Assembly: GCA_001793095.1 (NCBI GenBank)
Contig: MGHG01000012.1
Coordinates: forward strand, 72,647-136,646
Direction: 5' to 3'
Length of the DNA: 64,000 nt
From: Candidatus Woesebacteria bacterium RIFCSPLOWO2_01_FULL_39_23
Lineage (GTDB): Bacteria; Patescibacteriota; Microgenomatia; UBA8517
Shown here: piece after piece, positions 1 through 64,000 of the stretch
Layout of the letters: every line of letters starts with the position of its first letter
Numbering within the stretch: position 1 is the first letter of the stretch
Made by a program: the position numbers and the translations under genes
Notes under the pieces: generated by a model
Databases searched by the model: none
The model's input: the letters and a program-made list of their open reading frames with translations, nothing else
What the model was told of the DNA's origin: nothing

Positions 1-1058
1 CTACCAGATCGGAAGAAGGAGATTCCCCAACTGAGAGACAATATACAGGCCAAATCTCAGATTCTGATCAAACAGGCCTCTATTACTACAATGCCAGGTA
101 CTATAATCCTCAAATCGCCAAATTCACTCAAGCAGATTCAAGCAATGACCAACTTAATAGATATGCTTATGTCAACAATAATCCCATTAACTCAACTGAC
201 CCAACAGGTCGTCAGGATTGCAACCCCAACACTGCAGGTGGAAATGCTTACCCGCCTTGGCACCCCTGTGCTTGGGTCTTAATTGGCGAGGAACTAAAAG
301 GATATTGGAACAAAGCTCAGGAGATGGCAGTGGCGTGGGTAAATAACCCAATAGAGTTTAACAAAAACTTAGGCAAAGCGATTGTTCAGACAGCACCTCA
401 AGTGATTGTGTATGCTATTGTGGCAAATTCACAACTCGGACCTCAAGCAGCTGAAGCCCTAGATACAACACTGTGTGCTTTAGCAGCGGACCCAGGGCTG
501 TGTATGATATCAGCCCAGGCATCAGGACCAAATGTAGCTACAAAATTTGACGTAGATGATGTTCCTGGCCGTGCGGGTTTCTTGCAGTCCTCTCAATTAG
601 TAGAAAAGGAGATGGATCCTACTGGAAAGCTGATGATGGTGGGAAGAGAAGAATTATTTGATCAATACGGATTAAGATATGCAAACGGTTTACACGATCC
701 AAATGGTATAACCCTTCGTGCAACAGGCGATTTTTCGCAAATGAACGTAACTTTGCACCACGAATATTTACATGAAATATACGGTAGGGGAGTAGGCCAG
801 TATCAGTCTCTTAACGAGATGGTAGAAAACGAAATTTGGGTTAGGGAAACAATGCTTGGTTACAAAGGGTATGGAAGTGGTTGGGATAGAAAGCTATGGA
901 GTGCCGAGATATCAACCTTTAGACAAATGCTGGACTCAGAAGGAGCTGCCAGAACATGGCTAAACTATACTGGCGGATCTTGGTGGTCAAATGTTTACCA
1001 AAATATGGGTTGGACACACCAGACAGTTAATAGAGTGAAAAAATGGCTTATGGAGTAA
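1..1058 (+). CDS. 3'-terminal part of Rhs/YD-repeat family polymorphic toxin (5' end outside window). Carries the RHS repeat-associated core motif and a variable C-terminal domain with an HExxH motif.
   Basis: Frame 3 is open from nt 3 to the stop at 1058. Translation reads ...QYTGQISDSDQTGLYYYNARYYNPQIAKFTQADSSNDQLNRYAYVNNNPINSTDPTGR, the classic Rhs core signature. The downstream ~290 aa contain LHHEYLHEIYG (HExxH). Confidence 0.7.
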   Translation, partial: TRSEEGDSPTERQYTGQISDSDQTGLYYYNARYYNPQIAKFTQADSSNDQLNRYAYVNNNPINSTDPTGRQDCNPNTAGGNAYPPWHPCAWVLIGEELKGYWNKAQEMAVAWVNNPIEFNKNLGKAIVQTAPQVIVYAIVANSQLGPQAAEALDTTLCALAADPGLCMISAQASGPNVATKFDVDDVPGRAGFLQSSQLVEKEMDPTGKLMMVGREELFDQYGLRYANGLHDPNGITLRATGDFSQMNVTLHHEYLHEIYGRGVGQYQSLNEMVENEIWVRETMLGYKGYGSGWDRKLWSAEISTFRQMLDSEGAARTWLNYTGGSWWSNVYQNMGWTHQTVNRVKKWLME

Positions 1059-1268
1059 ATAAGAGACATTCACACGCCGGGAGATATATATTGATTTTGA
1101 GGGAGAAACTGTGAGACTGGCAAAGAAATATCTACAATAAAGTAAGGACCTGTAATTCCATCTGTCGGGTGGAAAAACTTTGCATCTGGGTTTTTCTTCA
1201 AGTTGCATCAATGCTCCAAAATAGAAATTGTGCTAGGCGTAGAAGGCTTGGAGTGGTAAAATATAAAT

Positions 1269-1568
1269 ATGAAAAAGCTGCCGAAATTATTGAAGAAATA
1301 TTTTTGGGATATTGATTTTGAAAAACTTGATGCAAACAAAAATTCCTTTCTTCTTATTAAGCGTGTTCTAGATAGAGGCAAAACTACCGATATTAAGTGG
1401 CTTATTTCTCACTACGGGACAGAGAAAATAAAAGATGTAGTAACGACAACGCGCGATTTATCAAGACCTACAGGAAACTTTTGGAGATTAATATTTGGTT
1501 TATCTCCTGACCAAGTTCCATGCTTACAAAAGCCTTACTCACCGATACACTTCGGGCAATCAAGCTAG
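1269..1568 (+). CDS. Hypothetical 99-aa protein (FWDIDFEKLD...KWL motif). Possible partner or N-terminal module of the downstream AbiEii-like nucleotidyltransferase.
   Basis: ORF ends inside the next ORF (49-nt overlap, different frame). The motif resembles N-terminal regions I recall fused to AbiEii-family NTases. Confidence 0.4.
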   Translation: MKKLPKLLKKYFWDIDFEKLDANKNSFLLIKRVLDRGKTTDIKWLISHYGTEKIKDVVTTTRDLSRPTGNFWRLIFGLSPDQVPCLQKPYSPIHFGQSS

Positions 1569-2152
1569 TATCAAAGTTACCAACAGTCAAAGAGGCTTAT
1601 CTTGCTGGAGGTACAGCGCTTGCGCTTCATCTTGGTCACAGAATATCGGAGGATTTAGATTTTTTTACAAATCACAATTTTGATGAGCAAGTTCTTTCTT
1701 TAGAGCTTTCAAAATTTAAGGAATTCAGAGAAGAAGGTAAGTCTTGGAAAACTATTTGGGGATGGCTAAGTAAAACAAAATTCAGTATTTTTTATTACAA
1801 ATATCCTCTTATCGAAAAAGCTATCGAATTTGAGGGGATTCGTATTGCAAACAAAGAGGATATTGCAGCCATGAAGATACACGCTATCGAAGAAAGAGGA
1901 ACACGAAGAGATTTTGTGGATGTTTATATCCTAGCTAAGGAGTTCTCATTAGAACAAATGTTTTTGTTCTATGATAAAAAATATGCTGTATTGGAGGATC
2001 ACTTGTATGGAATAATCCGCTCATTAAGTTATTTTGAAGACGCAGAAAAAGAACATCAAATGCCAAAAATGATTGAGTCTGTCTCCTGGGATGAAGTTAA
2101 AAGGTTTTTCGAAAAGGAAGCCGTGCGATTGGGGAGAAAATATTTACATTAG
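1520..2152 (+). CDS. Nucleotidyltransferase, AbiEii/DUF1814-like (type IV TA toxin family)
   Basis: N-terminal YLAGGTALALHLGHRISEDLDFF matches the GG...R.S.D(L/I)DF NTase motif of AbiEii. Confidence 0.6.
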   Translation: MLTKALLTDTLRAIKLVSKLPTVKEAYLAGGTALALHLGHRISEDLDFFTNHNFDEQVLSLELSKFKEFREEGKSWKTIWGWLSKTKFSIFYYKYPLIEKAIEFEGIRIANKEDIAAMKIHAIEERGTRRDFVDVYILAKEFSLEQMFLFYDKKYAVLEDHLYGIIRSLSYFEDAEKEHQMPKMIESVSWDEVKRFFEKEAVRLGRKYLH

Positions 2153-2254
2153 AACTTAAATGTTTAAAGTATGGATAACCTTCTTTCACTAACACTACTA
2201 CGTAGTGGTGTAGTAAGGAAAACATTGTAAATAACGAGTTGTTGTGGTTTAATA

Positions 2255-2935
2255 TTGACTAATATGGCATTTGGGGAGGAGTTACAAAAAGAAGCGGGGG
2301 GTGTTGCTCGAAGGGAATTTCTTCAGCAAAAGCAAGGTTTTCAGTCCCAGTTAAGGGAATTGGTAATTAACAATCCCAATGCGGGAACTATTGCTGGTCT
2401 TAATAATTTGGCTCACACGCTACAATACGAGCTTTATCAGACAAGTGGTATAACTCGGGGAGATTTTGGGAGAGGGATTTCAGGAGCCGGAACCGAATTC
2501 TTAGCACGGGTGCCTGCGACAATGCTAGACAGAGGCTCTATATCTTTAAGTTACGAACGAGGAAATTTAGCCGCTTGGTTTAGAGGAAAAGGTTTAGATG
2601 TCGAAGTGGTGGGAAAAGATAGAGAAGTTCATTGGTCGGGAGGTAGCGGAAAACCAGAATCGAATTATTATTTTAAGAGTGAAGAGCTCAGCCCTGGAGC
2701 CTTAGTGGCAATTTCGGAGCATTTAGCTGTGAGTATAAATAGAAAGGCCGCAGAGTATAAAGATAATCCAGATGACGTAAGAGTCATGTCCATAGCGGCA
2801 GCTATTGCAGGTGTCCTTGGAGAAGAAATAAGGAGTATTGCCGAGACGGGTAGACCGCTAGATGGGGAAACGGCAAAAGCACTTTTAGATAAACCGCTTA
2901 CTGACATTGGCCTTCAAATTACTGAAAGAAAGTAA
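2255..2935 (+). CDS. hypothetical protein
   Basis: 226-aa ORF with no recognisable motif. GC-richer than the core genes, followed by an intrinsic terminator. Confidence 0.4.
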   Translation: MTNMAFGEELQKEAGGVARREFLQQKQGFQSQLRELVINNPNAGTIAGLNNLAHTLQYELYQTSGITRGDFGRGISGAGTEFLARVPATMLDRGSISLSYERGNLAAWFRGKGLDVEVVGKDREVHWSGGSGKPESNYYFKSEELSPGALVAISEHLAVSINRKAAEYKDNPDDVRVMSIAAAIAGVLGEEIRSIAETGRPLDGETAKALLDKPLTDIGLQITERK

Positions 2936-3052
2936 ATACATCTCCTCCTGCCGTTGACTTATAGGGAGCTTCAGAGTAAAATTCAGGAAGAAATATGGAA
3001 GGTTGAGTTTAACTATTTAATTGGATTTTTGAAATTAAGAATAATAGGTATG

Positions 3053-3082
3053 TAGGTGGGAGAAATACCCACCTATTTTTTT
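3053..3082 (+). terminator. Rho-independent terminator (8-bp stem TAGGTGGG/CCCACCTA, loop AGAAATA, T7)
   Basis: Hairpin plus T-run read directly; lies between the hypothetical ORF and nusA. Confidence 0.55.
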
Positions 3083-3163
3083 AAAAGCGATAATTATTAA
3101 AAAAATGAATGCTAAATTTATTATTTATATTTTTGAAATTTAATATATTTTAGCGAAGCATAT

Positions 3164-4324
3164 ATGCAAACACCAAGAACAGAATTTGCGCAAGCACTCA
3201 GGGCAATCGCCACCGAGAGAGGCTTAGACCCTGACGTTATTATCGATGCCGTTAAGCAGGCAATTATTGCCGCGTATAAAAGAGACGCTAAAGATAAAGG
3301 CGAAGACGTAGACACATTTGGCTTTGATGTCGATATTAATCCGGCTAACGGTGAAGCTCGGGTTTTCTCCTGGCCAGTTGAGATCGATGAAGAAGGCAAT
3401 ATAACTGAAGCGAGCCTTACTCCTCCGGCGGATAAGAAAGATGTTACTCCCCCCGGATTTGGCCGAATAGCGGCCCAAATTGCAAAGCAGGTAATTCATC
3501 AAAAAATCAGAGAGGCGGAAAAAGGTGCCTTGATGGATGAATTTTCGACAAGAGTCGGCGGGTTAATATCGGGGATGATCTTAAGATTTGAGGGACCTGA
3601 TATCCGTGTTGATTTGGGTAGAACCGAGGGCATAATGCCCTCCAACGATCGTATTTCCAGTGAACGCCTGAACCCGAATCAAAGATTAACATTCCTTCTC
3701 AAAGACATAATTGAAACCCTGCGTGGGAAGCAAATCATTCTCTCTCGAGCAGACCCGAACTTTGTCCAGAAACTCTTTGAACGAGAGGTTCCTGAAATAG
3801 CTTCTAAATCAGTAATAATAAATGCGATTGCCAGAGAAGCCGGAGTCAGAACTAAAATTGCAGTTTCTTCGAATCAGTCGGGGGTCGATCCGGTTGGGTC
3901 GTGTGTTGGCCAAAAGGGCGTCCGAGTTCAAGCTGTAACCAATGAACTCGGCGGTGAACGTGTTGATATTGTTCCTTATAACGAAAATTTATCGGATTTT
4001 ATAAAAGCAGCACTGCTTCCTGCTGAAAGCTTGACCGTTAAACTAGATAAGAAAAATAACATAGCTGAGGTCGGCGCACCCGAGGATCAGCTTTCCCTTG
4101 CCATCGGTCGTGACGGTCAAAATGTTAAGTTGGCATCAAAGTTGACTGGTTGGAAAATAGATATAAAAGGGGAATCACAGAAGGCACAGAAGAGAACTGA
4201 GGACACTGAGAAAAATTCTGGGGTGGAGAAGATTGTAACAGAGGGAGCAACTGCTCCTAAGTCTGCACCTGCAAAGAAAAAAACAACTAAGAAAACGACT
4301 AAAAAAAGCAAAACTGATAAATGA
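3164..4324 (+). CDS. nusA: Transcription termination/antitermination factor NusA (Lys-rich tail)
   Basis: N-terminal domain, S1 and KH domains (GRDGQNVKLASKLTGWKIDIK). Gene order nusA-infB. Confidence 0.9.
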   Translation: MQTPRTEFAQALRAIATERGLDPDVIIDAVKQAIIAAYKRDAKDKGEDVDTFGFDVDINPANGEARVFSWPVEIDEEGNITEASLTPPADKKDVTPPGFGRIAAQIAKQVIHQKIREAEKGALMDEFSTRVGGLISGMILRFEGPDIRVDLGRTEGIMPSNDRISSERLNPNQRLTFLLKDIIETLRGKQIILSRADPNFVQKLFEREVPEIASKSVIINAIAREAGVRTKIAVSSNQSGVDPVGSCVGQKGVRVQAVTNELGGERVDIVPYNENLSDFIKAALLPAESLTVKLDKKNNIAEVGAPEDQLSLAIGRDGQNVKLASKLTGWKIDIKGESQKAQKRTEDTEKNSGVEKIVTEGATAPKSAPAKKKTTKKTTKKSKTDK

Positions 4325-4354
4325 GAAGTTTGCTGATTGTGACAACTAATTATT

Positions 4355-5806
4355 ATGCTAAAGATGCGAGCACCAATTGTTACCGTTTTGGGACACGTAG
4401 ATCACGGCAAAACTAGCCTCCTGGATGCCTTAAGGAAATCTAATGTGGCCGAGAAAGAAATCGGTGGGATTACTCAAAGTATTGGAGCTTCGCAAATTAC
4501 TACAAAGGCCACCGGCCCAGTCACCGACTCGGAAGAGTCTCTGACTCGGAGAGATGGCCTCAGGCCCGGCGGGAAGAAAATAACTTTTATTGACACCCCC
4601 GGACATGCTGCTTTCAGTAAAATGCGTTCTCGCGGTGCAAAAGTTGCGGATATAGCGATTCTTGTTGTTTCGGCGGATGACGGCGTTAAACCCCAAACAA
4701 AAGAAGCACTATCCTTTATTCTTGAAGAAAAAATTCCTTATATTGTTGCAATTACAAAAATCGATCTTCAATCAGCGGATATCGAAGGAGCAAAGAGAAG
4801 TTTGGCAGATATTGGAGTGCTTTTTGAGGGAGGAGGAGGAAATATTCCGGTTGTACCTCTCTCTGCTAGAACTAAAAAAGGCCTCGATGAGCTTCTCGAG
4901 GTAATTATTTTAGTATCTGAGGTCGAAGATATTAAAGGAGATTCTGCGGGAGAACTTGAAGCTTTTGTTGTTGAAACTAAGAAAGACAAAAGAGGGACCC
5001 TTGTATCGGTAATAGTAAGAAACGGTAGTATTAAGGTCGGCGATCAAATACTCGTTGACGGAGTCTTATCTAAAGTGCGCGGTATATTTGACAGTCAAAA
5101 TAAATCTTTAAGAGAAGTCGGTCCGGGTGAACCTGCGTTGATTCTCGGTTTTGAAAAGATGCCTCCTGTCGGTTCGCCGATTAAACATTGGAAGGGAGAA
5201 GTCATTAGTGTCAAGAATCCTGCAAGATTGCACATTAAAGACGAAGGAACTAAAGAAATGCCAAATATTATTATCAAAGCTCAATCTTCGGGAGTCTTGG
5301 AAGCAATAAGTGAAAACCTACCTGTTGGAGTTAATATTGTCGGAACAGGTATTGGGGATGTAAATGAAAGCGATATATTTAGTGCAAAAGCCGGAAACGC
5401 TAAAATATTTGTTTTTGAGGCTAAGGTTCCTGTAGGTGTTGCAAGACTTGCAGAAATGGAGGGGGTAAAAATCGAAACTTTTAATATAATCTATAGACTT
5501 TTCGAAAGAATAGAGGAACTTAATTCCAAAAAAGAAAAAGTAGTAGGAAAGGCTGAAATTATTGCCGTCTTTCCGTATGAAAATAAGAAAGTCGCTGGAG
5601 GAAAAGTAATCTTGGGAAAGCTTAACCGTCAGGATCAAATAAAAATATTAAGAGGTGAAAAAGAGATAGGGGAGGTAAAAATAATTTCAATGAAAAAAGA
5701 GAAAAAGGATATTTCGCAAGCTTCAGCCGGTGAAGAATTTGGAGTAATTTTTGAACCCCAGCTTGCTTTTACTATAGGAGATGTGCTAGTATCGGTTGCA
5801 AAATAG
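4355..5806 (+). CDS. infB: Translation initiation factor IF-2 (short form, G domain plus C-terminal domains only)
   Basis: [24 protein letters not shown] and TKID G-motifs. Confidence 0.9.
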
Positions 5807-5846
5807 AACATATGCTCTTTGTACTTTGTCGTTTGCACTAATAACA

Positions 5847-6770
5847 ATGGAAGAATCTTTTAAATCACTACTCGATTCGGCAAGATCGATATTAATACTT
5901 CTCCCGACAAATTCCAATCTTGATACGACTGCTTCGGGTCTCTCGTTATATATGGCTCTCAAAGAAGGTAGAAGTGTCGCTATTTCTGCCTCCTCCCCCA
6001 TAACCGTCGAGTTTAATCGCCTGATTGGTATAAATAAAATCGCAACTGAGTTGGGAAATAAGAATTTAGTCATAAGTTTTTATGATTATGAAGCGTCTGA
6101 TATTGAGAGAGTTAGCTATGATATCGAAGACGGCCGTTTCAGACTAACGGTAATCCCCAAACAGGGTATTACTGCCCCCACTAAAGAACAGATAAAGCTT
6201 GCTTATTCCGGAGTTTCGGCAGATACAGTGATTTTAATCGGAGGAGCTAGCGATAAACATTTTCCTTCTATTTTTTCAAAAGATTTATCCGGAGCTAAAC
6301 TTATCCATATCGGTAACCGTGAATTAATAAGCGATCCGTCACGAGGTATTATTTCTTTCTCCGGAATGGCAGCTTCTCTTAGCGAAGTAGTATTAAGTTT
6401 AATAACGGAGATGAATTTGTCAGTTAATCCCGATATTGCAACAAACCTCCTCATGGGAATTGAGTCGGCTACTGATAATTATAAGTCCCCTGAGGTTACG
6501 CCTGGTACTTTTGAAATAACGGCATCTCTTATGCGGGCAGGGGGCAGGAGATTTGCGGCCGCGGGGTTAAACTATGAAAATTTCCCTCCGGGTGCTATTC
6601 CGGGACAAATTCCTCTTCCCCAAACTCAACAAAGCCAACACAAAGTAGTAAAACCACAAACCCCTATTATGCAGGAAGAAGTCGAAGAGTCTGAAAAGCT
6701 GGAAACTATGGAAGAACCGCCTTCCGATTGGCTCCAGCCTAAAATCTATAAAGGGACTTCAATTAGTTAG
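5847..6770 (+). CDS. DHH/DHHA1-family (NrnA-like) protein with degenerate catalytic motifs
   Basis: Architecture and linker (GIESATDNYKSPE) resemble NrnA, but DHH is replaced by DKH and the N-terminal Asp/His ligands are substituted. Start at the MEESFK ATG avoids overlap with infB. Confidence 0.4.
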   Translation: MEESFKSLLDSARSILILLPTNSNLDTTASGLSLYMALKEGRSVAISASSPITVEFNRLIGINKIATELGNKNLVISFYDYEASDIERVSYDIEDGRFRLTVIPKQGITAPTKEQIKLAYSGVSADTVILIGGASDKHFPSIFSKDLSGAKLIHIGNRELISDPSRGIISFSGMAASLSEVVLSLITEMNLSVNPDIATNLLMGIESATDNYKSPEVTPGTFEITASLMRAGGRRFAAAGLNYENFPPGAIPGQIPLPQTQQSQHKVVKPQTPIMQEEVEESEKLETMEEPPSDWLQPKIYKGTSIS

Positions 6771-6884
6771 TTTAAAACACATTGTAATTTGATGATTGGA
6801 AATTTTTTAAAGGTATGATAATATACCGAGGATGACTTCAATGTTATTCGCATAGACGAATTACTTTGATACTCATGACAAGAA

Positions 6885-7154
6885 ATGGCATTACATAAAG
6901 ACGAAAAGCAGGATATTATTAAGAAATTTGCCCGCGAGAAAGGTGATACAGGTTCTCCAGAAGTTCAAATTGCGCTTCTGACTGTGAAGATTGATAAACT
7001 TGCAACCCACCTTAGAGAACATAAAAAAGATATTCATTCAAGACGCGGACTTTTATCAATGGTTGCTAAAAGACGAAGACTATTAAATTATTTGAAGAAG
7101 AGAAGTGAGGAAAGATACTTAAGCCTCATTAAAGAAGTTAAATTAGAAAAATAA
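6885..7154 (+). CDS. rpsO: 30S ribosomal protein S15
   Basis: Full-length S15 similarity. Confidence 0.9.
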
Positions 7155-7157
7155 TAA

Positions 7158-9464
7158 ATGGCTACAAATACGTCGTCCAAAGGACGATCGACCTCTGGTC
7201 AAAAGAAGATAGAGAAATCGGTTGACATCGGGGGAAGAAAACTAACTATTTCCACAGGAAATTTAGCCGGTCAGGCAAACGCAGCGGTTCTGGCTTCGTA
7301 TGGTGAAACGGTAGTACTTGCTACAGTCGTATCATCTCCTCTAAAGGTTGATCTGGGTTATTTTCCTTTGACTGTTGAATATCAGGAGAGACTTTATGCG
7401 GGAGGAAGAATTAAGGGAAGCCGTTGGGTAAAAAGAGAAGGCAGGCCAACAGACGAGGAAATTTTAATCGGAAGATTAATCGACAGATCCGTTCGTCCAC
7501 TTTTCCCTAAAGGTTATAAAGAAGATGTACAACTAATTATAACTTTACTGTCTGTAGATACAGAAAATGCACCTGAGACGGTTGCTGGGGTTGCCGCTTC
7601 GTCTGCATTGGCAATTTCCGATATTCCTTGGGCTGGCCCTATAGGTATCGTCAAGGTGGGATTGATCGAAGACAAATTTATAGCAAATCCAGCTACCGAG
7701 GACATGTCAAAGTCGCAGTTGAACTTGACAGTTTCTTCAACCAATGAAGCAATCGTAATGATCGAGGCAGGTGGCAATGAAGTAACCGAGGAAACAATGT
7801 TAAAAGGGATTGAATATGGACAAAAAGAGAGCCAGACGGTAATAGGTTTAATTAATGATTTAGTAAGTGCCGTCGGTAAGGAAAAAAAGGCAGTAAGGTA
7901 TGAGATATTAAATGCTGATGGACAAAAGAAAGTTAAGGAGCTTGCTAAGGAAGCAATAAAGTCTTTAGTTGCCCAAATGGCTACAAAGGAAGCTGACTAT
8001 GTAGCTTTTGACGCAGCTCGGGGTAGTGTTGTAGCAAACTTTGATGATAAAGAAAAATCACTGGTTGGAGGGTATTTTGATGATTTGTTTAAAGAGGAAG
8101 TACGAGATGTTATTTTGTCGGGTAAAAGACCGGATGGAAGAAAACCCGATGAAATAAGGTCACTTTCGGCTGAGGTAAGTGTATTACCTCGAACTCACGG
8201 CTCGGCAATATTCAATCGAGGACAGACACAAGCACTTACGATTGCAACATTAGGAGCGCCATCTCTGGAGCAAACAATTGAATCCGCTGAGGGAGACGTT
8301 AATAAAAGATATATCCATCACTATTCAATGCCGCCTTTTTCGACAGGTGAAACCGGAAGAATAGGATCTCCTAATAGGCGTGAAATAGGGCACGGAGCAC
8401 TGGCCGAAAGGGCTCTTTTACCGGTAATTCCGGCTGAGGAAGATTTTCCTTATACCATAAGAATGGTAACGGAAATATTATCCTCGAATGGTTCTACTAG
8501 CATGGCTTCTACTTGCGGGTCCACTCTTGCTTTGATGGATGCCGGTGTCCCGATTAAAAAACCCGTTGCCGGAATAGCAGTGGGACTGATAATCGAGGAT
8601 GATAAAAAGTTTGCTATTTTGACAGATATTGTCGGTATAGAAGACGGTAATGGTGATATGGACTTTAAAGTTGCCGGAACAGAGACTGGCATCACCGCGC
8701 TACAGCTCGACGTTAAAACTCTCAGCTTAACATCAGCAATATTGGGTAAAGCTCTAGAGCAATCTAAAAAAGCAAGAATCGAGATTTTGAGTGTTATGAA
8801 TAAAGCTTTAGGTACACCTCGAGCTCACGTATCAGCCCATGCTCCAAAAATCAAAATAATTAAGATTGATGTTGAAAAAATAGGTGATGTGATAGGTTCG
8901 GGAGGAAGAACAATCAAAGGCATAATAGCTACGAGCGGAGCCCAAGTTGACGTTAATGATGACGGGAGGGTATTTATTTCCTCACAAACTGAAGAGGCAA
9001 CGGCTAAGGCAATCGCACAAATAGAAGGTTTAACAAAAGATCCACTACCCGGAGAAGTTTATGACGGTGTAGTCAAGCGAGTTCAACCTTTTGGTGCTTT
9101 TGTAGAAATACTGCCTGGAAGAGAAGGATTAGTACATGTATCAGATATGCGTGAGGATTTTGTCAGTAATCCCTACGATGTAGTTAGAGTTGGAGAGAGC
9201 GTTAAAGTTCGGGTTAAAGAAATTGATGAGCTGGGGAGACTTAATCTGTCAATGCTTCTTTCGGGGGATAAAAAGACTGAAAATGGAGGAAGAAGACGCA
9301 CTGAATTTAATAATTTCGGAAAATACGCACGGCCTCAAAGGGACGATCAAAGAAGGGGCGGCATGAGGCGTAATGACAGACGAGGTAATTATTCAAATTT
9401 CTCAGGACCTCACTTTCCTACAAGCAGACTAATAGATGAATCCCGCAAGAAATTTGACCGTTAA
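7158..9464 (+). CDS. pnp: Polynucleotide phosphorylase with RG-rich C-terminal extension
   Basis: Two RNase PH domains plus KH and S1 domains. ~65-aa Arg/Gly-rich tail. Confidence 0.9.
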   Translation: MATNTSSKGRSTSGQKKIEKSVDIGGRKLTISTGNLAGQANAAVLASYGETVVLATVVSSPLKVDLGYFPLTVEYQERLYAGGRIKGSRWVKREGRPTDEEILIGRLIDRSVRPLFPKGYKEDVQLIITLLSVDTENAPETVAGVAASSALAISDIPWAGPIGIVKVGLIEDKFIANPATEDMSKSQLNLTVSSTNEAIVMIEAGGNEVTEETMLKGIEYGQKESQTVIGLINDLVSAVGKEKKAVRYEILNADGQKKVKELAKEAIKSLVAQMATKEADYVAFDAARGSVVANFDDKEKSLVGGYFDDLFKEEVRDVILSGKRPDGRKPDEIRSLSAEVSVLPRTHGSAIFNRGQTQALTIATLGAPSLEQTIESAEGDVNKRYIHHYSMPPFSTGETGRIGSPNRREIGHGALAERALLPVIPAEEDFPYTIRMVTEILSSNGSTSMASTCGSTLALMDAGVPIKKPVAGIAVGLIIEDDKKFAILTDIVGIEDGNGDMDFKVAGTETGITALQLDVKTLSLTSAILGKALEQSKKARIEILSVMNKALGTPRAHVSAHAPKIKIIKIDVEKIGDVIGSGGRTIKGIIATSGAQVDVNDDGRVFISSQTEEATAKAIAQIEGLTKDPLPGEVYDGVVKRVQPFGAFVEILPGREGLVHVSDMREDFVSNPYDVVRVGESVKVRVKEIDELGRLNLSMLLSGDKKTENGGRRRTEFNNFGKYARPQRDDQRRGGMRRNDRRGNYSNFSGPHFPTSRLIDESRKKFDR

Positions 9465-9540
9465 GATTAGCTTCTTATACCAACTGACACTTTTTGCTGT
9501 GATTGAAGTTGTATGTTAAAGTGGAAGAAGAAAAGAAATT

Positions 9541-10593
9541 ATGCCAGTAAATGCCGCTGAAGAACAGCTGAAAGTACTCGCTCAAAAAATTAGTTCAGCA
9601 AAATTACCCAAAGATTTGCAGGAAACTGTGAACGTTAGACTTGACCAGTTAGGAAGATTGACTGCATCGGCTTCATTTTTACCTGAACTTGATAGAATCA
9701 GCCGCTATATTGAATGGGTTATAAACCTCCCGTGGTTTAACCGAACTCAGGATAATCTTGATCTGACTCATGCAAAATCTATATTAGATAAAAATCATTT
9801 TGGCTTGTCTGAAATTAAAGACAGAATTTTGGAATATATGTCGGTAATGAAGCTTAAACAAGAAACGGGTGAAAAAGAAGGCATGATGCGGGCACCACTA
9901 CTATGTTTCGTCGGCTTGGTCGGAACCGGTAAAACAACGATAGCTGCCTCAATTGCCGAAGCACTGGGAAGAGAATTTGTGCGTATACCTTTTGGAGGAA
10001 TGGAGAGCCCCTTGGATCTCAGAGGCCAGTCAAGGGTTCAACCGGAAGCCGAGCCCGGTAAGATAATAAAAGGCTTAAGAGTGGCTAAAGCAAAAAACCC
10101 GGTGATTCTACTTGATGAAATCGATAGGGTTACTGAAGCCGGACGTGCTTCCATTATGGGAGTTCTTGTCGAACTTCTCGATCCGGAGCAAAATTATGCG
10201 TATGTGGATTATTATGTTGATTACCCATTTGATTTATCTGAAGTTTTATTTGTAGCAACTGCCAATAATACTCACCATATTGCAACAGCCGTACTCGATA
10301 GGTTGGAGCCGATAGCTATGCCCTCGTATTCCGACTTTGAGAAGATTACAGTAGGACGAGACTATATGTTCCCTAAAATATTAAAGAATTCCGGAATTCC
10401 GAAGGATGCCCTCCAGATTACAGAAGAAGTTTGGCCGCAAATTGTAAGACCGTTAGGGTTTGATGCAGGGACCAGAACTCTCGAACGCACAATTACCGGC
10501 ATGACCAGAAAAGTTGCTAGATTAATAGTTGAAGGGAAAGGAGATAAGTACATCATTACTCCCCAGAATGTTAAAGAATTCCTCCCAAGATGA
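9541..10593 (+). CDS. Lon-like AAA+ ATPase module without N-domain or S16 protease domain
   Basis: Alignment to the Lon ATPase region: LD..H.GL..IK.RILEY, Walker A GLVGTGKTT, Walker B ILLDEIDR, VELLDPEQN, ATANN. ORF ends with TGA then TAG, and no protease domain follows. Confidence 0.7.
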   Translation: MPVNAAEEQLKVLAQKISSAKLPKDLQETVNVRLDQLGRLTASASFLPELDRISRYIEWVINLPWFNRTQDNLDLTHAKSILDKNHFGLSEIKDRILEYMSVMKLKQETGEKEGMMRAPLLCFVGLVGTGKTTIAASIAEALGREFVRIPFGGMESPLDLRGQSRVQPEAEPGKIIKGLRVAKAKNPVILLDEIDRVTEAGRASIMGVLVELLDPEQNYAYVDYYVDYPFDLSEVLFVATANNTHHIATAVLDRLEPIAMPSYSDFEKITVGRDYMFPKILKNSGIPKDALQITEEVWPQIVRPLGFDAGTRTLERTITGMTRKVARLIVEGKGDKYIITPQNVKEFLPR

Positions 10594-10709
10594 GCTAGAA
10601 TATAAGAGTGAAAGAGTTGAAGAGTGTAAGTATTAATATTTTTTTAAATTCAAAATTCTAAATTAACTTTTACTCTCACGCTCTCCTGCTCTTTTACTCT
10701 ACTAAAATT

Positions 10710-11336
10710 ATGGATAAAAAGCAAAAACTTGAGGAATTAAGAAATAAAATGAAAAGTGATCAGTCATTACCCCTTCGACAGGGTGCAACAAATCTTGCGT
10801 TTGGTGATGGGGATCCAGAATCAGAATTATTATTTATCGGTGAGGGGCCGGGGTATTGGGAAGATATGAAAGGCATTCCGTTTGTCGGAAATGCCGGAGC
10901 TTTATTAAATCAACTTTTATCTTTAATTGGTATACCGAGAAATAAGATCTATATTACAAACGTGATTCATTATAGAGCCCCCGAAAACCGCGATCCTGAT
11001 CCGTCAGAAATAAATGCCTTTAAGCCGTATTTGGATGGAATAATAAAAATTATTGACCCTAAAGTAATTATAACCCTAGGGCGTTTTTCAATGGCGAAAT
11101 TTTTACCTGGGGTTATGATTAGTAATGTCCATGGAAAACCAAGTATGGTTGATGTAAACGGAAAAGAGATAACTATTGTTCCGATGTATCACCCCGCCGC
11201 GGCTTTAAGAAACGGTGAGGTAAAACTTAAACTGAAAAATGATTTTTTAAAACTTCCTGAAATATTAACATCGACTAACAATGATAAAAAAAATGATAAG
11301 ATTACTAAAAAGGAAGAACAAATGAACTTGATATAA
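10710..11336 (+). CDS. udg: Uracil-DNA glycosylase, family 4
   Basis: GEGPG...PFVGNAG and HPAAAL motifs. Confidence 0.8.
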   Translation: MDKKQKLEELRNKMKSDQSLPLRQGATNLAFGDGDPESELLFIGEGPGYWEDMKGIPFVGNAGALLNQLLSLIGIPRNKIYITNVIHYRAPENRDPDPSEINAFKPYLDGIIKIIDPKVIITLGRFSMAKFLPGVMISNVHGKPSMVDVNGKEITIVPMYHPAAALRNGEVKLKLKNDFLKLPEILTSTNNDKKNDKITKKEEQMNLI

Positions 11337-11400
11337 TAGCTCAAAGCTATTTATTATTTTATTAGTTTTACCATTTAAGTTATAAGTTATTAGTCAAATT

Positions 11401-13047
11401 ATGTTGAAGTTTATCGCACTTTCAGGAACAACAGACGTTACACAAAATCTCTATATTTATGAGAATGAAAATGACCTTATTGTTGTGGATTGCGGAGTTG
11501 GTTTTCCTGAGCCTGAGATGTATGGGGTCGATCTTATAATTCCTGATTTTACCTATGTTAAAGAAAATAAAAATAAACTACGGGGAATTTTAGTAACCCA
11601 TGGGCATGAGGACCATTTGGGAGCATTGCCATTTCTGATTCCTGAGGTAAATGCACCGATTTACGCGACGAAATTAACAGCCGGTTTTATTGAGGACAAA
11701 TTTAAAGATTACGGAATAAAAAATATTAAAGTCAATGTGATTGATCCCGTCAAGGACTCCATAACTTTGGGCTCTTTTACGGCAACTCCTTTTAGGGTTT
11801 CACATTCTGTTCCTGATGCAGTTGGATATGCAATTGATACTCCCGAAGGCAAGATTTTCCATGTTCCTGATTATAAGTTTGATTGGACACCGGTTGACGG
11901 AAATCCATTTGACATTTCTCGGGCAACTCTCCTCGCTTCCGGAGGGGTATTGGCACTTGCATCGGATTCGCTCGGTTCAACAACGCCGGGTTACACCGAA
12001 AGTGAAGCATCGATCGAACGAAGACTCGAAGTCTTATCAGAGAAGGCAAAAGGCCAGATATTTTTTACAACTATATCTTCAAATATTTCAAGAATCCAGC
12101 AGGCTTTAAGTGTTGCTCAAAAATTAGGAAGAAATGTCTCAATTATTGGAAGATCGATTGACAAAAAAGCGGATATTGCTGAAAATTTTGGTTACCTGCA
12201 TTTTCCAGACAATCTGGTCATACCCTCCAAACAATTAAACCAGATGCCAAAAAGTAAAAGAATGTACATTATCTCCGGGTCCTATGGCCAGCCGGGAAGC
12301 GCTTTATATAGACTCTCACTAAATGAGCACGATTTATTGAAAATTGAGGAAGGAGATACGGTAATATTTTCTTCAGATCCTGCGCCACCCGGATCGAAAA
12401 CAAACGTCGATTTTGTGGTTGATAGATTAATTGAATTAGGTGTCGATGTACATTATTACGATTTACAAGAAGACTTGCATGTTTCAGGACACGGTTCCCA
12501 AGAAGATATAAAGATGCTTTTTGCCCTTACCCGTCCGAAATTTTTTATACCGATTGGTGGAACTACCCGCCACAACAGAGCCTATAGAGATATTGCGGTT
12601 TCTTTAGGATCGGTTAAAGAGCATGTATTTGAACTTAAAGCTGGAGATGTTCTCGAATTCAGAGATAAATCTGCGAGGATTGCCGGTAATGTTCCTACAA
12701 AAGAGGTGTTGGTTGACGGTTTAGGTATTGGAGATGTAGGCAATGTTGTACTGAGAGATAGAAAGCTATTGGCGACTGATGGTATTGCAATCGCTCTTAT
12801 CCAAATAGACAGAAAGGGCGGGATGTTAATAACCGAACCGGTTATCTTTTCCCGAGGATTTGTGTATGAAGCCAAGACTAAAGACTTATTGAAAGAAGCT
12901 GCTCATGATTTGGAAAGACAAATTAGACAGAAAGATAAAATTGATAAAAATGAGGCAAGAATTATTGCAATCGATTTTCTGGAGAAGTTTTTCTACAAAA
13001 AAACCGGCCGCAGGCCAATGATTTTACCTCTAATTGTTGAAGCGTAA
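11401..13047 (+). CDS. rnj: Ribonuclease J (metallo-beta-lactamase / beta-CASP)
   Basis: VTHGHEDHLGALP motif, length and C-terminal domain. Confidence 0.85.
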   Translation: MLKFIALSGTTDVTQNLYIYENENDLIVVDCGVGFPEPEMYGVDLIIPDFTYVKENKNKLRGILVTHGHEDHLGALPFLIPEVNAPIYATKLTAGFIEDKFKDYGIKNIKVNVIDPVKDSITLGSFTATPFRVSHSVPDAVGYAIDTPEGKIFHVPDYKFDWTPVDGNPFDISRATLLASGGVLALASDSLGSTTPGYTESEASIERRLEVLSEKAKGQIFFTTISSNISRIQQALSVAQKLGRNVSIIGRSIDKKADIAENFGYLHFPDNLVIPSKQLNQMPKSKRMYIISGSYGQPGSALYRLSLNEHDLLKIEEGDTVIFSSDPAPPGSKTNVDFVVDRLIELGVDVHYYDLQEDLHVSGHGSQEDIKMLFALTRPKFFIPIGGTTRHNRAYRDIAVSLGSVKEHVFELKAGDVLEFRDKSARIAGNVPTKEVLVDGLGIGDVGNVVLRDRKLLATDGIAIALIQIDRKGGMLITEPVIFSRGFVYEAKTKDLLKEAAHDLERQIRQKDKIDKNEARIIAIDFLEKFFYKKTGRRPMILPLIVEA

Positions 13048-13105
13048 ATCGAACGCTTGAAATGAGCTAGACTAAACGTTTTATAATATAATTAAGCTAC
13101 GAAAT

Positions 13106-14332
13106 ATGAGTGAAATTTCAGATGTTCCGCAACACCTGCGCAAAGATATTGGTTTGAATCCAGGTTTTACTTCTTCCATCCCCAGTGAACAGTGGAGTAG
13201 TGAGAATCTTAAAAAAAAGCAGGAGTGGGAGAAGCGAGAAAATGAAAAGTTGGTTTCTGATAAGAGAATCAGAGAAGATGATGGTCTTAACGTTGCCCTA
13301 ATGGATAAGTATGGCCAGGGATTTTGGAATAGTTACATGAACTCGACAGCATATTTAAGAGACAAAATTGGTGAAATGGGCGCTGTTCCTTACTCTGATG
13401 GTGTTAAAAACCTTATGAAACATGCGACAGCTGTTACTTATGTAGAGTGGTTTGATAAAAGCGGGAAACCTGAATGGAGGTATTTGTTATATGGTAGACG
13501 CGATGGGAATAATCTTATAGATGATAGAACCCATGTAAGAGCAGTTAAATGGGAAAATGGAAATTGGGTAGAAGACTTTAAGTTTTCACCTGAGACAAAA
13601 ATACCTGTAGCGTCTGATCTGGAACCAGCTCCTGTCAAGGAAAGCCGTCAGGATAATAAAGATGGATATAGTAAGATAGTTGGATCTGAGAAAGCTGATG
13701 TGCCCCCCGGGAATGTAAGTGAAAGCATAGATGCGGTATTTGAGATAATTAACCAGAAATTAAACGAAGGCAAGAATGCATATGCCGAGCTTGATACTCA
13801 AAGAGTTGCTAAATTAACCCAGTTGTCATTAATACCTATTGATAACCAGGATGGAATACGCCTCAATATTTTCAGGGTTAATGAAACCGAAAAATTGACC
13901 GGGCAGCAAGGTACTTTAGATCTATCATTTAATGCAGCTGCAAGTAGGCCACTTGGACTCTTTAGAAGACGGATGAGGATGAGAGGTCCGGAAATCGGTT
14001 TTAGCGGCAATTTTACATTAGAGAATACACACGATGATAGAGGTATCCGCATAGCAGTAATTGAAACGAATCCAAAAGTAATGTTTGGTGAAGATCTATC
14101 AAATCTGGTAAATAGTCTTTTGGGAACAAACGAACGGAGTGAAAGCATACTTGAGGAAGTATACAGAGGATTTTTGAAAACCAAGTTTGGCGAGAAATTA
14201 AACAGGGTAACTTTCTATAAAACTGACGAAGGTTTATTGCGTATTGATCTTGAATGTGCCAAGACGCAGCAAGAAAAGCTAGTAGAAGAAGCTTCTTTAA
14301 AAGTGGGGACGCCACAGACTGCGAGTGTATAA
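13106..14332 (+). CDS. hypothetical protein
   Basis: 408-aa ORF, no recognisable domain. Confidence 0.4.
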   Translation: MSEISDVPQHLRKDIGLNPGFTSSIPSEQWSSENLKKKQEWEKRENEKLVSDKRIREDDGLNVALMDKYGQGFWNSYMNSTAYLRDKIGEMGAVPYSDGVKNLMKHATAVTYVEWFDKSGKPEWRYLLYGRRDGNNLIDDRTHVRAVKWENGNWVEDFKFSPETKIPVASDLEPAPVKESRQDNKDGYSKIVGSEKADVPPGNVSESIDAVFEIINQKLNEGKNAYAELDTQRVAKLTQLSLIPIDNQDGIRLNIFRVNETEKLTGQQGTLDLSFNAAASRPLGLFRRRMRMRGPEIGFSGNFTLENTHDDRGIRIAVIETNPKVMFGEDLSNLVNSLLGTNERSESILEEVYRGFLKTKFGEKLNRVTFYKTDEGLLRIDLECAKTQQEKLVEEASLKVGTPQTASV

Positions 14333-14385
14333 ATAACTTACGCTTCTTTCATTAATTATGTACTCTTAGGTATAATGGATAAACA

Positions 14386-16494
14386 ATGTCGAAGAAAAAA
14401 ATCAGGAAAGCGAAATCAAAAAAGGCTTATAAAGTTAGGCTTAAACCCTCTACAGTACTTTCAATAGTCCAAATTGTTTTTTATTCTTTAGCCGGACTCA
14501 TAATAGTTTCTTTTTCAAGAAGAGGATTGATTCTTGTCAGATTAAACGATTTTCTTCTTCTGCTTTTTTCTTGGACTACTATATTTGTTCCATTTATTTT
14601 TGTTAGTTTAGGACTTCTCGTTTCAAAGCTCAGAGTGCCGATAGCCCAACCGAATGTCATTGTCGGCGCGCTTTTGTTTTTCATTTCCATCATGAGCTTG
14701 ACCAAGGCAGGATCTTTAGGCTTAGCTGCTTGGGATGGGATAGCAACATTGATTACAGGAGCCGGAGCAGCGATTGTTCTTTTTGGTTCAACTGTCGTAG
14801 GGCTCATCATCCTTTTTAATACGTCAATTGATCAGATAATTTTATTTTTCCTGCAATTTATGAAGACCTATACACTTCGGGGCGTATCTAATAAACAGCG
14901 TGGTTTCAAGACGTCGGGAAGAGGAGAAATGAAAGTATTGGGCGGGACTCAAAATCCTTCACAGCAAGCCAATACTTCCCGAATGGAAGAAAGAAAGGCA
15001 GTTTCCAATGAGCCCTTAGAGCAGAAACTAGTTAGTAATGTTGCAGGTGAAGATAAAATTTGGAAATACCCGCCCCTCTCCCTACTTACTGAAATTAGCC
15101 ACGGCAAGGCCGATCGGGGTGATATTAAAGGCAATGCAGCGACAATTGAACAGACACTTGAATCTTTCGGGATTGCAGCAAGAGTTGTTGAAGTAAATTT
15201 AGGACCAGCTGTCACCCAGTACGCAATTGAGGTGGCGCTTGGTACAAAGCTTTCTAAAATAACAGCTCTTGAGAGAGATCTTGCACTGTCACTTGCTGCA
15301 CCAACTGGAACTATTAGAATTGAAGCTCCGATTCCGGGACGCTCTCTCGTTGGAATAGAACTTCCTAATCGGGCACCGGAATTTGTTGATATCAGAAAAA
15401 TGATGGAGTCGCATGAAATTAAAGAAGCGAAGAGTAAACTGGCAGTTTCTCTCGGACTCGATGTCTCCGGTAAACCGGTTGTTGCAGATCTCGCAAAAAT
15501 GCCGCACGTTCTCGTAGCCGGTCAAACGGGTTCAGGTAAATCGGTTTGTATTAATACCTTTTTAGCAACCCTACTTTTTAGAGCTTCACCTTCTGAGGTT
15601 AAATTAATTTTGGTTGACCCCAAAAGAGTTGAATTAACATCTTACAATAATGTTCCACATCTTCTTACACCCGTTATTGTCGATACGGAGAAAGTAATTT
15701 CTGCACTCAAGTGGATCATGAGCGAGATGGATAGACGTTACAAACTTTTTGCTCAGGCGGGTTCAAGGAATATTGATTCCTATAATGAAATGTCGGGTTT
15801 TCAGGCCCTTCCATATATTGTGTTAATAATTGACGAACTGGCTGACGTCATGCTCTTTTCTCCGGTTGAGGTAGAGGATGCTATTACTAGGATTGCGCAA
15901 ATGAGTAGAGCAACGGGAATTCATATGGTACTTTCGACACAAAGACCAAGTGTTGATATCATAACCGGTCTTATTAAGGCAAATATACCCTGCAGAATCG
16001 CATTTGCTGTAGCTTCTCAGGTAGATTCGCGGGTAATTCTCGACGGTCAGGGAGCAGAAAAATTGTTGGGTCGCGGAGATATGCTTTATCTTCCTCCTGA
16101 GCAGGCAAAACCAATTAGAATTCAGGGGGCTTTTGTGTCTGATAAAGACATAAATGCGCTGGTAGCTTACCTAAAAAATCAGGGAATATCTCCCCAATAT
16201 ACGGAAGAGGTTACAACAATGGCAAAGTCAGCTGGTGCAGTTCCCGGTATAGACGGTGACGTTGACGATTTTTTCAAAGAAGCAGTTGCTGTTGTTTGTC
16301 AGTATGACAGGGCTTCAGCCTCTCTTCTTCAAAGGAGATTGTCGGTTGGCTATGCCAGGGCAGCCAGAATTATAGATCAACTGGAATCAGCTGGTGTGGT
16401 CGGTCCGGCAGAAGGATCCAAATCCAGAGATGTTTTAATCAGAAGCGCTGAAGAATTTTTTGCTTCTTCCCAAAATAGCGAAACCTCCCAATAA
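14386..16494 (+). CDS. ftsK: DNA translocase FtsK/SpoIIIE
   Basis: N-terminal TM helices, motor domain VAGQTGSGKSV, gamma wHTH domain. Confidence 0.85.
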   Translation: MSKKKIRKAKSKKAYKVRLKPSTVLSIVQIVFYSLAGLIIVSFSRRGLILVRLNDFLLLLFSWTTIFVPFIFVSLGLLVSKLRVPIAQPNVIVGALLFFISIMSLTKAGSLGLAAWDGIATLITGAGAAIVLFGSTVVGLIILFNTSIDQIILFFLQFMKTYTLRGVSNKQRGFKTSGRGEMKVLGGTQNPSQQANTSRMEERKAVSNEPLEQKLVSNVAGEDKIWKYPPLSLLTEISHGKADRGDIKGNAATIEQTLESFGIAARVVEVNLGPAVTQYAIEVALGTKLSKITALERDLALSLAAPTGTIRIEAPIPGRSLVGIELPNRAPEFVDIRKMMESHEIKEAKSKLAVSLGLDVSGKPVVADLAKMPHVLVAGQTGSGKSVCINTFLATLLFRASPSEVKLILVDPKRVELTSYNNVPHLLTPVIVDTEKVISALKWIMSEMDRRYKLFAQAGSRNIDSYNEMSGFQALPYIVLIIDELADVMLFSPVEVEDAITRIAQMSRATGIHMVLSTQRPSVDIITGLIKANIPCRIAFAVASQVDSRVILDGQGAEKLLGRGDMLYLPPEQAKPIRIQGAFVSDKDINALVAYLKNQGISPQYTEEVTTMAKSAGAVPGIDGDVDDFFKEAVAVVCQYDRASASLLQRRLSVGYARAARIIDQLESAGVVGPAEGSKSRDVLIRSAEEFFASSQNSETSQ

Positions 16495-16511
16495 AGCAGA
16501 TACATTAGATC

Positions 16512-17138
16512 ATGAAAACAATCGGAAACTATCTTAAGGAAGCCAGAGTACGGAAAAAATATTCCAGGGAGAAACTTGAACAGGAAACAAAAATTAAAAA
16601 AGAATTTATCGAGGCGATAGAAAAAGAGGACTGGATCAAGCTTCCCGATTATACGGTCGTGGTAGGCTTTATAAAAAGTTTGGCGCAGGCCGTTGGCATA
16701 CTTCCGAGCCAAGCCGTTGCTTTTCTGAGGCGTGACTATCCGCCGAAAAAAGTTGATGTTAATCCGAAACCTGATTTGAAGTCGAAATTCAGTTGGAGTC
16801 CCAAACTCACCTTTATTGCTTCGATTTTTATAATTTTACTTTTGGTAATAGGTTATCTCACTTTTCAGTATGTAAAATTCATGAGTCCACCGAAACTTTT
16901 TATTGATTCTCCAACCCAAGGACAAGTGATAACAAGTTATGAGGTGAAAATTTCGGGAGAAACAGACAAAGATGCAAGTATAAAAGTCAATAATCAGCCA
17001 ATTTTAGTTAGTGAAGAAGGGACTTTTAGTGGCACTGTTGAGATATTCGAGGGAACTATGGAAATTGATGTCAGGGCAATATCCAGATCTGGAAAAGAAA
17101 CACAAATCGTGCGTAAAATACAAGTGGAGCTGAAATAA
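16512..17138 (+). CDS. RodZ-like HTH (XRE) membrane protein
   Basis: N-terminal HTH resembling RodZ (IGNYLKEAR...LEQETKIKKEFIEAIE), single TM, C-terminal beta domain. Confidence 0.55.
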   Translation: MKTIGNYLKEARVRKKYSREKLEQETKIKKEFIEAIEKEDWIKLPDYTVVVGFIKSLAQAVGILPSQAVAFLRRDYPPKKVDVNPKPDLKSKFSWSPKLTFIASIFIILLLVIGYLTFQYVKFMSPPKLFIDSPTQGQVITSYEVKISGETDKDASIKVNNQPILVSEEGTFSGTVEIFEGTMEIDVRAISRSGKETQIVRKIQVELK

Positions 17139-17233
17139 ATTTAAGGCTCATATATTAAAATTTAAAACTATACTCATATAAATTTTTTGTATTATACTTT
17201 TAGTTCTAAGTTATTAGTCATAAGTTAATACCT

Positions 17234-17470
17234 ATGGACGGTGTACAAAAATTACTAATTATTGTTGTTGTAACTTTGACTATATTGCTTTCTTTTGCGG
17301 GAATTCAGGTCATTCTCATAATGCTTGATCTGCGGCGGGGAATAAAACGGTTGAACTCAATTTTAGAAGATGCTCTACTAGGCGGAGGGTTAATCCGCCC
17401 TGAAAAGCTAACGGGAATAATTGAGATGTTTAAAAGGGGGAAAAAAGTTAAAGAGAGAGGAACACAGTAA
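17234..17470 (+). CDS. small membrane protein
   Basis: 78-aa ORF with one hydrophobic helix. Preceded by the recurrent TAGTT-type leader motif. Confidence 0.35.
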   Translation: MDGVQKLLIIVVVTLTILLSFAGIQVILIMLDLRRGIKRLNSILEDALLGGGLIRPEKLTGIIEMFKRGKKVKERGTQ

Positions 17471-17490
17471 GCTTGCTTTAACTAAATAAC

Positions 17491-17835
17491 TCATTTAGAA
17501 AATTCCAAGTATAATTTTTCCCTGTCTTCATTTACTTTGGCAAGTTGTTTTTCGATATTCTTCATAGCAACTTTTAAATGGGGCTTTAAGCGGAAATCGA
17601 GCATGTTATTTATTTCGGCCCATTGACGCAGGAGCTGATAGTTTCTATTTTCGAGAGCTTTCCGTATCAGTTCAAATTGCATATGGCGGCTAAGTGTGTG
17701 CCATTCAGGAAAAGTGGCCAGATATTCAGGGTCATATTCACCCATATCGATCGCCTTTTGCAATGTAATTTTTGTAGAGGATGTAGGTTTACTTCCAGAT
17801 ATTTTTTCTTTCGTCCCTTCAGTCTCAAAAGCCAT
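17491..17835 (-). CDS. hypothetical protein
   Basis: 114-aa ORF, no motif. Confidence 0.35.
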   Translation of the reverse strand: MAFETEGTKEKISGSKPTSSTKITLQKAIDMGEYDPEYLATFPEWHTLSRHMQFELIRKALENRNYQLLRQWAEINNMLDFRLKPHLKVAMKNIEKQLAKVNEDREKLYLEFSK

Positions 17836-17867
17836 GTTGCTAACCTTAATCTAATTTTATACAAATA

Positions 17868-18182
17868 TCATAATCCGTCTATGTCGACTCTCCTGATTCT
17901 TCGTCCGTTGCTGTAATCGTAAACTACATTTTTACAATCTGCCAGAGTCATTGGTTGGCTCCTTGCGCTCATAGCTTTTAAACCGTCAGAACTAACACTC
18001 CTATTATCTCTTGTTAATTTTGGTTCCAACTGTCTGGCAATTACTTTTAGCTTATGTGCAAGGGCGGCATCATCAATTTCGGCAAATGGATTTCCTGAAT
18101 TAAATGCTTTCAGTTCAACAAGAAAAGCTTTGAACTGTAAGTTGCTGGCTAATTTTTCTAAACTTTCTCTATCAAGATTCAT
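17868..18182 (-). CDS. hypothetical protein
   Basis: 104-aa ORF, no motif. Confidence 0.35.
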   Translation of the reverse strand: MNLDRESLEKLASNLQFKAFLVELKAFNSGNPFAEIDDAALAHKLKVIARQLEPKLTRDNRSVSSDGLKAMSARSQPMTLADCKNVVYDYSNGRRIRRVDIDGL

Positions 18183-18246
18183 ATATTATTTGGATATTAT
18201 AGTCGTCAGGTTTTGTAAGATCAATTTTACATGTATAATTGAGCTC

Positions 18247-20067
18247 ATGACGGGAAAAGAAGTAAGAGAAAAATTCCTAAAGTTTTTTAAGGGTGCTCCC
18301 CGTAGTCATGTCGAGATTTCACCCGCTCCTTTGGTTTTGGAGAACGATCCCACAACGCTTTTTACATCATCCGGTATGCAACCACTTGTCCTGTTTTTGA
18401 TGGGTGAGTCTCATCCTAACGGAAAAAGACTTGTAGATTCTCAACCGAGTTTACGGACGACAGATATTGACGAAGTTGGTGATAACCGGCATTTAACTTT
18501 TTTGGAAATGCTGGGGAATTGGTCGCTTGGGGATTATTTCAAAAAGGAACAGTTGCCTTGGTTTTATGAATTCTTAACTAAAGAGCTTGAACTTGATAAA
18601 GAAAAAATCTGGGTATCTGTATTTGAGGGAAACGAACAAGTTCCGAGAGATGAAGAATCAGCCGAGATTTGGAGAAGTCTTGGTATTACAGAAGAAAGAA
18701 TTCATTACTACGGCGTTGAAAAGAACTGGTGGTCAAGATCAGGCACACCTGAACAAATGCCAGTCGGTGAGATTGGCGGACCCGATTCAGAAGTTTTTTA
18801 TGACTTTGGGAAAGAACTTGGTTTACACGATGTGTTTCTTGACAGGGGTAACCCCTGTCACCCGAATTGTGAATGCGGGAGATTCTTAGAAATAGGTAAC
18901 TCCGTGTTTATGCAATATAAAAAGGTAGGCGACGGAAAATTGGAAGAATTACCCCAGAGGAATGTTGACTTTGGAGGCGGACTAGAGAGATTAACTGCAG
19001 CAACAATCAATAATCCTGACGTTTTTGCTACTGATCTTTTTAAAGGGTTGATTGAGTTGGTAGGTAAAAATACCCACAAGGACTACGATAGTAATATGTC
19101 TGATTTTAGAGTGATTGCAGATCACGTCAGGGCAGCAGTCTTCCTTGCAGATTTGGGAATTACCCCTTCTAATAAAGAGCATGGTTATGTACTAAGAAGA
19201 TTAATCCGCAGAGCCTGCGTAAAATTGAGACAGCTGAAAGGTAATTTGAATAATAATGACTTTAGCGACTTAGTCGGAGAAACGTATAAAATTTTTTCCG
19301 GAGTCTATCTTAATAGTGGTGTAAAAAATACATTAACAATTATCGAAGAAGAAGTTGATAAATTTATAAAAACTTTAGACCGGGGATTAAAAGAATTGGG
19401 GAAGTTGGAACAAATCGACGCAAGAGTGGCATTTAATTTATACCAATCTTACGGATTTCCCTTAGAAATAACTAAAGAATTAGCTGAAGAAAAAGGTCAA
19501 AAGTTAGATTTGGAGAAATTTAAGAAAGAGTTTGATAAACACAAAGATTTATCAAGAACAACTTCGGCTGGAGTTTTTAAAGGCGGGCTTGCGGATCATT
19601 CACCGGAGGTTGTAAAGCTGCATACCGCAACGCATTTACTTTTAACGTCGCTCAGAGAGGTTTTAGGAGAACACGTTGTCCAAAAAGGCCAGAATATAAC
19701 TAAAGAGCGATCAAGGTTTGATTTTCCGAATCCTGAAAAATTAACAGATGATCAATTGCAGAAAGTCGAAAATTTTATCAACGGAATTATTAATAAAGAC
19801 TTGCCGATTAAATTTGAAGTTATGCCTAAGGACCAAGCGCTGGCAACAGGTGCTATTCATGCTTTTAATGAAAAATATACTGATACGGTAAAGATATATT
19901 ATGTTGGAGAAGAATTAGATGATGCAATAAGTCGAGAATTTTGCGGTGGTCCGCACGTGACTCACACAGGTGAGATTGGAAGTGTTAAAATAAAAAAGCA
20001 GGAGAAAATAGGAAGTGGAATAATTAGACTATATATTATTTTGAATAACTCAGAATTCATAAGTTAA
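18247..20067 (+). CDS. alaS: Alanyl-tRNA synthetase, short form lacking C-Ala/DHHA1 domain
   Basis: MTGKEVREKFLKFF...PTTLFTSSGM catalytic N-terminus and editing-domain HTATHLL...CGGPHV. The ORF-track start at 18130 is an upstream extension. Confidence 0.8.
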   Translation: MTGKEVREKFLKFFKGAPRSHVEISPAPLVLENDPTTLFTSSGMQPLVLFLMGESHPNGKRLVDSQPSLRTTDIDEVGDNRHLTFLEMLGNWSLGDYFKKEQLPWFYEFLTKELELDKEKIWVSVFEGNEQVPRDEESAEIWRSLGITEERIHYYGVEKNWWSRSGTPEQMPVGEIGGPDSEVFYDFGKELGLHDVFLDRGNPCHPNCECGRFLEIGNSVFMQYKKVGDGKLEELPQRNVDFGGGLERLTAATINNPDVFATDLFKGLIELVGKNTHKDYDSNMSDFRVIADHVRAAVFLADLGITPSNKEHGYVLRRLIRRACVKLRQLKGNLNNNDFSDLVGETYKIFSGVYLNSGVKNTLTIIEEEVDKFIKTLDRGLKELGKLEQIDARVAFNLYQSYGFPLEITKELAEEKGQKLDLEKFKKEFDKHKDLSRTTSAGVFKGGLADHSPEVVKLHTATHLLLTSLREVLGEHVVQKGQNITKERSRFDFPNPEKLTDDQLQKVENFINGIINKDLPIKFEVMPKDQALATGAIHAFNEKYTDTVKIYYVGEELDDAISREFCGGPHVTHTGEIGSVKIKKQEKIGSGIIRLYIILNNSEFIS

Positions 20068-20129
20068 AGCTCAAAACTGCTGAGGCGAACAAAATTTGAC
20101 ATTTGAGTTTTTAGTTTTAAGTTAATTCA

Positions 20130-22358
20130 ATGGATTTGAAAAATTTTCTGCCCAATCGTGAGAAGGCTCATGATGAGTACTTCTGGTCGTTAATAATTGA
20201 ACCCGGATGGGTCCAATCGGGCGTTTGGAGGATTAAGGAAAATAAGGTACAAATTATTAATATCGGCCCTTCAACAGCATGGGGACTAGACGAAGAGCTA
20301 GTGGGCGCGGTTGATGCCTGTCTTTCCTCAGCAATTCAAGATTTTCCTGAGGATATAGGAGAGCCACAAAAAACTGTTTTCGGAGTTAATTCGTCGTGGG
20401 TGACGGAGGGACAAATTAAGGAGGAATACTTGGTAAAAATTAAAAAAATTTGTTCTGAACTTTCTTTAACTCCTGTCGGTTTTGTTGTACTTCCTGAAGC
20501 GATCGCAAATTATTTTAAGTCCGAAGACGGCGTACCCTTAAACGCAATAGTTTTGGGGATTTCGAAAGATACTTTAGAGCTATCGCTTTTCCGTTTAGGA
20601 AATCTTGTTGGTATTTCTCAAATTTCAAGAAGTGTGTCTGTTGTTGATGATGTAAGCGAAGGACTTACGCGGTTTGCGTCAAACGAAGCTTTCCCGTCGA
20701 GGGTAATAATTTATGATGGCAAAGAAGGCGAGTTGGAGGAAGTCAGGCAAGACCTAATCCGGGCGAGTTGGGAAGACTACGGTAAGATAAAATTTTTACA
20801 TACTCCAAAGGTTGAAATATTAGACCCCGAAAGGAAATTGTATGCAGTGTGCTTAGCCGGAGGAGCTGAGTTAGGCCATGTTGAAGCTGTTGTGCCTTTG
20901 GCGAGACCTGAAGAACCTGAAACGGTACCTCCAAGTTTAGCTACTGAAGAAATCGACAATGTTGCAGAAACCGCCGAGGAATTTGAACCCACGGATTTTG
21001 GCTTCGCACTTAATGAAGATGTAACAGAGCAGCAAAAAGTTGCTCCAGTATCTGAAGAAATTACCTCCGATAGGCAGCAACCGCAGGAATTACCACCCAA
21101 CTCTCCTCCGACTACACATCGTCCCAAGAAAAGGTTTATTCCAACCTTTTCATTTGCAGGGTTACGGACAAGAATCTCGGGAGAATTTGGTGGTTTAAAA
21201 AGGCCACGACTAAATTTCACCGGAGCTGGGAAACCGCTATTTTTGGGATTGTTTTTTTTCGTAGTAATCTTAATTGCCGGGTTTGCTTTTTGGTGGTTTT
21301 ATCCTAAAGCAACGGTATCTATATTTATTTCAACGAAAAGGTTGGACGATAAAATAGCTATTTATATCGATCCTTCAGTCACAAGTCCGGATTTTGAAAA
21401 AAGTACACTTCCCGGTGAGGTTTTAAAAGTAACGGTTGACGGAGAAAAAACCGGAAGTGTAACCGGAACAAAAGTTGTTGGTGATAAAGCAACCGGTGAA
21501 ATAACAATCTACAGGTCAGGTTCTGAAGTAAATTTGGCCGCCGGGACTGCAATTCATGGACCGGGAGGATTGGATTTTACTCTTGATAACGATGTAAAGG
21601 TGGCAAGCGGTTCGGTTATCACGCGGGGTGTTACCAAAACAAAAGTCTCAGCAAAGGATATTGGGGCTCAGTACAATTTGGCGTCGGGTGCAACATTTAC
21701 TGTAGGAACTTACTCAAGTGCAGACATGGAGGGTACTAATGAAACTGCGTTTTCCGGAGGTTCTAGTCGGGAAATTAACGCAGTCGCGGAGGATGATCAA
21801 AGCGAACTTTTGGATAATCTGACTAATGAACTGGAAGAAAAGGCAACCGGGGAACTTGAACAGCAACTTGGAGAAGATAAAATTCTCATAAAAGATTCGT
21901 TAAAGACCGAAATAACCGATAAAACTTTCAATTACAAGGTGGGTGACGAAGCAAGTTCGTTAAAACTTAATTTAACTATCGATGTAACAGCAATATCTAT
22001 TAATAAAAGTTCGTTGACAGAGATGGCTAAAAAGACGTTAACTGGCCGGGTTCCTCAAGGATTTTCATTAAAAGATGACCAGATAACAACTGAGTTTGAA
22101 GTTAAAGAGGAAAAAGACGGAATTTATGAAGTATCGGTCGTTGTATCTGCGGATCTTTTGCCTCAGGTTGATCCCGATGAAGTAACCAAAAATATATTGG
22201 GAAAGTATCCAACCCTGGCAGAGGATTACTTTACCCAAAATATTCCCGGTTTTGTCAGAGCAGAAATTAAATTCAATAAACCCCGATTACCAGGGCGGCT
22301 AGGAACACTTCCCCGAGTTTCTAAAAACATAGATGTTATAGTAAGTGCAGAAAAGTAA
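20130..22358 (+). CDS. Hypothetical single-pass membrane protein: cytoplasmic N-domain (possible degenerate actin/FtsA-PilM-like fold), Pro-rich linker, TM helix, ~350-aa extracytoplasmic domain
   Basis: TM segment LFLGLFFFVVILIAGFAFWWF mid-protein. Translationally coupled to the downstream sortase (TAATG overlap). Confidence 0.5.
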   Translation: MDLKNFLPNREKAHDEYFWSLIIEPGWVQSGVWRIKENKVQIINIGPSTAWGLDEELVGAVDACLSSAIQDFPEDIGEPQKTVFGVNSSWVTEGQIKEEYLVKIKKICSELSLTPVGFVVLPEAIANYFKSEDGVPLNAIVLGISKDTLELSLFRLGNLVGISQISRSVSVVDDVSEGLTRFASNEAFPSRVIIYDGKEGELEEVRQDLIRASWEDYGKIKFLHTPKVEILDPERKLYAVCLAGGAELGHVEAVVPLARPEEPETVPPSLATEEIDNVAETAEEFEPTDFGFALNEDVTEQQKVAPVSEEITSDRQQPQELPPNSPPTTHRPKKRFIPTFSFAGLRTRISGEFGGLKRPRLNFTGAGKPLFLGLFFFVVILIAGFAFWWFYPKATVSIFISTKRLDDKIAIYIDPSVTSPDFEKSTLPGEVLKVTVDGEKTGSVTGTKVVGDKATGEITIYRSGSEVNLAAGTAIHGPGGLDFTLDNDVKVASGSVITRGVTKTKVSAKDIGAQYNLASGATFTVGTYSSADMEGTNETAFSGGSSREINAVAEDDQSELLDNLTNELEEKATGELEQQLGEDKILIKDSLKTEITDKTFNYKVGDEASSLKLNLTIDVTAISINKSSLTEMAKKTLTGRVPQGFSLKDDQITTEFEVKEEKDGIYEVSVVVSADLLPQVDPDEVTKNILGKYPTLAEDYFTQNIPGFVRAEIKFNKPRLPGRLGTLPRVSKNIDVIVSAEK

Positions 22359-23017
22359 TGAATGTTAAGCCCAGAAAGTTATTAGCAGTTTTTTTGGGTC
22401 TGACGGGCATAGGGCTTATTGTATTTGTAACTGCACCTATTCTTTCCTACGAGATTGCTTCTAGGCAGAAGTACCCCACAATTATCAGTCCTTTAACTAA
22501 GAACGAAAGCTTAAAGGGAACTTTAGAAAAAGATTATAAGGATCCGGAAACCTGGTTTGATAAAAATATTAATGACGAAGACTCCGGTTCTCACGAGGTC
22601 GAATTCTACACATTATCTATACCTAAGTTGAAAATTAAGGATGCCAGAGTATATTTTGGTGGGGAAGATTTATCGAAAAATTTAATACAGATTCCCGGGA
22701 CCGCGGTTCCCGGCAGAGTTGGAAATACAGTAATTTTCGGACATTCTGTATTACCTATTTTTTTCAATCCTGAAAATTACTTGACTATCTTTTCAACACT
22801 TCCCAGACTTGAGGTGGGAGATGAGTTTAGTGTCAAATACGACGGAATTACTTACAGTTATATTGTAAAAGATATGTTTGAGGTTATGCCAAGCGATATT
22901 CAAATACTTGAACAAAATACAGACAGTTCATACATTAGTCTCGTTACGTGCGTACCGCCCGGACATCCATTGAAACCCAGAAGACTTGTTGTTCGCGCTA
23001 AAATACAACCAGTATGA
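22358..23017 (+). CDS. Sortase family transpeptidase
   Basis: N-terminal TM, His motif GNTVIFGHS, catalytic Cys motif SLVTC, Arg RLVVRA. Confidence 0.75.
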   Translation: MNVKPRKLLAVFLGLTGIGLIVFVTAPILSYEIASRQKYPTIISPLTKNESLKGTLEKDYKDPETWFDKNINDEDSGSHEVEFYTLSIPKLKIKDARVYFGGEDLSKNLIQIPGTAVPGRVGNTVIFGHSVLPIFFNPENYLTIFSTLPRLEVGDEFSVKYDGITYSYIVKDMFEVMPSDIQILEQNTDSSYISLVTCVPPGHPLKPRRLVVRAKIQPV

Positions 23018-23427
23018 TAATTTTAGGTATTGATTACGGAAAGAGTAAGATCGGTTTTGCGATTTCGGAATCGAAAATTGCAGAACCTTATCGTGTGGTA
23101 AAGATAAAGTCAATGGAAGATGCAATCGAGAAAGTAAAAGAGGTAGTATCCTCTTTCGCCAAGGCTTCAGAGGACAAGCAAGTAGAACAGGTAGAGCAGG
23201 TAGTAATTGGGGATTCGGAGGGGAGAATGGCGGAAGAAACAAAAGAATTCGGAAGAAAATTAGGAGAAAAACTCAATATCCCGGTTATTTTTCAGGATGA
23301 AACATTAACAACCCAGGAAGCTCAAAGATTGTCAATAGAAGCAGGTATTAAAAGAAAAAAGCGCAAAGCACTCGAAGACGCCTATTCCGCAGCATTAATT
23401 CTCCAGGCATATTTAGACAACCTTTAA
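23014..23427 (+). CDS. ruvX: Holliday-junction resolvase-like RuvX/YqgF (pre-16S rRNA nuclease)
   Basis: ILGIDYGKSKIGFAIS N-terminus, RNase H-like. Confidence 0.8.
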   Translation: MIILGIDYGKSKIGFAISESKIAEPYRVVKIKSMEDAIEKVKEVVSSFAKASEDKQVEQVEQVVIGDSEGRMAEETKEFGRKLGEKLNIPVIFQDETLTTQEAQRLSIEAGIKRKKRKALEDAYSAALILQAYLDNL

Positions 23428-23573
23428 AGGTGGCACCTCGCCGAGCCGGGTCTCTCTGAGCAGGAGGCTTACAAGGTAGTTGAAGAATGTGATTTAAATT
23501 ACAGAGCACCTTCAGATTGTTTTTTTAGAATGGTTTGATATTTACTTCTTAAAATTGTGTTATACTAAAATAT

Positions 23574-23771
23574 ATGCTCAAGGATGTAATTGCCCCGATT
23601 CAAGCTTGGCTACTCTCGCAAGGAAGATGTGTTGGTTGTGGAAAACCTCTTTTAAATAAAAAGAGCGTAAAGCGCGATGGAACCGAGAAAGTAACCTGCG
23701 AGTGCGGACGAATCTATATTCACGATACCAAAACTAATAAATACCGTCGAGCTCTCCTGGAAGAAGTATAG
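23574..23771 (+). CDS. small zinc-ribbon protein
   Basis: 65 aa with CxGCG ... CECG cysteine pairs. Confidence 0.4.
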   Translation: MLKDVIAPIQAWLLSQGRCVGCGKPLLNKKSVKRDGTEKVTCECGRIYIHDTKTNKYRRALLEEV

Positions 23772-23783
23772 GTTCAGAGAACC

Positions 23784-24273
23784 TGAAAACTCAGATTACT
23801 CAGACTGTCAGATGATCGGCTAATACGAAAATCAGAATTTGCTGGATTTCCAGACTTTATGTAATCTATTTAATCGTTTGGATAAGACTATATATTTGTC
23901 TTCAATTATTTTACCATCGTCATTTAATCGGGGTACAGCAATAACGACGGTTCTTATATGGGTTACTACTTCATCCGATGAGCCAATACATATTTTTAAA
24001 TGATGTTTAAAGGTTGCTTCAGAATTTCTTTTAGCTCAGCCTTCAGCTAGATTTGTTGGTACAGATTTTCCAGCCCTCTTCGAATTACGTACTGAATCCA
24101 TTTCACTTAGAGGTACTTTTTGTAGAAATTCATATAAATCTTTAAGATTTTCCAGAGATAAATTATATACATGTAAATCAGTAACATCTTTTAACATACA
24201 TAAATTCTACCAAAAATCCAGACTTTCTGATTATCAGATATTCCGGATTTCTGGTTGGCTGAGTTTTCAGAGT
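23784..24273. mobile_element. Putative small insertion bounded by imperfect terminal inverted repeats (outer 12-bp perfect IR CTGAAAACTCAG; inner IR AATCAGAA..CTGGATTT; direct repeat CCAGACTTT)
   Basis: IRs read directly at 23784-23795 vs rc of 24262-24273, and 23831-23850 vs rc of 24212-24232. The segment holds the four-helix-bundle pseudogene. Confidence 0.35.
23833..24198 (-). pseudogene. Four-helix-bundle protein (TIGR02436 / 23S rRNA IVS-protein family) interrupted by a single in-frame TGA at codon 54
   Basis: Minus-strand translation MLKDVTDLHVYNLSLENLKDLYEFLQKVPLSEMDSVRNSKRAGKSVPTNLAEG*AKRNSEATFKHHLKICIGSSDEVVTHI... matches the family pattern DL.VWQKS..L...IY.LTKKFPKEE...SQIRRAAVSIPSNIAEGYGRRS.KEYIQFLYIARGSLAELETQL. 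The TGA sits where the conserved Y/F follows AEG. Confidence 0.6.
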
Positions 24274-24301
24274 GATCTGATAATCTGTTATACTCAATTT
24301 C

Positions 24302-25315
24302 ATGAAGTTCAGAAAAGTGTTTCTTGTCCCTATTCTACTGATTTTTTTAGTAATTATTGCGGCGACTGGATCTTTCTTTTGGTGGAAAAACAATTCACAG
24401 CCGGTGTCAACTGATAAAGAAACAAAGGATTTTGTAGTCGCAAAAGGCAGAGGAGCAACACAGATTGCCCAAGAACTTTACAAGCAAGGTTTGATCAGAA
24501 GTCCATTGGCTTTCAAGTTCTACATTCAATTTAAAGGCAAAGCGGAGGATATTCAAGCCGGGCGTTATAGCCTTACGGAGTCGGCCGCTATTCCCGAGAT
24601 TGTAACCCTCCTGACTAAAGGCCCAAAAGATTTATGGGTGACTGTTCCTGAAGGATTGAGACATGAAGAAATTGCCGAGCGATTTATACAAGGTTTGGGA
24701 AAAGAGGGGGAGGAGGCGGAAGAATTTCGTCAGGAATTTATTTCTGCTTCTAAAAGTTCCGAAGGCTATTTATTTCCTGATACTTATCTTTTTCCTCGCG
24801 AGGCTAATGCTTCGATGGTTATCTCCTCTATGAGAGACACTTTTGACAAGAAAACAAAAGATATAAAAAGTACTGCTACATCAAAGTTAAACTGGAATCA
24901 GATTGTAACTCTTGCTTCAATTATAGAGAGGGAAACTAAAATCGGAGAAGAAAGATCGATTGTAGCGGGTATTTTAATGAATAGGCTCAATATTGGAATG
25001 GCACTTCAAGCTGACGCAGCAGTTCAATACGCAGTATCAAATGCTAAATGCCAAATTCTAAATGCTAAATGTAATGATTGGTGGCCAATACTTACTTTGG
25101 AAGATTTGCAGATTGATTCGCCTTTCAATACATATAAATATCAGGGGTTACCGCCTTCTCCTATTTCCAATCCAGGCCTGTCGTCTATTGAAGCTGCTGT
25201 AAAACCGGCAGATACAGAATACATTTATTATATACATGATCCCGAAGGAAATATTCACTATGCAAAGACGCTTGCGGAACATAACGAAAATGTCAGAAAA
25301 TATCTGGGAAAGTAA
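24302..25315 (+). CDS. mltG: Endolytic murein transglycosylase MltG (YceG-like)
   Basis: N-terminal TM, then AGRYSL, YLFPDTYLFP and GILMNRL motifs. Confidence 0.8.
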   Translation: MKFRKVFLVPILLIFLVIIAATGSFFWWKNNSQPVSTDKETKDFVVAKGRGATQIAQELYKQGLIRSPLAFKFYIQFKGKAEDIQAGRYSLTESAAIPEIVTLLTKGPKDLWVTVPEGLRHEEIAERFIQGLGKEGEEAEEFRQEFISASKSSEGYLFPDTYLFPREANASMVISSMRDTFDKKTKDIKSTATSKLNWNQIVTLASIIERETKIGEERSIVAGILMNRLNIGMALQADAAVQYAVSNAKCQILNAKCNDWWPILTLEDLQIDSPFNTYKYQGLPPSPISNPGLSSIEAAVKPADTEYIYYIHDPEGNIHYAKTLAEHNENVRKYLGK

Positions 25316-25360
25316 GCACTTCGGGACTTGACCCCACACAATCTCGCTCTCAATTGTGAC

Positions 25361-25388
25361 TTGACTAATTGACTTGGTATTATATAAT
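25361..25388 (+). promoter_or_regulatory. Sigma70-type promoter: TTGACT, 16-nt spacer, TATAAT
   Basis: Hexamers read directly upstream of rpoB. Confidence 0.5.
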
Positions 25389-25425
25389 GCCTCCTAGGCG
25401 TACTTAGTTACGCTCGTATTATTAT

Positions 25426-25450
25426 CCCAAGAATACTCTTGGGTTTTTTC
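25426..25450 (+). terminator. Leader hairpin CCCAAGA-ATAC-TCTTGGG plus T6 (attenuator-like), 28 nt before the rpoB ATG
   Basis: Stem-loop and U-run read directly. Confidence 0.45.
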
Positions 25451-25477
25451 GGTGAAAAAAATTAAAAATTCAAAATA

Positions 25478-28400
25478 ATGCCTAAAAATTCCACCCGCCG
25501 AAACTTTGGTAAGATTGAATCTAACTTACCTGAACTAGATTTAATATCAATACAAAAGGAGTCGTGGAATTGGTTTATAGAAAAAGGCATAGAAGAAGAG
25601 CTATCAGACTTATCTCCAATAGATGATTTCACCGGTAAAAATTGGAGAATTACACTCGGTAATCCTGTAATGGGAACACCAAAAGTAACTTCCCGCGTAT
25701 GTCAGGAAAAAGGCATTACCTTCTCAGCACCTCTTAAAATAACTGCAACATTAATAAATAAAAGAACCGGCAAAGAAGTTTCTCAGGAGGTTTTTCTGGG
25801 GGATTTACCTCAAATGACTTCGCGTGGAACCTTTGTTATAAATGGAATTGAGCGCACTGTTATAAACCAAATAGTAAGAAGCCCCGGAATATATTTCTCG
25901 GGTGAGCTTGATGTCTCAACTGGTCGAATGCTTTACAAAGCTGAAGTAAGACCACTCAGGGGTTCGTGGTTAGAGTTTGAGGTGGGTAGAAACGACGTTC
26001 TGGCTGCTAGAATTGATAGACGAAGAAAGGTAATTGCTACAGCGTTTCTGCGAGCAATCGGTGTTGAGAGTGATGAGGAAATTGTAAATCTTTTTAAAGG
26101 TGAAGATACGGATAATCTCCATAGATATATAGCCGCTACAGTTGCGAAAGATCCTTCCAAAAATCGCGACGAAGCGCTACTGGAAATTTATCGAAAAATG
26201 CGACCTGGTGAGCCGGTTTTGTTGGATAATGCAGAAAACCTCTTCACAGGACTCTTCTTTGATCACAAAAGGTATGATTTGGGTAGTGTCGGAAGATTTA
26301 AAATAAATAAAAGATTCGGACTTTCGGTTCCTAACTTTAAAGATAACTGGATTCTTACACGTCACGATGTGGTTGGTACACTAAAATACCTTGTTAATTT
26401 ACAGAACGGAAAAGGAAGAGCCGATGATATTGACCACCTTTCAAACAGAAGATTGAGAAGAGTTGGCGAACTCGTAGCTACAAACGCTTTCAGAATAGGA
26501 CTTTTAAGACTGGAGCGCTCTGTTAAGGAGAAAATGAGCTTGATATCTCCTGATGATAAGCCGGTTCCCTCAAACCTTATTAATGCAAGGCCGCTTATAG
26601 CTTCCCTTAATGAGTTCTTCCGTTCCAATCAGCTATCAACGATACTTGATGATACGAATCCCCTTTCTGAACTGGATAATCTGAGAAGAATTTCGGTTCT
26701 TGGTCCGGGAGGCATTAATAGAGAGAGGGCTTCTTTTTCGATTCGTGACGTAAATTCTTCACAATACGGGAGAATCGATCCGGTCAGAACTCCCGAGGGT
26801 CCAAATATTGGGCTCGTAACTTATCTTGCTCTTTATGCCAAAGTAAACGAATACGGTTTTATTGAAACCCCTTATAGGAAAGTGGAAAAAATTAAGAAAA
26901 ATGGGAAAACAAAAGTCAAAGTATCAGACGAAGTAGTTTATCTGACTGCTGATGATGAGGAACAATATCACATAACCCACTCCGGAATTGAAATAGATAA
27001 CTGGGGTTATATTAACGAAGAGAGATTGCCTTTCCGGTTTCAAGGTACTGTTTCCGAGGGTCCTGTTGATTTGGTTGACTTGATTGATTTAACGCCAAGA
27101 CAAGTTGTCGGAACATCGGCTTCCCTTATCCCTTTTTTGTCACATGACGAGGGTAACCGTGCACTTATGGGTAGCAATATGCAGTGCCAGGCGGTTCCAT
27201 TGGTATTACCGGAGTCACCGATTGTAGGAACTGGCATGGAGGAGGATATAGCTAAAGGGATGAGTAGAAGCGTATATGCCCGCCGTAGCGGTAAAGTGAG
27301 TTACGTCGACGCAGAAAAAATTATTTTGGATCTCGATAAAAAAGCTGATGAGCTTGAGATAAGCGAGGACATAGAATTAATTGACGGCGGGAAAAGAGAA
27401 GTTTATCTGCTTTCCAAATTTAAAAAGACAGCTCATTCGACTTGCTATAACCAGAGGGCAAGAGTAATGGTTGGAGCAAAGGTTAAAAAAGGAGATCTTT
27501 TGGCAGACGGACCGGCTATTGATAGTGGAGAGCTTGCGTTGGGTAGAAACCTTGTGGTTGCATACACGTCATTGGAGGGTTATGGATTTGAAGATGCCAT
27601 TTTGATTTCGGACAGGGTGGTTAAAGAAGATTTATTGACATCAATCCATATTGAAGAATACGAAGCAGATGTTGTAGATACAAAACTTGGTCCGGAAGAA
27701 ATCACGCGCGATATTCCGAATGTATCCGAGGGAGACCTAGCCAACCTGGCGGAAGACGGGATAATTGTTGTCGGAGCTGAGGTGGGACCGAATGATATAT
27801 TGGTCGGAAAAATTGCACCCAAAGGAGAAACCGAACTCACCTCAGAAGAGCGTCTTTTGAGGGCAATTTTTGGAGAAAAGGCACGTGAGGTCAGAGATAC
27901 ATCTTTGAGAGTTCCCCATGGAGAGAAAGGCATAATAATCGGAGTTTCAATTTTAGACCGTGATAAGGGCGACGAACTGGGCCCGGGTGTTATTAAAAGG
28001 GTGTTGGTTAAAGTTGCACAGATTAGAAAAATTATGGTAGGGGATAAAGTCGCCGGTAGGCATGGAAATAAAGGTGTCATTGCAAAGATTATGCCAATAT
28101 CGGATATGCCGTATTTGGCGGATGGAACACCTGTAGATATAATTATTTCTCCGCTATCAGTTCTTGCAAGAATGAACCTTGGTCAGCTTCTGGAAACGCA
28201 CTTAGGTTGGGCATTATTGAAGTTGGAAGAAAAGGCAAAACTGCCTGTATTTGATAAAGTAACTGAAGACCAAATTCTTAAAGAGCTTGAAAAAGCGCAC
28301 CTTCCGCTCACGGGGAAAACTCGCCTTTACGATGGTAAAACCGGAGAAGCATTTAAAGAGGATACTGTTGTTGGAATCGGCTACATTCTTAAACTCACGC

Positions 28401-28849
28401 ACATGGTTGAGGATAAAACTCACGCACGATCAACTGGTCCGTATTCTTTGGTAACGCAACAGCCTCTTGGAGGAAAGGCTCAAATGGGAGGTCAGAGGCT
28501 TGGAGAAATGGAAGTTTGGGGATTAGAAGCTCATAGAGCTGCATATGTGCTTCAGGAGATGTTAACAATAAAAAGCGATGATATTTCGGGCAGGGCACGT
28601 GCATTTGAGGCAATTGTTAAGGGTGTAGATATTCCCGAGGCTACAATTCCCGAAAGCTTCAGGGTTTTAGTTCGTGAGCTTAATTCCCTCGGTCTTTCGA
28701 TAGAAGCACTGGGCGGGGTATATCGGGAAGAAACACAAACCTTGGATCAGGGTGGCCTTGAACTGGCGCAAGCAGCCGGTGCGGAGGTAGTTGTAACTAA
28801 AGAACTATTGGCTCCAAGTGGGCCCATGGAGATAGAGGAGGCAAATTAA
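25478..28849 (+). CDS. rpoB: DNA-directed RNA polymerase subunit beta
   Basis: 1123 aa, conserved beta-subunit blocks throughout. Confidence 0.95.
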   Translation: MPKNSTRRNFGKIESNLPELDLISIQKESWNWFIEKGIEEELSDLSPIDDFTGKNWRITLGNPVMGTPKVTSRVCQEKGITFSAPLKITATLINKRTGKEVSQEVFLGDLPQMTSRGTFVINGIERTVINQIVRSPGIYFSGELDVSTGRMLYKAEVRPLRGSWLEFEVGRNDVLAARIDRRRKVIATAFLRAIGVESDEEIVNLFKGEDTDNLHRYIAATVAKDPSKNRDEALLEIYRKMRPGEPVLLDNAENLFTGLFFDHKRYDLGSVGRFKINKRFGLSVPNFKDNWILTRHDVVGTLKYLVNLQNGKGRADDIDHLSNRRLRRVGELVATNAFRIGLLRLERSVKEKMSLISPDDKPVPSNLINARPLIASLNEFFRSNQLSTILDDTNPLSELDNLRRISVLGPGGINRERASFSIRDVNSSQYGRIDPVRTPEGPNIGLVTYLALYAKVNEYGFIETPYRKVEKIKKNGKTKVKVSDEVVYLTADDEEQYHITHSGIEIDNWGYINEERLPFRFQGTVSEGPVDLVDLIDLTPRQVVGTSASLIPFLSHDEGNRALMGSNMQCQAVPLVLPESPIVGTGMEEDIAKGMSRSVYARRSGKVSYVDAEKIILDLDKKADELEISEDIELIDGGKREVYLLSKFKKTAHSTCYNQRARVMVGAKVKKGDLLADGPAIDSGELALGRNLVVAYTSLEGYGFEDAILISDRVVKEDLLTSIHIEEYEADVVDTKLGPEEITRDIPNVSEGDLANLAEDGIIVVGAEVGPNDILVGKIAPKGETELTSEERLLRAIFGEKAREVRDTSLRVPHGEKGIIIGVSILDRDKGDELGPGVIKRVLVKVAQIRKIMVGDKVAGRHGNKGVIAKIMPISDMPYLADGTPVDIIISPLSVLARMNLGQLLETHLGWALLKLEEKAKLPVFDKVTEDQILKELEKAHLPLTGKTRLYDGKTGEAFKEDTVVGIGYILKLTHMVEDKTHARSTGPYSLVTQQPLGGKAQMGGQRLGEMEVWGLEAHRAAYVLQEMLTIKSDDISGRARAFEAIVKGVDIPEATIPESFRVLVRELNSLGLSIEALGGVYREETQTLDQGGLELAQAAGAEVVVTKELLAPSGPMEIEEAN

Positions 28850-28850
28850 T

Positions 28851-31800
28851 ATGGAAATATTTGAAGGATTAAGAGACCTTACAGATTTTAAAGCACTTAT
28901 AATCAGACTAGCTTCGCCTGATGACATTAGAAGGTGGAGTCGGGGTGAAGTTACAAAGCCTGAAACTATTAATTACAGGACTTTGAAGCCGGAAAAAGAT
29001 GGTCTTTTTGACGAGCGGATTTTTGGTCCAACCAAGGACTGGGAGTGCTATTGCGGAAAGTATAAAAGAATCAGATATAAAGGTGTTGTTTGCGATAAAT
29101 GCGGGGTCGAGGTAACTCAATCAAGGGTAAGGAGAGAAAGAATGGGTCATATTGCCCTTGCGTCATCTGTCGTGCATGTATGGTTTTTCAAAGGTGCACC
29201 TTCAAGACTTTCTTTGATACTTGATGTTCCACCCCGAGCAATTGAGCAGGTAATCTACTTTGCCAGATATCTTGTTTTGGAAATTGAAGAGAAAAAGAAA
29301 AAAGATTCGATAGAAGCAGTTGATAAGGCGAGAATAGAGAGACAAAAAGAGCTTAAAGAAACTTATGATGCCAGAATCGAAGAGTTGAAGTCTAAAAGTG
29401 ATCAAGAGAAAGTAAAAGCTGAAAAGAAAATAAAAAATAAAGAGCAATTGTCGCTGGCAGTTTCTGAGATCGAACTTGAAGAGCGCAAGAAAGAAACAAC
29501 TCTTTTGGAAGAGAAGAAAACTACAACATTAAGAACAGACGAGTTATTTGAGGGTTTAATTTCTTTAATTAAGGGATTGAAGAGATTTTCAATATTGTCC
29601 GAGGAGGAATACGATCAACTTTCGGCATATGGTGCAGCCAATTTCTTTGAAACTAAAATGGGTGCCGACGCCGTCATGGCCGCAATTGAAAAAGTCAATC
29701 TTGAAGAACTGACAGCTAACTTAAGAACCGAAATTAATGACTCCAAAGGAGTTAGTGCAAAATATATAAAACTTGCAAAAAGGTTAAAGCTGGTTGACGG
29801 TATGAGAAGAGCAAAAGTGTCACCCGCTTGGATGATACTAAAAGTCTTACCGGTATTACCTCCTGACTTACGTCCGATGGTTCAACTTTCCGGCGGCCGT
29901 TTTGCTACAAGCGACCTGAACGATCTTTATAGAAGAGTTATAAATCGAAATAACCGCCTAAAGCATCTGATTGGCCTTGGAGCTCCTGAAATTATTCTTA
30001 GAAATGAGAAAAGAATGCTTCAGGAATCAGTGGATTCCTTGATTGATGCTTCGCAGCGAAAAGCAACAAGAAGAGGGAGAGGACGACAGCCTTTGAGGAG
30101 TCTTTCCGATATGCTCAAGGGTAAACAGGGTAGATTTAGACAGAATTTGCTTGGAAAACGTGTAGATTATTCTGGTAGATCCGTGATTATAGTAGGGCCT
30201 GAGCTGAAGCTTAATCAATGCGGTCTTCCTAAAGAGATGGCATTGGAGATGTTTAAACCGTTTGTTCTGAGAGAGATGATTTTAAGAGGTGTCGCTCCAA
30301 ATGTGAAAAGCGCCAAAAATATGCTCGAGAGGAGACCTCCTGAGGTATTCGACATTTTGGAAGAGATAACTAAAAATCATCCCGTAATCTTAAATCGTGC
30401 ACCGACGCTGCATAAACTTTCTATTCAGGCATTTTATCCCCTACTTATTGAAGGCTCTGCTATTAGGCTTCATCCGGCTATCTGTTCGGGTTTCAACGCC
30501 GACTTTGACGGAGACCAGATGGCGGTTCACATTCCTTTATCTAAAAAGGCGATAAACGAGGCGATTAATCTGATGCTTCCCGAGAAAAATTTGCTTAGAC
30601 CGGCTGACGGAAGTCCGATAGCGACCCCCGCGAGTAAAGAAATGGCATTAGGTGTCTATTATTTAACAAGTATTGATCCTAGAATAAAAGCATTTGACTC
30701 GATTCTAAGTGACAAAGAAGAGTCTATTCTCGCCTACCAAAGCAAAAAAATAGAGCTTAGACAACTTGTTACAGTCCGACTAAACGGTGAGTTTATGGAT
30801 ACAACAGTCGGAAGGATTTTGTTCAACGAGAGTTTACCTAGTGATTTTGGGTTTATTAACGAAGCGGTAACTTCAGGCATTATTAAACAGCTTTTTTCCA
30901 GAGCTTATAAAACCAAAGAAACAGGCGAGGTTGTGGAAATGATCGATGCAGTCAAAGACTTAGGATTTATGGGAGGAACAGTTTCAGGGCTATCCTTCGG
31001 AATTTTTGATGCAAAAGTACTTCCGGAAAAAGAGAAAATCCTAAAAGAAGCAGATAAAAGAGTAGCTGAACATGAAAAGAATTTTGCACAGGGCCTTATT
31101 ACACTTGCGGAAAAGAAAAGACTTATTCAAGAAGTTTGGATTGAAGTCACGGAGGAATTGGCAGATAAAACCTGGGAAATGTTGGATGAGACCTCTCCAA
31201 TTAGGATAGTTATCGATGCAAAAGTTGGTCGTGCTTCGAGAGATCAAGTAAAACAGTTAGCAGCAATTAGAGGTTTAATTGTTGACCCACTCGGAAAGAT
31301 TGTCGAACTTCCAATTAAATCTAATTTCCGTGAGGGATTGTCGGTATTCGAATATGTAACTTCCTCCAGAGGTTCAAGGAAAGGTTTGACAGACACGGCA
31401 CTTAAGACTGCCGATGCTGGTTATCTGACAAGGAGGCTAGTTGATGTTGCCCACGATGTAATTATTAGATCTGTCGATTGTGGAACGAAGGATGGTCTTA
31501 TTATATTGAGACAAGATAGGCCTAAAGTCTTCTTGAATAGGATTTCGGGAAGAATATTGGCTGAAGATATTAAGACCCGCAGAGGCAAGGTAATTCTCGC
31601 AAAAGGCGAACTTTTAGGTGAAGATGAGTTACGAAAAATAGAGGAAGAAAAGGTTAATGAGGTAGTTGTCAGATCACCCCTTCTTTGTCAATCAAGATAT
31701 GGCATGTGTTCGACTTGTTACGGTCGAGATCTGTCTAATAAAGACATGGTCGAAATCGGAACCCCCGTCGGAGTTATTGCAGCCCAATCAATCGGTGAAC

Positions 31801-32570
31801 CTGGAACTCAACTTACGTTAAAAACAAAGCATTCCGCTGGTATTGTCGGACTCGACGTAACACAAGGTTTACCCCGCGTTGAAGAACTTTTTGAAGCGAG
31901 AACACCAAAAGTTCTTTCTCCGTTATCTGAAATTGCCGGTAAAGTAAGAGTCAGTGAAGGTGATGAGGGTTGGAAAGTAACAGTTACATCAACAGGTTCA
32001 AGGCCAAAAGAGGAAAGACAATATATAATTCCTAAAACTATTAAACTTGCAGTCAGCGATAAAGATCTAATAGATTCCGGAACGCCTCTTGCACAAGGAT
32101 ACCTTGATATAAAAGAAATTCTTTCTATTAAGGGGCTTCATGCCGCACAGGAATATTTAGTTAATGAAATCCAGGAAGTATATGAGAGTCAGGGAATAGC
32201 AATCCACGATAAGCATTTTGAGGTCACGATTAGAAGGATGAGTGATGAGGTCAGAGTTGTGACGTCGGGTGATACCCCTCTTCTTCCGGGTGAGCTAGTC
32301 GGCAAAGCTTTCTTTGAAGAAGAAAATGAAAAAGTATTGGCAGCGGGCGGGGAACCAGCTTCTGCTCAACAAGTTATTCTTGGTATTACAAGAAGAGCTT
32401 TGTTTACCGAGTCCTGGCTATCAGCTGCATCATTCGAGCAAACAACTGATGTCTTGACAAACGCAGCAGCTTTAGGACGCGAAGATAAACTGATTGGGCT
32501 CAAAGAGAATGTAATTATAGGTCGACTTATTCCGGTGACTAAAGAGCGGGCTCAATTGCCTTCAGCTTAA
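28851..32570 (+). CDS. rpoC: DNA-directed RNA polymerase subunit beta'
   Basis: Zn-finger CYCGKYK..CDKCG and NADFDGD catalytic motif. Confidence 0.95.
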   Translation: MEIFEGLRDLTDFKALIIRLASPDDIRRWSRGEVTKPETINYRTLKPEKDGLFDERIFGPTKDWECYCGKYKRIRYKGVVCDKCGVEVTQSRVRRERMGHIALASSVVHVWFFKGAPSRLSLILDVPPRAIEQVIYFARYLVLEIEEKKKKDSIEAVDKARIERQKELKETYDARIEELKSKSDQEKVKAEKKIKNKEQLSLAVSEIELEERKKETTLLEEKKTTTLRTDELFEGLISLIKGLKRFSILSEEEYDQLSAYGAANFFETKMGADAVMAAIEKVNLEELTANLRTEINDSKGVSAKYIKLAKRLKLVDGMRRAKVSPAWMILKVLPVLPPDLRPMVQLSGGRFATSDLNDLYRRVINRNNRLKHLIGLGAPEIILRNEKRMLQESVDSLIDASQRKATRRGRGRQPLRSLSDMLKGKQGRFRQNLLGKRVDYSGRSVIIVGPELKLNQCGLPKEMALEMFKPFVLREMILRGVAPNVKSAKNMLERRPPEVFDILEEITKNHPVILNRAPTLHKLSIQAFYPLLIEGSAIRLHPAICSGFNADFDGDQMAVHIPLSKKAINEAINLMLPEKNLLRPADGSPIATPASKEMALGVYYLTSIDPRIKAFDSILSDKEESILAYQSKKIELRQLVTVRLNGEFMDTTVGRILFNESLPSDFGFINEAVTSGIIKQLFSRAYKTKETGEVVEMIDAVKDLGFMGGTVSGLSFGIFDAKVLPEKEKILKEADKRVAEHEKNFAQGLITLAEKKRLIQEVWIEVTEELADKTWEMLDETSPIRIVIDAKVGRASRDQVKQLAAIRGLIVDPLGKIVELPIKSNFREGLSVFEYVTSSRGSRKGLTDTALKTADAGYLTRRLVDVAHDVIIRSVDCGTKDGLIILRQDRPKVFLNRISGRILAEDIKTRRGKVILAKGELLGEDELRKIEEEKVNEVVVRSPLLCQSRYGMCSTCYGRDLSNKDMVEIGTPVGVIAAQSIGEPGTQLTLKTKHSAGIVGLDVTQGLPRVEELFEARTPKVLSPLSEIAGKVRVSEGDEGWKVTVTSTGSRPKEERQYIIPKTIKLAVSDKDLIDSGTPLAQGYLDIKEILSIKGLHAAQEYLVNEIQEVYESQGIAIHDKHFEVTIRRMSDEVRVVTSGDTPLLPGELVGKAFFEEENEKVLAAGGEPASAQQVILGITRRALFTESWLSAASFEQTTDVLTNAAALGREDKLIGLKENVIIGRLIPVTKERAQLPSA

Positions 32571-32611
32571 TTCTTTAGTACAATACTGGGGTCAACTAAT
32601 AACTCAAAGCT

Positions 32612-32669
32612 CAAAACTGAATTTAGTTCTTAGTTTTAACATTTAAGTTGTTAGCTATTATCATGCCAA
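32612..32669 (+). repeat. 58-bp perfect direct repeat, copy 1 (rpsL leader through its ATGCCAA start)
   Basis: Identical to 33178-33235: CAAAACTGAATTTAGTTCTTAGTTTTAACATTTAAGTTGTTAGCTATTATCATGCCAA. Confidence 0.85.
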
Positions 32670-33133
32670 CGATATCACAACTAGTAAGACGTGGGAGAAA
32701 AAGCATCGTCAAAAAGAGCAAAAAGGCGGCTCTGAGACGGTGGTTTAATGCCAAGGATCGACGTTTTGGAGAAAATTCATCTCCATTTAAAAGAGGGGTA
32801 GTCTTGCAAGTGCGAACGATGACGCCGAAAAAACCGAATTCTGCTTTACGTAAGGTATGCCGAGTACGCTTGTCAAATAAGCAAGAAGTAACTGCTTATA
32901 TTCCGGGTGAAGGACATGAATTATCCGAGCACGCAATTGTCATGGTTCGCTACGGCCGTGTAAAAGATTTACCTGGTGTAAAGTATCAAGTAGTCCGTGG
33001 CAAGTATGATACAACAGGAGTTGTAGGCAGGAAAACATCAAGAAGCAGATATGGTTCCAAGAAGGAAGGTGCAGTTAGAACAACCATTGCTCCAGCTAGT
33101 AGTGTAGCTGGTGCGAGCGAAGCGTCGGCCTAA
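32663..33133 (+). CDS. rpsL: 30S ribosomal protein S12 with a ~13-aa internal insertion and ~20-aa C-terminal extension
   Basis: [13 protein letters not shown]...[12 protein letters not shown]...YIPGEGH...[10 protein letters not shown]. Confidence 0.9.
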
Positions 33134-33177
33134 TTCCCTTTCGGATTGTATTAACTCAAAACTTAGAACTCAAAACG

Positions 33178-33235
33178 CAAAACTGAATTTAGTTCTTAGT
33201 TTTAACATTTAAGTTGTTAGCTATTATCATGCCAA
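33178..33235 (+). repeat. 58-bp perfect direct repeat, copy 2 (rpsG leader and start)
   Basis: Identical to 32612-32669. Confidence 0.85.
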
Positions 33236-33705
33236 GAAGAGGATCAGTAAAAGTAAGACAAACAGAACCAGACCCTATATATAAAAATAGGCTAATTACC
33301 AAGTTTATTAATAGGGCGATGCGCGATGGGAAAAAAAGTACAGCTCAAAAAGAAATTTACAGAAGCTTCGAACTTATTAAAAGTGAGGGGGAGGATCCTG
33401 TTAAAATTTTTTCCCAGGCAATTGAAAATGTAAAACCTGGGATGGAAGTTCGTCCAAGAAGAATCGGAGGCGCAGCCTATCAAGTTCCAATCCCGGTACG
33501 GGGAACGAGGAAGGAATCTTTAGCAATAAGATGGATAATAGGAGCAGCCCAAGGAAGAAGCAATAGCGAATTTAGAACTTTTGCGGAGAAACTGGCAGCG
33601 GAGTTTAAAGATGCGGCTAAAAGTGAAGGTCTTGCAGTTAAAAAGAAGATTGATATGGAAAGAATGGCCGAAGCCAACCGCGCCTTCGCCCACTTCAGAT
33701 GGTAA
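33229..33705 (+). CDS. rpsG: 30S ribosomal protein S7
   Basis: MPRRGSVKVRQTEPDPIYKN..., full-length S7. Confidence 0.9.
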   Translation: MPRRGSVKVRQTEPDPIYKNRLITKFINRAMRDGKKSTAQKEIYRSFELIKSEGEDPVKIFSQAIENVKPGMEVRPRRIGGAAYQVPIPVRGTRKESLAIRWIIGAAQGRSNSEFRTFAEKLAAEFKDAAKSEGLAVKKKIDMERMAEANRAFAHFRW

Positions 33706-33718
33706 AAATATTACTTAT

Positions 33719-34054
33719 ATGGAAAATTTAGAACAGAGAATTCAGGGGTGTTATAGCGAAAATTTACAGCGCGTTTATAAATTATATGGAAATGATCCGG
33801 AAAAATGGGGATGGTTGGTAGATGCAACTTTTAAGTGTCGAGCTCCTCGAGGAGAAGGTTTTAAGTTAATGGAATTAAAAGCGGAATTAGGGTTGGGAAA
33901 AAAGAAATGTCCTATGAAGGGGCGGGAAGTATCATCTGTTAGGGTTCCACACCCGGCGGATAATGTTGCCGGTGCTATTATAGCCAGTAAATATCCCAAA
34001 GCATGTCCACTTTGCGGTTTGAAACCTACAGAGTACGATTTTGATATTAGATAA
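33719..34054 (+). CDS. Hypothetical small Cys-containing protein between rpsG and fusA
   Basis: ~111-aa ORF from ATG 33719, with CRAPRGEG...KCPMKG...CPLCG. No homology recognised. Confidence 0.3.
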   Translation: MENLEQRIQGCYSENLQRVYKLYGNDPEKWGWLVDATFKCRAPRGEGFKLMELKAELGLGKKKCPMKGREVSSVRVPHPADNVAGAIIASKYPKACPLCGLKPTEYDFDIR

Positions 34055-34178
34055 AATATGATTGTCTAAGGTGAACTGCTTCATTAGGAAGCAGTTTATT
34101 GTGTAAAGTATGGGGAATTCGAGAAGAGTTTGATCGGCTTAAGCTCTTCTACTCTTTCACTCTTTTACTCTATTAACT

Positions 34179-36341
34179 ATGCCAGTACAAGCAGTCAAGA
34201 AAAAGTCAGCGATGATTATGGCGGTCACAAAAGACCGTGATGTCCCTATGGATAAAATCCGAAACATCGGGATTATTGCCCATATTGACGCCGGTAAAAC
34301 GACGACTACCGAGCGTATTCTTTTCGAAACGGGTAAAACTTATAAGCAAGGTTCAGTTGATGAGGGAACTACCGTAACTGACTGGATGGCACAAGAAAGA
34401 GAGCGGGGAATTACGATTGTTTCGGCTGCAATTACGACATTTTGGGATCTGCAAACAGGTTCCAATATTCCCAACGGCCACTACAGAATTAATATTATTG
34501 ACACTCCCGGTCATATTGACTTTACTGCCGAGGTTGAAAGATCTCTTAGGGTTTTGGACGGAGCTGTTATGGTTTTTGACGGAAGAACGGGGGTTGAGAG
34601 CCAATCTGAGACGGTTTGGAGACAGGCTGATAGGTACGGAGTTCCCAGAATTTGTATTTTGAATAAACTAAACCTAATTGGTGCCGACTTTGAAGGAAGT
34701 ATCAGGTCGATTAAAGAACGTTTAGGTGCAAATGCTGCTCCAATCGAATATCCAATCGGGATCGAACACTCTCTTCGGGGTGTTATTGATTTGATTAAAA
34801 TGAAAGCTTTTACTTATAAAGCAATCGAGGATAATAAGTTGGCGGAGGAAGAGATACCGGCAGATCTCATCGAAACTGCGAAAAAATATCGCCATGAACT
34901 GATTGAAGCCGTTTCTGAATTTGACGATGAAGCCCTTACAAAATATCTCGAAGGCCAAGAGCCCGATGAAGCGTCTTTGAAAAAGGCAATTAGAGCTGGT
35001 GTGGTAGCAGGTAAATTTTTCCCGATTCTGGGAGGAGACAATCGGATGGCTACGGTGCAGCTGCTTCTTGATGCAGTGGTTGAATATTTACCCTCTCCCG
35101 CGGATCTTCCACCCGTAGCAGGAGTCAATCCGAAAACCGGTGAAAAAGAAACCCGGGAAGCAAAAAACGATGCGCCTTTCAGCGCACTCTCTTTCAAGGT
35201 AGTAACCGATCCCCACGTTGGAAGACTAGTTTATATCAGGATTTATTCAGGCAAAATCAAGGCTGGTGAAGTTATTTACAACGTTAGTAAACAGAAACAA
35301 GAAAGAATCGGTAAATTGGTTCTTCTTCATGCCGACCAAAGAGAGCTAGTTGAGGAAGCGTTTACGGGAGAGATTGTTGCCGTTGTCGGTATTAGAGACA
35401 CTTCAACCGGTGATTCATTAAGTATCCCTAACGCACCAATTATTCTTGAATCCATATCATTCCCCGAACCCGTGATATCACTTGCCATTGAACCTGCTAC
35501 AAAAAGCGATCAGGAAAAGATGGGCATGGCTCTTCAAAAACTTTCGGATGAGGATCCGACTTTTAGAATCAAATCGAATATGGAAACAGCCCAAACAATT
35601 ATTTCAGGCATGGGAGAGCTTCAACTTGAAATTTTAGTTGATCGTATGAAGAGGGAATTCGGAGTAAATGCAAATACGGGTTCACCTCAAGTTGCATATA
35701 AAGAGACGATCAAAAAAACGTCTCAAGGAGAGGGCAAATACATCAGGCAAACCGGAGGCCGGGGACAGTATGGCCACTGTTTCGTTAGAGTAGAACCAAA
35801 AGGTAGAGGAGAAGGTTACGAATTCAAATCAGAAATTAAAGGCGGATCGATCCCTGCCGAATTCATTTCACCAATTGAAAAAGGAGTAAAAGAAAAACTT
35901 GAAAAGGGTATTATGGCGGGATTTCCGATGACGGACATTTTTGTCGCAGTTTACGACGGAACTTATCACGATGTTGATTCTTCGGATATTGCATTTAAAA
36001 TAGCCGGATCGATGGCAGTCGAAGATGCCGCAAGAAGAGCGGACATGATCCTACTCGAGCCTATTATGAAGGTCGAGGTTGCAACTCCTGAGGAATTTAT
36101 GGGCGATGTAATAGGTGATTTATCGAGTAAACGTGCACAAATTCAGGGTACAGAGAAAAAAGGTGTGGAAACCTTTATTTACGCAGTTGCTCCTTTAGCT
36201 GAGCTTTCCGGCTATGCAACAAAACTGCGCTCAATTTCGCAAGGCCGAGCCCGCGCGTTTGTGGAACCATCCCATTATGAAGAGGTGCCGAAAAATATTG
36301 CTGAGCAAATTGTAGCCAAGAGTGGAAAAGTAGCGGTATAA
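34179..36341 (+). CDS. fusA: Elongation factor G
   Basis: NIGIIAHIDAGKTTTTE, DTPGHIDF, NKLN. Confidence 0.9.
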   Translation: MPVQAVKKKSAMIMAVTKDRDVPMDKIRNIGIIAHIDAGKTTTTERILFETGKTYKQGSVDEGTTVTDWMAQERERGITIVSAAITTFWDLQTGSNIPNGHYRINIIDTPGHIDFTAEVERSLRVLDGAVMVFDGRTGVESQSETVWRQADRYGVPRICILNKLNLIGADFEGSIRSIKERLGANAAPIEYPIGIEHSLRGVIDLIKMKAFTYKAIEDNKLAEEEIPADLIETAKKYRHELIEAVSEFDDEALTKYLEGQEPDEASLKKAIRAGVVAGKFFPILGGDNRMATVQLLLDAVVEYLPSPADLPPVAGVNPKTGEKETREAKNDAPFSALSFKVVTDPHVGRLVYIRIYSGKIKAGEVIYNVSKQKQERIGKLVLLHADQRELVEEAFTGEIVAVVGIRDTSTGDSLSIPNAPIILESISFPEPVISLAIEPATKSDQEKMGMALQKLSDEDPTFRIKSNMETAQTIISGMGELQLEILVDRMKREFGVNANTGSPQVAYKETIKKTSQGEGKYIRQTGGRGQYGHCFVRVEPKGRGEGYEFKSEIKGGSIPAEFISPIEKGVKEKLEKGIMAGFPMTDIFVAVYDGTYHDVDSSDIAFKIAGSMAVEDAARRADMILLEPIMKVEVATPEEFMGDVIGDLSSKRAQIQGTEKKGVETFIYAVAPLAELSGYATKLRSISQGRARAFVEPSHYEEVPKNIAEQIVAKSGKVAV

Positions 36342-36359
36342 GAGTATTTTAACTGCCTA

Positions 36360-36389
36360 TTGACACTAAATAAGTGAGGCTAATATAAT
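36360..36389 (+). promoter_or_regulatory. Sigma70-type promoter: TTGACA, 17/18-nt spacer, ATATAAT, upstream of tuf
   Basis: Hexamers read directly. Followed by hairpin CCACGC-TAA-GCGTGG (36400-36414) plus a U-rich tract. Confidence 0.5.
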
Positions 36390-36490
36390 ACGCTCACTAC
36401 CACGCTAAGCGTGGTTTGTGTTTGGAGAGGCAAGTAGGTTAGATTCTTTTACCCTCTTGCTCTTTCACTCTTATACTCTAAAATATATTT

Positions 36491-37690
36491 ATGGCTGGAG
36501 ATACAAAACAAAAATTTGAAAGAAATAAGCCCCATGTCAATGTCGGAACCATTGGCCATGTCGACCATGGAAAAACAACTCTAACTTCCGCAATTACTAC
36601 TGTTCTATCAAAACAACCAGGTAATAAAACTAAGGCTTATAAATTTGACGAAATTGATAATGCTCCCGAAGAGAAAGAACGAGGAGTTACGATTAATATT
36701 ACCCACGTTGAGTACGAAACAGAGAAAAGGCACTATGCACACATTGATGCTCCTGGGCATGCAGATTACATTAAAAACATGATTACCGGTGCAGCCCAGA
36801 TGGATGGCGCCATCTTGGTCGTTTCAGCTCCGGATGGTCCTATGCCCCAAACACGAGAGCACGTTATTTTAGCCCGACAGGTTAACGTTCCTGCGATTGT
36901 TGTTGCACTCAATAAGATTGATGCAGTTGACGATCCTGAAATAGTCGAGCTGGTCGAATCTGATATCCGTGATCTTCTTAAGAAATATCAATTCCCGGGT
37001 GATGAGGTTCCGATTGTAAAAGTTTCAGCTCTTAAAGCTTTGGAAGGCGACGCTGAAGCCGAAAAGCAAATTGTGGAGCTGATGAAAACTGTCGATGAAT
37101 ATATTCCTGAGCCAAAGCGCGAAGTTGATAAACCATTCCTGATGCCTGTTGAAGACGTTTTTTCGATTAAAGGTCGAGGAACCGTTGCGACCGGTAGAGT
37201 TGAGAGAGGTAAACTTAATCTTAATGAGGAAATTGAGATAGTCGGTCTTAAAGATACAAGAAAGAGCGTGGTTACGGGTCTTGAAATGTTTAGAAAAACC
37301 CTTGATTTTACCGAAGCAGGAGACAATGTCGGGGTACTGCTTCGAGGAATTGAAAAGGATGACGTTGAAAGAGGCCAGGTTTTAGCAAAATCAGGATCTG
37401 TCACTCCCCATACTGAGTTTGAAGCCGAAGTCTATATCCTCTCAAAGGAAGAAGGCGGACGCCACACCCCGTTCTTTACAGGTTATAAACCGCAGTTTTT
37501 TATCCGAACGGCTGACGTAACCGGTGAAGTTACGCTTCCGGAGGGTATTGAAATGGTTATGCCTGGAGATTCCGCCAAGATGAAAGTAAAATTAATTCAA
37601 CCGGTTGCAGCTGAAGAAGGACTCCGATTTGCTATCCGTGAGGGCGGAAGTACGGTCGGAGCAGGAGTAATTTCTAAGATACTTGTTTAA
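36491..37690 (+). CDS. tuf: Elongation factor Tu
   Basis: [23 protein letters not shown]; 399 aa. Confidence 0.95.
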
Positions 37691-37731
37691 TTTAGTCGTT
37701 TATAGAAGCGACTACGCACTTTAACGGACTT

Positions 37732-38043
37732 ATGGCAGCAGGAAGGCTTCGAGTCAAGCTTAAAAGTTATGATCACCGCGTAATTGACGAGGCGGCTGCT
37801 AAGATATTGGATGTTGCAATTGCAACAGGAGCCAAGATCATAGGTCCGATCCCCTTACCCACAAAAAGAACTTTAATATCGGTTGTTCCCTCGACTTCCC
37901 GTGGTATAAAAAATGCTCAGGAACATTTTGAGGTCTTGGTGCACAAAAGACTTATCGATATTATTGACCCTTCAAATAGAACAATTGATTCCCTCTCCAA
38001 TCTCGACCTCCCGGCAGGCGTAAGTATAGAAATAAAAATGTAA
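37732..38043 (+). CDS. rpsJ: 30S ribosomal protein S10
   Basis: RLRVKLKSYDHRVIDEAA... Confidence 0.9.
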   Translation: MAAGRLRVKLKSYDHRVIDEAAAKILDVAIATGAKIIGPIPLPTKRTLISVVPSTSRGIKNAQEHFEVLVHKRLIDIIDPSNRTIDSLSNLDLPAGVSIEIKM

Positions 38044-38349
38044 ATGAGTCGAGAGATTTTAACTGGTAGACCTCTTTATAGGAAGATTATAGAAAATATT
38101 GTTAACGGATCTGATTCTCCAGATATAGATATTGATGCATTTGAATATCACGTTCAACACACATTTAATAGTTTGATGTTTCATATAAGATTTCAACGTC
38201 AGGAGGGTGAAAAACCAAACGAGGAAGATGTAAATTTACTTAAAGGTTTATTGAGTGCTGTTCCGAAGGTGCTTGATTATTTTTCCGAAGATAGGCAAAA
38301 AGACTTAAAGAATTTTCTAATATCAGAAGGCATTATAAAAGATGAATAG
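38044..38349 (+). CDS. Hypothetical protein inserted directly after rpsJ (TAAATG junction)
   Basis: 101-aa ORF, no motif. Confidence 0.4.
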   Translation: MSREILTGRPLYRKIIENIVNGSDSPDIDIDAFEYHVQHTFNSLMFHIRFQRQEGEKPNEEDVNLLKGLLSAVPKVLDYFSEDRQKDLKNFLISEGIIKDE

Positions 38350-38884
38350 ATACGCATCTAGGGCGGGGGAAAAACTTCAATTCGCTTTAGATAAATTCAA
38401 GATATCAGTTAAAGATTTGATGTGTGCCGACTTCGGAAGTTCAACCGGCGGTTTTGTTGATTGTCTTCTCCAAAACGGCGCTAAGAAAGTTTATTCCGTA
38501 GATACTGCTTATGGCGAACTTGCCTGGAACCTTCGCAACGACCCCAGAGTTGTGGTAATAGAACGGACAAACGCCATGCATGTGGTGTTACCCGAAAAAG
38601 TTGATCTAATAACTATAGATGTCGGTTGGACAAAGCAGAAGGATATTTTACCCAATGCCTTCAATAATTTAACAGACGGTGGAACTATTGTGACACTTAT
38701 CAAACCGCATTATGAATTAGGAAGAGGGAAATTAAAGGTAGGACAGGTAGAACAAGTATTGCAGGCAGTACAGGAAGACATTAGAAATGTGGGTGGAAAA
38801 GTTGACAAGCTTGTCGAATCACCGCTTTTAGGTGAAAAAGGCAAAAATCGTGAATTTCTTGCTTTGATAAAACCTGAGACGTGA
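38342..38884 (+). CDS. tlyA: TlyA-like FtsJ-type rRNA 2'-O-methyltransferase without S4 domain
   Basis: SRAGEKLQFALDKF, DFGSSTGGFVDCLL, VYSVDTAYGELAWNLRNDPRVVVIERTNA. Confidence 0.7.
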   Translation: MNRYASRAGEKLQFALDKFKISVKDLMCADFGSSTGGFVDCLLQNGAKKVYSVDTAYGELAWNLRNDPRVVVIERTNAMHVVLPEKVDLITIDVGWTKQKDILPNAFNNLTDGGTIVTLIKPHYELGRGKLKVGQVEQVLQAVQEDIRNVGGKVDKLVESPLLGEKGKNREFLALIKPET

Positions 38885-38906
38885 GTAAATAGCTTTAGAG
38901 GGTTAT

Positions 38907-39173
38907 TTATTTTTTTATAATTCTTCTTCGGAATCCAGTTACTTCTATCGAGCCATCCTTGTAAATGCTATTCGATGGTCTTAAAAACCTCGCTTTAGGG
39001 TAAATTTTTTGAGACAATGTTGGTTCGCGATCCTCATATTTAATTGTGGTTTCGACACCGAAAACTCCAAAGGTCGATAATTTTATAAAAGCATCTAAAC
39101 AACCGCCACGAGTGGACTTTTCATGAGTAGTTTCAGCTGTCATATTTAGTACCCAGTATAATAGAGCAGACAA
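38907..39173 (-). CDS. hypothetical protein (antisense to the operon direction)
   Basis: 88-aa ORF only. Confidence 0.25.
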   Translation of the reverse strand: MSALLYWVLNMTAETTHEKSTRGGCLDAFIKLSTFGVFGVETTIKYEDREPTLSQKIYPKARFLRPSNSIYKDGSIEVTGFRRRIIKK

Positions 39174-39196
39174 TAACCAAAGTCAATTGTTGAAGG

Positions 39197-39225
39197 TTGC
39201 TAAGCTGGCTTTATTTTTGTATAAT
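39197..39225 (+). promoter_or_regulatory. Promoter: -35 TTGCTA, 17-nt spacer, extended -10 TGTATAAT
   Basis: Read directly, ~120 nt upstream of rplC. Confidence 0.5.
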
Positions 39226-39294
39226 TGCTATCCAGTGGAGGTGGGCCGTCATACATAGCCACGATTAGAATTGCTAGAGAGCCGATTTAGTTAG

Positions 39295-39315
39295 GGCGCT
39301 TCTGGCGCCTTTTTT
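39295..39315 (+). terminator. Leader attenuator-like terminator (GGCGC-TTCTG-GCGCC plus T6), 30 nt before rplC
   Basis: GC stem plus U-run read directly. Position is analogous to the L4-controlled S10-operon leader attenuator. Confidence 0.45.
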
Positions 39316-39346
39316 GTTGCACAAATTAATAGAAATAACGCAACAA

Positions 39347-40126
39347 CTTATGTTGAATACAATTTTAGCTACCAAAGATAAAATGGGTGCGACCTTTGTC
39401 GAAAGTACACGGGTGGCCGTTACATGGGTTAAGGCCGGTCCATGTATTGTTACGCAAATTAAAAAGCCGGAGAGTGATGGTTATTGGGCAGTTCAAGTCG
39501 GGTACGGTGACAAAAAAACTAAAAATATTTCCAATTCACTTCGCGGACACTTCAGAAAAATAACTAATAACTCAGAACTAATAACAAAAAATAGAATGCC
39601 AAGATACTTAAGAGAAATTAAACTCAATTCTGATCCGGATGTAAAAGTAGGAGATGTCATAACGTTAACTGACGTGTTTAAAAAAGGGGACGTAATAACA
39701 GTGACGGGAACCTCAAAAGGAAAGGGTTTTGCAGGAGTTGTTAAAAGATGGAGATTTGCCGGCGGTCCCAAAACTCACGGTCAAAGTGACAGACAAAGAG
39801 CTCCTGGATCTATCGGCCAAGGAACGACTCCCGGGCGCGTTTATAAGGGTAAACATATGGCCGGTCGTATGGGTAGTGATACTGTCACAATTAAAAATTT
39901 AATTGTTGTCGAAGTCGATAAAGATGGAGGTAAAATGGCAATTTCGGGTTCCATACCGGGTTCAATCGGTGGTTTATTAAAAATAAAAAAGATTGCGTCA
40001 GGCAAATTGGATGAATTAGTTGAGGAAGTGCCGGAGGTTCAGATTCAAGAAGGAGTAGATACCGAGGGCGCTGAAGGATCTGCTGCAAAGGCTGAAACGA
40101 AAAGCGAAAGCGTTGAGGAGAAATAA
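39347..40126 (+). CDS. rplC: 50S ribosomal protein L3
   Basis: KGKGFAGVVKRWRFAGGPKTHGQSDRQRAPGSIG. Confidence 0.9.
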   Translation, partial: LMLNTILATKDKMGATFVESTRVAVTWVKAGPCIVTQIKKPESDGYWAVQVGYGDKKTKNISNSLRGHFRKITNNSELITKNRMPRYLREIKLNSDPDVKVGDVITLTDVFKKGDVITVTGTSKGKGFAGVVKRWRFAGGPKTHGQSDRQRAPGSIGQGTTPGRVYKGKHMAGRMGSDTVTIKNLIVVEVDKDGGKMAISGSIPGSIGGLLKIKKIASGKLDELVEEVPEVQIQEGVDTEGAEGSAAKAETKSESVEEK

Positions 40127-40128
40127 AT

Positions 40129-40830
40129 ATGGCTAAAGTAACTTTATTTTCTGATACGGGAGTTAAAAAAGGTAACTTTGAATTACCGAAAGATTTTGAT
40201 GAAAAGCTGAATTTGAAACTTCTTGCACAAGCGATTCATGTGTATGAAGACAGGAGTCACCCCGGTTTAGCCAGAGTTAAAAGTAGGGGGGAAGTTGCTT
40301 TATCCACCCGTAAAATTTATAGACAAAAAGGAACTGGAGGGGCGAGGCACGGAGCAAAAAGTGCCCCTATTTTTGTCGGAGGCGGTGTAACCCATGGCCC
40401 TAAGGGTGTAAAAAGGCAACTAAAATTATCAGATAAATTACGACTTAAAGCTTTAAAAATCGCCCTCAACCTAAAACTGAGTCAGGATAGTTTATTTGTC
40501 GTTGATGGATTCTCGACACTCAAGAAAACAAAAGTTGCACAAGCTCTTATTGATAAAATATGCGGAGATAAAAAATCCAATACGACAGTTGTTTTAGCAG
40601 GAAATGATAAAAGTGTAATTTTAGTACTACGGAATATAAAAAACATTGAAACAGTAGACTATAAAGATCTTAATGCATATAAAGTTTATTTTGGCGGAAC
40701 TATGATTTTGGATAAAAGAATATTTGATTCCAAATCTGCCGCTAAGCAAAGTATCAAAAAAGTAACTAAGGCTAAGGTAGTGGTAAATAGAAAAAAAACA
40801 GTAAAGCCAGTTAAAAAATCAGTGAAATAA
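40129..40830 (+). CDS. rplD: 50S ribosomal protein L4
   Basis: L4 similarity, Lys-rich tail. Confidence 0.9.
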   Translation: MAKVTLFSDTGVKKGNFELPKDFDEKLNLKLLAQAIHVYEDRSHPGLARVKSRGEVALSTRKIYRQKGTGGARHGAKSAPIFVGGGVTHGPKGVKRQLKLSDKLRLKALKIALNLKLSQDSLFVVDGFSTLKKTKVAQALIDKICGDKKSNTTVVLAGNDKSVILVLRNIKNIETVDYKDLNAYKVYFGGTMILDKRIFDSKSAAKQSIKKVTKAKVVVNRKKTVKPVKKSVK

Positions 40831-40858
40831 GTAAAAAAGTCCGTATAAATCGACATAT

Positions 40859-41140
40859 ATGATAATACAACCCGTTTTGACAGAAAAAAGTTTAGAAGCT
40901 GCTAAAAAGGGAGATTATACCTTTTATGTGGAGCCAGGCTTAACTAAATATCAGGCGAGAGAATTAGTTGAACGCGTATTTTCAGTTCATGTAACGAACA
41001 TACGCACAATGATATTTAAGCGTGAAGTAAAACGAATTTATACAGGTAGAAAGCGGGTAATTCATCCGAAAAAAAAGATTATTGTGACTTTACGGGCAAA
41101 AGAGCGCATAGATCTATTCGAAGTTAAAAAAGGAAAATAA
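40859..41140 (+). CDS. rplW: 50S ribosomal protein L23
   Basis: PVLTEKS...YTFYV. Confidence 0.9.
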   Translation: MIIQPVLTEKSLEAAKKGDYTFYVEPGLTKYQARELVERVFSVHVTNIRTMIFKREVKRIYTGRKRVIHPKKKIIVTLRAKERIDLFEVKKGK

Positions 41141-41141
41141 T

Positions 41142-41894
41142 ATGGGAAAATTAAAAACAATACTGCGAAAACACTCCGGTCGTGACTCCAGCGGAAGTGT
41201 GAGCGTCAGGCATCAGGGAGGAAGACAAAAGAGGTATTATCGGGATGTTGATTTTAAACGCAGTAAGAGAGATGTTTGGGGTAAAGTTGTCTCAATTGAG
41301 GCTGATCCCAATAGAAACGCATATATAGCACTGATACATTATGATGACGGCGATAAAGCATATATTATCTCGCCCTTAGGAATGGAACTTGGGAGGAAAG
41401 TTATTGCTTCTGAAAATGCACCCATTGATCCCGGTAATGCCCTACCTTTAGTTAAAATTCCGGCTGGGACTCAAATTCATGCAATTGAAGTGACACCTGG
41501 AGCCGGAGGACAGTTGGTAAGAGGAGCGGGTTCGGTTGCAGTTGTTCAGGGAAAAGAGGAGAATTATATTCTGGTTAAGCTGCCATCCGGAGAAATCAGG
41601 AGATTTCCTCCGCAAAGTTGGGCAAGTGTCGGCCAGATCGGTAATTCTGAGGCGCGTTCAGAGCATGTTGGAAAAGCGGGAATAATGAGGAGGCGAGGAA
41701 TTCGACCTTCTGTGAGAGGAACTGCCCAAAATCCTCATTCTCACCCTCATGGAGGCGGAGAAGGAAGAAGCGGTGTCGGTCTAAAATATCCTAAAACTCC
41801 CTGGGGGAAGCCGGCGGTCGGGAATACCAGAAGAAAAAGAAAATATTCTGATAAATTAATTGTCCAAAGGAGAAAGCTTGGTTCGCATCATTAA
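41142..41894 (+). CDS. rplB: 50S ribosomal protein L2
   Basis: GTAQNPHSHPHGGGEGRS. Confidence 0.95.
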   Translation: MGKLKTILRKHSGRDSSGSVSVRHQGGRQKRYYRDVDFKRSKRDVWGKVVSIEADPNRNAYIALIHYDDGDKAYIISPLGMELGRKVIASENAPIDPGNALPLVKIPAGTQIHAIEVTPGAGGQLVRGAGSVAVVQGKEENYILVKLPSGEIRRFPPQSWASVGQIGNSEARSEHVGKAGIMRRRGIRPSVRGTAQNPHSHPHGGGEGRSGVGLKYPKTPWGKPAVGNTRRKRKYSDKLIVQRRKLGSHH

Positions 41895-41911
41895 TCAATT
41901 AGAAAACTAAA

Positions 41912-42193
41912 ATGAGCAGAAGTACTAAAAAAGGACCATACGTAGATAAAAACCTTATTAAGAAAGTAACGGCAGGTATGGGTAATAAGGAGAATCCCAT
42001 AAAAACATGGGCGAGAAATAGCCAGATACCGCCTGAATTTGTAAATAAATATTTCAATGTTCATAACGGTAAAACGTTCATCAACGTTTTTGTAACTGAA
42101 GACATGGTAGGTCACAGACTTGGCGAATTTTCTCCGACCAGAACATTCAGAGGACATGGGCAAGTGGTCAAGAGATTATTAGAAAAAACTTAA
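41912..42193 (+). CDS. rpsS: 30S ribosomal protein S19
   Basis: KKGPYVD...[30 protein letters not shown]. Confidence 0.95.
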
Positions 42194-42265
42194 CGTCGAA
42201 GAACTCTTGCCTCCTTCCGAGGATTACATCCTCGTGTCGGAGGGGCGAGTTAACGGGGTAAGATT

Positions 42266-42727
42266 ATGGAAGTTAAAGCAGTACAAAAATTTGTTAAGAT
42301 TTCGCCTAAAAAATTAAGGATAATTGCCGACGCGGCTAGAAAAATGAGTCCTGAGGCGGCTATTGAGAGACTACCTTTTCTTGGAAAAAGAGGGGCTGAT
42401 CCTATTATCTCGGTTATAAAAACTGCCATTGCTAATGCGAAAGTAAAAGGGATCAGTAATAGTGAGTTAATTTTTAAGGAGTTGCAAATTAGCGAAGGTC
42501 CTCGTCTTAAAAGGGGGACGCCGGTTTCAAGGGGTCGTTGGCACCCTTATAAAAAACGAATGAGCCATATACGAGTTGTACTAACAACGAAAGATATTGG
42601 TGTGGACAAAGAGTCCCAAAAGCAGGTTCGCTCTTCACAAAGAGCGAAATCTGCACGGGATGACAAGGCCGGTATTAAGAGTTTACCAGCCTTGTCAAAA
42701 TCAAAGAAAGGAGAGGCGACAGAGTAA
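42266..42727 (+). CDS. rplV: 50S ribosomal protein L22 with C-terminal extension
   Basis: L22 core plus ~40-aa basic tail. Confidence 0.9.
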   Translation: MEVKAVQKFVKISPKKLRIIADAARKMSPEAAIERLPFLGKRGADPIISVIKTAIANAKVKGISNSELIFKELQISEGPRLKRGTPVSRGRWHPYKKRMSHIRVVLTTKDIGVDKESQKQVRSSQRAKSARDDKAGIKSLPALSKSKKGEATE

Positions 42728-42728
42728 T

Positions 42729-43379
42729 ATGGGACAGAAAGTTAATCCAGTAGCATTTAGAACGGGTACTTTTTTACCTTGGAAATCGCGTTGGTATGCC
42801 GACGATAAAACCTATAAAAAATATCTGATTGAGGATATCACTTTGAGACGCGCTTTGATGAATAAGCTTAAGCTAGCCGGTGTTACGAGTATCGAGATTG
42901 AAAGATTACCGAAAAGTATGGTTGTAACAATGACAGTATCCCGTCCGGGTGTGGTAATCGGAAGAGGCGGTTCGGGAATTGAAGAAATCAAAAAATTTAT
43001 TATCGACATGTTAGGAAAAACCAAAACACTTAAGTCCGATAATATGAAAATTGATTTACGCGTAAACGAAGTCAAGGATCCCGAACTTTCATCCTATCTG
43101 GTTGCGACAAGAATTGTGTCAGATTTGGAAAGAAGAATGCCCCATCGTCGTGTAATTGCTAAGACTATAGAGAGAGTTATGCAATCAGGTGCACTGGGTG
43201 TAAAGATAGTTTTGGCGGGGAGAATTGGCGGGGCAGAAATTTCTAGGACTGAAAAGTACCATAAAGGCTCTATTCCATCACAGACTCTAAGAGAAATTAT
43301 AGATTACGCTCAAGTTCCTGCGCTTTTGAAAAGGGGTTATGTTGGTATCAAAGTATATATACACAAGAAATCAGAGTAG
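42729..43379 (+). CDS. rpsC: 30S ribosomal protein S3
   Basis: MGQKVNPVAFRTG...; the ORF-track start 42597 is an upstream overlap artefact. Confidence 0.9.
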   Translation: MGQKVNPVAFRTGTFLPWKSRWYADDKTYKKYLIEDITLRRALMNKLKLAGVTSIEIERLPKSMVVTMTVSRPGVVIGRGGSGIEEIKKFIIDMLGKTKTLKSDNMKIDLRVNEVKDPELSSYLVATRIVSDLERRMPHRRVIAKTIERVMQSGALGVKIVLAGRIGGAEISRTEKYHKGSIPSQTLREIIDYAQVPALLKRGYVGIKVYIHKKSE

Positions 43380-43461
43380 AAATGTGTAAGGGTGTAAGAG
43401 CATGATTTTAAAATACTTATACTCTTAAACTCTTTTACTCTTTCACTCTAAGCAAGGACGT

Positions 43462-43872
43462 ATGTTAGAACCAAAAAGACGCAAATTTAGAAAAGATTTT
43501 AGAGGCCGAAGGAAAGGCCAAGCTTTACGTGGTTATGAGCTTGCCTTTGGTGAATTTGGTTTAAAGGCATTAGAGGTTACGTGGCTTTCTGGGAAGCAAA
43601 TTGAAGCCGGCAGGCGCGCGATAACACATTCTCTAAAACGTGGAGGGAGAGTTTGGATTAGAGTGTTTCCGGATAAGCCGGTTACAAGTAGACCTGCAGG
43701 GCAAAGAATGGGGAGCGGAAAAGGAGATATTGACCGTTACGTTGCTGTGGTCAGACCAGGTAAGATTATTTACGAAGTAGCTGGGGCTACAAAAGATGTG
43801 GTCGTTGCTGCACTTAAGAAAGCAGCGGATAAAATGCCTGTCAAAACAAAGATAATAATGAAGGCGGCCTAA
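43462..43872 (+). CDS. rplP: 50S ribosomal protein L16
   Basis: MLEPKRRKFRK... Confidence 0.95.
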   Translation: MLEPKRRKFRKDFRGRRKGQALRGYELAFGEFGLKALEVTWLSGKQIEAGRRAITHSLKRGGRVWIRVFPDKPVTSRPAGQRMGSGKGDIDRYVAVVRPGKIIYEVAGATKDVVVAALKKAADKMPVKTKIIMKAA

Positions 43873-43878
43873 ATTTTA

Positions 43879-44094
43879 ATGAAAAAGAAAGATTTAACTG
43901 CATTGAGTGAGAAGACGGAATCCGAATTATTGCGTCTTATTGATAAAAGACGATCCGAACTTTATAATTCTTTGGCTCAAATTAAAAGTGGCAATGAAAA
44001 AAATCTGAAAAAATCAAAGAACATAAGACACGAGATTTCTCAGTTATTGACTTTAATTCGACTGAAACAGCTTACTCACAAGGAGGAAAAATGA
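43879..44094 (+). CDS. rpmC: 50S ribosomal protein L29
   Basis: L29 pattern, ATGA overlap with rpsQ. Confidence 0.85.
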   Translation: MKKKDLTALSEKTESELLRLIDKRRSELYNSLAQIKSGNEKNLKKSKNIRHEISQLLTLIRLKQLTHKEEK

Positions 44095-44402
44095 AGATAT
44101 TTACAGGTAAAGTAGTATCAAAAAAAATGGCTAAAACGGCAACAGTATTGCTCAGTCGACCTGTTATCCATAAGCTCTATATGAAAAGATTCGTAAGGGC
44201 AAAAAAATATCATGTCCACGATGAGCTGGGAGCTGAGGTTGGACAGATGGTTAATTTTGTCTCAAGTAAACCTTATAGTAAGTCAAAAAAGTGGAAAATA
44301 GTTAAAATAATCGGAAAAACAACTGCTGAAAAATCCGCAAAGGAGAAAGCAATTAAAGAAAGGGGGAGTACACAGTCTAAATCTGCGAGATCAGATAAGT
44401 AG
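44091..44402 (+). CDS. rpsQ: 30S ribosomal protein S17
   Basis: GKVVSKKMAKTATVLLSR. Confidence 0.9.
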   Translation: MKIFTGKVVSKKMAKTATVLLSRPVIHKLYMKRFVRAKKYHVHDELGAEVGQMVNFVSSKPYSKSKKWKIVKIIGKTTAEKSAKEKAIKERGSTQSKSARSDK

Positions 44403-44420
44403 CCTGTGTAACAAGAGAAT

Positions 44421-44786
44421 GTGATTCAATTAAGAACAATGCTGGTTCCGGCCGATAATTCAGGAGCAAAAAGACTAATGGTTATTGGGATGTCTTCCAA
44501 AATCGGTAAGGTAGCAACTCTTGGAGACGTAATTAATTGCGTCGTCGAGAAAGCTGACCCCAATGGCGCGGTAGCAGATAAAGAGAAAGTTAAAGTGTTG
44601 GTTGTAAGGACCAAAAAAGAGGTGAGAAGGCGTGACGGAACCTATATCCGTTTTGACGATAATGCCGGAGTAGTTATCGATAAGACGGGTTTGCCAAGAG
44701 GTACGCGTATATTAGGTCCGGTAGCTAGGGAAATAAAAGAGAAGGGTTATACGAAGATCAGTTCACTTGCGCGGGAGGTAGTATAA
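44421..44786 (+). CDS. rplN: 50S ribosomal protein L14
   Basis: VADNSGAK. Confidence 0.9.
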
Positions 44787-44788
44787 AT

Positions 44789-45103
44789 ATGCTCAAATTT
44801 AAAGTCGGAGATACAGTAAAAATAACAGCAGGAAAAGATAAGGGTAGAGAAGGAAAGATTGAAAAACTGAGCCCTACTAGTTTTACCGCTATAATACCCG
44901 GAATTAATGAGTATAAGAAACACATAAAAGGGAGAGATGGCCAAAAGGGTGGGATATTTAGTATCCCGAGATCTATGCCTTTTTCTAAAATAGCCATTAT
45001 ATGCCCAAAGTGTAAAAAGGTAACAAGGATAGGTTTTAAATTTGTTGGAGATGAAAAGGTCAGGTTTTGCAGGAAGTGTAAAAAAGAAATATCACCAAAA
45101 TGA
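44789..45103 (+). CDS. rplX: 50S ribosomal protein L24 (KOW) with C-terminal zinc ribbon
   Basis: VGDTVKITAGKDKG plus CPKC...CRKC. Confidence 0.85.
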   Translation: MLKFKVGDTVKITAGKDKGREGKIEKLSPTSFTAIIPGINEYKKHIKGRDGQKGGIFSIPRSMPFSKIAIICPKCKKVTRIGFKFVGDEKVRFCRKCKKEISPK

Positions 45104-45648
45104 ATATTAATTCAAGATTAAAAGATAAATACGAAAACGAGATAATTCCAACACTTGTTGGGGAATTCGATATTAAAAATAGAATGGAAGTTCCGAAAAT
45201 CGTCAAGATTGTTGTAAATAGCGGAACAGGTGATGCTCTTAAAAATAAGGAATTACTGGAAAAAATAAAGACCGATATGGCTCTCATAACCGGTCAAGCG
45301 CCATCAGTTAGGGCGGCCAGAGTTTCCGTGGCCAGTTTCGGTATCCGAGCCGGAATGCCCGTTGGGGTAAAAGTAACTTTACGGGGAGCGAGAATGTATA
45401 GTTTTTTCGATAAGCTAGTCTCAGTAATTCTTCCCCGTTTAAGAGATTTTAGAGGAGTTCCGAGGAAGAGTTTCGATAAACATGGTAATTATACATTAGG
45501 AGTAGTTGAACACAGTGTTTTTCCTGAGATAGATATATCAAAAACTAGTGCAAGAGGCATGGAAATAACGGTAGTTACAAACACGGACGACTCGAAGAAA
45601 GCAGCAAGATTACTCGAACTATTGGGCATGCCGTTTGAAAAATCATAA
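45100..45648 (+). CDS. rplE: 50S ribosomal protein L5
   Basis: L5 similarity, ATGA overlap with rplX. Confidence 0.9.
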   Translation: MNINSRLKDKYENEIIPTLVGEFDIKNRMEVPKIVKIVVNSGTGDALKNKELLEKIKTDMALITGQAPSVRAARVSVASFGIRAGMPVGVKVTLRGARMYSFFDKLVSVILPRLRDFRGVPRKSFDKHGNYTLGVVEHSVFPEIDISKTSARGMEITVVTNTDDSKKAARLLELLGMPFEKS

Positions 45649-45694
45649 TTATTTAATATTGTAATATTCTCTACAAAATTTTGTAGAAATTTTG

Positions 45695-45772
45695 AAAGGA
45701 GTTGTCGACAATTAGCCGAGTGTTACGTTCAAATAGGTAAACGTAACGAAGGCATTGGTCGAACAACGACGT
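45695..45772 (+). repeat. Structured intergenic element, family member 1 (rplE-rpsN): AAAGGAGTTG..TAGCCGAG, hairpin GTTACGTT/AACGTAAC, GAAGGC..ACGACG-ATG
   Basis: Homologous to the elements at 51423, 51689 and 52533. Confidence 0.6.
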
Positions 45773-45958
45773 ATGTCGACTAAAACAAAAGAAGTAAGAG
45801 AAACAAAAAAGCTAAAATATAAGACTAGGTATACAAATAGATGCCGCCTTTGTGGAAGGGCTAGAGGTTATATGAGAAAATATGGACTATGTAGGTTATG
45901 TTTTAGAGAGTATGCAAATAAGGGTGAAATACCGGGTGTAAGAAAAGCGAGTTGGTAA
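45773..45958 (+). CDS. rpsN: 30S ribosomal protein S14 type Z (61 aa, Zn-binding)
   Basis: MSTKTKEV...[23 protein letters not shown]. The ORF-track TTG start at 45755 lies inside the conserved element; ATG 45773 gives the canonical 61-aa length. Confidence 0.85.
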
Positions 45959-46053
45959 AACACTTTTCAAACTTTCTTTAGGAGTGAAAATTAGGCAAAG
46001 AAAGATGAATTTTGAGAGAAAATAATAAAGAGAAAAATAGGGAGATTTAAAAA

Positions 46054-46503
46054 ATGCCAAATAAAACAATCAAAATAGAACAAAAAGAAATGAATAAAGG
46101 ACTCAAACAAGCAAAACGAGTTGGGATGACCAATTATCCGGTTGGAGATTTTCTAATAAGACTCAAAAATACGGCTATGGCGAAGGGCCATAAAGTGACT
46201 GTCCCACGGACGCGTCTTATCGAGGAAACAGCAGAACTTTTGAAAAAAGAAGGTTATATTGCTCAAGTGAAAATAGATGGCAATCTTTTAATTGTCGATC
46301 TTGCCTATGTTAAAAAAGAACCTGTATTGATAACTATAAGGTTAGTCTCTAAACCCGGATTAAGAATTTATAATAGTGCTGTCGAATTGGGAGCAAATAG
46401 GGGTCCTCAAATACTAATTGTGTCTACGTCGAAAGGATTAATGAGTAATCGTACTGCAATTAAGAATAATTTGGGTGGTGAGGTTATAGCTGAAGTACTT
46501 TAA
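46054..46503 (+). CDS. rpsH: 30S ribosomal protein S8 (possible N-terminal extension; an internal Met at residue 25 is an alternative start)
   Basis: GDFLIRLKNTAMAKGHKVTVP... S8 core. Confidence 0.85.
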   Translation: MPNKTIKIEQKEMNKGLKQAKRVGMTNYPVGDFLIRLKNTAMAKGHKVTVPRTRLIEETAELLKKEGYIAQVKIDGNLLIVDLAYVKKEPVLITIRLVSKPGLRIYNSAVELGANRGPQILIVSTSKGLMSNRTAIKNNLGGEVIAEVL

Positions 46504-46507
46504 ATCT

Positions 46508-47056
46508 ATGAGCAGAATTGGAAAAAAACCTATTAAAATCCCGGAGGGGGTTAATGTCACAATCGGGGGAGAAGCGATAAAAGTTAGCGGTCCCTTAGGT
46601 AACTTGGAGAGGCGACTCCCCGGTAAAATCGATGTCAAAACAGAAGACGGTTTTCTCAAAGTATCTTCTAAAGGTGACAGTTCAATGGACCCAATATTCG
46701 GTACAACAAGATCACACGTTCAAAATATGCTGATAGGCGTTTCTACGGGATGGAGTAAGACAATGGAGTTGGTGGGTGTTGGTTATAGGGGTGAATTGGT
46801 AGGTAAGAATTTATCGTTAGCTCTTGGATTTTCGCATCCTGTTATTTTTGAAGCACCCAATGGCATAACTTTTAAAATTGAAAAAAGTCTAATTATAGTT
46901 AGTGGTATTGATAAAGATTTAGTTGGACTTGTTGCCGATAAAATAAGAGCCAAAAAGCCGCCGGAGCCGTATAAGGGAAAAGGAATAAAATATCAAAATG
47001 AGAAAATAAGGAGAAAGGCTGGTAAGGCTGCCAAAGCTCAAGCGGGTGCAGCTTAA
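46508..47056 (+). CDS. rplF: 50S ribosomal protein L6
   Basis: MSRIGKKPIKIPEGV. Confidence 0.95.
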   Translation: MSRIGKKPIKIPEGVNVTIGGEAIKVSGPLGNLERRLPGKIDVKTEDGFLKVSSKGDSSMDPIFGTTRSHVQNMLIGVSTGWSKTMELVGVGYRGELVGKNLSLALGFSHPVIFEAPNGITFKIEKSLIIVSGIDKDLVGLVADKIRAKKPPEPYKGKGIKYQNEKIRRKAGKAAKAQAGAA

Positions 47057-47065
47057 GAAGAAATT

Positions 47066-47422
47066 ATGGTAAAAAATCGTAAAGAAAACTGTATTAAAAA
47101 AGCAAGAAGGGTTAGGGCTAAGATATTGACTCTCAAAACTTATCCCCGACTTAGTGTCTATCGGTCAAATAAACATATTTATGCACAGGTGATAGATGAT
47201 AAAAAAGGGATAACTCTAGCTGCGTCAAGTGATCTGACGAAAGAATTGTCAAAAACCAAAACGTCTAAGACGGAAAGGGCAAGTTCGGTTGGAGAGTCAC
47301 TCGCAAAAATCGCCGTGAAAAAAAAGGTGTCCAAAGTTGTTTTTGATAAAGGTGGTTACAAATACGGGGGTAGAGTGAGAGCATTAGCCGATGGGGCAAG
47401 AAAGGGAGGGTTAAAATTTTAA
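47066..47422 (+). CDS. rplR: 50S ribosomal protein L18
   Basis: [18 protein letters not shown]. Confidence 0.9.
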
Positions 47423-47423
47423 T

Positions 47424-47897
47424 ATGAATATGTACGAACAAAAGAAGGAATACGAAGAAACGGTTATAGAGATTAAAAGAGTCTCGAAAAAGACACGGGG
47501 AGGTAATACTGTGAGATTTACTGCTTTAGTTGTAGTCGGGGATAGAAAAGGGAAAGTTGGAGTTGGGTTGTCTCGAGCCTCAGATGTTACAGGGGCAATT
47601 TATAAGGCAATTGAAGCAGCCAAAAGAAAAATGATTCTAGTTCCGATGCGCGGACAAACAATCCCCTATTCCGTTACCGAGAAATTCTCAGCAGCCAGGG
47701 TTTTAATTAAACCTGCTCCCCCGGGATCCGGAATAATTGCAGGCGGACCAATCAGAGTAGTTCTTGAGGCGGCCGGTATTAGAAATGCGGTCGGGAAAAT
47801 TTTAGGAACCAACAATAAAGCCCCGAATGTTTATGCAACTTTGAATGCACTGCAAACCGTAGCAAAATATAGTGATAGGAAGATATTGAGAAAATAA
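47424..47897 (+). CDS. rpsE: 30S ribosomal protein S5
   Basis: IKRVSKKTRGGNTVRFTALVVVGD. Confidence 0.95.
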   Translation: MNMYEQKKEYEETVIEIKRVSKKTRGGNTVRFTALVVVGDRKGKVGVGLSRASDVTGAIYKAIEAAKRKMILVPMRGQTIPYSVTEKFSAARVLIKPAPPGSGIIAGGPIRVVLEAAGIRNAVGKILGTNNKAPNVYATLNALQTVAKYSDRKILRK

Positions 47898-47898
47898 C

Positions 47899-48375
47899 AT
47901 GGAAATGAAATTACCTAAGGTTATCGATAAAAGAAAAAAGAGGTTGGGACGTGGTTATGGAAGTGGCAAGGGTGGTCACACTTCAAGTCGTGGACAGAAA
48001 GGTCAGAAATCACGGGGAAAGGTTGGAGTAATTTTTGAAGGATATAAAGTTAAGAAATCTCTAATCAAAAGATTACCTCTAAGACGCGGAAAGGATAAAT
48101 TTAAAGCTAAAGCAAAAGCTATTATAGTTGATATTAACCTTCTTAATATTTTCAAGGATGGATCTATCGTTGATTTGGATAGTTTGATTGAAAAGAAATT
48201 GGTTAACCCGGAAGATGCAAAAACATTCGGTGTTAAAGTATTGGGTAATGGAAAATTGGAAAAGAAGTTGACAATCAGTCTTCCGATTTCCAAATCAGGA
48301 GCTTTGCAAGTCGAAAAGTTGGGAGGAAAAGTTATTGTTTCAGCGAGGAGCTCAAAGCTTAAAACTCAAAGTTGA
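47899..48375 (+). CDS. rplO: 50S ribosomal protein L15 (no rpmD/L30 gene between rpsE and rplO)
   Basis: RLGRGYGSGKGGHTSSRGQKGQKSR. Confidence 0.9.
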   Translation: MEMKLPKVIDKRKKRLGRGYGSGKGGHTSSRGQKGQKSRGKVGVIFEGYKVKKSLIKRLPLRRGKDKFKAKAKAIIVDINLLNIFKDGSIVDLDSLIEKKLVNPEDAKTFGVKVLGNGKLEKKLTISLPISKSGALQVEKLGGKVIVSARSSKLKTQS

Positions 48376-48429
48376 AGAGTTTTTATTTTTTAGTTTTGAG
48401 TTATTAGTTGTAAGTTTTGAGTTAAAATC

Positions 48430-49710
48430 ATGTTCTCTTCAATATTACAATTTTTTTCGAGAGCCTATAAATCTAAAGATATTAGGCGAAAACTTTTAAT
48501 TACAGCGGCAATTTTGGTTGTATACCGGCTATTAGCACATATTCCTGCATCAGGTGTCGACAGGAGCTCTCTTCAGGCTCTTTTTACATCTAGCCCGCTC
48601 TTATCTCTCTTAGATGTTTTTTCCGGAGGAACACTTGCAAACTTTTCCATTTTAGCTTTGGGTTTAACGCCTTACATCAATGCGTCTATTATTATGCAGC
48701 TTCTGACGTACGTAATTCCGAGCTTTGAGGAGCTTTCGAAAGAGGGAGAGTACGGCCAGGAGAGGATAAATCAGTATACGAGATTTTTGACTGTTCCACT
48801 TTCAATTATGCAAGCATTCGGTATGTTTATGCTTCTGAAAAATCAGGGTATTATTCCTGCAATCGCACCAAATATGCTTATTGCACTAATTTTAACAATG
48901 AGTGCGGGAGCTATGATTGCAGTTTGGTTGGGTGAACTAATAACAGAGTATGGGTTGGGTAATGGTGTATCCTTTTTGATTTTCGCCGGAATTGTAGCCA
49001 GACTGCCAGTGACTTTAGGTCAATCAGTCTCAGTTGTTCAAACTGCCGATTTATTAAAAATTGCGATATTTATAGTACTATCTATTGTTATTGTCGGTTT
49101 AATAGTTTTTATGAATGAAGCGACAAGGCAAATTCCGATAAGTTATGCCAGGCGTGCTGGCAAAAGTGCGATTGGTTCATCTTACCTGCCTCTTAGATTG
49201 AATCAAGCAGGAGTTATCCCGATTATTTTTGCAGTTTCACTCGTTCTCCTTCCGTCGTTGATCGGGCAATTCCTCTCGGGTGTGCAAAACGCTCGTGTTG
49301 CTGAGTTTGCCTCAAGAATAACAAGCTCTTTTAATCCGCAGTCTTTTATCTATAATTTAGTTTATTTTCTTTTAGTATTTGGATTCACATATTTTTATAC
49401 TTCAGTTGTCTTTAACCCGGAGAAAATTTCGGAAAGTTTACAGAAAAACGGTGGTTTTATTCCGGGAATAAGACCGGGTACTAATACCACAGACTATCTA
49501 TCAAGGGTTCTGAACAGAATTACGCTCGTTGGTGCAACTTTCTTGGGATTAGTTGCAATTTTGCCGTCATTTTTTCAGAGTTTTATAGGAGTTTCCAATC
49601 TGGCAATAGGGGGAACCGGTATTTTGATTGTTGTGTCGGTTGTTTTGGAAATTACCCGTGACCTTGAAGCACAGCTCGTTATGAAAAGATATGAAACATA
49701 TCTTAGGTAA
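48430..49710 (+). CDS. secY: Preprotein translocase subunit SecY
   Basis: 10-TM SecY pattern. Confidence 0.95.
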   Translation: MFSSILQFFSRAYKSKDIRRKLLITAAILVVYRLLAHIPASGVDRSSLQALFTSSPLLSLLDVFSGGTLANFSILALGLTPYINASIIMQLLTYVIPSFEELSKEGEYGQERINQYTRFLTVPLSIMQAFGMFMLLKNQGIIPAIAPNMLIALILTMSAGAMIAVWLGELITEYGLGNGVSFLIFAGIVARLPVTLGQSVSVVQTADLLKIAIFIVLSIVIVGLIVFMNEATRQIPISYARRAGKSAIGSSYLPLRLNQAGVIPIIFAVSLVLLPSLIGQFLSGVQNARVAEFASRITSSFNPQSFIYNLVYFLLVFGFTYFYTSVVFNPEKISESLQKNGGFIPGIRPGTNTTDYLSRVLNRITLVGATFLGLVAILPSFFQSFIGVSNLAIGGTGILIVVSVVLEITRDLEAQLVMKRYETYLR

Positions 49711-49715
49711 TAATT

Positions 49716-50360
49716 ATGAATATTGTAATCTTGGGAGCACCAGGGTCGGGTAAGGGAACTCAATCTGAGCTTCTTGCAAATAAATTGAACCTGTTTTATT
49801 TCCAGACTGGTGAGTTGGCAAGAGAGCTTGCAAAAAAAGATAAAAGAATTAGAGAGATTGTAGATTCCGGTAGGCTGATTCCAAAAGAGGAGATGACAAT
49901 GTACGCATTAGATAATCTAAAGGAAAGCAAATCCAATTATAAAGACATTCTTTTTGAAGGGTTTCCAAGGTTTATTTCTCAATATGAAGCACTTGAGAAA
50001 TTTTTACTGTTAAAGGGTGATGATATAGATGCGGTTATTTCATTAGACATAAGCCAGGAAGGAGCAGTAAGAAGATTATCCTCGAGAAGAGTGTGTGAAG
50101 AATGTGGTGAGGTTTATAACCTACTTACAAATCCACCGAAGGAGCCAGACAAATGTGATAAATGCGGAGGTAGACTGTTCCATCGAGAAGATGATAAGCC
50201 AGAATCAATACGAGTTAGGTTTATTGATTTTCAGGAGAATACAAAGAAACTTATAGATTATTTGGAAAAACAAGGAAAATTGATAAGAGTTAATGCGGAA
50301 AGGCCGATCGACGAGATTTTTCAGGAAATTTTACAGAAGTTGGGGATTAATAATGAATAA
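49716..50360 (+). CDS. adk: Adenylate kinase (Zn-binding lid)
   Basis: ILGAPGSGKGTQ; CEECG...CDKCG. Confidence 0.9.
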   Translation: MNIVILGAPGSGKGTQSELLANKLNLFYFQTGELARELAKKDKRIREIVDSGRLIPKEEMTMYALDNLKESKSNYKDILFEGFPRFISQYEALEKFLLLKGDDIDAVISLDISQEGAVRRLSSRRVCEECGEVYNLLTNPPKEPDKCDKCGGRLFHREDDKPESIRVRFIDFQENTKKLIDYLEKQGKLIRVNAERPIDEIFQEILQKLGINNE

Positions 50361-51111
50361 GAAAAATATATTAACTAAATCAGAAAAAGAAATTGCAATA
50401 ATGATTGAGGGAGGTAGAAAGCTTGCTGAGGTAAAAAAAAGGTTGGCTGAATCCGTCGAGATCGGTGGAAACGCGAAGAATATCGAGGATGTAGCAACTG
50501 ATCTTATAGAAAAAAACGGTGGAAAGCCGTCCTTCAGGATGGTTCCAAATTATAGTTGGGCTACATGCGTTAATATAAATGAGGGAGTTGTCCACGGGAT
50601 TCCAAGACCGGAGATAGTTTTCAAAAAGGGGGATGTTGTTAGTGTTGACGTGGGATTATTTTATAAAGGATTTCATACAGACACGTCTTTTACGGTTGGG
50701 TTGGGTGTTAGTGCTGAGATGGAAAAATTTTTAGAAACTGGTAAAAAAGCTCTCAGCATGGCAATATCAGCGACAAAGGCGGGAGGGCGAATTTATGATA
50801 TCTCACAAGCCATCGAGACAACGCTTGTTTCCCAAGGTTATCATGCGGTATCGGCTTTAATCGGACACGGTGTAGGAAGAGAATTACATGAGGAACCGCA
50901 AATACCCGGTTTTACTCAGGGAGAGAGGGGCGATAGTCCAATAATTCCGATAGGTGCAACATTGGCAATTGAGGTAATTTATACGATGGGCAGTCCAAAT
51001 ATCATGGTGGGAAGAGACGGATGGACAATTTATATGCGTGATGGTAAAATATCAGCACTTTACGAAGATACTGTAGCGGTAACAAAAGAAGGTACGATTT
51101 TATTAACGTAG
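50353..51111 (+). CDS. map: Methionine aminopeptidase type I
   Basis: Pita-bread fold motifs. Start at the MNKKNIL ATG overlaps the adk stop. Confidence 0.85.
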   Translation: MNKKNILTKSEKEIAIMIEGGRKLAEVKKRLAESVEIGGNAKNIEDVATDLIEKNGGKPSFRMVPNYSWATCVNINEGVVHGIPRPEIVFKKGDVVSVDVGLFYKGFHTDTSFTVGLGVSAEMEKFLETGKKALSMAISATKAGGRIYDISQAIETTLVSQGYHAVSALIGHGVGRELHEEPQIPGFTQGERGDSPIIPIGATLAIEVIYTMGSPNIMVGRDGWTIYMRDGKISALYEDTVAVTKEGTILLT

Positions 51112-51157
51112 TTGAGAAACCAGGTTTGAAATCTCCTGGTTTTTATTTTGTTGAGAT

Positions 51158-51376
51158 ATGACAAATGCAGGCGATAAAACTTTTGTAAACGGAAAGGTTA
51201 TGCAGGCATTGCCGAATACAATGTTTAGCGTTGAATTGGATGATGGCAGAAGTATTTTGACGACATTAACCGGAAAAATGAGAAGGAATTATATCAGAAT
51301 TTTTCCAGGAGATAGAGTAAAAGTAGAAATGACAAAATATGATACGGATAGAGGAAGAATAGTATTTAAGTTTTAA
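51158..51376 (+). CDS. infA: Translation initiation factor IF-1
   Basis: GKV.QALPNTMF.VEL.DG...GKMRRNYIRI.PGD.V.VE.T.YD...GRIVF. Confidence 0.95.
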   Translation: MTNAGDKTFVNGKVMQALPNTMFSVELDDGRSILTTLTGKMRRNYIRIFPGDRVKVEMTKYDTDRGRIVFKF

Positions 51377-51422
51377 AATTAAATTATTAAATTAATTACA
51401 ATCCTGAGTTTACCGAAGGATT

Positions 51423-51501
51423 GAGAGGAGTTGCTGGTGATAGCTGAAAGTCACGTTTGTGTAAACCAAATGTGACGAAAGCGAAAGCCAAGCAAGGACG
51501 T
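51423..51501 (+). repeat. Structured intergenic element, member 2 (infA-rpmJ): GAGAGGAGTTGCTGGTGATAGCTGAAAG, hairpin GTCACGTTTG/CAAATGTGAC, GAAAGCGAAAGCCAAGCAAGGACGT-ATG
   Basis: Aligned by eye to the other three members. Confidence 0.6.
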
Positions 51502-51615
51502 ATGAAAGTTGGTTCATCAGTAAAAAAAAGATGCAGGGATTGCAAAATAGTCAGACGCCGAGGGGTTATCTATGTTATATGTAAAAACCCCCGACACAAA
51601 CAGCGTCAGGGATAA
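51502..51615 (+). CDS. rpmJ: 50S ribosomal protein L36 (37 aa; below the ORF-track cutoff)
   Basis: [37 protein letters not shown], with the CxxC...CxxxxH Zn-ribbon. Confidence 0.9.
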
Positions 51616-51688
51616 CCTTATTCTGACTTTCTTTAAAAAAGAAAGTCAGGCAAAGAAGAAGTAAATAACTAATTTGCGAAGCAAATTT

Positions 51689-51759
51689 GGGAGGAGTTGG
51701 CGACTGAAAGCTGAAATCCCGATTTTAATCGGGAGAAAGCATAAGTCGAACAAGGACGA
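51689..51759 (+). repeat. Structured intergenic element, member 3 (rpmJ-rpsM): GGGAGGAGTTGGCGACTGAAAGCTGAAA, hairpin TCCCGA/TCGGGA, GAAAGCATAAGTCGAACAAGGACGA-ATG
   Basis: Preceded by a perfect 12-bp stem CTGACTTTCTTT/AAAGAAAGTCAG at 51626-51653. Confidence 0.6.
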
Positions 51760-52167
51760 ATGGCACGAATCGCTGGAATAGAATTACAAGATAAAGACAG
51801 AGTTGTCTATGCTCTAACTAAAATTAAGGGTATAGGTATGTCGTTGTCAAAAAAGATTCTTAGCGCATTAAAAATAGATGAAACCCTGAGAGTTAAGGAT
51901 CTCAGGGGTGAGGATCAGGCTAAGATTACAGCAACAATAGAAACATACCTGACCGAAGGAGACTTAATCCGACAGGTCAGGTCAAACATTGCTAGACTCC
52001 AAAGAACAGGATCTTATAGGGGGGTCAGGCATTCGAGAAATTTACCGTCGCGAGGACAAAGAACAAGACATAATGCCAGAACTAAAAGAGGTAAAAGAAA
52101 GACAGTGGGAGCGTTTAAAAAAGAAGCTTTAGCAAAAGTCCAAACAGTGAAAACTGAAACCAAATAA
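51760..52167 (+). CDS. rpsM: 30S ribosomal protein S13
   Basis: MARIAGIELQ... Confidence 0.95.
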   Translation: MARIAGIELQDKDRVVYALTKIKGIGMSLSKKILSALKIDETLRVKDLRGEDQAKITATIETYLTEGDLIRQVRSNIARLQRTGSYRGVRHSRNLPSRGQRTRHNARTKRGKRKTVGAFKKEALAKVQTVKTETK

Positions 52168-52169
52168 TC

Positions 52170-52535
52170 ATGGCAAAAACGAAAGAGATCACAACAGGTA
52201 AAATATATATTTCGGCGAGTTTCAATAATACCCTTGTTACAATAACGGATAATAAGGGTGATGTCATCGGATGGAGTTCTTCCGGGAACTCTGGTTTTAA
52301 AGGAACCAGAAAATCGACTCCTTATGCAGCTACGACAGCTGTTGATAAGATAGTAAAAAAAGTAAAAGAAGATTACGGCTTAAGAGAGGTTGAGATATAT
52401 GTTAAAGGCCCCGGCTCTGGGCGCGATGCGGCACTTCGTGCAATTAGAGCGGCTGATCTTAAAATTTCAATGATTGCTGACGTGACGCCGATTCCGCATA
52501 ACGGACCGAGGCCGAAGAAAAAAAGGAGAGCATAG
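52170..52535 (+). CDS. rpsK: 30S ribosomal protein S11
   Basis: S11 similarity. Confidence 0.95.
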   Translation: MAKTKEITTGKIYISASFNNTLVTITDNKGDVIGWSSSGNSGFKGTRKSTPYAATTAVDKIVKKVKEDYGLREVEIYVKGPGSGRDAALRAIRAADLKISMIADVTPIPHNGPRPKKKRRA

Positions 52536-52610
52536 AGGAGTTAACGGCGATAGCTGTAAGTTACGTTCAGTTTCATGAACGTAACGGAAGCGTAAGCTTA
52601 TTAATGACGA
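52533..52610 (+). repeat. Structured intergenic element, member 4 (rpsK-rpsD): TAGAGGAGTTAACGGCGATAGCTGTAAG, hairpin GTTACGTTCA/TGAACGTAAC, GGAAGCGTAAGC..ATGACGA-ATG
   Basis: Starts on the rpsK stop codon; 10-bp perfect stem. Confidence 0.6.
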
Positions 52611-53207
52611 ATGAGATATACAGGACCAAAAGATAGATTATCGAGAAGAGAGGGATTTGACCTTTTTGGTAAGGGAGCAAAACTTACCAGATTGAGCGTT
52701 CCCCCGGGTGTGCATGGCCCGAGAGGTTCAAGAAATAAGTCTCAATATGGTAGACAGCTTCGGGAAAAGCAGAAGGTAAAAAGGTTATATGGTTTAATGG
52801 AAAGACAATTCAGAAAGTATGCAGATATTGCACTTAAGACAAAAGGTAATACGGGAGAAAAATTAATAGCTCTTCTTGAAAGAAGATTGGATAATGTTGT
52901 TTTTAGACTTGGTTTTGCTCCTACCCGTCCATCGGCAAGGCAGGTTGTAGCACATCGCCATGTTCTGGTTAATTCTAAGAAAGTAAATATACCTTCATAT
53001 CAGGTTCGAAGTGGTGATATAATATCGCTCACGCCCAAGGGATCTGAGATTCCTGCAGTGAAAAAAATGCTGACAAATAAGGATGTAAATATGCCGACAT
53101 GGCTTAAGAGAAAGGCAATTATTGGCCAGGTAGTACGTGACCCTAAAAGGGAAGATATAGTAGAACCAATTAGCGAACAAGATATCGTAGAGTTTTACTC
53201 CAGATAG
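52611..53207 (+). CDS. rpsD: 30S ribosomal protein S4
   Basis: MRYTGPKDRLSRREG... Confidence 0.95.
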   Translation: MRYTGPKDRLSRREGFDLFGKGAKLTRLSVPPGVHGPRGSRNKSQYGRQLREKQKVKRLYGLMERQFRKYADIALKTKGNTGEKLIALLERRLDNVVFRLGFAPTRPSARQVVAHRHVLVNSKKVNIPSYQVRSGDIISLTPKGSEIPAVKKMLTNKDVNMPTWLKRKAIIGQVVRDPKREDIVEPISEQDIVEFYSR

Positions 53208-53316
53208 TTCTGGAGCTAAGCTTTGCTATTTCTAAATAGGTGGAGGCTTGCCGCTCCGTAGCCAAACTAAAGGGGAAACCCTACTCCGCTAAAGCTACGG
53301 AAGGGTTCGCCATTAT

Positions 53317-54270
53317 TTGTTAATTTTTAAAGCGGAGGCGAAGGGCGGTGAAAGAAAATTGAACGAACCAATTTTTGAAACACAAGAAGAGCAACAAAAA
53401 GGAAATTATGGACGATTTGTTATAAGTCCTTTACAAGAAGGATTTGGTAATACTTTGGGTAATTCTTTAAGACGAGTCTTATTAATGTCTTTACCTGGCG
53501 CTGCAATTACCTCCGTCAAAATAGGCGGAGTTAAGCATCAGTTTTCTACTCTCAAGGGCATGAAAGAGGACATTGTTGAATTTGTTTTAAATCTCAAAAA
53601 GGTAAGAGTAAATTATGTCGGAGACAAGCCTGCCAGAGCAAGTCTTACGATTAAAGGACCGAAAGAGGTAAAAGCAGGAGATATTGAAACAGACGCAAAT
53701 GTCACAATTGCTAATCCCGATTTGGTTTTGGCCAACCTCAATAAAGACGCAAATATTTCTGCCAAGATGGACGTCGAAATGGGGTCAGGTTATTCACCGG
53801 CTGAGGATAGAAAAACAGGTGAGATTGGTGTAATTCCACTCGATGCATCTTTTTCTCCGGTAATAAGAGTAAATTATAAAATTGAAGAGACGCGTGTCGG
53901 AAGGTTTACAAATTACGATAAACTTATACTGGAAATTTGGACGGATGGTACAATTTCTCCGAAAGAAGCACTGCTTTCGGCGGCAAAGACACTAGTCACA
54001 TATTACAACCAATTGGTAAATCCAAAAAAGGTTGAGAAAAAAGAAATAACAGATGGCAATGAACTCGGACTTGTCGGAAAACTTTCTGTTGAAGAGATCA
54101 ACTTACCAACAAGAGTTGCCAATGCTTTGGTTAAAGCAGGTTATGATACTGTTGAAGATTTAGTAAAAACCAAAAGATCGGAACTCGTTAAGGTGAGAAA
54201 TCTCGGAGAAAAATCAGTCAAGATTGTTGAAGCAGCACTTGGAGAAAAAGGATTACAGTTGACAGATTAA
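53317..54270 (+). CDS. rpoA: DNA-directed RNA polymerase subunit alpha (start uncertain: TTG at 53317 or in-frame TTG at 53359)
   Basis: GRFVISPLQEGFGNTLGNSLRRVLL; C-terminal domain present. Confidence 0.85.
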   Translation: MLIFKAEAKGGERKLNEPIFETQEEQQKGNYGRFVISPLQEGFGNTLGNSLRRVLLMSLPGAAITSVKIGGVKHQFSTLKGMKEDIVEFVLNLKKVRVNYVGDKPARASLTIKGPKEVKAGDIETDANVTIANPDLVLANLNKDANISAKMDVEMGSGYSPAEDRKTGEIGVIPLDASFSPVIRVNYKIEETRVGRFTNYDKLILEIWTDGTISPKEALLSAAKTLVTYYNQLVNPKKVEKKEITDGNELGLVGKLSVEEINLPTRVANALVKAGYDTVEDLVKTKRSELVKVRNLGEKSVKIVEAALGEKGLQLTD

Positions 54271-54281
54271 TAATTTTCCGT

Positions 54282-54785
54282 ATGAGAAAAAGAGTATTTG
54301 GAAGAAATCTTGGTAGATCTTATACTGCGAAAAAAGCTCTGACTAGGTCTTTAGTTAAAGCTATTGTTGGCAGTGGTGATATTGTAACAACAAAGGCTAA
54401 AGCGAAGTTTTTCTTACCCGAGCTGGAAAGAATGATTAACTTGGCAGGAAAGGGTGGTGTGGCGGAGCGAAGAGCAATTTATGCAAAATTAGCTAATGAT
54501 AGAGATACGACAGATCGATTATTTGAGATTGCTAAAACCCTGAAAGCTGTCAGGGGTGGGTATTTTAAGGTTGTAAATTTACCAAGCCGTCGTGGAGATA
54601 GGGCCAGTACAGTCAAAATCAGTTGGAGTCAAAAGTTTGAAAAAACTGAAAAATCTAAAAAGGCGGCGTCTAAATCCGGCAAAAAAAGTGAAACAAAGGA
54701 AACAAAAGATAAAAGCACAAGCGCTAAAAGTTTGAAAGGCAGATTAGCTAAATTAAGGAAGAGAACTGCGAAATCTAAAAAATAA
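54282..54785 (+). CDS. rplQ: 50S ribosomal protein L17 with Lys-rich tail
   Basis: L17 core plus KS-rich extension. Confidence 0.9.
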   Translation: MRKRVFGRNLGRSYTAKKALTRSLVKAIVGSGDIVTTKAKAKFFLPELERMINLAGKGGVAERRAIYAKLANDRDTTDRLFEIAKTLKAVRGGYFKVVNLPSRRGDRASTVKISWSQKFEKTEKSKKAASKSGKKSETKETKDKSTSAKSLKGRLAKLRKRTAKSKK

Positions 54786-54805
54786 ATCAGCGATAATAAG
54801 TAATT

Positions 54806-55246
54806 ATGAAAACCTATAAAACATATCAACCTAGACAGAAAGATGTAATACGGGAATGGCATTTAATCGATGCTAAAGGTGCTGTTTTGGGTCGGTTGGC
54901 AACTGAGGTTGCTACTTATTTGACAGGAAAGAATAAAGCGACATATTCAAATCATATGGATGTTGGTGGCTGGGTTATTGTGACAAATGCGAGGGATGTT
55001 ATTCTTACAGGAAAGAAGTCTATCCAAAAATTATATAGAAGCCATTCCGGATTTCCGGGAGGTTTTAAGGAAATAAAATTTGAGAAAATGTTTGCAGAAC
55101 GACCGACAAAGGTTATAGAATTAGCGGTTTCAGGCATGTTGCCCGACAATAGATTAAAAAGTAAAAGGCTGGCCAGACTTAAAGTGTATGCAGATGAAAA
55201 GCATCCGTATGGAAACAGATTTCAGAATAAACAACAAAGTGCATAG
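54806..55246 (+). CDS. rplM: 50S ribosomal protein L13
   Basis: WHLIDAKGAVLGRLAT. Confidence 0.95.
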   Translation: MKTYKTYQPRQKDVIREWHLIDAKGAVLGRLATEVATYLTGKNKATYSNHMDVGGWVIVTNARDVILTGKKSIQKLYRSHSGFPGGFKEIKFEKMFAERPTKVIELAVSGMLPDNRLKSKRLARLKVYADEKHPYGNRFQNKQQSA

Positions 55247-55259
55247 AGAAAGCTAAAGT

Positions 55260-55667
55260 ATGAAAAAGAAAAAAACTGATTATATTTTCGCAAAAGGTAG
55301 ACGTAAATCTGCATCTTCTCGTGTAAGACTTTATAAAGGTAAAGGGGAAAGTACAGTCAACGGTAAGACTGTTGATGAGTATTTTCCGGGCGTAGTAGGA
55401 AAAAATGCTTGGACTAATCCATTTAAACTTGTTGACGTAGAGGATAAATATTACGTCAGCGTAAAGGTCAAAGGCGGAGGCAAGAACGGGCAATTAGATG
55501 CAGTTGTCCATGGAATTGCAAGAGCCCTATCTCTAGCGGATAGAGAAAACTTTAGACCGGCTCTTAAAAAAGCTAAAATTTTAACCCGTGATCCGCGAGT
55601 CCGCGAACGCCGAAAAATCGGCACCGGCGGTAAAGCGAGGAGGAAAAAGCAGAGTCCAAAACGATGA
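55260..55667 (+). CDS. rpsI: 30S ribosomal protein S9
   Basis: Ends ...GGKARRKKQSPKR*. Confidence 0.95.
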   Translation: MKKKKTDYIFAKGRRKSASSRVRLYKGKGESTVNGKTVDEYFPGVVGKNAWTNPFKLVDVEDKYYVSVKVKGGGKNGQLDAVVHGIARALSLADRENFRPALKKAKILTRDPRVRERRKIGTGGKARRKKQSPKR

Positions 55668-55743
55668 TTTTTCCTTTGCAGTCCCGCGCTTTCGCTCCTC
55701 GAGTCGTATTCGAATAGAATCTAAAGACGAGAAGTAAAAAAGT

Positions 55744-55782
55744 GCTGGGGCGAGACGCAAAAAACAAAGTCCAAAGAGATAA
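55744..55782 (+). repeat. Relic duplicate of the rpsI 3' end (encodes AGARRKKQSPKR* in its own frame)
   Basis: GGGGCGAGACGCAAAAAACAAAGTCCAAAGAGATAA vs the rpsI end AAAGCGAGGAGGAAAAAGCAGAGTCCAAAACGATGA; same peptide, 78 nt downstream. Confidence 0.5.
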
Positions 55783-55783
55783 G

Positions 55784-56451
55784 TTATTTCTTGTTAATTG
55801 CCTTTTGTAGTTCCTTATAAAAACTGATTAAATTAAATTCTGCGTTTTTCCAATATGTTCCAACATTCTTAGGGGGAGTAAGCGGATCTTCAGCCAAATC
55901 GTGTTGCCTGGTAGCTTCTGCTTTGTATTTACCAGCATTAGTTAACAAAGAGGGATCAATATTTAAAACAACAGAATAAAGATTTACAAACGCATCTGCC
56001 AATTTAGATTTGTCAGATTTTTTTCCAGCTCGTCGTGCAATTTCCACCAGCCAACCTCCAATTTAGCTGCTTTGGTATTATCAAAATTCATGCCTGTGGC
56101 ATCTTTTATTTTCCGATAATATTCAGAGGCTGAATTTGTTGCCCTACCCCATTCTCTTATATCGTGGTATTTAGTGGCCTCAATTAAAGGTTCCAAAGAT
56201 TCTCTTGCTTCACCTTCGCTCAAGCCGAATAATTCAAGGTGTTCCTGAATCAAAAATGTTAATAGAAGTTTATGGTTTTTCTCATTGTGGGCTTTCCACG
56301 AACTAACTTCAAATTTTCCGACTTTTTCAGGATCAAATCTGACCATATAAATCCGTAATAAAGATTTACCTAACTTCGTTATGATATAATTCTTTTCATG
56401 CCTAGTAAAGATGAAATTATCCTTCCTAAGGGAACTATACTTCCAAATCAT
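55784..56451 (-). CDS. Hypothetical protein (paralogous to the UppS C-terminal extension), split into two overlapping ORFs by a frameshift at a T7/A7 homopolymer (56018-56024)
   Basis: ORFs 55984..56451 and 55784..56047 (minus) rejoin as ...KLHDELEKK|SDKSKLADAF... when one A is inserted or deleted in the A7 run. Confidence 0.45.
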
Positions 56452-57678
56452 ATTGCAATAATTCTAGACGGTAATCGAAGATGGGCGAGAGCAAGAGGCC
56501 TTCATACTCTGGAGGGTCACAGGGCTGGTTTTGAAGCTGCACGAAAAACCGCCAAGGCCGCAAGAAAAATGGGAGTTCATACTTTGACGGTTTGGGGTTT
56601 TTCAACCGAAAATTGGGACAGATCTAAGAAAGAAATTGATTATTTAATGACACTTTATTGGAAATTTGTAAAAGAAGTCAGGTCTGACGCAAAAAAAGAG
56701 GGCGTAAGATTTATTCATTTAGGTAGAAAAGATCGCTTTCCTGGAGATTTGGTTAATTTTATGAGTCAGGTTGAAGAAGAAACAAAAAATAATACAAGAC
56801 ACGTATTTAATGCGGCACTCGATTATGGAGGACACGATGAGATCCTCAGAGCAGTAAAGAAAATCGTTGATGGAAAAATTCCTTCAGGAAGAATCAATGA
56901 AGAGTTATTTGCCTCTTATTTAGACACACATGATCAACCGTATCCCTACGTTGATTTACTTATTCGTACATCTGGTGAACAAAGAACGAGCGGTCTTCTG
57001 CCTTGGCAGATGGCTTATTCAGAATATTATTGGGAACTGGATCATTTACCGGATTTTACTCAGGAAAAGCTAAGAAAGATATTAATTGATTATAGTAGGA
57101 GAAGAAGAAGATTTGGTGGGAATGATGTTGTTGAGCATTTAAAATTTACACCTGAGCTCACAGCTAAACTTGAACTTAATTGGTGGAGACTGCGAAAAAT
57201 TCCAGAAGGGGTGAAGTTTAGGGACTATGCGATTATGCACCTTAAGGAACAGTTTGGACTTTCTAAGGAATTGGCCAAAGAAGCTGCAAAATATATGATT
57301 GAAGCTGTTGTTGACGGTGAAAATAAAAAATGGGATAAATCGGTGGTTTCGATGAAGAAGTTCTACCGCTTAATAAAAAGTGAAATTAAACTTGCATTTG
57401 AACCGTCCTTAGCGGCCTCGCTGGAAGTAAAACTAATGAAAGATGTTGATGATAAGGATTCCATTGGAGAAGCTACTGAAGTTGAAGACACAGCTCGAGA
57501 ACTATATGCCGAGGTTTACAGAATTTCACTATTTCAAGCTGCTAAAGCAGCACACTTAAGGGTTTTAGCAGCTGTCGAGCGGAATTTAGCCGAGAGAGGC
57601 TACGGGGATGAACATTGGGACAAAGCCGAAGATTATCTCCAAAAATTCTACAGTGCTTTGAAAGAACGCGTAGCGTAA
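56398..57678 (+). CDS. uppS: Undecaprenyl-diphosphate synthase (cis-prenyltransferase) fused to a ~180-aa C-terminal helical domain of unknown function
   Basis: HIAIILDGNRRWA ... RRFGG covers residues 1-247; then an extension with KLELNWWRLRK ... HLKEQFGLSKELAKEAAKYMIEA. Confidence 0.8.
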   Translation: MPSKDEIILPKGTILPNHIAIILDGNRRWARARGLHTLEGHRAGFEAARKTAKAARKMGVHTLTVWGFSTENWDRSKKEIDYLMTLYWKFVKEVRSDAKKEGVRFIHLGRKDRFPGDLVNFMSQVEEETKNNTRHVFNAALDYGGHDEILRAVKKIVDGKIPSGRINEELFASYLDTHDQPYPYVDLLIRTSGEQRTSGLLPWQMAYSEYYWELDHLPDFTQEKLRKILIDYSRRRRRFGGNDVVEHLKFTPELTAKLELNWWRLRKIPEGVKFRDYAIMHLKEQFGLSKELAKEAAKYMIEAVVDGENKKWDKSVVSMKKFYRLIKSEIKLAFEPSLAASLEVKLMKDVDDKDSIGEATEVEDTARELYAEVYRISLFQAAKAAHLRVLAAVERNLAERGYGDEHWDKAEDYLQKFYSALKERVA

Positions 57679-57841
57679 TTGAAAAGCAATGCTAAGGTTT
57701 CCTTATTCGGCTCTGAAGGAAAGAGTTGCCTAAGGAGACGAAGCTTCGCTTACCGAGTCAAACTCGGCCAAGCTAATGCTTACAGTGCTCTCAAAGAAAG
57801 AGTTGCTTGAGAGCAATGCCAAGCTATGCTTATACAGCGAC

Positions 57842-58564
57842 TTAAGGAAAGAAAAGAAGTTTTACTCCAAGTAAAAAGAGGAATAGTGCGATTAGATTTC
57901 TGAATGTCTTTTGGGGAATTTTTCCAACCAACTTTTTAGCGATTTCAGCTCCCAGAAATGATGCTGGAATAAAAAGAAACAGCCCGAAGAAAAGAAGTTG
58001 TGGTATTTTTGTCCCTGAAATAAGATAGATAGATATTCTGGATGCGTCAATTAAAGCTCCTAGTACACCTGATGTAAAAATATAAGTTGATTTTGGTATA
58101 TTAAATGCGGTTAAAACAACAGCTCTTAGCGCTCCGCCCCCGACGCCGGTTAATCCTCCAAGCAGTCCTGATAAACCTCCTCCGACTCCGGCAACTTTTG
58201 GATTAGGTTCAATTCTGAAGTTAGGTTTTATTAATAGATACAATACGTAAGTTATTAATATTACCCCGACGATTTGTGAAGCAATAATTTCGGGAATGTT
58301 AACTACCAACGCCGCTCCGACTCCCGCTCCTATCATACCGGGAATGCCAAAATAAATGAGAATCTTTTTATCAATACCGTGTTTGAATAGAAGTATTTTC
58401 CAAAGATCACCAAACCAGTGAATTACACCGACCAAAAGAAGAGTCTCGGGAAGTGGTAGGAAAAGAAGAACTATCGGAACCATAATTGTTGATATTCCGA
58501 ATCCGCTTACCGTCCCGATAATTGAAGCAACAAGTGTTAAAAGTGAAATTGCTAAAATAGTCAT
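57842..58564 (-). CDS. TauE/SafE (DUF81) family membrane permease
   Basis: Gly-rich TM repeats GVGGGLSGLLGGLTGVGGG. Confidence 0.75.
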   Translation of the reverse strand: MTILAISLLTLVASIIGTVSGFGISTIMVPIVLLFLPLPETLLLVGVIHWFGDLWKILLFKHGIDKKILIYFGIPGMIGAGVGAALVVNIPEIIASQIVGVILITYVLYLLIKPNFRIEPNPKVAGVGGGLSGLLGGLTGVGGGALRAVVLTAFNIPKSTYIFTSGVLGALIDASRISIYLISGTKIPQLLFFGLFLFIPASFLGAEIAKKLVGKIPQKTFRNLIALFLFLLGVKLLFFP

Positions 58565-58565
58565 G

Positions 58566-58895
58566 TTAACCCGTTAGTCTGAATGAGGCAAAGATTATAA
58601 GTATAAGAAAGACAAAATTGACTATTATCAGATATCTGGCCGGTTTTAAAGCACTCTTAAAATAAGATATTAGACTTGTGATAAGCCCAAGTAGTGGAAG
58701 TCCCAGAAAAGTTAAAAATTGGTATTTAGGCGGAAGACTTAAAATATATTTTCCTATGATGTTCACCCAGGTGTAAGAAAGAACCGCCGATATCCAGAAG
58801 TAAATAGAAGGAAGTGTAAAGATAATTCCCAATAATAGTAATTTGTTGTTCTTGTATTTTTTCACCCAATTTTTGACAAGTGTTTTGCCGGACAT
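58566..58895 (-). CDS. small membrane protein, translationally coupled upstream of the TauE gene
   Basis: 3 predicted TM helices. Confidence 0.35.
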   Translation of the reverse strand: MSGKTLVKNWVKKYKNNKLLLLGIIFTLPSIYFWISAVLSYTWVNIIGKYILSLPPKYQFLTFLGLPLLGLITSLISYFKSALKPARYLIIVNFVFLILIIFASFRLTG

Positions 58896-59000
58896 ACAAC
58901 TTAAGTTTACTACGATTTCAAGAATACAGTCGAGTCGAACTCGACGGTTTCTTGAAACGCTGCTATGATACTATTTAGGTATAATTGATAACAAGTACGT

Positions 59001-59729
59001 ATGGAAGAAAATATTCTCAAAGTAACAAATCTAAACGTTACATTAAATACTCATAAAATTCTCGAAAATATCTCTTTTGAGGTTAAAAGAGATGATACTC
59101 TGGCAATTATCGGTCCGAACGGTGCAGGAAAAACAGTGCTTTTTAAAGCGCTTTTGGGTTTATTGCCCTATGATGGTCAAGTTGAGTGGGCAAAAGATGT
59201 AAAGATAGGTTACGTTCCTCAAAGGTTGAATATTGAAAAAGACGTTCCCCTGACTGTCGAAGAATTTTTAAAATTCAAAGAAAAAGATTTGGAAATTATA
59301 GAGAGAGTTTTATTGCAGGTAGGTTTTAAAACTGAAGGCGACCACCTTATACATAGAGGTAAGCGGTTACTAAAGACAAGATTAGGAGTCCTTTCGGGAG
59401 GGGAATTTCAAAGGGTGTTAATCGCTTTTGCGCTTCTGGGTGCTCCAAATGTCTTACTTTTTGATGAACCGACGAGTGGGGTCGACGTTTCAGCTGAGGA
59501 AACTGTATATATGTTGATAGACAGGTTAAAAAAGGAAGTAGATTTGACTATTATATTTATTTCGCACGAACTCGAAGTAGTTTATAGATATGCTGAACAT
59601 GTCCTCTGTTTAAATAAAGAAAAAGTTTGCTATGGTCCGCCGCGAGAAGCCATTGATAAGGCATCTCTTGCGAAATTATACGGAGAAGATGTTCACTTTT
59701 ATAAACATGAACATCATCATGTGCATTAA
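59001..59729 (+). CDS. Metal (Zn/Mn-type) ABC transporter ATP-binding protein with His-rich C-terminus
   Basis: Walker A GPNGAGKT, signature LSGGEFQR, tail HFYKHEHHHVH. Confidence 0.8.
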   Translation: MEENILKVTNLNVTLNTHKILENISFEVKRDDTLAIIGPNGAGKTVLFKALLGLLPYDGQVEWAKDVKIGYVPQRLNIEKDVPLTVEEFLKFKEKDLEIIERVLLQVGFKTEGDHLIHRGKRLLKTRLGVLSGGEFQRVLIAFALLGAPNVLLFDEPTSGVDVSAEETVYMLIDRLKKEVDLTIIFISHELEVVYRYAEHVLCLNKEKVCYGPPREAIDKASLAKLYGEDVHFYKHEHHHVH

Positions 59730-59731
59730 TC

Positions 59732-60505
59732 ATGGGAATTAATCTTTTTTTTATATTATTTGTTGGAGTTCTTGTCGGTGCTTCTTCTGGATATCTGGGG
59801 TCGTTTATGGTTTTAAAAAGGATGTCGCTAGTCGGCGATGCTCTTAGTCATGTCGCATTGCCGGGTTTGGCAGTCGCGCTGACATTCGGTTTTAATCCTA
59901 TGTTGGGAGCTCTACTGGCTCTCATGATAGCTATTCTGGGAATTTGGTATTTGAGTGAAAAAACTGAAATTTATTCAGAAGCTCTTGTGGGAGTGTTTTT
60001 TACGGCAAGTTTGGCTTTAGGAATTTTAATAACACCTGAGCCGGAGCTTTTAGAAGCACTCTTCGGAAATTTTGAAAAAATAGGTTTCCTTGATGGTGTT
60101 GTGACAGTAATTGCTTCCGGAGTAATTTTTCTTGTGATAAAAAAGATTTCAGACAGACTCATGCTCGGAGTGGTGTCTGAGGACTTAGCCAAATCCGCCG
60201 ATATTGATATTCCTAAAATAAACCTGTTATACCTCCTGATGGTTGGTTTAGCCGTAGCAATAGGAGTTAAATTTGTCGGCACGCTATTAACCGGTGCTTT
60301 AGTTATTGTTCCGGCTGCAGCAGCAAAAAATTTGGCCAGAAGTATTAAAAGTTTTCAGACAATAGCAGTGGTTAACGGGGTAATATCGACTATAGTTGGT
60401 ATTTTGCTAGCTAAGACATTGACAATTGAATCCGGCCCGTCGGTGGTATTAGTTTCGATAATCATTTTTATAATGAGTTTGCTCTTCAAAGGAAAAAGAG
60501 TTTAG
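59732..60505 (+). CDS. Metal ABC transporter permease (ABC-3 / ZnuB-like)
   Basis: 8-TM ABC-3 pattern; coupled to the ATPase. Confidence 0.75.
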   Translation: MGINLFFILFVGVLVGASSGYLGSFMVLKRMSLVGDALSHVALPGLAVALTFGFNPMLGALLALMIAILGIWYLSEKTEIYSEALVGVFFTASLALGILITPEPELLEALFGNFEKIGFLDGVVTVIASGVIFLVIKKISDRLMLGVVSEDLAKSADIDIPKINLLYLLMVGLAVAIGVKFVGTLLTGALVIVPAAAAKNLARSIKSFQTIAVVNGVISTIVGILLAKTLTIESGPSVVLVSIIIFIMSLLFKGKRV

Positions 60506-60612
60506 TGCACCTCGGGTTTATGTATGATATATCATTACCCACCAGCCAAGCTTAGCCGCCTTGCTTTGCGGGCAGGCATGTAACATGAATAAGAATAAAT
60601 TAGAGAGATCGT

Positions 60613-61272
60613 TCAGCAGGTATGAATGTCGAAGTTTCTCAGAACTTCCGTTAGAGGTTTAACTTGTTCTTCAGTAATATCCTCCGACCTTATTTTGCAA
60701 TGATCAAAAATTTGTTTTTCGATGGCTCGTGCGCCATTGGAAAGATTTTCAAAAAAATCTTCTGTTACGCCTTTGTTTTTAATATATCTATCCTTAACTT
60801 CTGACAACCTATTTTCAAGCGTTGTTGCCTGTTCCGGTGCAATTCTTGCGTCGGAATAGAGGCAAATTTTTTGTTCATAATTATTACCTGATGCTACGAG
60901 AGACATTTTGGCAAACTCGATTGATTTAATTAGATTGAATATATTTTCCTCAACCCCGATTTCGTTCAAGATTTTATAAGTTGCAATGTAATCGTCCTTT
61001 CCGTAATTCCTTATGAATTCTTCTCTAATTTTTCTCCATTCCTTCTCGACTTCTTTATTAAAATAATTAGGATGTAATTTATAGTTCAGTTCAGCACGTT
61101 CTTTGACAATATTTCCAATATCGTGTAGTAAACATGCAGAAAATATTAACTCCTCATTTACCGATTTATTTAAATTGTTACATATCATAGATGCAACACC
61201 TGCAACCCGCAGCATGTGTTCTTGTAAATAGGGCATGATATTGTATTTTTCGTAAATTTCGGAAATTTTCAT
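60613..61272 (-). CDS. HD-domain phosphohydrolase
   Basis: H...HDIGN motif. Confidence 0.65.
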   Translation of the reverse strand: MKISEIYEKYNIMPYLQEHMLRVAGVASMICNNLNKSVNEELIFSACLLHDIGNIVKERAELNYKLHPNYFNKEVEKEWRKIREEFIRNYGKDDYIATYKILNEIGVEENIFNLIKSIEFAKMSLVASGNNYEQKICLYSDARIAPEQATTLENRLSEVKDRYIKNKGVTEDFFENLSNGARAIEKQIFDHCKIRSEDITEEQVKPLTEVLRNFDIHTC

Positions 61273-61402
61273 AAACTTAGCTTCAATTTAACCACGACGG
61301 ATGATAAGCTCCACTGACTCACGGTGTACGTTCGTCAGTATTCTTGGCGCCCAAATGTTATCTATTATGCAGAATAAGGTATTTGGTTGTAAAATACAAT
61401 GA

Positions 61403-61475
61403 CGGAGCGTGGCGTAGTTGGTAGCGCACTCGGATGGGGTCCGAGAGGTCGCCGGTTCGAGCCCGGCCGCTCCGA
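61403..61475 (+). tRNA. tRNA-Pro (anticodon GGG)
   Basis: Hand-folded cloverleaf: acceptor CGGAGCG/CGCTCCG, D-arm GCGT-AGTTGGTA-GCGC, anticodon stem CTCGG/CCGAG with loop AT-GGG-GT (U33, G37), T-arm GCCGG-TTCGAGC-CCGGC, discriminator A. CCA not encoded. Confidence 0.8.
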
Positions 61476-61544
61476 CTATAGGATTATTTAGATTAATTCA
61501 ATTTACCAATTGACTTCGTATATTCTTCGGTATTTAATGAATGT

Positions 61545-62399
61545 ATGAGTGACTTATTGGTTCATTGCTCGCATTGTGGGAAGAAGATTCTTCGAAGAAA
61601 AGGGTGGGTAAAAGAAAACATAAAGCTGAAACAAAGGAACTATTGTTCACTTAAATGTCTTGCAGAAGGTAGAAGATTGAGAGTAACTATAAGGTGTGAG
61701 AACCCTTTATGCGGGAAAAATATTGAAAGGGTGTTAACTCAATTATCCCCGCATAATTATTGTTCACATTCTTGTGCAATGATTGTAAACAATAAAAAAT
61801 TTCCAAAACGCATAGCGCTTGTAAAACAATGTAAATATTGTAGAAAAAATTTTAAAGGTGGTGCAATTAAATATTGCTCGACAAAATGCCAGTATTTAGC
61901 AGCGAAAATAAGTAAAGACAAGTTATTAAAACTTATTAGAACATTTTATAAAAAGAACGGCAGGATTCCATTTAAGAGTGAATTTTCTCATTATCATGCG
62001 ATAAGAGGAAGATTCGGAACGTGGAATCATGCGATAAAATCTGCAGGATTTGAACCCAATCCAGTTATGTTTGCCAAAAAGTTTATAGCTAACGATGGTC
62101 ATAAATGCGATTCCTTGTCTGAGAAGATAATTGATGATTGGCTTTATGCAAGGGGTGTAAAGCACGAAATTAATTTTCCTTATCCGGGGAATGGTGGATT
62201 TTCAACAGACTTCAAGGTGGGAAACTTTTGGATAGAATTTTTTGGACTTTCAGGGCAACATAAAAAATACGACGAATTGAAGTTTAAGAAAATGAACTTA
62301 GCGAAAATAAATAAACTTAAAATTGTAGAAATATATCCTAAAGACCTGTATCCAAAAAGTAAACTTAGAAATATACTCGGAATGTTGACCGGCAGATGA
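61545..62399 (+). CDS. Multi-zinc-ribbon protein with a homing-endonuclease-associated-repeat-like segment and a C-terminal Vsr/DUF559-like PD-(D/E)xK nuclease domain
   Basis: Three CxxC..CxxC ribbons; GRIPFKSEF...RGRFGTWNHAIKSAGF; C-terminus S..E..IDDWL...DFKVGNFWIEFFG...KYDELKFKKMNLAKINKLKIVEIY fits the DUF559/Vsr pattern. Confidence 0.5.
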   Translation: MSDLLVHCSHCGKKILRRKGWVKENIKLKQRNYCSLKCLAEGRRLRVTIRCENPLCGKNIERVLTQLSPHNYCSHSCAMIVNNKKFPKRIALVKQCKYCRKNFKGGAIKYCSTKCQYLAAKISKDKLLKLIRTFYKKNGRIPFKSEFSHYHAIRGRFGTWNHAIKSAGFEPNPVMFAKKFIANDGHKCDSLSEKIIDDWLYARGVKHEINFPYPGNGGFSTDFKVGNFWIEFFGLSGQHKKYDELKFKKMNLAKINKLKIVEIYPKDLYPKSKLRNILGMLTGR

Positions 62400-62498
62400 T
62401 TTAATCACTGTGGTAATATGACTCCGTCTACTGACTTAGTTCTTACTAAAGACTTCTTCAGTTGACTGTAGCTTTCAACGCATTAGAATCAGACTTAT

Positions 62499-63218
62499 AT
62501 GAACACGTTCGATGTCAAAGTCCATTATTACCAGTTGGAACTCGTAAAGCGTTTATCTTTAAATCATGCCATGCGGTTTAATGATCTGTTAATTGAAGGC
62601 TTGGAAAGTGAGCATATGAATTACCACTTAAAGAGGTTAATTGATGTTAACTATGTAGTTAAAGAGGGAAGTTTGTATAAATTAACTGATATTGGGAAAG
62701 ATTACAGTAATTTGCTGGATGAAAAAACCGATCTTGTAGAGCGGCAACCGAAGACTTCTGTTGTTTTGCATATCAAAAGAAAAAATAAAAACGGAGAAAT
62801 TGAGCATTTACTTTTGAAAAGGCTTCGGCATCCATATTTCGGAAAAGTGGGGCATTTAACGGGAAAAGTTAAATTTGGTGAAACATTTCTCGATGCTGCT
62901 AAAAGAGAGCTTTATGAGGAAACGGGACTAAGTGCTAAAACTTTTATCCTAGAAAAGATATATCGGAAGATGAGAAAAAGATCAAAAGAATTTATACAGG
63001 ATGTCGTATTCTATCAATTTCTGATAACTGGTATCAACGGTACATTGATTGGAAAAACTGAATTTCAAGAGAATTTCTGGGTGACTAAAAAAGAAGCCAA
63101 AACAAGACCCGATCTTGACTTTTTTGATGATTTTTTGATTGAAACAAGTTTAAGCGATAGTTTGAAACCGAAAAAACTGGTATTTGTTGAAAGTTTAGGA
63201 GAAGCAGAAGGTTATTAG
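62499..63218 (+). CDS. wHTH-NUDIX hydrolase
   Basis: Nudix box GKVKFGETFLDAAKRELYEETGL; N-terminal HTH-like segment. Confidence 0.65.
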   Translation: MNTFDVKVHYYQLELVKRLSLNHAMRFNDLLIEGLESEHMNYHLKRLIDVNYVVKEGSLYKLTDIGKDYSNLLDEKTDLVERQPKTSVVLHIKRKNKNGEIEHLLLKRLRHPYFGKVGHLTGKVKFGETFLDAAKRELYEETGLSAKTFILEKIYRKMRKRSKEFIQDVVFYQFLITGINGTLIGKTEFQENFWVTKKEAKTRPDLDFFDDFLIETSLSDSLKPKKLVFVESLGEAEGY

Positions 63219-63223
63219 GTTTG

Positions 63224-63257
63224 TTTTGTATTACTGTACTAGTACAGTAATACAAAA
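63224..63257. terminator. 34-bp perfect palindrome TTTTGTATTACTGTACTAGTACAGTAATACAAAA between convergent Nudix genes (probable bidirectional terminator)
   Basis: Read directly; the reverse complement is identical. Confidence 0.5.
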
Positions 63258-63315
63258 GATATTGCCGCTACCGTGTAACAGTACACTGTAACAATTTAAT
63301 TATTTATAATTAAAT

Positions 63316-63732
63316 TTAGTGAGTGTTATAAGTTGTAAAAGCTGGAATCAAGTTTTCGATAAGATTGTATTTCTTAAAATCTTTCGGATCGATCCAAACA
63401 AATTTATTATGATCTTTGCTTAAAATAACTTTGTCCGAATCGGAAAAACATTCAAAAAAAGTTCCGACAATCTGCCATTGCTCTCCTCGAACTATTGGTC
63501 TCCACTCCCCAACATAAAAAGGTTTTCCTAGCTTTACAGAAAGACCAGTCTCTTCTTTAACTTCTCTTACTAGACTCTCATCAAATCTCTGTCCGGGTTC
63601 AACTCTGCCACCTACAACATCATATTTACCTCTATTTGCACCTTCCAAATATTCAGAAGACTCTCGAATTATAAGTATCTTCCCTTTATAGTTGATAAAC
63701 GCTTTAGTGGCTACAAATATTTTTATTGACAT
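63316..63732 (-). CDS. NUDIX hydrolase
   Basis: GGRVEPGQRFDESLVREVKEETGL Nudix box. Confidence 0.75.
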   Translation of the reverse strand: MSIKIFVATKAFINYKGKILIIRESSEYLEGANRGKYDVVGGRVEPGQRFDESLVREVKEETGLSVKLGKPFYVGEWRPIVRGEQWQIVGTFFECFSDSDKVILSKDHNKFVWIDPKDFKKYNLIENLIPAFTTYNTH

Positions 63733-63755
63733 CTAGCCTGTATAATAGCATTTAT

Positions 63756-64000
63756 ATGGATTCGAAAAAATATTGGGAAGGTAAACACCTGGAATGGATA
63801 ACTAAAGATTGGATTGATAAGCCAACCATATTTGCGCAATTCGCTTTAAAATATTTTCCTAAAAAAGGGAAACTTCTTGAATTGGGTGCCGGGCAAGGAC
63901 AAGATTCGAGATTTTTTGCTAGGAAGGGATACGGTGTTACTGCAACGGATTTTTCTGATAATGCGTTACGATTGTTAGAAGAAAAAATTATTAAAGAAAA
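63756..64000 (+). CDS. Class I SAM-dependent methyltransferase (3' end outside window)
   Basis: LELGAGQGQDSRFFARKGYGVTATD motif I. TATAAT sits 10 nt upstream of the ATG. Confidence 0.6.
   Translation, partial: MDSKKYWEGKHLEWITKDWIDKPTIFAQFALKYFPKKGKLLELGAGQGQDSRFFARKGYGVTATDFSDNALRLLEEKIIKE

Follow-up and report, generated by a model that had tools for sequence, protein, structure and literature searches.

The window analyzed here, a stretch of 64,000 nucleotides from Candidatus Woesebacteria (Microgenomates, CPR) of the Rifle aquifer, begins inside a gene whose product we call mini-Rhs. Nucleotides 3–1058 of the plus strand encode the last 351 residues of this 431-aa protein; the frame is open from nt 3 through 351 codons and ends with TAA at 1056–1058, and the first 79 codons (ATG, signal anchor, and start of the plug) precede the window. 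An Rhs-associated core had been recognized in this frame in the initial annotation, and profile searches confirmed it. Residues 8–69 match TIGR03696 (Rhs_assc_core) with E 1.4e-19 and 70 bits (cut-off 32.5), over a region that includes YTGQ..TGLYYYNARYYNPQIAKF..NRYAYVNNNPINSTDPTG, and the full 431-aa ORF covers profile positions 1–75 of 76 (E 2.3e-21). Scanning of the 64-kb window detected no Rhs core besides that of the nt 3–1058 gene. The NusA, S15, and AbiEii proteins of the window are identical in sequence to NCBI entries of Candidatus Woesebacteria bacterium RIFCSPLOWO2_01_FULL_39_23 and “uncultured Microgenomates bacterium Rifle_16ft_4”, in agreement with the episymbiont-type genome assumed in the initial annotation.

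The segment at 3–209 (+) codes for the C-terminal 69 aa of an Rhs plug (aspartyl-protease core), as indicated by the TIGR03696 match, by the full ORF present in contig L001 and by similarity to TccC3 and YenC2. In phmmer searches against PDB, the N-terminal ~105 aa of the mature protein aligned end-to-end with the last ~105–110 aa before the toxin in TccC3, TccC2, and YenC2 (E 8e-15 to 3e-13), and the Rhs proteins of T6SS matched the plug less well (E 1e-7 to 4e-4). In the solved structure of Rhs1 the C-terminal plug is an aspartyl autoprotease; cleavage occurs after the second DPLGL motif and requires its Asp, the D1338N exchange abolishing it (PMC8636562). Two Asp positions located 21 residues apart in the window protein, in QAD and DPTG, align with SSDP and DPDG of TccC3 and are both invariant in eight mini-Rhs cores. 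Asp45 in QADSS (135–137, +) corresponds to the first Asp in the autoprotease pair of Rhs/TcC proteins and aligns with the D of SSDPAG in TccC3. The DPTG at 198–209 (+), in which D, P, and G are invariant, is the second DPxG motif and the predicted self-cleavage site. By analogy, the released C-terminal region (CT) is predicted to begin at or just past Arg70; canonical DPxGL sites are cut one residue later. As the plug aligns with the C-terminal plug of TcC and Rhs1 and the Asp pair is matched, the protein can be read as a signal followed by a plug and a CT.

The region after DPTG is 282 aa long; a CT of ~290 aa had been proposed for it, so that the assignment stands with a slightly shorter length. 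Its first part is a pre-toxin module of ~109 aa (residues 70–178; 210–536, +) with a hydrophobic helix and four Cys (C..WHPC and TTLCALAADPGLC). The module gave no Pfam match and is common to mini-Rhs proteins with unrelated CT domains; its four Cys fit an extracytoplasmic protein. The second part, the toxin domain proper (537–1058, +; 173 aa plus the stop codon), belongs to an orphan family with the pattern HExxH...E...Y, defined by HMMER search, by reading of the loci and by a 7-member alignment. A gap of 210 nt (1059–1268) separates the gene from the next one; the ORFs in it are all weak and overlap one another, and signals for promoters or terminators did not rise above those of shuffled sequence. 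It is followed by a gene for a 99-aa DUF6922 protein (1269–1568, +; PF21956, E 2e-19), the presumed antitoxin of the next gene, which codes for an AbiEii-family nucleotidyltransferase toxin of 210 aa (1520–2152, +; PF08843, E 4.7e-15), named “AbiEii/AbiGii toxin family protein” in the source databases. The two genes overlap by 49 nt. An AbiEii toxin preceded by an overlapping small partner gene is the arrangement of AbiE-type (type IV) toxin-antitoxin (TA) systems, yet the partner is here DUF6922, not AbiEi.

The N-terminus, the upstream shell gene and the mini-Rhs class

The JGI contig L001 is 99.77% identical to window positions 1–8585 and reaches 10 kb farther upstream. In this contig the gene is a separate 431-aa ORF (9959–11254) with its own ATG, located 2 nt after the stop codon of an upstream YD gene and in a different frame. 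At the start of the ORF, positively charged residues and the hydrophobic run ILPVILIIGLVAGVILV make up the signal anchor, directly after which comes SLYYIHSDNLGS..., the start of the Rhs core. No clear AxA site is present at this N-terminus, and thus the protein may stay membrane-anchored. Neither RHS_repeat nor YD_repeat matched the 431-aa ORF, i.e., the same polypeptide has no YD shell. Consequently, the proposal that the gene is the C-terminus of a long YD-repeat protein had to be abandoned, although the YD repeats expected upstream are indeed there, in separate ORFs. ORF A (1547 aa) carries an N-terminal hydrophobic signal and matches RHS_repeat (E 5.8e-23) and YD_repeat (E 7.9e-16). ORF B (652 aa) contains further YD repeats, Pro/Thr linkers, Cys-rich segments, and a DUF1554 domain (E 5e-12). 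Both are split solely by a one-base frameshift in L001, and their homologue in L008 is an uninterrupted ORF of 1867 aa. A fusion of the upstream YD ORF with mini-Rhs by read-through or frameshift was ruled out for L001 and L007, because there mini-Rhs starts from an ATG and a signal sequence of its own, in a different frame. In L008 (Amesbacteria), where the plug and CT lie in the +1 frame and no signal peptide precedes them, such a fusion may occur.

The core alignment was scanned against one genome per GTDB species. The closest cores (55–71% identity) were found in Amesbacteria, Woesebacteria, Gottesmanbacteria, and Roizmanbacteria MAGs and in a Patescibacteria single-cell genome; a few of these contigs come under evidently mislabelled MAG titles. 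In every locus from L007 to L023 only 1–123 aa (mostly 25–110) lie upstream of the core, whereas the farther, non-CPR cores (45–55%) mostly have 1000–2000 aa of shell. Most of the complete short proteins start with a classical signal peptide ending with AxA before [ST]LxY[IV]HxDHLGS (type 1), and in type 2 the signal peptide is accompanied by one YD unit (e.g., P0002, P0004, P0006). A signal peptide was not seen in the L008 and L018 mini-Rhs. Tandem arrays are frequent, and adjacent genes in them abut without an intervening ORF. Polymorphic toxins had been regarded as unusual in such genomes; this view does not hold for this lineage, since the nearest cores are all in short mini-Rhs, most of the complete ones with signal peptides, often in tandem and in several Microgenomates lineages. 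Mini-Rhs proteins are a lineage-specific class that is common in Microgenomates. Among the papers searched on Rhs and polymorphic toxins in CPR, Patescibacteria, Microgenomates, and Saccharibacteria we found no description of them.

Coreless YD ORFs homologous to ORF A+B sit upstream of plug-toxin genes in four other MAGs (L007, L008, L010, L011). The plug-toxin gene follows the shell immediately in L001, L007, L008, and L010 (Gottesmanbacteria), the last with two mini-Rhs genes; in L011 (Woesebacteria) a 309-aa ORF lies between the shell and two mini-Rhs genes. This arrangement resembles the outcome of a split of an ancestral full-length Rhs between shell and plug, and the tight coupling makes it possible that the products of the shell and mini-Rhs genes still act together. 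In such a split Rhs the upstream gene would provide a coreless YD shell that is open at its C-terminal end, and the exported plug would dock there, so that exchangeable cartridges could serve one shell. In the coreless ORFs the stop codon follows directly on the last YD strand (...YYFSGKLVAVRKK*) or on an extra domain, which is consistent with this idea. In L007 (Amesbacteria), where three mini-Rhs genes stand in tandem, the shell ends with ...YYFSGKLVAVRKK*, and its stop codon TGA shares bases with the start codon of the first of these genes (ATGA); the overlap indicates translational coupling of shell and mini-Rhs, and the 2-nt gap in L001 is similarly short. Shell proteins, too, have N-terminal hydrophobic signals, and among solved structures the plug is closest to the TcC proteins, which are partnered with a separate TcB in one cocoon. 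On the other hand, mini-Rhs genes also occur with no shell gene found within 6 kb (L003, L015), the L001 shell gene is itself frameshifted, and filling of an already folded shell in the extracellular space has no known precedent. Moreover, the CTs of 210–290 aa (23–32 kDa) exceed the 9–20 kDa typical of encapsulated Rhs toxins (PMC8636562). We rate docking as rather unlikely.

In TcC proteins (TccC3, YenC2), which are subunits of ABC toxin complexes, a plug and a variable toxin after DPxG are likewise combined, and the shell is shared with the separately encoded TcB. However, TcC has ~600 aa of its own YD shell and no signal peptide, operates with TcA/TcB, and carries ADP-ribosyltransferase toxins; mini-Rhs keeps just ~105 aa of plug and has a Sec-type signal. 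The Sec-dependent Rhs/WapA proteins of monoderms share with mini-Rhs the N-terminal Sec signal, the Rhs core, and the polymorphic CT toxin, but WapA has a full YD shell in one protein and a cognate immunity gene, and the window gene has neither.

The HExxH toxin domain and its family

When 1.84 billion cluster representatives were searched exhaustively with HMMER, the only relatives retrieved were P0002 (same cassette), P0004, P0005, and P0006 (E 2e-6 to 7e-5). One extra match in this search was a repeat-protein false positive. Further members were recognized by reading of the loci, namely gene 2 of L002 (with a near-identical copy in L012), gene 1 of L011, and gene 3 of L007. This amounts to about seven distinct homologues, all on mini-Rhs scaffolds. 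A scan of genome contigs with toxin-domain patterns gave no relative, the added members having come from the core-based scan and locus reading, and a word-indexed homologue search with a 6-sequence alignment yielded no sequence with which to deepen the alignment used for modelling. The family member in L003 is frameshifted, in a (GA)14 run.

The HEYLH motif is located at residues 253–257 (759–773, +) and is followed by Glu at +15, +18, +20, and +25 from the second His. An HExxH with downstream Glu had been noted before, and conservation in homologues bears it out: the 7-sequence alignment, in which identity to the window protein is 11–30%, has only I58, L73, H75, E76, H79, E99, and Y144 (numbering of the domain) as invariant positions, so that the H, E, H, and Glu, and with them both histidines, are held in 7/7 known homologues. 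By chance, ~1% of proteins would have an HExxH within 282 aa. The invariance of catalytic-type residues at such low identity indicates selection on the protein. His253, Glu254, and His257 are predicted zinc ligands and catalytic base. The invariant Glu, Glu277 in ENEIWV (831–833, +), would be the third zinc ligand; it sits in an [SN]E[IL][FWY]V motif at +20 from the second His in the window protein and at +15 to +33 in relatives. For Tyr322 (966–968, +), in the C-terminal helical part, a role may be proposed from its invariance in the 7-member alignment. The spacing of +20 is the same as in thermolysin (H146 to E166) and close to the M1 pattern HExxH-x18-E. Taken at the level of sequence, the invariants HExxH...E...Y are a gluzincin-like signature, with HExxH-x19-E in the window protein.

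Profile and structure searches brought no classified relative. Neither the CT nor any family member matched a relevant Pfam or NCBIfam profile up to E = 10, including peptidase and Tox-MPTase profiles, and PDB sequence searches with the CT, as a single sequence and as a profile, gave no relevant match. The AlphaFold model of the domain has a pLDDT of 61 and a pTM of 0.61, and that of the whole CT a pLDDT of 46. The order of elements in the domain model is a helix, short strands, the HExxH helix (71–82), and the Glu helix (92–108), with an unreliable strand region. Foldseek comparison of these low-confidence models with PDB found nothing with E < 1 (best E 1.7). The domain model is compatible with a gluzincin; the zincin fold is unproven because of the low pLDDT and the lack of a Foldseek match. 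The domain thus shares with gluzincins (thermolysin-type and minimal gluzincins) and Tox-MPTase the HExxH, the Glu at +20 on the following helix, and the use as a toxin tip, but has no detectable sequence relation to Pfam peptidase or Tox-MPTase models.

The same lack of similarity to any peptidase profile or solved zincin leaves room for another assignment, in which the domain would be a non-peptidase metal-dependent enzyme or a non-catalytic metal-binding module; its target might then be intracellular, with immunity encoded elsewhere in the genome or provided by intrinsic resistance. HExxH is found in non-peptidase metallohydrolases, too, and the pre-toxin module with its hydrophobic helix could be a translocation device. 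However, HExxH, Glu at +20 on the next helix, and a strand before the motif helix make up the classical gluzincin arrangement. In addition, other tips on the same scaffolds weakly match cysteine-peptidase families, all below threshold (Peptidase_C39-like, E 9e-5 to 0.03, and Transglut_core). We consider the non-peptidase assignment unlikely and retain the putative metallopeptidase.

Exchange of toxin tips and the downstream genes

The same core and pre-toxin module bear different CTs, in agreement with the variable nature ascribed to this region initially. Local phmmer matches of the pre-toxin module were found in L008, L002, and L012, and the module is 43% identical to that of P0003. In P0003 it runs into a weak, sub-threshold Transglut_core-like domain (E 0.019), and in L008 it carries a methyltransferase CT domain (Methyltransf_11, E 9e-6). 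The tips found on the same core and pre-toxin are thus HExxH, weakly transglutaminase-like, methyltransferase, and unclassified ones. In P0002, whose C-terminus is incomplete, the cassette is 100% identical to that of the window over the recovered part, but sits on a different, type-2 scaffold; the identical part begins ~20 residues after the start of the core, no more than five residues away from ERQYTGQISD. The presence of an identical cassette on another N-terminal scaffold points to recombination at the core. L012, in turn, equals L002 minus an ATPase and the third mini-Rhs. Such cassette swaps, together with the difference between L012 and L002, are typical behavior of a rearrangement hotspot.

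In these respects the loci recall the orphan rhs-CT modules of enterobacteria, in which, too, short cassettes of core and tip stand in a row behind a main YD gene and are exchanged via core recombination (as in P0002 vs. the window, and L002 vs. L012). The orphans, however, have no start codons or signal peptides, are accompanied by immunity genes, and follow a main gene with core and tip, whereas most mini-Rhs cassettes have signal peptides and no immunity genes, and their main gene is coreless. It could be argued from this resemblance that the gene is a silent or decaying cassette, i.e., an orphan tip kept as recombination stock for full-length rhs, or a fission remnant being lost, and that no working secreted protein is made from it. 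The position of the ORF directly downstream of a large YD gene, the 100% identical CT cassette in P0002, the frameshifts in the L001 shell gene and the L003 homologue, and the L008 gene without a signal peptide would agree with this. Yet, the ORF is intact and has its own ATG and signal anchor, most complete relatives, in several candidate phyla, have signal peptides exactly at the plug start, and catalytic-type residues are invariant at 11–30% identity. Furthermore, a cassette would find no core to replace in the upstream shell genes, which are coreless. A silent cassette is, in our judgment, very unlikely, and we keep a secreted protein as the preferred reading.

The initial annotation had found no obvious immunity ORF directly after the gene, and our comparison agrees: the gap is exactly 210 nt and holds weak ORFs only, and apart from TA pairs no downstream ORF is conserved across the seven family loci. 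An immunity ORF was sought among the small ORFs of the gap, by alignment of the gap with L012 and L002, and by an all-vs-all comparison of the downstream ORFs of seven loci, and no conserved candidate was detected. The only downstream ORFs common to different lineages in this 7-locus comparison were the DUF6922/AbiEii pair (window, L012), which also follows mini-Rhs genes in L002. We rejected this pair as immunity because it is a self-contained TA module and is replaced by unrelated TA types in other lineages. In L004 and L005 a 195-aa ORF (no Pfam match) and an AbiEii gene (E 1.2e-21) are found downstream, in L011 MntA/HepT (E 7.8e-18 and 1.1e-32), in L002 an AAA_14/DUF4143 ATPase, in L003 a LysM-M23 gene, and in L007 a convergent gene. 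On this negative evidence, the mini-Rhs class as a whole is without cognate immunity genes. The lack of immunity genes, the signal peptides, and the Cys pairs all argue for an action of the tips outside the cytoplasm of the producing cell.

Proposed mode of action

Judged by its sequence, this is a true polymorphic-toxin gene; its gluzincin-like motif is conserved, its plug-only and apparently Sec-targeted architecture is unusual, and its toxin domain has no classified relatives. In the reading that we prefer, and to which we give about an even chance, the protein is a pro-toxin that is exported by Sec, cuts itself, and thereby sets free a metallopeptidase whose site of action lies outside the producer. 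The architecture, the family, the motif conservation, and the genomic context are shown by the data; export, cleavage, peptidase activity, and target belong to the proposed model. Export of mini-Rhs by Sec is suggested by its hydrophobic N-terminus and by the classical signal peptides that related proteins carry. The conserved Asp pair suggests that the plug would then cut itself at DPTG; we know of no precedent for self-cleavage by a plug devoid of a shell. The freed domain would be a zinc metallopeptidase located outside the producer's cytoplasm, and its targets may be surface proteins of the host or of competitors, or cell-wall peptides. Action outside the producer would explain why no immunity gene is adjacent to the toxin gene here or elsewhere in the family.

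A broader scenario, which appears somewhat improbable to us, would extend the docking of plugs into shells to Microgenomates Rhs in general. Rhs would be split there into a shared, exported, plugless YD cocoon and plug-toxin cartridges with signal peptides that complete the cocoon extracellularly. The complexes would serve as immunity-free weapons against the host of the episymbiont, the HExxH protein being one of the cartridges, and the interspersed TA modules would protect the arrays from recombinational loss.

A life attached to host cells is presumed for CPR/Patescibacteria, whose effector repertoire is almost unknown. Our results indicate that arrays of plug-only, Sec-targeted Rhs derivatives are present in Woesebacteria and related Microgenomates, that their toxin tips are mostly unclassified, and that one family of these tips has a clean zinc-protease signature and no known relatives. 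The lack of immunity partners suggests that the targets lie outside the producer, perhaps in the host envelope. Should plug-only proteins indeed cleave themselves, ~105 aa of Rhs plug would make up a minimal module for autoproteolytic release; if, instead, mini-Rhs proteins dock into a coreless shell, this would be a new modular way to load an Rhs cocoon.

Shell gene upstream and remainder of the window

The contig that extends the window upstream (L001) carries a large YD-shell gene, which a one-base frameshift at L001 7998-8044 splits into ORFs of 1547 aa and 652 aa; the homologue in an Amesbacteria contig (L008) is a single 1867-aa ORF. The shift may reflect a sequencing error, a pseudogene or a programmed shift. 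Where canonical Rhs proteins have the plug, the C-terminus of the second ORF (L001 8700-9956) consists instead of Pro/Thr linkers, Cys-rich segments and a DUF1554/endostatin-like domain (E 5e-12), and this terminal extension is possibly an adhesion module.

Within the window, nusA is separated from the toxin-antitoxin pair by a 226-aa ORF (2255-2935) that is conserved in L001. This ORF gave no match in Pfam or NCBIfam, and its exact sequence was absent from the protein collection searched. Long ORFs across 1-64000 are almost all on the + strand, and Rfam at gathering threshold returned zero matches (no tRNA, rRNA or riboswitch) over the same range.

Tandem mini-Rhs arrays and variation among homologues

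Two to four mini-Rhs genes with signal peptides were found in tandem at L002 50-7465, L007 3478-7053 and L015 5878-8421, with differing tips in each array. Most of these tips gave nothing at all in Pfam; the weak matches, all under Pfam cut-offs, were to Peptidase_C39-like domains (E 9e-5 to 0.03) and to Transglut_core (E 0.019). In L003, a (GA)14 run at 9843-9872 in the plug-coding region ('RERERER') breaks the HExxH mini-Rhs gene into two frames; the run may act as a switch for phase variation, or the break may be an artefact of assembly.

Several contigs with Microgenomates-type mini-Rhs genes (L012, L014, L017-L019, L021) carry the MAG titles 'uncultured Gammaproteobacteria' or 'Pseudomonadales'. 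One of them, L014, matches a Roizmanbacteria contig with full identity across the portion present in the latter, which suggests mis-binning or mislabelling.

Toxin-antitoxin modules beside mini-Rhs genes

In four or more lineages, a mini-Rhs gene is directly followed by a two-gene toxin-antitoxin module with a nucleotidyltransferase-fold protein; such modules are often flanked by mini-Rhs genes on both sides. They were located at window 1269-2152, L012 1219-2129, L002 5350-6254, L004 910-2209 and L011 5041-5678, and are of three types: DUF6922/AbiEii, a 195-aa ORF with AbiEii, and MntA/HepT. Such modules may merely flag a hotspot for selfish elements; alternatively, they may guard the repeat-prone mini-Rhs cassette arrays from recombinational deletion.

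Follow-up and report, generated by a model that had tools for sequence, protein, structure and literature searches.

The window, by which we mean the whole stretch of 64,000 nucleotides analysed here from a Candidatus Woesebacteria genome, carries a short segment lodged between two plus-strand housekeeping genes. The upstream neighbour, located at 23574..23771 in the list of open reading frames, belongs to a family of 66-aa proteins (65 aa here) and is 'Zn-ribbon-like' (CxxC...CxC), and its orthologs lie beside mltG in loci L004, L011, L012, L013, L020 and L041. The cysteines are gone in several of these orthologs. The downstream neighbour, at 24302..25315, is mltG (YceG family). The TAG stop codon of the 66-aa-family gene occupies 23769-23771, and with the very next base begins a cassette of ~517 bp that extends from 23772 to 24288. 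A search against Rfam matched no RNA family, rRNA included, in the window.

On its minus strand, the cassette holds a reading frame of 121 codons (24197..23833) interrupted by one in-frame TGA and closed by a stop codon at 23832-23830, so that the whole feature spans 23830..24197. An earlier note, made from the letters alone, had proposed here a homolog of the four-helix-bundle proteins between 24198 and 23833, and had suggested a profile search read through the TGA. With X at the TGA codon, the frame matches Pfam PF05635 (23S_rRNA_IVP) at 50.3 bits, the cut-off being 33.8, with an E value of 3.1e-13; for TIGR02436 the score is 46.2 bits and the cut-off 24. As both scores stand well above the curated cut-offs, the frame is a member of the PF05635/TIGR02436 family ('S23p'), as the note had it. 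The conserved motif described for S23p proteins, GxxRxxxSxxxNxxE (PMC3936711), is found in it as R41-x3-S45-x3-N49-x2-E52 (KRAGKSVPTNLAEG); the leading G is unconserved within the CPR subfamily to which the window frame belongs. We collected 223 homologs, nearly all of exactly 121 aa and none more than 75% identical to the window sequence.

A profile search matches PDB entry 2GSC (Xcc0516) with an E value of 6e-9. P0001, at 75% identity the closest homolog that is intact, was modelled with AlphaFold; the model has four helices and a pLDDT of 93.6, and Foldseek superposes it on 2GSC with a TM of 0.86-0.89 and an rmsd of 1.6 A; the fold is therefore assigned through P0001 and not from the window sequence itself. 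Since PF05635 is the family closest to Avd, the accessory protein of diversity-generating retroelements (PMC10053308), and since the same predicted model also finds Avd (4DWL, 8UB7) with a TM of 0.62-0.68, a distantly related four-helix-bundle fold appears to be common to the two, and the window gene might be taken for an Avd accessory gene. The modelled similarity to Avd is nevertheless much lower than that to the S23p structures 2GSC and 2RLD. Further, the 20 larger non-ribosomal ORFs scanned in the window contain no reverse transcriptase (RVT) domain, nor is any reverse transcriptase present within 2.5-4 kb in the loci of the homologs. For the window locus this reading is effectively refuted, and we give it next to no credence.

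The in-frame TGA is codon 54 (24036-24038, minus strand) and falls at the end of helix 2. The earlier note had it replacing a conserved aromatic residue, and the alignment of homologs agrees: the column is Trp (TGG) among the nearest homologs and Phe among the remaining ones. The TGA cuts the product to 53 aa, that is, to two of the four helices, and the window copy thus lacks the intact reading frame expected of a functional S23p member. The codon is identical across independent assemblies, and no intact allele of the window gene was found among the 223 homologs, the best match being 75% identical. The note had left a choice between decay and a sequencing error. The latter is excluded: in the collection, 71 blocks list the truncated product of 53 aa, and we read 24 contigs in which it occurs; it is decay that stands. 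Recoding of the TGA as Trp, Gly or Sec is likewise rejected, as neighbouring genes stop at TGA and homologs have TGG or TTY at this position. TGA is, as the note maintained, a genuine stop elsewhere in the window: it ends 9 of the 57 long stop-to-stop frames of the plus strand, the sortase gene included, a count that takes in a frame (24004-24414) running through the element into the beginning of mltG, in the reading frame of the latter, and that is 8 otherwise. We conclude that a TGG>TGA nonsense mutation has become fixed at codon 54 and that the window copy is dead.

The gene is bracketed by inverted repeats. A pattern search placed the two copies of a perfect 12-bp inverted repeat, CTGAAAACTCAG and CTGAGTTTTCAG, at 23783..23794 and 24259..24270, and these are the only exact matches of the pattern in the 64 kb; the repeat had been noticed before, with coordinates that were off by 1 and 3 bases. 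A second, imperfect pair (AATCAGAA at 23830 and CTGGATTT at 23842 versus AAATCCAG at 24214 and TTCTGATT at 24225) and a CCAGACTTT direct repeat with copies at 23850 and 24218, both claimed in the note, are also present. The 12-bp repeat is the best-preserved part of two larger arms of ~60-75 nt each, made of degenerate tandem 8-9-nt units, TCRGA upstream of the ORF and its complement downstream. Read along the minus strand, the 5' arm (24213..24288) contains degenerate TCRGA units plus a palindrome, TCTGATAATCAGA, that adjoins the putative promoter described below, whereas the 3' arm (23772..23829), read along the plus strand, shows YCRGA units at 23774, 23791, 23800 and 23808. The final codons of the pseudogene (VWKSSKF*) contain TCTGR-type units of their own. 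Erosion has left the window copy with 4 units per arm, compared with up to 12 in intact relatives. A terminal consensus, TCAGAGAAC-CTGAAAACTCAG, is common to the window copy and the ends of L001, L021 and L016. Clusters of TCAGA/TCTGA are found nowhere else in the 64-kb window, and in loci L001-L026 they occur only beside four-helix-bundle genes; the recurrence at unrelated promoters that would have spoken against a mobile element was not seen.

Comparison with relatives shows that the segment is an insertion. In L011, L012 and L041, Woesebacteria GW2011_GWB1_39_10b being among these three relatives, the site is empty and the 66-aa gene abuts mltG with gaps of 15, 9 and 21 nt, respectively, which is the empty site that the earlier note had proposed to look for. 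At the same site, L004, L013 and L020 carry intact copies in the orientation opposite to that of the window copy. Close homologs are found in three other contexts: beside PMT, upstream of mreB and between pilin genes, and both orientations of the cassette occur at two sites. The note's claim of a small mobile insertion therefore holds as far as insertion is concerned, with the qualification that the identical position is occupied, the other way round, in those three relatives. Given these intact, opposite copies, the site has long been subject to occupation, to inversion or re-insertion, and to loss, and no single recent hop accounts for it. The comparison with relatives shows that IVS-type cassettes come and go at non-rRNA sites. 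Scans of other collections were less productive: species-representative genomes searched with MltG returned one distant (39%) gammaproteobacterial match only, a metagenome scan returned two loci only, both informative, and viral contigs searched with the four-helix-bundle alignment returned no match. A comparison of strain pairs for the evolution of arms versus ORF yielded few differences.

Such a distribution raises the question of whether the cassette is a non-autonomous, MITE-like transposon with a passenger gene: an enzyme encoded elsewhere, either a transposase or a recombinase, would recognise its terminal inverted repeats and its subterminal repeats, and the orientations would represent independent insertions at a preferred site. 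Several observations are in keeping with this: the terminal inverted repeats are conserved among copies, a terminal consensus (TCAGAGAAYCRGAAAACTCAGA) is common to elements in different genomes and sites, the elements occupy four different genomic contexts, and one site is polymorphic for presence (empty in L011, L012 and L041; occupied in the window, L004, L013 and L020) and, like one other, is found with either orientation. In addition, the window copy matches the copy that lies between pilin genes (76%) at least as well as it does those in forward orientation at its own site (72-74%). However, a comparison by eye of 10 junction pairs revealed no consistent target-site duplication, the flanks being merely A/T-rich and often containing stop codons. 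Nor did we find a transposase within the cassette, whose single ORF encodes the four-helix-bundle protein, or among the genes adjacent to it in the CPR loci, or copies of the arms devoid of the ORF in the loci examined. Finally, genomes sharing no more than ~50-64% identity in MltG have their cassettes at the same small set of sites, which looks more like long residence than frequent hopping. Taken as an explanation of the cassette, a transposon of this kind seems to us distinctly unlikely.

Two promoter-like sites are associated with the cassette. On the minus strand, an extended -10-like element, TGGTAGAAT, occupies 24204..24212, 6 nt upstream of the ATG of the pseudogene, and the corresponding TGnTAnnAT is located 5-6 nt ahead of the start codon in 10 of 10 CPR copies compared. 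Judging from this conserved placement, the element probably serves the cassette as a promoter of its own, giving rise to a leaderless mRNA, and its presence in intact CPR copies argues that the protein is made and selected. On the plus strand, a promoter-like site for mltG (24266..24294) consists of a -35-like TTCAGA, which falls within the cassette arm, a 17-nt spacer and TG-TATACT. The sequence TGTTATACT occurs only twice in the window, at this site and upstream of the 66-aa gene, and no such promoter is found between the 66-aa gene and mltG in the relatives with an empty site. Thus mltG now has a promoter-like site that is partly made from a cassette arm and that may function as a promoter. 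The window copy being only a relic, a possible re-wiring of the mltG promoter is its sole consequence.

Inverted-repeat flanks, a promoter-like site and opposite orientations across genomes are also what one would expect of an inverton, a promoter switch that flips to control mltG. Against this, the window and those three assemblies of the organism whose DNA was read (L009, L010 and L039) have one and the same orientation, the remaining contigs being reported as similar places; there is no adjacent recombinase gene, the promoter-like site of mltG lies outside the invertible part, and the enclosed gene is dead. An invertible switch is thus very improbable.

In intact relatives the upstream arm comprises 4-12 recognisable units of 8-9 nt in tandem, with the core TCRGA; it is followed by the extended -10, the 121-codon ORF and an arm of complementary units. 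Of 103 intervals between units, 85 measure 8 or 9 nt. Across 22 cassettes from CPR, Alphaproteobacteria, Cyanobacteria and Gemmatimonadota, a 7-9-nt period dominates both flanks in all except one (21/22), and homologous genes in cyanobacterial and Gemmatirosa plasmids are flanked by 7-9-nt repeat arrays. The two arrays are mutually inverted in 18 cassettes and direct in three (L029, L037 and L038), and the purine-rich arm is the upstream one in 20 of the 22. In most CPR copies the innermost unit is a palindrome, TCAGA-N3-TCTGA, that overlaps the putative -10. The architecture of the arms and the generality of the arrays are established.

The arms of intact copies can pair strongly, with arm-to-arm duplex energies down to -80 to -100 kcal/mol compared with -36 to -44 (sd 5) for shuffled sequences; for the window copy the values go no lower than -49 (sense) and -60 (antisense) kcal/mol. 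In folds of whole elements the ends pair, with z = -5.3 for L001 and z = -2.6 for the plus strand of the window copy. In the latter, both the minimum-energy and the centroid folds join the ends through the 12-bp perfect repeat and an imperfect extension, so that the complementary termini enclosing the insert that characterise an IVS are present, the stem being much stronger in intact relatives. Selection for pairing at the RNA level left no signal in the arms: we counted 37 mismatches of the sense-G:U type versus 28 with antisense-only G:U, along with 59 transversions, and duplex energies did not differ consistently between sense and antisense, sense being favoured in 7 of 10. The arms of each element did not co-vary either, as the within-element score was best in only 2 of 10 elements, and complementarity between the arms of one element was generally no better than that between arms of different elements. 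Conservation of the arms without co-variation means that a protein-binding site or a transposon end fits them at least as well as a stem selected for pairing alone.

The arms could therefore serve as arrays to which a protein binds, the most plausible candidate being the pentameric four-helix-bundle protein encoded between them; it would act on DNA or single strands in autoregulation or in synapsis of the two ends, and the RNA stem would be a by-product. The strict 8-9 nt period of one core motif that is kept across elements fits this well, as does the overlap of the innermost palindrome with the putative -10. The unit differs among lineages, yet is the same on both sides within a cassette, and the three cassettes with direct arrays are still compatible with binding. 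To this may be added the predicted fold: it is shared with 2GSC and 2RLD, both pentameric S23p structures, and is similar to that of Avd, a part of the DGR ribonucleoprotein that is reported to be essential to DGR retrohoming (PMC10053308). On the other hand, a period of 8.5 nt is out of step with the helical repeat of DNA, and simple operator arrays do not predict the polarity of the arms. We regard binding arrays as a possible explanation, although an unlikely one.

The reading that we prefer, to which we assign a probability of about 0.55, is that 23772-24288 is an IVS-type cassette located outside rRNA, whose arms probably form an RNase III-type stem in read-through transcripts, and of which the window holds an inverted, eroded and dead copy. 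A host transcript crossing the cassette in either direction would include both arms, and these would anneal to give a long, imperfect duplex like those that RNase III cuts in rRNA IVSs. By analogy with the latter, cleavage would clip the cassette from the host transcript or insulate it, which may be how such cassettes persist inside rRNA, cas operons and housekeeping operons, while the ORF would be expressed separately from its own putative promoter. It counts against this reading that, with the putative promoter sitting between the upstream arm and the ATG, the mRNA of the cassette itself would be unable to form the stem, which would be confined to read-through transcripts. At the window locus, inversion or an independent insertion would have come before decay.

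A wider proposal, more speculative and in our opinion rather doubtful, is that S23p cassettes are one ancient and widespread class in which the pentameric protein recognises the lineage-specific 7-9-nt arrays on either side of its gene and, together with them, drives insertion, inversion or excision, or else clean removal from host transcripts. If true, one mechanism would serve both the ORF-bearing rRNA IVSs and the four-helix-bundle genes in cas and housekeeping operons, and part of the unexplained cyanobacterial heptamer arrays would perhaps be accounted for. Periodic arrays in place of a simple inverted repeat point to a specific nucleic-acid partner for the protein. The mobility of ORF-bearing rRNA IVSs and the role of their conserved S23p gene have been in question since the early 1990s (PMC4990558). 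In the cassettes described here the architecture is found away from rRNA, in either orientation and with alleles that are clearly occupied or clearly empty, and their gain and loss are therefore open to study without the constraints of the ribosome.

Among known systems, MITEs and other small IS-derived elements resemble the cassette in their small size, terminal inverted repeats, intergenic location and presence/absence polymorphism. They differ in that the window-type cassette holds a conserved gene that is not a transposase, in that it showed neither target-site duplications nor ORF-less copies in the loci examined, and in that divergent genomes carry it at the same few sites. Stand-alone TIGR02436 genes, such as those inside cas operons (PMC3936711), belong to one protein family with the window ORF and, like it, are single small genes wedged among co-directional operon genes. 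The literature treats them as accessory genes of unknown function, and in what we searched, which is no proof of novelty, neither flanking arrays nor empty sites are described for them. We find that cyanobacterial cassettes at cas6/cas4 and cmr2/cmr3 are flanked by tandem arrays, inverted in two and direct in one, although with a repeat unit that depends on the lineage (GGGAACA, GGTGACA, GGAGATAA and others).

The closest parallel is with the IVSs of rRNA. That of Coxiella burnetii measures 428-444 nt, possesses a terminal stem of 28 bp that RNase III cleaves, and carries upstream of its S23p ORF GACAGAT heptamer repeats whose number varies among strains (PMC4990558); the same article cites excision by RNase III for Leptospira and Salmonella as well, and an ORF-bearing 23S rRNA IVS for Leptospira. 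In our own set, the homolog of Azospirillum lipoferum 4B (L027) lies inside the 23S rRNA gene between 36-nt arms of CRGA-type 7-8-nt units. Unlike these, the window cassette sits outside rRNA, in the 3' spacer of a protein-coding gene and antisense to the operon; the CPR copies have their own putative extended -10 promoter and leaderless start, the arms are longer arrays of up to 12 recognisable units, and cleavage by RNase III, demonstrated for rRNA IVSs, is assumed for window-type cassettes by analogy. The likenesses extend from the size (~517 bp here) and the homologous S23p/four-helix-bundle ORF, prone to decay in Coxiella strains as in the window copy with its TGA, to the complementary termini that close a long stem around it. 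Periodic arrays are common to the window-type cassettes and the true 23S IVS of Azospirillum, and the Coxiella heptamers appear related, the purine-rich tandem repeats upstream of the ORF having a CAGA-type core throughout: GACAGAT in Coxiella, CRGA(G/T)GA in Azospirillum and TCRGA-N3-4 here.

The apparent gap between a small CxxC-protein gene and mltG holds, on the minus strand, an ORF of 121 codons (24197..23833, stop TGA at 23832-23830) interrupted once, at codon 54, by an in-frame TGA (plus-strand 24036-24038). The earlier note had described it as a full-length homolog of the four-helix-bundle (S23p) family, and this was borne out by its translation, with X at the TGA, scoring above the cut-offs of both Pfam PF05635 23S_rRNA_IVP (50.3 bits, cut-off 33.8) and TIGR02436 (46.2 bits, cut-off 24). 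A search of 5.8 billion protein clusters retrieved 223 homologs, almost all exactly 121 aa long and at most 75% identical, the named ones coming from Gottesmanbacteria, Levybacteria and "Patescibacteria group". Alignment with 22 homologs shows that the window ORF keeps every invariant residue of the family save at the TGA codon.

Across these 22 homologs, the nearest relatives have Trp in the TGA column and all others have Phe; one G>A substitution in a TGG codon accounts for the stop. TGA was said to be a genuine stop elsewhere in the window, and indeed 9 of 57 long stop-to-stop frames on the plus strand terminate in it, including the sortase gene overlapping ruvX and one frame, 24004-24414, that crosses the element; since neighbouring genes stop at TGA, the genome uses the standard bacterial code. 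Decay and sequencing error had both been proposed for this copy. Error is contradicted by two independent assemblies, ERZ27254767 and ERZ27254869, whose element sequence is identical to the window, and by the 53-aa truncated product, which requires the TGA, turns up in 71 indexed blocks of the collection and was present in 24/24 contigs read; decay stands. Among the homologs found there was no intact allele of the window gene, the top match being 75% identical. These data show that codon 54 has undergone a TGG>TGA nonsense change that is now fixed. The shortened product lacks helices 3 and 4, and because no in-frame ATG, GTG or TTG follows the TGA before codon 71, a restart could not restore a complete bundle. 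Since all other invariant residues are retained, decay must be recent or slow, and the window locus itself is a relic. Within rpoB, at window position 27530, the ERZ27254869 contig has one base that differs from the window, and its rpoB is called as 684-aa and 431-aa pieces, an assembly error or a variant.

The gene order in the window is sortase, RuvX, a 65-aa CxxC protein (the "66-aa gene" of relatives, 23574..23771), the element, MltG (24302..25315) and RpoB, all on the plus strand, with the four-helix-bundle gene alone on the minus strand. The segment had been taken for an insertion, and three relatives do place the 66-aa gene near mltG: a Hainich groundwater locus (L011; MltG 64% identical to the window, gap 15 nt), Candidatus Woesebacteria GW2011_GWB1_39_10b (L041, LBVW01000002.1; 62%, gap 21 nt) and FWWL01010035.1 (L012; 49%, or 48% in a scan, gap 9 nt). 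Comparison of these alleles shows that the window segment is an insertion. The L041 spacer (893-913, TTTCCGACTCTGAAATCCCCA) holds two units of the type that flanks the ORF, TCCGA and TCTGA, as do just 0.04-0.3% of background 21-mers, and may be the scar of a lost cassette. The 66-aa gene is absent from the gene list of the L041 record.

Intact 121-aa copies occupy the identical site in L004, L013/L014 and L020 (MltG 51-54% identical), starting at most 2 bases from the stop codon of the 66-aa gene and lying on the same strand as their neighbours, opposite to the window copy. Close homologs were found in three more contexts. In L001, L021 and, inverted, L015 the gene is flanked by a surface-protein gene and one for a PMT glycosyltransferase; in L016 and L025 it lies upstream of mreB; and in L019 it separates two pilin genes, with a 75-76% identity to the window copy that no other copy exceeds. 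The forward copies at the window's site group at 77-85% identity to one another, and the window copy, at 72-74% to them against 76% to the pilin-site copy, is no closer to its site-mates, so two histories could apply. The site could have been occupied ancestrally, with inversion in place (the arms being inverted repeats), then decay in the window and loss in L011 and L041; alternatively, the window copy could be an independent insertion between the 66-aa gene and mltG. We found no transposase in the cassette or among its neighbouring genes in the CPR loci examined, no target-site duplication at the junctions when copies were compared by eye, and no ORF-less copies of the flanking repeats in loci L001-L026.

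Small selfish cassettes seem to have a hot spot in the short ruvX-66-aa gene-mltG stretch. In L013 (879-2558) the interval between ruvX and the 66-aa gene holds two inserted toxin-antitoxin pairs, PhdYeFM/PIN and HicAB, and a Phd/PIN pair lies likewise in L040/L041. The 66-aa proteins of L004, L011, L013, L041 and the window have conserved termini (MLKNVIAPIQAWL..., ...YRRALLEEV), and several relatives have lost most cysteines of both pairs (CVGCG to CVADG, CEC to HSC), which makes zinc binding unlikely as a conserved feature. Elsewhere in the window, an AbiEii-type nucleotidyltransferase toxin gene (type IV toxin-antitoxin; 1520-2152) lies just upstream of nusA and infB, and an ORF at 61545-62399 bearing the PF18780 'homing endonuclease associated repeat', which may be a further selfish element, adjoins tRNA-Pro (61403-61476).

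The perfect 12-bp inverted repeat of the earlier note exists, at 23783-23794 and 24259-24270 by exact pattern search, which corrects its coordinates by 1 and 3 bases; the second, imperfect pair (AATCAGAA..CTGGATTT) and the direct repeat CCAGACTTT are present as well. When the flanks of ten distinct CPR copies were laid out, each arm proved to be a tandem array of degenerate units with the sense-strand core (T/C)C(A/G)GA upstream of the ORF and its complement downstream, where the array starts within the last codons (VWKSDKF*). Cores are spaced by 8 or 9 nt in 85/103 intervals, most others being multiples. Up to 12 units can be recognised in each arm of an intact copy, compared with 4 irregularly spaced ones per arm in the window copy. 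The outermost 25-30 nt follow a consensus, TCAGAGAAYCRGAAAACTCAGA, common to elements at different sites, whose best-preserved stretch is the 12-mer; clusters of the motif occur nowhere else in the 64-kb window or in L001-L026. Arm-arm duplexes reach -80 to -100 kcal/mol in L001, L019 and L025 (shuffled arms, -36 to -44, sd about 5) and are weaker in the window (-49 and -60), and the two ends pair in whole-element folds. Taken together, the results uphold the original observation and its interpretation, and support a refined reading of the window copy as a fixed, decaying, inverted S23p cassette of the rRNA intervening-sequence (IVS) type, directly after the 66-aa gene's stop codon.

In 10/10 CPR copies, TGnTAnnAT ends 5-6 nt ahead of the start codon (TGGTAGAAT, 24212-24204, minus strand, in the window), as a putative extended -10 element whose position would give a leaderless mRNA. 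The same layout, TGTTATACT-N7-ATG, stands in front of the 66-aa gene and of mltG (23558-23576 and 24286-24304, the only two in 64 kb), and both sites resemble extended -10 promoters of leaderless transcripts. The -35 hexamer of the promoter-like mltG site, TTCAGA, is situated within a cassette arm, and in empty-site relatives the gap is too short for a promoter; the mltG site may have arisen after the cassette separated mltG from the operon promoter.

Similar arrays were found on plasmids searched by tblastn. In L028-L038 (cyanobacterial and Gemmatirosa plasmids), genes annotated "four helix bundle" or "S23 ribosomal", several of them wedged between cas6 and cas4 or cmr2 and cmr3, have lineage-specific 7-8-nt tandem arrays on either side. 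Cyanobacterial-plasmid units include GGGAARA, GGGAACA, GGGTGTA, GGTGACA, AGGGCAG and GGAGATAA, with the complement downstream in most, and there may be a connection with the still unexplained arrays of heptamer repeats in cyanobacteria. In 22 pooled cassettes a 7-9-nt period dominates both flanks, except for one downstream flank; arrays are inverted in 18 and direct in 3 (Pseudanabaena, Oscillatoria, Gemmatirosa), while one cassette, adjoining an ISL3 transposase, has no 7-mer common to its flanks. In 20/22, purines are more frequent in the upstream arm than in the downstream one.

The best-supported working is that the arms would fold any transcript crossing the cassette into a long duplex, which RNase III may cut, by analogy with rRNA IVSs where cutting is shown; such processing would let the cassette reside in rRNA and operons, with the ORF expressed from its own promoter. 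If the promoter is read correctly, it lies inside the upstream arm, so the cassette's own mRNA would lack that arm and the stem could form only in host read-through transcripts. Arm mismatches compatible with G:U show no sense excess (37 on the sense strand vs 28 antisense, with 59 transversions), and arms within one element pair no better than arms of different elements. Together with the three direct-array cassettes and the promoter in the arm, this argues against a purely RNA-level role. All four observations agree with the chief rival account, in which a protein, in the simplest case the pentameric four-helix-bundle protein, would bind the periodic units. Loose support comes from the predicted fold: when modelled with AlphaFold, the closest intact homolog superposes on 2GSC and 2RLD, both pentameric S23p structures (TM 0.77-0.89), and has a more distant resemblance to Avd of the DGR ribonucleoprotein (TM 0.62-0.68). 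A scan of the 20 larger, non-ribosomal window ORFs revealed no reverse transcriptase, which rules out a local DGR role. The RNA stem and protein binding are compatible, not mutually exclusive.

Our literature search, incomplete in coverage, found no account of such arrays or empty alleles for non-rRNA cassettes. The Azospirillum lipoferum 4B plasmid AZO_p2 (NC_016586.1 12009-17257; 2328-2796) carries an unannotated S23p-type ORF in a 23S rRNA gene (Rfam LSU, 2693 bits), with 36-nt, 86% complementary arms of 7-8-nt tandem CRGA(G/T)GA units; this insert is a classical IVS. The ends of the Coxiella IVS form a 28-bp stem that RNase III cleaves, tandem GACAGAT heptamers in strain-variable number lie upstream of its S23p ORF, and the ORF is undergoing reductive evolution (PMC4990558). 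A survey of CPR rRNA insertions found 23S_rRNA_IVP ORFs at several scattered 16S and 23S sites (PMC11270868). The "inverted repeats" of the cassettes are periodic motif arrays, of a kind that a true rRNA IVS and distant phyla have as well, and the interest of the comparison lies in S23p cassettes with occupied and empty alleles outside rRNA. Apart from lying outside rRNA, the window element shows all structural hallmarks of an ORF-bearing IVS.

Follow-up and report, generated by a model that had tools for sequence, protein, structure and literature searches.

A folded RNA leader repeated before ribosomal-protein genes of Woesebacteria and its possible role as a split ribosome-binding site

Results

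Related elements precede rpsN, rpmJ, rpsM and rpsD

The window, by which we mean the whole 64-kb stretch of DNA analysed here, belongs to the CPR genome of an uncultured member of the Woesebacteria, and in it rpsN, rpmJ, rpsM and rpsD (gene identities confirmed by Pfam) are each preceded by a homologous RNA element, termed E1, E2, E3 and E4, respectively. All four belong to a single S10-spc-alpha cluster, and all coordinates given below refer to the + strand. E1 extends from AGGAG to the rpsN ATG (45697-45775) and consists of the Shine-Dalgarno (SD)-like AGGAG (45697..45701), placed directly against the base of a rod-shaped fold, the 65-nt rod itself with helices P1–P4 (45702..45766; fold z = −3.2; covariance-model score, 90.5 bits), and the 6-nt tail CGACGU with the rpsN start codon (45767..45775); a further hairpin, P0 (45674..45694; CAAAAUUU / UGUAG loop / AAAUUUUG), ends 2 nt 5' of AGGAG. 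E2 (51426..51504, AGGAG to the rpmJ ATG; 91.8 bits, z = −4.8) comprises AGGAG (51426-51430), the rod (51431-51495), the tail GGACGU (51496-51501) and the rpmJ ATG (51502-51504), and its P0 (51399..51423; CAAUCCU / AGGAUUG) has a stem sequence unlike that of the other copies, with the pairing kept. E3 (51692..51762, AGGAG to the rpsM ATG; 72.9 bits, z = −3.0) comprises AGGAG (51692-51696), a 57-nt rod (51697-51753), the tail GGACGA (51754-51759) and the rpsM ATG (51760-51762), preceded by a P0 (51669..51689; CUAAUUUGC GAA GCAAAUUUG) that is near-identical to the P0 of the metagenome copies described below. E4 (52533..52613, rpsK stop to the rpsD ATG; 90.3 bits, z = −3.9) opens with the rpsK stop codon TAG (52533-52535) abutting AGGAG (52536-52540), followed by a 64-nt rod (52541-52604), the tail UGACGA (52605-52610) and the rpsD ATG (52611-52613).

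A covariance model built from E1–E4 scored these copies at 72.9–91.8 bits, compared with 14.4 bits for the next best match in the window on either strand, and all four fold into the same rod (z-scores between −3.0 and −4.8 relative to shuffled sequences). A preliminary description of this DNA had placed four homologous structured elements in these spacers, and that claim is upheld. It had also let each element begin at or on the upstream stop codon, which is true of E4 alone; the stop codons of rplE, infA and rpmJ precede E1, E2 and E3 by 48, 49 and 76 nt, respectively. The 3' end that it gave, AAGGACG(A/T)-ATG, is present in E2 and E3 and differs in E1 (AACGACG) and E4 (AATGACG), GACG(A/T)ATG being common to all four.

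Five matches to GACGWATG are present in the window, at the starts of the four E1–E4 genes and of rplP. The rplP leader ends (43450..43464) in the same 15 nt as E2 (AAGCAAGGACGUAUG) and carries ACUCUUNN repeats in place of the rod. In related genomes rplP has the full rod cassette, and the rplP leader of the window may be a remnant or mosaic of it.

We also considered whether the similarity could be explained solely by the SD and start context, an outcome that the preliminary description had named as a refutation. In a leave-one-out search with a sequence-only profile from which AGGAG and the tail plus ATG had been removed, E2 and E4 were recovered (E about 1.5e-4) and E1 and E3 were not; E1 and E3 belong to the family through the common fold and the covariance model. 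The SD and start context are thus not the sole source of the similarity, part of which persists once they are taken away. Furthermore, Rfam 15 gave zero matches to the whole window at gathering thresholds and, at E ≤ 10 for positions 45000-53500, no match overlapping any element, in agreement with the earlier failure to recognise a described family; the literature searched held no RNA resembling it. These results identify the element as an undescribed folded RNA leader, about 75–115 nt long, of ribosomal-protein cistrons in a subset of Woesebacteria.

Architecture of the element

From 5' to 3', the element consists of the P0 hairpin, a 7-nt purine-only single strand (RR-AGGAG), an irregular rod of 57–65 nt, a 6-nt tail and AUG. 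The rod is made of four helices and two purine-rich internal loops in the order P1, P2, an A-rich internal loop (IL1), P3 (GCU/AGC), a second loop (IL2, GNAR/GRA) and the P4 hairpin, with about 20–24 paired positions, and is predicted to fold as one structure (−18 to −29 kcal/mol) that leaves 6 nt unpaired, all on the 3' side. The single 6–10-bp hairpin of the preliminary description corresponds to P4; that description missed P0, the full extent of the rod and the way in which AGGAG and AUG flank the rod at its base. P0 is present 2 nt 5' of AGGAG in E1, E2 and E3, and absent from E4 because the sequence upstream codes for rpsK. A conserved UUACA is found 5' of P0 and could mark a cleavage site or the 5' end of a transcript. 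Some copies carry AGGA on both flanks of the rod.

AGGAG lies 63–72 nt 5' of ATG in all copies and adjoins P1 in every one of them, the distance from P1 to AUG is exactly 6 nt throughout, and the two signals face each other across the rod base. The longest invariant blocks among the four paralogs are AGGAGUU and GACG.AUG, and insertions and deletions among the paralogs fall in IL1, which is variable in both length and sequence, and in P4, with none at the AGGAG/P1 or P1/AUG junctions. Recent shared descent, instead of constraint, could explain why the junctions are constant. IL2 and P3 retain their sequence from copy to copy amid covarying neighbouring helices, a conservation that hints at a putative binding role.

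The shape of the rod also recalls a processing signal. In phage T7 early mRNA, RNase III signals are repeated between cistrons as irregular stem-loops, about 60 nt in size and interrupted by internal loops, and the element likewise recurs between the cistrons of a long transcript. It might be proposed that RNase III cuts the long S10-spc-alpha transcript within the rod, so that the upstream segment ends in a 3' hairpin; the number of paired positions and the internal loops resemble R1.1-type signals of T7 in size and shape, a feature that is not RNase III-specific. However, a cut inside the rod would part the invariant AGGAG from AUG, and the T7 signals have neither a conserved SD on their 5' side nor a start codon 6 nt from their 3' side. 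The exact 6-nt tail, P0 and the restriction to ribosomal-protein starts are not required by a processing model, and the element is missing from other long spacers in this operon. A processing signal of this type would be an unlikely explanation.

Covariation and predicted accessibility

In the rod alignment, 94.4% of cells pair, compared with 30–46% when the partners were slid, and both partners have changed in 12 of 19 pairs; none of 500 shuffles matched the observed values on four of five measures, and 5/500 did so on the count of further pair types. Similarly, 96.7% of cells pair in the P0 alignment, with four pairs changing on both sides. G-U pairs in the rod occur on the + strand only, which points to a fold at the RNA level on the mRNA strand. 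The fold is conserved with compensatory base changes in both the rod and P0, and the divergence of the window paralogs by such changes indicates selection on the fold. The check proposed with the preliminary description, a covariance model and a search of relatives, thus gave both covariation support for the fold and further copies.

AGGAG was predicted to be mostly unpaired in 8 of 11 copies, partly open in E1 and copy L084, and fully paired in copy L089; in the E1 ensemble, positions 1, 3 and 4 are open (0.89–0.96), and positions 2 and 5 largely paired (0.30 and 0.05). Ensemble folding with flanking sequence revealed no competing structure hiding AGGAG or AUG in most copies. This result bears on a riboswitch for a small molecule or ion that would control ribosomal-protein synthesis, with the two internal loops as its putative pocket. 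Loops conserved inside a covarying rod would suit such a switch, but in addition to the lack of an alternative pairing, IL1 varies in length and sequence, the element is confined to few lineages and matches no known riboswitch; we regard this as the most improbable of the explanations.

Distribution in metagenomes and related genomes

Scanning metagenomes added seven distinct copies (61–85 bits), located before rplP, rpsM or rpsN in related Woesebacteria. The search pattern fixed AGGAGTT, GCYG, GRARGC, a 14-nt 3' strand and GACGWATG, so that the conservation of these parts and the junction lengths are to be read from the four window paralogs alone. Each of the 13 copies is placed precisely in the interval from a stop codon to the ATG of a ribosomal-protein gene, the genes served being those for S14, L36, S13, S4 or L16, each with a canonical N-terminus, and the gene served differs between genomes. 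We found no copy away from ribosomal-protein starts in about 119 kb of element-bearing DNA (the 64-kb window and 55 kb of other loci), none off such start sites in about 1.2 Mb of related DNA, and none in two scans of viral contigs. The distribution is patchy, with no copy in about 75 related CPR loci, nearest relatives included. These results bear out the view of a conserved structured repeat that serves different cistrons and, given four copies in the one cluster here and positions before rplP, rpsM or rpsN in relatives, does not behave as a classical gene-specific autoregulatory leader present once per operon.

Copies across genomes and genes are 85–93% identical, compared with 59–74% for adjacent coding DNA and 35–55% for third codon positions, and relatives have rod-less leaders (hairpin, SD and AUG). 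Together with the patchy occurrence, the change of gene between genomes and the AGGA flanks of some copies, these observations are what a selfish, MITE-like foldback repeat would predict if it had inserted in ribosome-binding sites and been tolerated since it folds out of the way; a MITE-like repeat was among the possibilities named in the preliminary description. The REP/BIME, ERIC and Correia repeats are co-transcribed foldback repeats scattered over many unrelated intergenic sites. The element resembles them as a short palindromic repeat of patchy distribution that is more conserved than the neighbouring genes, whereas it always occupies one exact functional context, and its conserved unit, which includes the SD and ATG, spans P0 to ATG, beyond the rod, with no terminal inverted repeats at those limits. 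The 13 identically placed copies, the negative scans and the compensatory divergence of the paralogs, which indicates selection on the fold, likewise disfavour a mobile repeat, and we consider this origin very unlikely.

Geometry of the putative split ribosome-binding site

The SD-like AGGAG is linearly too far from the start codon, and the intervening predicted structure shortens the gap to 6 unpaired nt. We tentatively read the element as a portable translation-initiation leader of ribosomal-protein cistrons in which a folded rod splits the ribosome-binding site, a model whose chances we put somewhat below even. AGGAG would be the SD sequence, the folded rod would loop out about 60 nt and bring SD and AUG to within 6 unpaired nt, and initiation at these cistrons would depend on the rod being folded, with P0 and P1 flanking the SD and holding it single-stranded. 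The purine-rich internal loops may be where a trans-acting factor docks, a ribosomal protein being the most plausible candidate, and a factor bound at the rod base could obstruct the 30S subunit or trap it and thereby place several cistrons under common control. Of the three functional guesses in the preliminary description, a translation (re-)initiation cassette fits this anatomy best, and a processing or stabiliser module would be a lesser possibility.

Alternative SD sequences in the tail were also considered. E2 and E3 have AAGGA 3 nt from AUG, too close by the usual spacing rules, and E1 and E4 have no GGA in the tail. Outside the family, 11 of 283 SD-anchored segments, including the secY leader of the window, fold into one hairpin leaving at most 11 unpaired nt, compared with 2.4 on average in shuffles and 1.4% at random offsets; a split geometry more general than this family is weakly supported.

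SD use is patchy in this organism, many ribosomal-protein genes in the window being without one, and AGGAG need therefore not be the initiating SD. An operator or stabiliser leader with no split-site role would have the rod, with or without P0, mediate feedback repression by binding a ribosomal protein or some other RNA-binding protein, while AGGAG would act as a standby or STAB-SD-type docking site for 30S, initiation at AUG would be SD-independent, and AGGAG with P0 would protect processed mRNA from 5'–3' decay. Such a leader would account for the purine-rich loops and the P3 sequence, kept while flanking helices covary, and is consistent with the ribosomal-protein gene downstream of every copy, the many window genes that start without an SD, the RNase Y genes present in related loci, the conserved UUACA before P0, and the order of P0 and SD-like sequence, which resembles known 5' stabilisers. 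STAB-SD sequences bind the 30S subunit and block RNase J1 (PMC4113751), and the element shares with these Gram-positive stabilisers an SD-like sequence far 5' of the start and beside a 5' hairpin, which could hold 30S and protect mRNA; unlike the element, they stand in no fixed geometry relative to the start codon and are not separated from it by a conserved rod. The fixed positions of AGGAG and AUG at the rod base are left unexplained by an operator or stabiliser, the genes for S14, L36, S13, S4 and L16 have no known common regulator, and no rRNA mimicry could be shown: the only resemblance found, a 13/14 match of E3 to the 16S 1492R region in a comparison made without the rRNA of this lineage, is not common to the other copies. 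We regard this alternative as possible and rather doubtful.

Discussion

The closest precedent for a split ribosome-binding site is phage T4, in which a hairpin cuts the SD–AUG spacing from 22 to 5 nt in gene 38 and from 27 to 11 nt in gene 25 and enhances initiation (PMC3014915). The element shares with these the distant SD-like sequence and the structure in between, with 6 unpaired nt against 5 and 11 in T4. It differs in that its insert of 57–65 nt, with four helices and conserved loops, is several times the short T4 hairpin and is described here from sequence alone, and in that it is repeated before four genes in the cellular ribosomal-protein operons of a CPR bacterium and can carry an extra 5' hairpin. 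The autoregulatory leaders of ribosomal-protein operons, among them E. coli S8/spc, S4/alpha and L4/S10 and the set described by Eckert and Weinberg in 2020 (r-leaders; PMC7247131), are similar in their covarying structure directly 5' of ribosomal-protein genes and in having irregular helices and purine-rich loops of the kind that proteins bind; whereas those leaders are specific to a gene or operon and usually occur once per operon, the element is present four times in one cluster, before different genes in different genomes, and has no Rfam family. No CPR leader is described in PMC7247131.

With the same folded rod between ribosome-binding sequence and AUG in each case, it is probable that translation of the four genes is initiated or controlled in a common and unusual manner. 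If the rod were a mere spacer in the split ribosome-binding site, the conservation of the internal loops would be left unexplained, and a second function must be assumed. A broader proposal, which we hold with considerable doubt, is that the cassette moves between ribosomal-protein cistrons and lineages and that its rod is also a shared operator, through which one trans-acting factor would coordinate how several ribosomal proteins, from both subunits, are made. If the split-site reading is true, the element would far exceed every other natural split ribosome-binding site in size and would be the first to serve essential cellular genes.

A lineage-restricted family of structured leaders in the ribosomal-protein cluster

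The element described here is a real, undescribed and lineage-restricted family of structured leaders, located in the S10-spc-alpha ribosomal-protein cluster (Pfam: L5, S14, S8, IF-1, L36, S13, S11, S4, RpoA and L17) of Candidatus Woesebacteria bacterium RIFCSPLOWO2_01_FULL_39_23 (Microgenomates, CPR/Patescibacteria), whose recorded S13 protein is 100% identical to that of the window. Each of the four copies in the window lies directly 5' of a start codon: E1 before rpsN (45697-45775), E2 before rpmJ (51426-51504), E3 before rpsM (51692-51762) and E4 before rpsD (52536-52613). The copies align with a mean column identity of 75%, and each one alone folds into the same architecture (z-scores -3.0 to -4.8). 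A covariance model built from them (R1) scored E1-E4 at 72.9-91.8 bits and revealed no fifth copy in the 64-kb window, both strands included, where the next best match reached 14.4 bits. These results bear out the preliminary description of four homologous structured elements in ribosomal-protein spacers; its statement that each begins at the upstream stop codon holds for E4 only. The string GACGWATG occurs at five sites in the window, corresponding to the starts that follow E1-E4 and to that of rplP.

The preliminary description had also considered that the likeness might stem from the Shine-Dalgarno (SD) and start context alone. Leave-one-out sequence-only profiles lacking both AGGAG and the tail with ATG continued to detect E2 and E4 (E about 1.5e-4) and missed E1 and E3; the similarity therefore goes beyond the SD and start context, and recognition of E1 and E3 needs the shared structure. 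Rfam 15, searched with the whole window at gathering thresholds and with the region at E<=10, gave no match to the elements, in line with the earlier failure to recognise a described RNA family; an SRP-RNA-like reading (GGAAGC...GCCAAG) was rejected, as Rfam gives it no support. A promoter and terminator consensus scan of 43000-54500 showed no enrichment (31 promoter-like sites, 28 expected) and nothing placed consistently at the elements. Public gene calls for the window's genome (L090 3889-4295 and 9617-10001) omit rpsN and rpmJ, the short genes after E1 and E2. The L36 protein of the window had no entry in the contig index, and an S13 look-up returned the window's own genome only.

Anatomy of the element and support for the fold

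Reading from the 5' end, the first part of the element is a 7-9 bp hairpin (P0) with a conserved UUACA before it, present in E1, E2, E3 and all metagenome copies; E4 lacks P0 because the rpsK stop codon adjoins AGGAG. A 2-nt purine linker and AGGAG together form a 7-nt purine-only single strand, immediately followed by the rod, which opens with UUG/CAA-type pairs (P1) and continues with P2 (3-5 bp), an A-rich internal loop of variable sequence (IL1; 4-5 nt by 3-4 nt), P3 (GCU/AGC in most copies, GCC/GGC in E1), a second internal loop (IL2; 5'-GNAR / 5'-GRA) and a terminal 5-10 bp hairpin of variable sequence and loop (P4). A tail of exactly 6 nt, with GACG(A/U) at its end, leads to the AUG. 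The hairpin noted in the preliminary description is real and corresponds to P4, which is only one part of this larger unit of P0 and rod.

The pairing statistics, which come from a small sample and, for the rod, a model-fitted alignment, are supportive rather than definitive: 94.4% of cells are paired in the rod (11 sequences; 30-46% in slid controls) and 96.7% in P0 (10 sequences; 7-50% in slid controls), both sides have changed in 12 of 19 rod pairs and in 4 of 9 P0 pairs, and for both parts no shuffle out of 500 matched the real alignment in four of five measures, the exception being further pair types (5/500 for the rod and 1/500 for P0). The few G-U pairs correspond to A-C mismatches on the opposite strand, which identifies the mRNA strand as the one that folds. 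That this RNA acts as a riboswitch is highly improbable, given the variability of IL1 and folding predictions in which no alternative pairing was found.

Judged by eye against the consensus rules, K-turn, K-loop and sarcin-ricin (loop E) motifs were all rejected as family features; the register of the GA dinucleotides in the internal loops does not suit a K-turn, and a GA/GA arrangement like that of a K-loop occurs only in P4 of metagenome-type copies. The 3' strand of E3 (51742-51755, AAGUCG-AACAAGG) matches the universal 16S 1492R region at 13 of 14 positions, a level attained by about 0.15% of random window 75-mers; the other copies lack this match, and it was treated as chance. The 8-mer UAAUAGCU is presumably shared with the L11-binding region of 23S rRNA, probably by chance.

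Distribution and conservation between genomes

S13 was used to retrieve 80 loci of GTDB species representatives, about 55 of them CPR (best S13 identity 70%). Neither R1 nor a further covariance model (R2) found a copy of the element in these loci or in 14 loci of the closest relatives by S13, taken from ENA, JGI, NCBI and Logan assemblies; the orthologous spacers of these relatives carry other hairpins. The further copies that the preliminary description had proposed to seek by covariance model came from metagenomes: a JGI pattern scan yielded nine loci with seven distinct copies, scoring 61-85 bits and preceding rplP (3), rpsM (3) and rpsN (1). As the scan required AGGAGTT, GCYG, GRARGC, the 14-nt spacing and GACGWATG, only E1-E4 bear on the conservation of these parts. 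Each metagenome genome has one copy in the cluster within the DNA available, versus four in the window genome, and no fetched locus has P0 without the rod. Viral contigs, scanned with one pattern for the full cassette and another for the rod only, gave no match.

From P0 to ATG, copies of different genomes and before different downstream genes are 85-93% identical, whereas the adjoining coding DNA is 59-74% identical (third codon positions 35-55%), and the likeness between copies is independent of which gene follows. The window paralogs E1-E4 are more diverged (61-70%), and their differences are compensatory changes. This pattern may reflect unusually strong constraint on primary sequence in most lineages, or recent spread of the cassette between genes and lineages. 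The element is quite unlikely to be a selfish foldback repeat, as all copies have one exact context in common and the SD and ATG belong to the conserved unit.

A candidate split ribosome-binding site

The base of the predicted rod (-18 to -29 kcal/mol) has AGGAG on one side and AUG on the other, separated from it by 0 and 6 unpaired nt, respectively. AGGAG, which lies between P0 and P1, is predicted to be mostly unpaired in 8 of 11 copies, only partly open in E1 and the L084 copy, and fully paired in that of L089. We propose that AGGAG would act as the SD, and that the folded rod would make a split ribosome-binding site from AGGAG and AUG. Such sites are known from phage T4 genes 38 and 25, where a hairpin cuts the SD-AUG distance from 22 to 5 nt and from 27 to 11 nt, respectively, and enhances initiation (PMC3014915).

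Several observations fit a split site. Where the tail has a GGA, only 3 nt separate it from AUG; E1 and E4 have none. Furthermore, rod-less leaders (hairpin, SD, 6-7 nt, AUG) precede rpmJ in L084 and rpsN in L086, both from relatives, and the rod therefore resembles an insert in an otherwise ordinary leader. In these spacers (infA-rpmJ, L084 478-575; rplE-rpsN, L086 4060-4200) the hairpin is directly followed by GGGGAG or AAGGA, and the L084 hairpin resembles P0; the two leaders represent a rod-less version of the element's design. Among SD-anchored segments that do not belong to the family, 11 of 283 show the layout "SD, one hairpin, <=11 nt, AUG", a modest enrichment over chance (2.4 in shuffles; 1.4% at random offsets). 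Against a split site, SD use is patchy in the window genome, and the insert is, to our knowledge, far longer than in any known split ribosome-binding site. The mechanism is plausible but unproven.

Cleavage at an RNase III-type processing signal would part AGGAG from AUG, which makes this reading unlikely. An operator or stabiliser with no split site, in which P0 and the SD would act like STAB-SD (PMC4113751), is a possible, though less favoured, alternative. The conserved sequence of IL2 and P3 hints that the element may also bind a protein; no partner could be identified. In its predicted function, the element is closest to a T4-type split site and a ribosomal-protein leader combined, and it breaks the habit of classical ribosomal-protein leaders, one per operon.

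Other leaders in the window

We also observed a second leader type, in which three to four tandem ACUCUUNN octamers stand immediately 5' of start codons with no SD: at 34143-34172 (fusA), 36459-36480 (tuf), 43421-43450 (rplP) and 10604-10700 (a gene starting at 10710). The window holds 11 matches to this motif, versus 0.64 expected by chance; some of the octamers form a long hairpin by pairing with complementary AAGAGUNN repeats, and the motif also precedes rpsM in relatives (L002 9925-10000; L094 9925-10000). The last 15 nt of the rplP leader (43450-43464) are the same as in E2 (AAGCAAGGACGUAUG), with ACUCUU repeats in place of the rod; rplP has the rod cassette in relatives, which suggests that the leaders of this operon are mosaic or exchangeable.

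The secY leader (48345-48429) consists of GAGGAG, a 71-nt hairpin (z = -4.1), 8 nt and AUG, a layout as in the element with a sequence unrelated to the rod, and is one of the 11 family-external examples; the 5' arm of its hairpin contains the rplO stop codon (48373-48375). A third recurrent module, a hairpin ACUUUCUU...AAGAAAGU followed by (G/A)CAAAGAA, occurs at 51623-51662 in the window and elsewhere at L082 49-71, L083 4212-4234, L088 64-84, L089 1510-1532 and L023 3613-3633. Its site varies by genome (after rpmJ, before rpsH or before rpsD), and most of these genomes also bear the rod element.

Between rpsJ and rplC (38044-39313) there are two non-ribosomal ORFs (101 and 180 aa), followed, just 5' of rplC, by a stretch of about 120 nt that carries a TATAAT-like box and a GC-rich hairpin with a U-run. 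An attenuator-type leader is one possibility for this stretch; Rfam gave no match to it, and it folds no better than shuffled sequence. The 109-nt rpsD-rpoA spacer (53208-53316) is GC-rich (-38 kcal/mol, z-score only -1.65), and the rpoA start codon is apparently TTG. The L30 gene is absent between rpsE and rplO (47424-48375), as expected for CPR ribosomes.

Implications

How CPR/Patescibacteria control their ribosomal-protein synthesis has hardly been studied. The leader survey by Eckert and Weinberg (PMC7247131) did not cover CPR, the leader searches found in the literature report nothing there, and our searches on CPR/Patescibacteria ribosomal leaders and SD use found nothing relevant. The element is patchily distributed and more conserved than the genes that flank it, and one may ask how a non-coding leader passes from gene to gene and from lineage to lineage. 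Should the leader act as proposed, bacterial ribosomes would initiate across a large folded insert, one RNA module would coordinate several ribosomal-protein cistrons, and the element would be a natural, self-contained and context-insulated ribosome-binding cassette, of interest to synthetic biology.
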